The position numbers and the translations under genes are program-made. A stretch of 7,057 nt of DNA, from contig SUPR01000139.1 in the NCBI GenBank assembly GCA_005191425.1, forward strand, positions 1 to 7,057, given 5' to 3'. This stretch comes from Candidatus Helarchaeota ASGARD archaeon Hel_GB_B (GTDB lineage Archaea > Asgardarchaeota > Lokiarchaeia > Helarchaeales > HEL-GB-B). Under the pieces are notes generated by a model. That model did not search any database. It saw only the letters and a list, made by a program, of their open reading frames with translations, and had not been told where the DNA came from. Shown piece by piece: positions 1-7,057 of this stretch (position 1 is its first letter; every line of letters begins with the position of its first letter).

Positions 1-38
1 TTAATAATTTTAACATAAAAATATAAAAAAAATTGAAA

Positions 39-248
39 CTATTTAGAATATGTCTTGATAAACATTTCAAAAGACCGATCATAGGTTTTTTCAACTTCTG
101 GAGGAAAACAACAAGCGGGTAATTCCCTACGGCTCAAATGATATTTTATACATTCACAACATTTTCCTCTTTTCGAGCATGAGAAGTATGTACAAGGGCA
201 ATTAGCTTTATTTTCTTCAATATTACATTTCATTAAGTCCACACTCAT
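39..248 (-). CDS. Small Cys-rich protein, DUF6485-like, probably metal-binding
   Basis: 69 aa with 9 Cys in the pattern C-x8-CPC-x4-C-x5-CCEC-x3-H-x8-CC, followed by the tail [13 protein letters not shown]. This matches my recollection of the DUF6485 family. Its ATG overlaps the upstream TGA (ATGA at 245..248). Confidence 0.75.
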
Positions 249-2896
249 TCAAGATGTATTTTTATTGTTTTTATTTCATATTTGTGAATTTGAAAAGATA
301 AAGAATTTTGGTCAAAATATTTTAAAGGTTTCGGGTTTAGTTCTAACAAATCTACTTCTTCCGCATTTTTAACCTGGAAAAGATCTGAAAAAGTTATTTT
401 GCAATCACTTTGTATTCCTGCCGTTTCATAAACTCTTAGAATAAATGATCCATCTTCATCCTCACATTTTTTTAAAGCACTTAAAATGATATTATCAGGT
501 TCAATTGAAATAAATTTTATTGGTAATTTAATTCCGTGGTGATTTTTATTAACAATCCAAGCCTCGGTAGAAATATTAAATTCTATTCCTTTTTTATATG
601 ATTTGGCGTCTATCCAATTTCCCTTATGAATATATAATGCATAATCTACTGAAAAATTAACTTGGTCATGAAATTTTTTTGATGGAATAATACTACCCAA
701 TGGACTTCCTTTGGGTGGATATTTTGGTACTCTTAAAATTGACATTCTAATAATATTTTTTAATTTTGGGTCATATTTTACATCAAAACCATATCTTGAT
801 CTATTTATAAGTGTTACTCCAAATTCGTTATTTGAAACATCAAGCCATCGCTGTGAAGGTATTTCAAACTTCGCAGATTGAGCAGAATTTTCGGGCATTG
901 TGGAACGACTTATGATACCAAATGGAATTTCGCAATTGACTGTGTCTGATTCTACATCTACTGGGAATGCAACTTTTACAAAGTTCCATTTCTCGTAAAA
1001 TTCCAGATTTATATTAAAATCTATTAAATCTGCATTTGAATATAGCATTATTGATTGTTTTATTTTTGAATTTTTAATTCTTTTATTAATTTCAATTTTA
1101 AGTCTTATAGGGCCTTTCTCTCGAATTATTATCGAATCTAAGAATATTTCCTGAGGTCTTTGAAAGTAATTTTTATCTAAATTCCATGCGGTAAATCCTA
1201 CATTTCCAAATTTCTCTTTAAATATTTGTAGTTCATTACCTTCCGATGTTAAAATTTCTCGATTTAAATTTTTGTGAAAAATACTTTTGATATTTCCCGA
1301 TTTTTTATTAATTTTTAATTTAATAAATTGATTTTCAAGAATAATCTCTTTTTCATTCTCTTCTAAAATTAAATCTGTCTTAAATTCCGGAATTTGGTCT
1401 GTTTTTTCTAGTTTAAGTAAAGTCAATCCTAAAGATGGCAGATCTGGTGTTGTAAATATATATTCGCCATTTTCCAAAATTTGAATTGGAATAATATTGT
1501 TATTTTTATCTCTTATTAAATATTTATCGTTAAGTTTTAATGATAAATTCATAGATCTTGACCAATTTAATGGATTAAAGACCAAGATACCATTTTGTAA
1601 TTCTAAGTTATCTTTAATTGTTTCTAAAGCTAATTTTATTATTTCATTACAACTTTTTTTAATGACTTCAAAATCGTGTTTTGTATCTTTATATACTTCT
1701 GGTATTGCTGATCCTGGCAAAATGTCATGAAATTGATTAAATAATAAACGTTTATAGAGATTAGTTATCTTTTTTTGTGGATAAACAAATCCAAATTTAG
1801 TTGCAATGGACGAAAAAATTTCAGTCTTATATAAAAGCTGTTCTGCATTTCTATTTTCGGTTTTAATCCAGGAATGTGAAGTATAACATCCCCTATGAAA
1901 TTCTAAATACATTTCATCATTCCAAATTGGTATTTTATCTTTATATTTTTTTAATATTTTGAAAAATTCTTCCATTGTAATAAATCCTTTTACAACATTT
2001 TGCCTATACAGCTCTTTAAAAAATATAATTTCGGACCTTACAGGCCCACCACCCCCATCTCCTAAACCATAAACAAGACCAAATTCTCGCATATATTCTT
2101 TACCTTTTAATTTTTCAACTTTATTAAACCCATCTTTATATGTAAATACTTGATTTGGCTTATCAAACAGTCTACTTATTTTGGTAAATTCACCTAAATT
2201 TGGGTTCTGAAAAAGTACATTTACTGAATATGAAAATGTATATGTCATTACTTTTGACCCATCAGGACTTTGCCAATAAAATAGTATAAATGGCCAATTA
2301 TTAGTATCATTCCATTGCATTTTATTTGTATAAAAATATTCTGAACCACTCTTTTTCAAAATCTGTGGTAATGTCCAACAATATCCAAATGTATCACTTA
2401 ACCATCCAACTTTACTTAATTTTCCAAATTTTTCAAGATAATATCTCTGACCATATAGCCTTTGTCTTACTAAAGATTCACCGTTCGGTATTATTACATC
2501 TGGCTCAATCCACATCCCTCCAACTAACTCAATCCTCCCTTCTGATACATATTTTTTAATTTCCTCAAATTTTTGCGGATAATATTTTTCCATCCAATAA
2601 AAATATTGGGGAGAAGAACATGAAAATTTGAAAAATGGATAATCCTTTAAGTGTTTTAAAGCATTTGAAAATGTTATATCGTTTTTTCGCACTGTTTCTT
2701 TCCAAGTCCAGAGCCAGCAAGCATCTAAATGACTCTGACCAATCATATATATGTCATGCTTTTTATAATTAAATCCAAAAAATTTACTTATAATTTTCCA
2801 ACCCATTTTAACTGGGACATAAAAAATACCAAGATTGTCCATCCATTTTCCAATTCTCTCTATTTTCTTATTATTTAAAATATCCATTATGTCCAT
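245..2896 (-). CDS. Glycoside hydrolase family 38 (class II) alpha-mannosidase, cytosolic Ams1/MAN2C1-like type
   Basis: 883 aa with the GH38 motifs in order: SHLDACWLW (metal ligands H56/D58), [18 protein letters not shown] (nucleophile D168), [10 protein letters not shown] (acid/base D280), [19 protein letters not shown] (H390), and C-terminal beta domains ([29 protein letters not shown]). No signal peptide seen. Confidence 0.95.
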
Positions 2897-2903
2897 TTTT
2901 AAT

Positions 2904-2908
2904 ACCCT
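2904..2908 (-). promoter_or_regulatory. Shine-Dalgarno-like site of the GH38 gene
   Basis: AGGGT on the minus strand, 7 nt before the ATG at 2896, in otherwise AT-rich DNA. Confidence 0.4.
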
Positions 2909-3149
2909 GCTTCTTTTTGTAAAATGATTTGCAATAAATTTCAGTTTTAATTAATTTTTTGAATTTACATTCAAATTCAATTTTATTTTATTAATTAACT
3001 ATAAATTTTCTAATTTCCTAATTAAATCTTTATTTTTATATCCATTTTTTGATTTATCTTGTAAAAATATTTTTAAAGATTTAGAAAAAAGTTATTTTTT
3101 GACTATTTAATTTGAATTGAAATTGGGTATCAAAAAATAGGTAAATGAA

Positions 3150-3941
3150 ATGAATTTTTGGAATTTAGGTCTTTTAAATTATCTAATCTTGAGGTTTCAA
3201 TTTGAATTTTTTATATTTATGACAATTTTTAATTTCTCATTAATAGTTTTTAATTCTGTTTCATTAGGATTATTGATATATATTAATGTGTTAAAATTTA
3301 AGATTTTTAAATATAATCCATATAAGACATTTCCTGTATGTTTATTAGCAATTTTCTTGGGATTAAATTCTATTATTTGGATTGATATCTATTTTGTTTT
3401 AGGAATTCCTAGCAATTTCCTTTTATTAAGTCAAATATGGACTTCTATTTTTATCAATATGTTCTTTGCTCTCTATACAATCCTTGTTTGGAAGAGTAAA
3501 ATTCTCCAAAGTATCGTAATTCATATTAATATGTTATTAAATTCAACATATCTTACACTTGCTGTTCTGGACGACTTAGAACTACGTCAAATATATTCTT
3601 ATTTCAGTATATTTGTTGCTTTAATAGTTACTATATTATTTGTTCTATTTATTAAAATAAAACAATTTGCTCCAGCTCCAGGAACTATTCCCAATTCTCT
3701 TGAAAAATGCGTATCTATTTATATTAATGTCCTAAAAAATAAAAAAGAAAAAATATTCCTAGACCAGTTATCTATGTCTGATAATAGTTTCGTTAGAAAT
3801 CATGCACTTAAAACTCTTTATCTATTTGACAATAAAAAAATAACAAAAAATAACTTAAGAAATAACTTATTTTTGCTTATTTTAATCGATAACAATATTC
3901 CGACAGGTAAATTTAGAAAAATATATTATAAGAAAAAATAG
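3150..3941 (+). CDS. Hypothetical integral membrane protein (~5 TM helices) with a ~95-aa basic C-terminal soluble tail
   Basis: Hydrophobic stretches at roughly aa 20-48, 61-86, 90-114, 118-140 and 148-168, then a Lys-rich tail. AGGT at 3139..3142 precedes the ATG at 3150. An alternative start is the ATG at 3219. Confidence 0.75.
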   Translation: MNFWNLGLLNYLILRFQFEFFIFMTIFNFSLIVFNSVSLGLLIYINVLKFKIFKYNPYKTFPVCLLAIFLGLNSIIWIDIYFVLGIPSNFLLLSQIWTSIFINMFFALYTILVWKSKILQSIVIHINMLLNSTYLTLAVLDDLELRQIYSYFSIFVALIVTILFVLFIKIKQFAPAPGTIPNSLEKCVSIYINVLKNKKEKIFLDQLSMSDNSFVRNHALKTLYLFDNKKITKNNLRNNLFLLILIDNNIPTGKFRKIYYKKK

Positions 3942-4291
3942 TAGATAATTAATCCTATACTCATTCTTTAATATTTCAATTTTTCGTAATAAGAATTTAT
4001 TGAATATTGCATTTTTAAATGTTATAATAATTTATCAGATAGAATATCAGCTTAAAACTTGAATTTTAACTTTTATAAATTCTAAAAAATTTCCGTTGGC
4101 TCAAACACCAGCCAAGATATTATTAAAATGAGTTTAGAAATATTAAACAGATTTAAAGAATAAATAAAAAAATGAAATAATAAATAAATACAAAATAATA
4201 TTTAACTAATTTAATAAATATTAAATACATGGAAATATCTTAATGTAGAAAATTAATGTGATTATAAAAAAAAAGTTTTAAATGAACCACC

Positions 4292-5212
4292 TTGAGTAAG
4301 AAAACGCAATTAAAAGTATTAATAATGGGCTTAAGGTCTGCAGGTAAAACGACACTAGTCAAGAATGTATTTGAAGGCAAGGAGTGGGATGAAATAAAAA
4401 ATTTAGAGCCTACTGAATTTGTAGAAACTGTCCAATACAAGTACCGTGGGCTGTTAAAAGTGACTATCTTTGATGCGGGTGGTCAAAAACAATTTATTTA
4501 TTCATACTTTACAGATTTATGGAGTAATAAAATATTCAGTGGAGTAGGCGTATTTATTTGGGTTATTGATTCATCTAATCCCGAATTATTTAATGAAGCC
4601 AAGCAAGAATTAAAAAAAGCTTTAAAATTTTTGAATGACTACAGTCCAAATGCCCGTAAATTCTTGATTGCAAGTAAATATGACCGTCATAAAATGTCAT
4701 TAGACCAAATTAGGATGGAATTTAAGGATATAAACTTAGATGAGGTATCAGCCACAAGTATACCCCTTGGAATTGCAAGAGAAATTATCTGTACAATAAT
4801 TGATTACTCTTTAATGGATATGTTTGATACACAAATTAAAAAATTAGAAAAGATTTTAGCTAAATTCAATAAAAATGAAAATGCATTAATGAGTATGTTA
4901 GTTAATAAAAATGATGGTCTTGAAATTGCATCCGCTATAAGTATTAAAAAAATTAATCCTAAATTAAAATATCTATCAATGAAAACTTTATATACTCCAA
5001 TGGAAAAAGCGCATTCAATCTTTTCATCTTTAAAGCAAGAAACTTGTGATTTCTTAGTTTCTCATTTAGGTGATTATTTCATAGTAGTTTTTAATCTTAA
5101 TCAAAAAATTGTTCAAATTTCAGTCCTCGAAGAACGAAATTTTAAAATAGCCTCAATGTTAAAAAGGCTTGAAGCAATGAAATCTCAAGTTTTAGAATGT
5201 ATTGAAACATAA
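4292..5212 (+). CDS. Rag/Gtr1-like small GTPase with C-terminal roadblock/LAMTOR-type domain
   Basis: G1 GLRSAGKT (aa 13-20), G2 T41, G3 DAGGQ (61-65), G4 SKYD (128-131), G5-like ATSI. Rag-typical segments are GGQ..F...YF, IFSGVGVFIWVID and SPNA.KF. From ~aa 182 a roadblock start follows (LEKILAKF...MSMLVNKNDGLEIASA). The start codon is TTG. Confidence 0.88.
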   Translation: MSKKTQLKVLIMGLRSAGKTTLVKNVFEGKEWDEIKNLEPTEFVETVQYKYRGLLKVTIFDAGGQKQFIYSYFTDLWSNKIFSGVGVFIWVIDSSNPELFNEAKQELKKALKFLNDYSPNARKFLIASKYDRHKMSLDQIRMEFKDINLDEVSATSIPLGIAREIICTIIDYSLMDMFDTQIKKLEKILAKFNKNENALMSMLVNKNDGLEIASAISIKKINPKLKYLSMKTLYTPMEKAHSIFSSLKQETCDFLVSHLGDYFIVVFNLNQKIVQISVLEERNFKIASMLKRLEAMKSQVLECIET

Positions 5213-5258
5213 AAAATTATAATTATTCTTAAAAAGTTCTATATTATTTGTTTAAAAA

Positions 5259-5732
5259 TTAACCGTTTCTGTTTTCTTCTTTTTTCCCAGTACCAAAAAA
5301 TTCCTTCATTTCTTGAATTAATGCAGCGCGGATTGAAGTTGGCTCTTTTGTTCTTTTTATTTCATCTTTTGGAATTGGTTTTAACAATTTGCTACGAAAT
5401 GACTTGATTTCATTTTCATCTGGAGCTACGGTCATCGTTGTTGCATTGGACTTAACGGTAATAATTCTATTTTCTTCATTTTCAATTTTTATCTCTTGTA
5501 AACCTGATTTTGTAATTTCTGATTGTTGCTTATATTTTAATTGCTCAGAAATATCATTTAAATATGTATTATAACTATTAAACGCTTCAGTAACTTCCCT
5601 GCTCCAATCTTCCAGTCTAGAAATTCTATCATCTAAATCTAAAAAATTTTTTTCTAACATTCCAAGTGCATTTATTATCATCATAATAAATTTTTCCATT
5701 TTTTCTGTGGACAAATTCTCATTTTCAGACAT
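5259..5732 (-). CDS. Hypothetical protein: N-terminal coiled-coil helix, low-complexity linker, C-terminal WH2/beta-thymosin-like motif and amphipathic helix
   Basis: 157-aa ORF with ATG start and SD-like GAGATGA at 5740..5746. Heptad-like helix at aa 12-66. The CDS is well supported; the functional call is inference. Confidence 0.8.
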   Translation of the reverse strand: MSENENLSTEKMEKFIMMIINALGMLEKNFLDLDDRISRLEDWSREVTEAFNSYNTYLNDISEQLKYKQQSEITKSGLQEIKIENEENRIITVKSNATTMTVAPDENEIKSFRSKLLKPIPKDEIKRTKEPTSIRAALIQEMKEFFGTGKKEENRNG

Positions 5733-6096
5733 TTGATTTTCATCTCAAATAAATTATTACTAAATATTTCATATTAAAATTTTTTACAAAAATTTTGATA
5801 AAAATGCGCTTTTAATTTATTTTTTAATAAGACCAATCCCAACGGTAAATTTTAAACCCTAATTTTTGTAGCATTCACCATAAATTATAAAATATATTCA
5901 TTAGGAATTAACCATTAAATTTTAAAAATTCATTGGTTTAGCGCAGAAAATATTTACAAAATAATTTATAGGCAAAAAATACACAATTTAGAAAATTTCA
6001 ATTGTTATAAAAATTTTAACAAATGATAAAAGTTTTTTAAAAGTTAAAATGATATTAATTAAGCTTAATTAATTTATTTTTTATAATTTAAATTCC

Positions 6097-6101
6097 GAGG
6101 T
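6097..6101 (+). promoter_or_regulatory. Shine-Dalgarno site of the PAS gene, with a possible TATA box (TTTATAAT, ~6080..6087) upstream
   Basis: GAGGT lies 7 nt before the ATG at 6109. The TATA call is weak because the DNA is very AT-rich. Confidence 0.5.
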
Positions 6102-6108
6102 TTAAAAA

Positions 6109-6513
6109 ATGATTGGAAAAATCCCTGAAGACATGTTAGAAATAGTTCTTGAAACAATACCAATTGAATTTTCAATAGTAGATAAAGATGATAAAGTATT
6201 TGCTTGGAATAAACATGAAACTCGTCTATTTAAAAGACCTCTTTCAGTAATCGGAAAAGATGTCCATAATTGTCATCCTAAAAAAAGTGTTCATAAAGTA
6301 GAACAAATTTTACGTGAAATGAAGGAAGGAAAAAGGGATAAAGCTCGATTTTGGATTGAACTTTCTCTCGACCCATCTCAAAAAAAGCAAAAAGTTCTTA
6401 TTGAATATTATGCACTACGCGATTCCAATGGAAATTATGTCGGATGTTTAGAAGCGACACAGAATATTACAGAAATTCAAGGACTAAAAGGAGAAAAAAG
6501 GTTATTAGATTAA
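6109..6513 (+). CDS. Stand-alone PAS domain protein (PAS_10 type, like the C-terminal PAS of DUF438 proteins)
   Basis: LETIPIEFSIVDKDDKVFAWN, R..SVIGKDVHNCHP, FWI and IEYYALRDSNGNYVGCLEATQNIT match the PAS_10 pattern, including the NCHP motif and the terminal PAC-like strands. Confidence 0.88.
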   Translation: MIGKIPEDMLEIVLETIPIEFSIVDKDDKVFAWNKHETRLFKRPLSVIGKDVHNCHPKKSVHKVEQILREMKEGKRDKARFWIELSLDPSQKKQKVLIEYYALRDSNGNYVGCLEATQNITEIQGLKGEKRLLD

Positions 6514-6667
6514 GTATATCCCCCTATTTTTTTCTTTATAAACTCAAATTATTAGTGAATTTAACTTAATCTTTTTATTGGTGTATTTTTTCTTAATGTT
6601 TACTATAAAATTAATTTAAAAATTATAACATAGTTAATGTCTATTAAATTAATTGATTAAAATAAAA

Positions 6668-6697
6668 AATATGGGATTAATTAATATGGGATTAATT
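6668..6697. repeat. Perfect 15-bp tandem duplication (AATATGGGATTAATT x2)
   Basis: Read directly: 6668..6682 and 6683..6697 are identical. Confidence 0.9.
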
Positions 6698-6726
6698 ATG
6701 AAAACAAATGATTAAATAGAAAATTT

Positions 6727-7057
6727 CTAAAAAACTTTGAATATCCACAAAAATAAGAAAACAAATAAACATATAATGATAATTTGAGCTGAAATCAATA
6801 TAATTGTATATGTGTATTTTTCAAAAAATTTTAATTTATAGGGTTTAGATTCATCAAAAATTTCTGGAATTCCTCTATCATCATAAATAATTTTAATATC
6901 AATTTTTTCTAATTCTTTTATGTATTGATTTGGATCTTGTGATTCTGGCGGTAAAATTCCAATACCATCAATTTTCCCTTCAGCATAAAGTTTTGCAGCT
7001 ATTGCAGCTGGAAAACCTGTTAAATTTCCCATTTTTAGAACTGGAGTTGCATATACT
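6727..7057 (-). CDS. 3' part of a saccharopine dehydrogenase-like (Sacchrp_dh_C) oxidoreductase with a C-terminal TM tail; 5'-truncated by the window edge
   Basis: The frame stays open past the track's ATG to the window end (...VYATPVLKMGNLTGFPAAIAAKLYAEGKI.G.GILPPE). This matches the family's terminal motif M.RTTG.PAAI.A...L.G.I...GV..PE. The hydrophobic segment YTYTIILISAQIIIICLFVFLFLWIF sits just before the TAG. Confidence 0.75.
   Translation of the reverse strand, partial: VYATPVLKMGNLTGFPAAIAAKLYAEGKIDGIGILPPESQDPNQYIKELEKIDIKIIYDDRGIPEIFDESKPYKLKFFEKYTYTIILISAQIIIICLFVFLFLWIFKVF

Follow-up and report, generated by a model that had tools for sequence, protein, structure and literature searches.

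The gene at 4292-5212 of the window (the whole stretch of DNA analysed, which is the entire 7057-bp contig C47 of a 3.5 Mb genome that is 94% complete) encodes a protein that is confirmed as a real Rag/Gtr-type GTPase with a C-terminal roadblock domain. With a probability of about three in four, we consider it an ordinary working member of the Asgard RagGtr family, which belongs to a distinct subfamily, carries a Rag-like switch and is probably a side branch. The initial annotation had read the protein as an Asgard eukaryotic-signature protein and a self-contained Rag precursor; the Rag G domain, the roadblock, the eukaryotic-signature status and, from modelling, a probable homodimer were borne out, and the "self-contained precursor" was not. 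As first read, the gene adds little, because Rag-roadblock fusions of Asgard archaea are already published (PMC4917890, PMC10933270), modelled and crystallised (PDB 8YL2, 8ZLA, 9M28). The features on which the analysis rests are as follows.

4292-5212, + strand: Rag-like GTPase gene, 306 aa, TTG start (ORF, Pfam, codon-position comparison)
4310-4816, + strand: G domain, residues 7-175 (Pfam, model)
4328-4351, + strand: G1/P-loop, G13-T20 (alignments)
4412-4414, + strand: G2 Thr41, equivalent to RagA T42, invariant (alignments)
4472-4486, + strand: G3, D61-Q65, Q65 being equivalent to RagA Q66 (alignments)
4673-4684, + strand: variant G4 SKYD, without the His of the Rag HKxD (alignments)
4754-4780, + strand: variant G5 region TSIP..IAR in place of the Rag TSI[WYF]D (alignment)
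4820-5206, + strand: C-terminal roadblock domain, residues 177-305 (models, structure comparison)
4949-5161, + strand: predicted homodimer interface, residues 220-290 (complex model)
5259-5732, - strand: convergent 157-aa gene, tail-to-tail neighbour and candidate partner (gene linkage, fusion)

The TTG start is kept in the orthologue from the same genus, and the two genes differ at 58, 29 and 169 first, second and third codon positions, respectively, as expected for a conserved coding gene. The database call of the protein begins at M12, by which strand beta1 would be lost. Its closest named relatives are proteins of Helarchaeota and Baldrarchaeia, and the host is taken to be an Asgard archaeon of the Helarchaeales. 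A TATA-like stretch lies at 4260-4270, approximately 25-30 nt 5' of the TTG, and recurs at an equal distance from the start in the orthologue of the same genus, which suggests a short-leader transcript, the signal being weak and the DNA AT-rich.

The window also contains genes for a Cys-rich DUF6485 protein (39-248, - strand), an 883-aa GH38 alpha-mannosidase (245-2896, - strand, Pfam), a 263-aa membrane protein (3150-3941, + strand, very AT-rich) and a stand-alone PAS_10 protein (6109-6513, + strand). The 263-aa protein has no Pfam match and a homologue in the same genus only; it was rejected as a partner of the GTPase since that homologue lies on another contig than the GTPase orthologue. 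That no second Rag or free roadblock gene occurs nearby, as had been proposed, holds for the window, where "nearby" is bounded by the assembly ends because the window is the entire contig.

Alignments and the model show an intact GTP-binding site joined to the roadblock domain. G1, T41, Q65, K129 and D131 are invariant or nearly so in both alignments (A1 and A2), with K129 and D131 of G4 being invariant, and G3 is followed by a RagA-like F..YFT switch II insert. R15 of the P-loop is nearly invariant in the orthologue group, and most RagC proteins also carry Arg at this position. The proposed register of T20/T41/Q65 against RagA T21/T42/Q66 was reproduced by gapless alignment, yeast Gtr1 having the same numbers and human RagA one more. 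All the Rag-specific stretches listed in the initial annotation are present, except that the pattern G.L....D had been written one residue short. What had been overlooked is that G4 reads SKYD rather than HKxD and that Pro, not an aromatic residue, follows in G5. The subfamily profile matches Gtr1/RagA at 88/84 bits over its full length (profile positions 2-299), compared with 53 bits for Arl2, 49 for RagC and 46 for LokiRagO; the preference over RagC and Arl2 explains the initial impression of a RagA.

The C-terminal domain is predicted to have the topology alpha-beta-beta-alpha-beta-beta-beta-alpha. The full-length model (pLDDT 84.7) was searched with Foldseek, and the top 36 matches were all Gtr1, Gtr2, RagA, RagC or LokiRagO chains, matched over the full length. 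When folded alone, the C-terminal domain matches the Rag C-terminal domain 5x6v_G (Z 13.4, rmsd 2.4 Å, 117 residues aligned) and MglB (Z 13.1), and Asgard roadblocks also match; Rag C-terminal domains and MglB together span Z 12-13.4 and rmsd 2.4-3.1 Å. The roadblock-like domain first placed at approximately residues 182-304 is therefore modelled as a roadblock fold of residues 177-305, in a region where another fold had been named as evidence against a Rag.

Two copies of the protein probably pair through the edge strand and helix of the roadblock, the surface that eukaryotic Rags use. In the homodimer model, the interface consists of helix 231-244 and strand 254-259, the strand pairing antiparallel with its counterpart, and this surface is the canonical one of roadblock domains. 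The model scored 0.56 against 0.00 for the best control, and 20 of the 30 solved pairs and 1 of the 23 single chains attain this mark; at least 43% of the contacts agree among runs, with pLDDT of at least 81. Because similar complexes have already been solved, and the modelling may recall solved Rags, the predicted pairing via roadblock domains indicates likeness, not binding. LokiRagM is monomeric in the PDB, which counts against assuming a dimer for an Asgard Rag.

The genome contains 13 Gtr1_RagA-like ORFs on 13 contigs as well as 17 Robl_LC7 matches, so that the window gene is not alone, and its reading as a self-contained precursor is not supported. Nine of the 13 consist of a G domain and an approximately 130-aa C-terminal domain, including a 5'-truncated close paralogue on contig C50; a tenth carries, in addition, an N-terminal extension, and the other three are likewise extended there and end in a helical tail. 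Pairing of an A/B-type with a C/D-type Rag is obligate in eukaryotes, where the heterodimers act on TORC1 via Raptor and are anchored by Ragulator. A comparable obligate pairing in trans of the window protein with a paralogue, such as the product of the C50 gene, appears doubtful to us. Of the six other genomes of the order that were searched, five carry two to four subfamily members, two of them approximately 2 kb apart in G005, and an operon pair of Rag-like proteins from MK-D1 has been modelled as a heterodimer (PMC10933270). However, the model supports a homodimer, the paralogues are mostly unlinked, and both matching Baldrarchaeia genomes and most Lokiarchaeales genomes have one strong match each.

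The subfamily is distinct and occurs in Helarchaeales, Baldrarchaeia and, more distantly, Lokiarchaeales. It was found in 6 of 7 same-order genomes searched and 2 of 4 genomes of the Baldrarchaeia family, and a more distant group of it in all 25 genomes examined from one Lokiarchaeia family; in one further family the clade members are G domains lacking a roadblock. At E 1e-35 it was not found in the other families sampled. The roadblock-less members (such as L170:1492-2022 and L171:713-1906) occur in tandem pairs or beside uDENN-like genes. The Lokiarchaeales sister-group Rag (L033-L052) often lies between adenine phosphoribosyltransferase-like and methanogenesis-type C1 genes, an assignment made by eye on the basis of their N-termini. 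An IFT52 GIFT-domain protein (L139:978-2315) is encoded divergently upstream of the Rag operon in one Helarchaeales family, where three genomes show it.

Trees and signatures suggest that the window clade is probably a side branch and that neither RagA/B nor RagC/D descends directly from it, the deep branching being weakly resolved. In trees computed under LG+C20+F+G4, the clade falls outside the group of RagA, RagC and other Asgard Rags with supports of 93/92 (G domain), 90/96 and 94/92, none of them starred, and it lies outside RagA/B in all trees. Fragments lacking G1 (including the C50 paralogue), near-duplicates (identity above 80%) and three highly divergent RagA-like rows were left out, and Rab and MglA rows were included in the FastTree run only. 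Eukaryotic Rags fall, in the G-domain tree, with groups that contain Heimdallarchaeia and Thorarchaeia proteins, and in the full-length trees they have no fixed sister. In a published broad tree, eukaryotic Rags are nested among Asgard RagGtr proteins (10.1101/2024.02.28.582541).

It is unlikely that the subfamily is the closest archaeal relative, or precursor, of RagA/B or of all eukaryotic Rags. The gapless collinearity of G1-G3, the YFT motif common to it and Gtr1/RagA, and the preference of its profile for RagA/Gtr1 over RagC and LokiRagO (88 against 49 and 46 bits) speak for such a relationship, and AU tests did not reject a window clade joined to eukaryotic Rags (p 0.143 for the G domain; p 0.064 for the full length, 40 rows) or to RagA (p 0.10). 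Against it, the arrangement has a log-likelihood approximately 13 lower and is excluded by three trees, the one based on the G domain placing eukaryotic Rags with groups in which named Heimdallarchaeia and Thorarchaeia proteins occur, and most of the other Asgard families that were sampled gave no match to the subfamily at E 1e-35. Reciprocally, a eukaryotic RagA profile built from 17 RagA-like proteins ranked the window protein 156th of 233 scored sequences (a redundant list whose top three are eukaryotic) at 89 bits, compared with 120-157 bits for other Asgard groups, and 5th within its own genome, behind four paralogues.

The window protein also lacks the HKxD G4 and TSI[WYF]D G5 of eukaryotic RagA/B. 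The G4 His is present in 13/14 RagA, 8/8 RagC and 51/51 proteins of four other Asgard groups, but in the window clade only 5/16 carry it, and in its sister group 0/7; the aromatic residue after TSI is found in 13/14 RagA, 8/8 RagC and 44/51 other Asgard proteins against 0/16 of the window clade. The RagC rows of the analysis come from one motif scan and are taxonomically narrow. RagA and the window clade have in common an inter-switch length and a YF[TS] motif that are absent from some other Asgard Rags. The signal is thus mixed, since the clade has the RagA inter-switch length and YF[TS] without the RagA G4 and G5.

An Arf/ArfR-derived G domain that gained its roadblock independently is very improbable. 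The P-loop is Arf-like, Pfam Arf scores 69 bits, the window clade lies nearest to the Arf outgroup, and the AU test did not reject grouping it with Arf/ArfR (p 0.235). The branch that splits off the Arf outgroup is nevertheless supported at 100/97 and 97/97, so that the separation from Arf foreseen in the initial annotation was recovered in the tree topology and not in the AU test. The Pfam search suggested there put Gtr1_RagA (89 bits, E 3e-25) above Arf (69 bits), and the match of the subfamily profile to Gtr1 runs the full length, through the C-terminal domain; moreover, the switch II insert is typical of GTPase-roadblock Rags. Arf/ArfR proteins have an NKxD G4, an N-terminal amphipathic helix and no roadblock, whereas the window protein has SKYD and a roadblock, and only 6 residues precede its beta1.

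As a side-branch RagGtr protein, the window GTPase can be compared with three sets of known Rags. A 2016 review describes Lokiarchaeum Rag-like GTPases fused to roadblocks (PMC4917890, citing Klinger et al. 2016), and Tran et al. 2024 (PMC10933270) reported GTPase-roadblock Rags of MK-D1, their switch II insert, and models of homo- as well as heterodimers. The window protein resembles these in its G domain with a switch II insert, its C-terminal roadblock, the many paralogues per genome and the dimers modelled through roadblock domains; it differs in its SKYD G4, its TSIP G5 and the conserved tail-to-tail 157-aa neighbour. No description of the SKYD/TSIP subfamily or of this neighbour was found in the published Asgard RagGtr work compared (PMC4917890, PMC10933270 and 10.1101/2024.02.28.582541). 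LokiRagO (PDB 8YL2, a GTP-bound homotetramer) and LokiRagM (PDB 8ZLA, 9M28, a monomer) likewise combine the two domains in an Asgard Rag-like GTPase, and the window model matches 8YL2 with a VIA Z of 21.3 over 270 residues, but they belong to other subfamilies (approximately 17% identity) and vary in oligomeric state. RagA/B and yeast Gtr1 (PF04670; PDB 4ARZ, 6S6A) have the same domain order, length, G1-G3 register and switch II motif, and the same roadblock dimer surface as is predicted in the window protein; they differ in G4 and G5, show 18-24% identity, and the alpha4-beta6 region is shorter in the window protein.

The 157-aa protein is a candidate partner of the GTPase because its gene lies tail-to-tail with the GTPase gene in 9 of 11 orthologue loci and because a homologous module is fused to another Rag-like family. 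The linkage is present in all Helarchaeales genomes that carry the orthologue (6/6), in 2/2 genomes of the Baldrarchaeia family and on one more contig; the two stop codons lie within approximately 70 nt of each other and sometimes overlap. At the two other GTPase genes of the orthologue group the 157-aa gene is not adjacent, nor are its distant homologues in other Asgard classes next to GTPases. The protein consists of a helix/coiled coil, a linker and a C-terminal helix. The other Rag-like family, of approximately 400 aa and widespread in Lokiarchaeia, has a C-terminal tail homologous to it in the place of the roadblock.

G000 C117:17127-18308 (= L007:1165-2346) and L196-L224: tail-fused Rag-like family, the latter being 29 Lokiarchaeia relatives

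The 157-aa family profile scored 11-36 bits on these tails and at most 7 bits on reversed tails, and hhalign gave 97% against 2.9% for the family aligned with the tail. In the reverse direction, the best non-self matches of the tail profile among 5532 ORFs were the four proteins of the 157-aa family that the genome encodes. The terminal helix alone, without the coiled coil, reached at least 5 bits at the end of 26/30 tails compared with 6/2520 ORF ends. Because the 30 tails are close kin, they count as a single fusion event.

The 157-aa family has three further members, encoded at G000 C93:50700-51532 (+ strand) and C124:26016-26474 (- strand), the two on C93 in tandem and convergent on a 303-aa gene with a C-terminal Robl_LC7 match. 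Searches of Pfam and the PDB with the family returned only generic coiled coils, with no WH2, VASP or ESCRT among the matches listed; one distant homologue scored 23.5 bits with CCDC53, below the cut-off. Two distant homologues (L190:1420-1809 and L194:1465-1890) terminate with a Pro-rich arm and a Gly-Gly-Leu/Met-Met-Gly-Glu-Leu helix. We take the terminal helix of some distant homologues to resemble the helices that follow polyproline in actin regulators of the Ena/VASP and WASH types, a likeness for which database searches gave no confirming match.

In the mechanism that we propose, the window GTPase would cycle between GTP and GDP as a soluble dimer scaffold, with two copies paired, as modelled, via the roadblock edge strand and helix. 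FLCN-FNIP and GATOR1 belong to established Rag biology. By analogy with that biology, and from gene context, switching would be exerted by a longin/uDENN (folliculin/NPRL2-like) protein. Genes for uDENN-like proteins with weak Folliculin scores adjoin subfamily members at four loci and may encode a candidate GAP or GEF; several of the proteins are apparently membrane-anchored.

L138:83-1015: longin/uDENN-like protein
L141:1509-2870: longin/uDENN-like protein
L142:1118-2152: longin/uDENN-like protein
L226:2009-3373: longin/uDENN-like protein

The GTP state would then recruit an effector, the best candidate for which may be the tail-to-tail 157-aa protein. Nothing ties the window GTPase to TORC1: its own genome gave no PI3_PI4_kinase, Raptor_N, NPR2 or Folliculin match, in searches in which the control genomes missed the cut-off as well, so that absence does not follow from them.

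A further reading, which we hold only tentatively, is that the subfamily is an early homodimeric Rag branch with the 157-aa protein as its dedicated effector and the module as a general Rag-coupled adaptor. If true, this would be the first named effector type for archaeal Rags, and if the likeness to Ena/VASP or WASH-type proteins is also true, an archaeal Rag switch would be linked to actin. For the family as a whole, the G4 and G5 signatures split Asgard Rags, and those most RagA-like by eye in G1-G3 are not those that group with eukaryotic Rags, which matters when proteins are selected as models of the ancestor. Among Asgard Rags, whose role is described as unknown (PMC10933270), gene linkage and fusion give the one studied here a concrete candidate partner, the 157-aa protein.

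Follow-up and report, generated by a model that had tools for sequence, protein, structure and literature searches.

An Asgard archaeal coiled-coil protein encoded tail to tail with a Rag/Gtr1-like GTPase, a candidate GTPase-linked adaptor from an undescribed superfamily

The window analysed here, a stretch of 7,057 bp that makes up the whole of contig C47 in an AT-rich Asgard MAG (genome G000; 3.54 Mb, 94% complete), holds on its minus strand an open reading frame at 5259-5732 that encodes a protein of 157 aa, P0001. From sequence and genomic context, we predict that P0001 acts together with the Rag/Gtr1-like GTPase encoded beside it, as an oligomeric adaptor or as its effector arm, a reading to which we give an even chance of being right. 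Its support comes from the gene pair itself, the co-occurrence of the two genes, their standing as the only shared flank, fusions of the same module to G domains and the full Rag fold of the neighbour, and we rate P0001 as a candidate small-GTPase-associated coiled-coil adaptor. The homology of its head places P0001 in a large Asgard (Lokiarchaeia) superfamily that is undescribed, within a divergent branch formed by Helarchaeales and Baldrarchaeia; a literature search found no paper describing either the P0001 family or the superfamily. The new elements are this branch itself, the second invariant peptide that its members carry, and the pairing of its gene with a Rag-type GTPase gene.

The frame starts with an ATG and, stop codon included, spans 5259..5732 on the minus strand, with conserved homologues. 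A sequence-only reading of the same DNA had presented its product as a candidate minimal WASP/WAVE/WASH-like actin regulator, composed of an N-terminal assembly helix, a WH2/thymosin-like motif and a C-like amphipathic helix. The three segments are real. In a family alignment of 18 members (P0001 and 17 homologues), the conserved parts are the N-terminal helix and two short peptides, referred to below as motif 2 and motif 3, and the peaks of conservation fall on the very segments that had been singled out; the region between the N-terminal helix and motif 2 varies in both sequence and length. That reading was also right that P0001 lacks a polyproline tract and an acidic tryptophan-bearing tail, since the protein contains four prolines and its sole tryptophan, W43, lies in the head. 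The labels "WH2-like" and "C-like," on the other hand, are interpretations and not observations. AlphaFold2, supplied with the family alignment, predicts one helix over residues 3-76 with pLDDT >90, disorder over residues 77-99, and two further helices at residues 106-116 and 134-156.

The long N-terminal helix (aa 3-76, 5505..5726, minus strand) contains a conserved hydrophobic core at residues 13-27, followed by a heptad-repeat, coiled-coil-like stretch (aa 26-65, 5538..5657, minus strand) in which a 3,4 hydrophobic spacing, read from the sequence, runs unbroken through L26, F30, L33, I37, L40, (S44), V47, F51, Y54, L58, I61, and L65. This stretch is probably an oligomerisation element; in a PDB profile search, the equivalent part of the profile of the Loki-type branch of the superfamily matches solved parallel, mostly trimeric, coiled coils. 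The variable spacer that follows (aa 77-103, 5424..5504, minus strand; pLDDT <50) is proline-poor in P0001 and proline-rich or polyproline in relatives, a feature seen in P0008, L013, L016, P0009, P0012 and the Loki type and strongly developed in members of a sister family of the same order.

Motif 2 (aa 104-122, 5367..5423, minus strand) reads P-D-E-x-E-I-x-x-F-R-x-K-L-L-K-P-I-P-K, includes the short predicted helix at 106-116, and keeps F112, R113, L117, and P119 invariant across the 18-member alignment. It is specific to the Helarchaeales/Baldrarchaeia branch and missing from the Loki-type branch, and the sole match to its HMM in the genome is the frame at 5259-5732. Motif 3 (aa 131-146, 5295..5342, minus strand), which reads P-T-S-I-R-A-A-L-I-Q-E-M-K-E-F-F, is a putative docking helix common to the superfamily; P131, R135, L138, E141, and K143 are invariant in the same alignment, its polar residues (S, R, E, K) are invariant in all parts of the superfamily, and it has a low hydrophobic moment of 0.03-0.28. 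We argue that invariant polar residues together with a low hydrophobic moment would favour a protein contact over a membrane helix at this position. The protein ends in a short mixed-charge tail (aa 147-157, 5262..5294, minus strand) that reads G-T-G-K-K-E-E-N-R-N-G and is nearly neutral, with a net charge of +1. Beyond the window's own family, most members of the branch have motif 3 followed by A-M-K-K-V, and most branch members also carry an extra short N-terminal helix; P0001 has neither. Two long forms in the branch terminate in acidic repeats.

Searches of large protein collections returned three homologues among 5.8 billion proteins and, at E<=1e-3 among 1.84 billion proteins, 13 representatives, 11 with the same architecture and two that are long coiled-coil proteins. 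The branch gene is present in seven further genomes of the phylum (400 searched), all homologues that carry an organism name are Asgard MAGs, and Helarchaeota MAGs are the closest named relatives in the homologue search. A Pfam scan of P0001 gave no match above threshold, and scans of P0001, the 18 branch members, and 24 Loki-type members gave only sub-threshold coiled-coil families. In the ESM Atlas, likewise, the only matches were archaeal clusters without a name and generic models of a long helix.

The wider superfamily came into view with A3, a profile of the C-terminal module alone, searched across the 400 phylum genomes. It gives one weak match per genome in 113 of 135 genomes of one Lokiarchaeia family (f6) and in 11 of 14 of another (f5), and the Lokiarchaeia matches always correspond to motif 3, in most cases as the C-terminal end of an open frame of ~125-190 aa. 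These Loki-type proteins, which form at least 201 clusters that are all annotated "hypothetical" and are without a Pfam domain, are ordered as a helical head, a coiled coil, polyproline runs of the PPPPPG type, a near-invariant end helix of the pattern P-x-S-[LI]-R-x-x-[LI]-x-x-E-[LM]-K-x-x-F, and then K/R residues; the tails are net basic (+2 to +4). An hhalign comparison of the heads, A2 for the window's branch against A5 for the Loki type, gave 97.2% probability and an E value of 2.9e-11 over 62 columns, and it is from this homology that the placement of P0001 as a divergent branch of the superfamily follows.

The Loki-type family (for example P0020, P0076, and P0085, each a "hypothetical protein") thus shares with P0001 the order of parts, a homologous head, and the same end helix. 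The window's branch differs in its extra invariant motif 2, in having few or no polyproline runs in the spacer, and in a dedicated neighbour, the Rag-like GTPase, that has no counterpart beside the Loki type; P0001 moreover lacks the first short N-terminal helix. Profile searches of the PDB with A3, A2, and A5 produced a chance eS27 match, WTAP, and trimeric coiled coils. G000 itself also carries two tandem Loki-type paralogues, on contig C93. With one query, neither blastp nor phmmer detected in G000 a homologue of the BAR-like neighbour of the Loki type.

The neighbouring gene (4292..5212, plus strand) encodes 306 aa and matches Pfam Gtr1_RagA at 3.1e-25. Its AlphaFold2 model (pLDDT 83.6, pTM 0.82) combines a G domain with a long helix and a C-terminal domain that is roadblock-like, and the best full-length Foldseek matches are yeast Gtr1 and human RagA (TM 0.66-0.72, E 3e-21), with the solved Lokiarchaeal Rag-like GTPases lower in the ranking than these two. 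The convergent stop codons of the pair are separated by an AT-rich spacer of 46 bp (5213..5258). Elsewhere among the lineages examined, the arrangement of the two 3' ends ranges from a gap of 76 bp to an overlap of 4 bp, the overlap occurring in one Baldrarchaeia locus. The same tail-to-tail pair is found in the window and in G126, G123, G124, G125, and G127, which together with the window cover all three GTDB families of the window's order, and again in G007, G008, and L061, which belong to another class, the Baldrarchaeia. When the flanking ORFs were compared all against all, sharing across lineages was limited to the family gene (11 of 11 loci) and the GTPase (9 of 11). Furthermore, with the best five candidates per genome scored in each of the 400 phylum genomes, an orthologue of this GTPase (E<=1e-98) was found in eight, exactly those with the P0001 branch; these eight are kin, amounting to about four lineages, and the independent co-occurrence events are therefore fewer than they appear. 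The association is also particular to these two genes: paralogous Rag-like GTPases have no adjoining family gene, and the Loki-type paralogues have no adjoining Rag-like GTPase.

Covalent versions of the association were seen among the four longer profile-matched ORFs that were examined. L105 (G125:C63, 413 aa) consists of an Arf/Gtr1_RagA-type G domain followed by the family head, spacer, and docking helix, and in L106 the docking helix comes after a Ras-type G domain. The remaining two extend the range of partners, with the docking helix joined to leucine-rich repeats in L107 and the whole module joined to HEAT repeats in L108; in L106 and L107 the docking helix is internal. The docking helix of P0140, used in a region search for fused proteins, gave no scoring match. 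No fusion of the module to gelsolin was seen in 31 gelsolin ORFs inspected, 30 of them two-domain gelsolin loci and one the gelsolin ORF of G000; their tails terminate in a zinc ribbon. Fused Asgard Arf/Rag-like GTPases such as L105 offer a close parallel to the pair in the window, as they place the same module in the same order behind a G domain in one chain, with the difference that the window encodes the module as a gene of its own and that the GTPase there keeps its own roadblock domain instead.

In the adaptor arrangement that we propose, the heptad helix would pair or trimerise P0001, the spacer would serve as a flexible arm, and the two end peptides would act as short docking motifs. 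Motif 2 may, perhaps, touch the GTPase or its roadblock domain, and it is the candidate for this contact because it is found only in the branch with the GTPase partner. Motif 3 is retained whatever is attached to it and is therefore more likely to reach a target common to the relatives, of which actin would be one candidate among several. Actin has a helix-binding cleft and is in that respect a legitimate candidate target of motif 3. The GTPase link itself may hold for the P0001 branch only, because the larger Loki-type branch does not lie beside a Rag-like GTPase. Asgard small GTPases have been described as being without lipid-anchor cysteines, with their roles and partners undescribed (PMC10933270).

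Whether P0001 belongs to the established actin-nucleation families was addressed with several sequence tests, and by these P0001 falls outside the WH2, thymosin, and WASP/WAVE/WASH families. The Pfam WH2 model (PF02205), run in six frames against G000, G125, G124, G007, G146, and G256 at E<=10, hit no family member and matched only unrelated places, and the Thymosin model (PF01290) had no match anywhere in G000 at E<=10; WASH_WAHD, which had been suggested as a check, also had no match in G000 at E<=10. An hmmscan of the 18 members at E<=10 included no WH2, Thymosin, or WASH among the matches listed, with the 24 Loki-type members in agreement, and family profiles searched against the PDB found no WH2, thymosin, or WASP chain. 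[quoted passage not shown] The pattern L[KRH][KRH][TV] was not found in P0001, in which motif 2 reads L-K-P-I, with the proline of L-K-P, invariant family-wide, at the position of the second basic residue. The assignment of residues 104-120 as a WH2/thymosin motif thus fails both on the Pfam models and on the missing LKK[T/V]. The predicted helix at 106-116 (pLDDT ~75) does stand directly before L-L-K-P, as a WH2-type helix would, although this is weak evidence by itself, and an M-K-K-V sequence occurs after motif 3 in most other branch members and not in P0001. A C-terminal acidic segment with a conserved tryptophan (the A of VCA) is missing from P0001. The ARPC4 and ARPC2 models had no match in the 94%-complete G000, a result that is weak for ARPC2 since the control genomes were silent for it as well; one actin and one actin-related gene occur in G000, with gelsolin also present.

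What stands of the comparison with WASP/WAVE/WASH is the layout, which the proline-rich and polyproline arms of the relatives reinforce; membership in the family falls on every sequence test. Like WASP/WAVE/WASH and Ena/VASP proteins, P0001 and its relatives combine a helical region that would oligomerise or form complexes, a proline-rich arm (in the relatives), and short C-terminal helices, and P0001 is also associated with a small GTPase, much as WASP- and WAVE-type factors are. P0001 differs from them in having no EVH1 or GBD/CRIB domain, in a putative oligomerising helix that is N-terminal where that of VASP is C-terminal, and in a GTPase that is of the Rag type and not of the Rho or Arf type. 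The likeness to WH2 and beta-thymosin is of a similar kind, motif 2 being a short helix followed by an extended leucine-plus-basic stretch and motif 3 a helix in which the pattern R-x-A-L-[IL]-x-x-[IM]-K occurs; any resemblance to individual WH2 sequences we take as a lead only. Two further candidates were set aside: a relation of the Loki-type paralogues to CCDC53 is sub-threshold (E 0.017-0.075) and looks like coiled-coil noise, and an interpretation of motifs 2 and 3 as PIP-box, MIM1, or RPEL elements fails on the spacing, as judged by eye against consensus patterns.

A role in actin biology does not depend on membership in these families, and it is possible, if unlikely, that P0001 is a stand-alone oligomeric binder of actin monomers or a tandem-site nucleator that acts independently of the GTPase. 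Motif 2 would then be a WH2/thymosin helix with an LKKT-like element, and motif 3 a second helix for the actin cleft in a V-C-like arrangement. Several observations are consistent with this. Conservation peaks on both motifs, and for motif 2 the prediction is a short helix that leads into an extended basic and proline-containing stretch; the proline-rich or polyproline arms of relatives run straight up to the end helix, in the manner of WASP- and VASP-type factors, and the A-M-K-K-V that follows motif 3 in most members of the branch beyond the window's own family points the same way. The docking helix is joined to many different proteins, which suggests a common and abundant target. Moreover, profilin and gelsolin were the only Asgard actin regulators named in the literature searched, so that the niche is open. 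The expectation that homologues might be common in lineages without actin was not borne out, as the named homologues all come from Asgard MAGs, actin is present in 53 of the 61 phylum genomes sampled, and G000 has both actin and gelsolin. Against an independent actin binder stand the silence of the Pfam, hmmscan, and PDB searches described above and the replacement of the WH2 signature by L-K-P-x with an invariant proline. No actin, profilin, or gelsolin gene adjoins any family locus examined, and by profile searches the family is placed only in Lokiarchaeia and Baldrarchaeia whereas actin is found across the phylum. In addition, Loki profilins are reported not to bind polyproline (PMC8410842). 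A Lokiactin co-IP table (bioRxiv 2025.11.30.690169) identifies its entries by in-house locus tags, without sequences.

The actin and GTPase readings could also be combined, with the pair working as a GTPase-switched device for actin assembly in which the GTPase would recruit or release an oligomer whose end helices would bind actin monomers or filament ends. We regard this as a distinctly improbable reading. If true, it would make the pair an archaeal forerunner of the eukaryotic GTPase-activated, proline-rich, WH2-type assembly factor, arising without Arp2/3.

A further alternative, which we hold to be rather unlikely, is that the neighbourhood is an inherited accident and that P0001 is a coiled-coil scaffold whose end peptides bind neither actin nor the GTPase but something unrelated to both, for example another component of the cytoskeleton, of ESCRT, or of membrane remodelling. 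The genes are convergent and therefore not co-transcribed, so that there is no operon to tie them together; two family loci, P0004 (on a 3-kb contig) and P0011 (the long form), are without the GTPase neighbour; and the Loki-type branch keeps other conserved neighbours, unnamed genes of ~207 and ~575 aa. Joint transfer of a two-gene block would produce the same picture of co-occurrence. Small GTPases and roadblock proteins are, in addition, very numerous in Asgard archaea (PMC10933270), which makes chance contacts easy. However, the pair alone is conserved across lineages of two classes, presence and absence of its two members coincide exactly in the 400 genomes when the best five candidates per genome are scored, and the module has been fused to G domains independently, all of which argues against such an accident.

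P0001 is about the size of LAMTOR1, which has ~160 aa. It could be imagined as a Ragulator/LAMTOR1-like membrane tether, whose head would bind the GTPase and whose C-terminal helix and basic tail would anchor the complex to the membrane in place of the lipid anchors that archaea lack; we consider this a distinctly improbable account, in which the Rag-like partner, the size and the extended, mostly disordered build like that of LAMTOR1 (PMC10933270), the position of the fused module where eukaryotic small GTPases have their hypervariable membrane anchor, the net basic Loki-type tails, and the absence of terminal cysteines from Asgard GTPases (PMC10933270) are set against an end helix whose invariant polar residues would be unusual in a lipid-binding helix, the nearly neutral tail of P0001, the internal helices of L106 and L107, and a LAMTOR Pfam model (PF15454) that misses contig C47 at E<=10. 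The low hydrophobic moment of the end helix is the reason why a membrane amphipathic helix is only a minor rival. A likeness to LAMTOR1 (p18) and Ego1 nonetheless exists, in that these are small, extended, and largely disordered partners of Rag-family GTPases (PMC10933270); P0001 differs from them in its long coiled-coil head and in having neither a LAMTOR sequence match nor an N-terminal lipidation motif.

By layout, therefore, P0001 resembles WASP/WAVE/VASP-type factors and by partner LAMTOR1 and Ego1, yet it fails the sequence-defined features of all of them, and by homology it belongs only to the unnamed Asgard superfamily of head, arm, and docking helix. Asgard archaea have dozens of Rab-, Arf-, and Rag-like GTPases whose partners are undescribed (PMC10933270), and P0001 with its co-inherited Rag-like GTPase is a concrete two-component system for expression and testing. 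Binding of the end peptides to the GTPase would give an archaeal Rag-type switch its first dedicated partner; binding to actin would add a third class to the regulators of Asgard actin and would connect signalling by GTPases with the cytoskeleton at a stage before eukaryotes. A shorter public gene model of the same frame, P0002, begins at M25 and has 133 aa, and this call is probably wrong because residues 10-24, upstream of that start, are invariant in the two closest homologues of P0001.

The Rag/Gtr1-like GTPase encoded tail to tail with the studied gene (window 4292-5212, plus strand) is full length, comprising a G domain, a long helix and a roadblock-like domain, and in a Foldseek comparison yeast Gtr1 and human RagA outrank the solved Lokiarchaeal Rag-like GTPases 8yl2 and 9m28. 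In the Baldrarchaeia loci (L061 and L092), the gene directly upstream of the Rag-like GTPase encodes 458 aa (L061:1616-2992, minus strand) and gives a weak, below-cut-off match to Folliculin (PF11704, E 0.012). Because folliculin is the GAP for RagC/D in eukaryotes, this sequence match suggests that the two Baldrarchaeia genes may constitute a candidate Rag plus GAP-like pair. The sister family, another family of the same order with Pro-rich spacers, displays an arrangement whose conservation is confined to that family (L062:10210-11550, L088-L090): an unnamed conserved gene of 193 aa precedes the GTPase, and an IFT52_GIFT-like gene of 446 aa lies close to it.

Other proteins carry the head-arm-docking-helix module, or just its docking helix, fused to an Arf/RagA-like G domain (L105:685-1923; G125:C63), a Ras-like G domain (L106:1384-2730; G266:C3), leucine-rich repeats (L107:1314-2483) and HEAT repeats (L108:1477-2706; G127:C1). 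Long family forms, the proteins P0011 and P0012 (L060:8001-9041), carry an acidic C-terminal extension of E/K/D/P-rich repeats that terminates in I-L-L-V-[VI]-D-D-S-E-T, and this locus is without the GTPase neighbour.

The window's own genome (G000) also has a tandem pair of Loki-type paralogues from this superfamily (G000:C93:50703-51532; L099:1097-1932). A gene for a V4R plus Roadblock/LC7 protein comes after the pair, on the other strand (L099:1944-2855). Loki-type genes keep neighbours of their own (L083-L085, at roughly 6235-6868 and 7567-9357), namely a conserved, unnamed all-helical 207-aa gene upstream and a conserved, unnamed 575-aa gene downstream; a single query with the 207-aa neighbour recovered no homologue in G000.

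Within the same genome, the top match to the Pfam WH2 model was sub-threshold (C172:8333-8395, minus strand; E 0.25, 14 bits) and sits within a 1,016-aa open frame. A second actin-family match (C168:13385-14515, minus strand; 152 bits) falls within an 861-aa open frame. Two profilin-like matches, both sub-threshold, were detected (C149:14843-15148, plus strand; C118:11294-11563, minus strand), one of them on the contig of the actin gene.

The remaining genes of the window encode a Cys-rich DUF6485 protein (39-248, minus strand), a GH38 alpha-mannosidase (245-2896, minus strand), a 263-aa multi-pass membrane protein without family (3150-3941, plus strand) and, oriented divergently from the studied gene, a stand-alone PAS_10 domain protein (6109-6513, plus strand).
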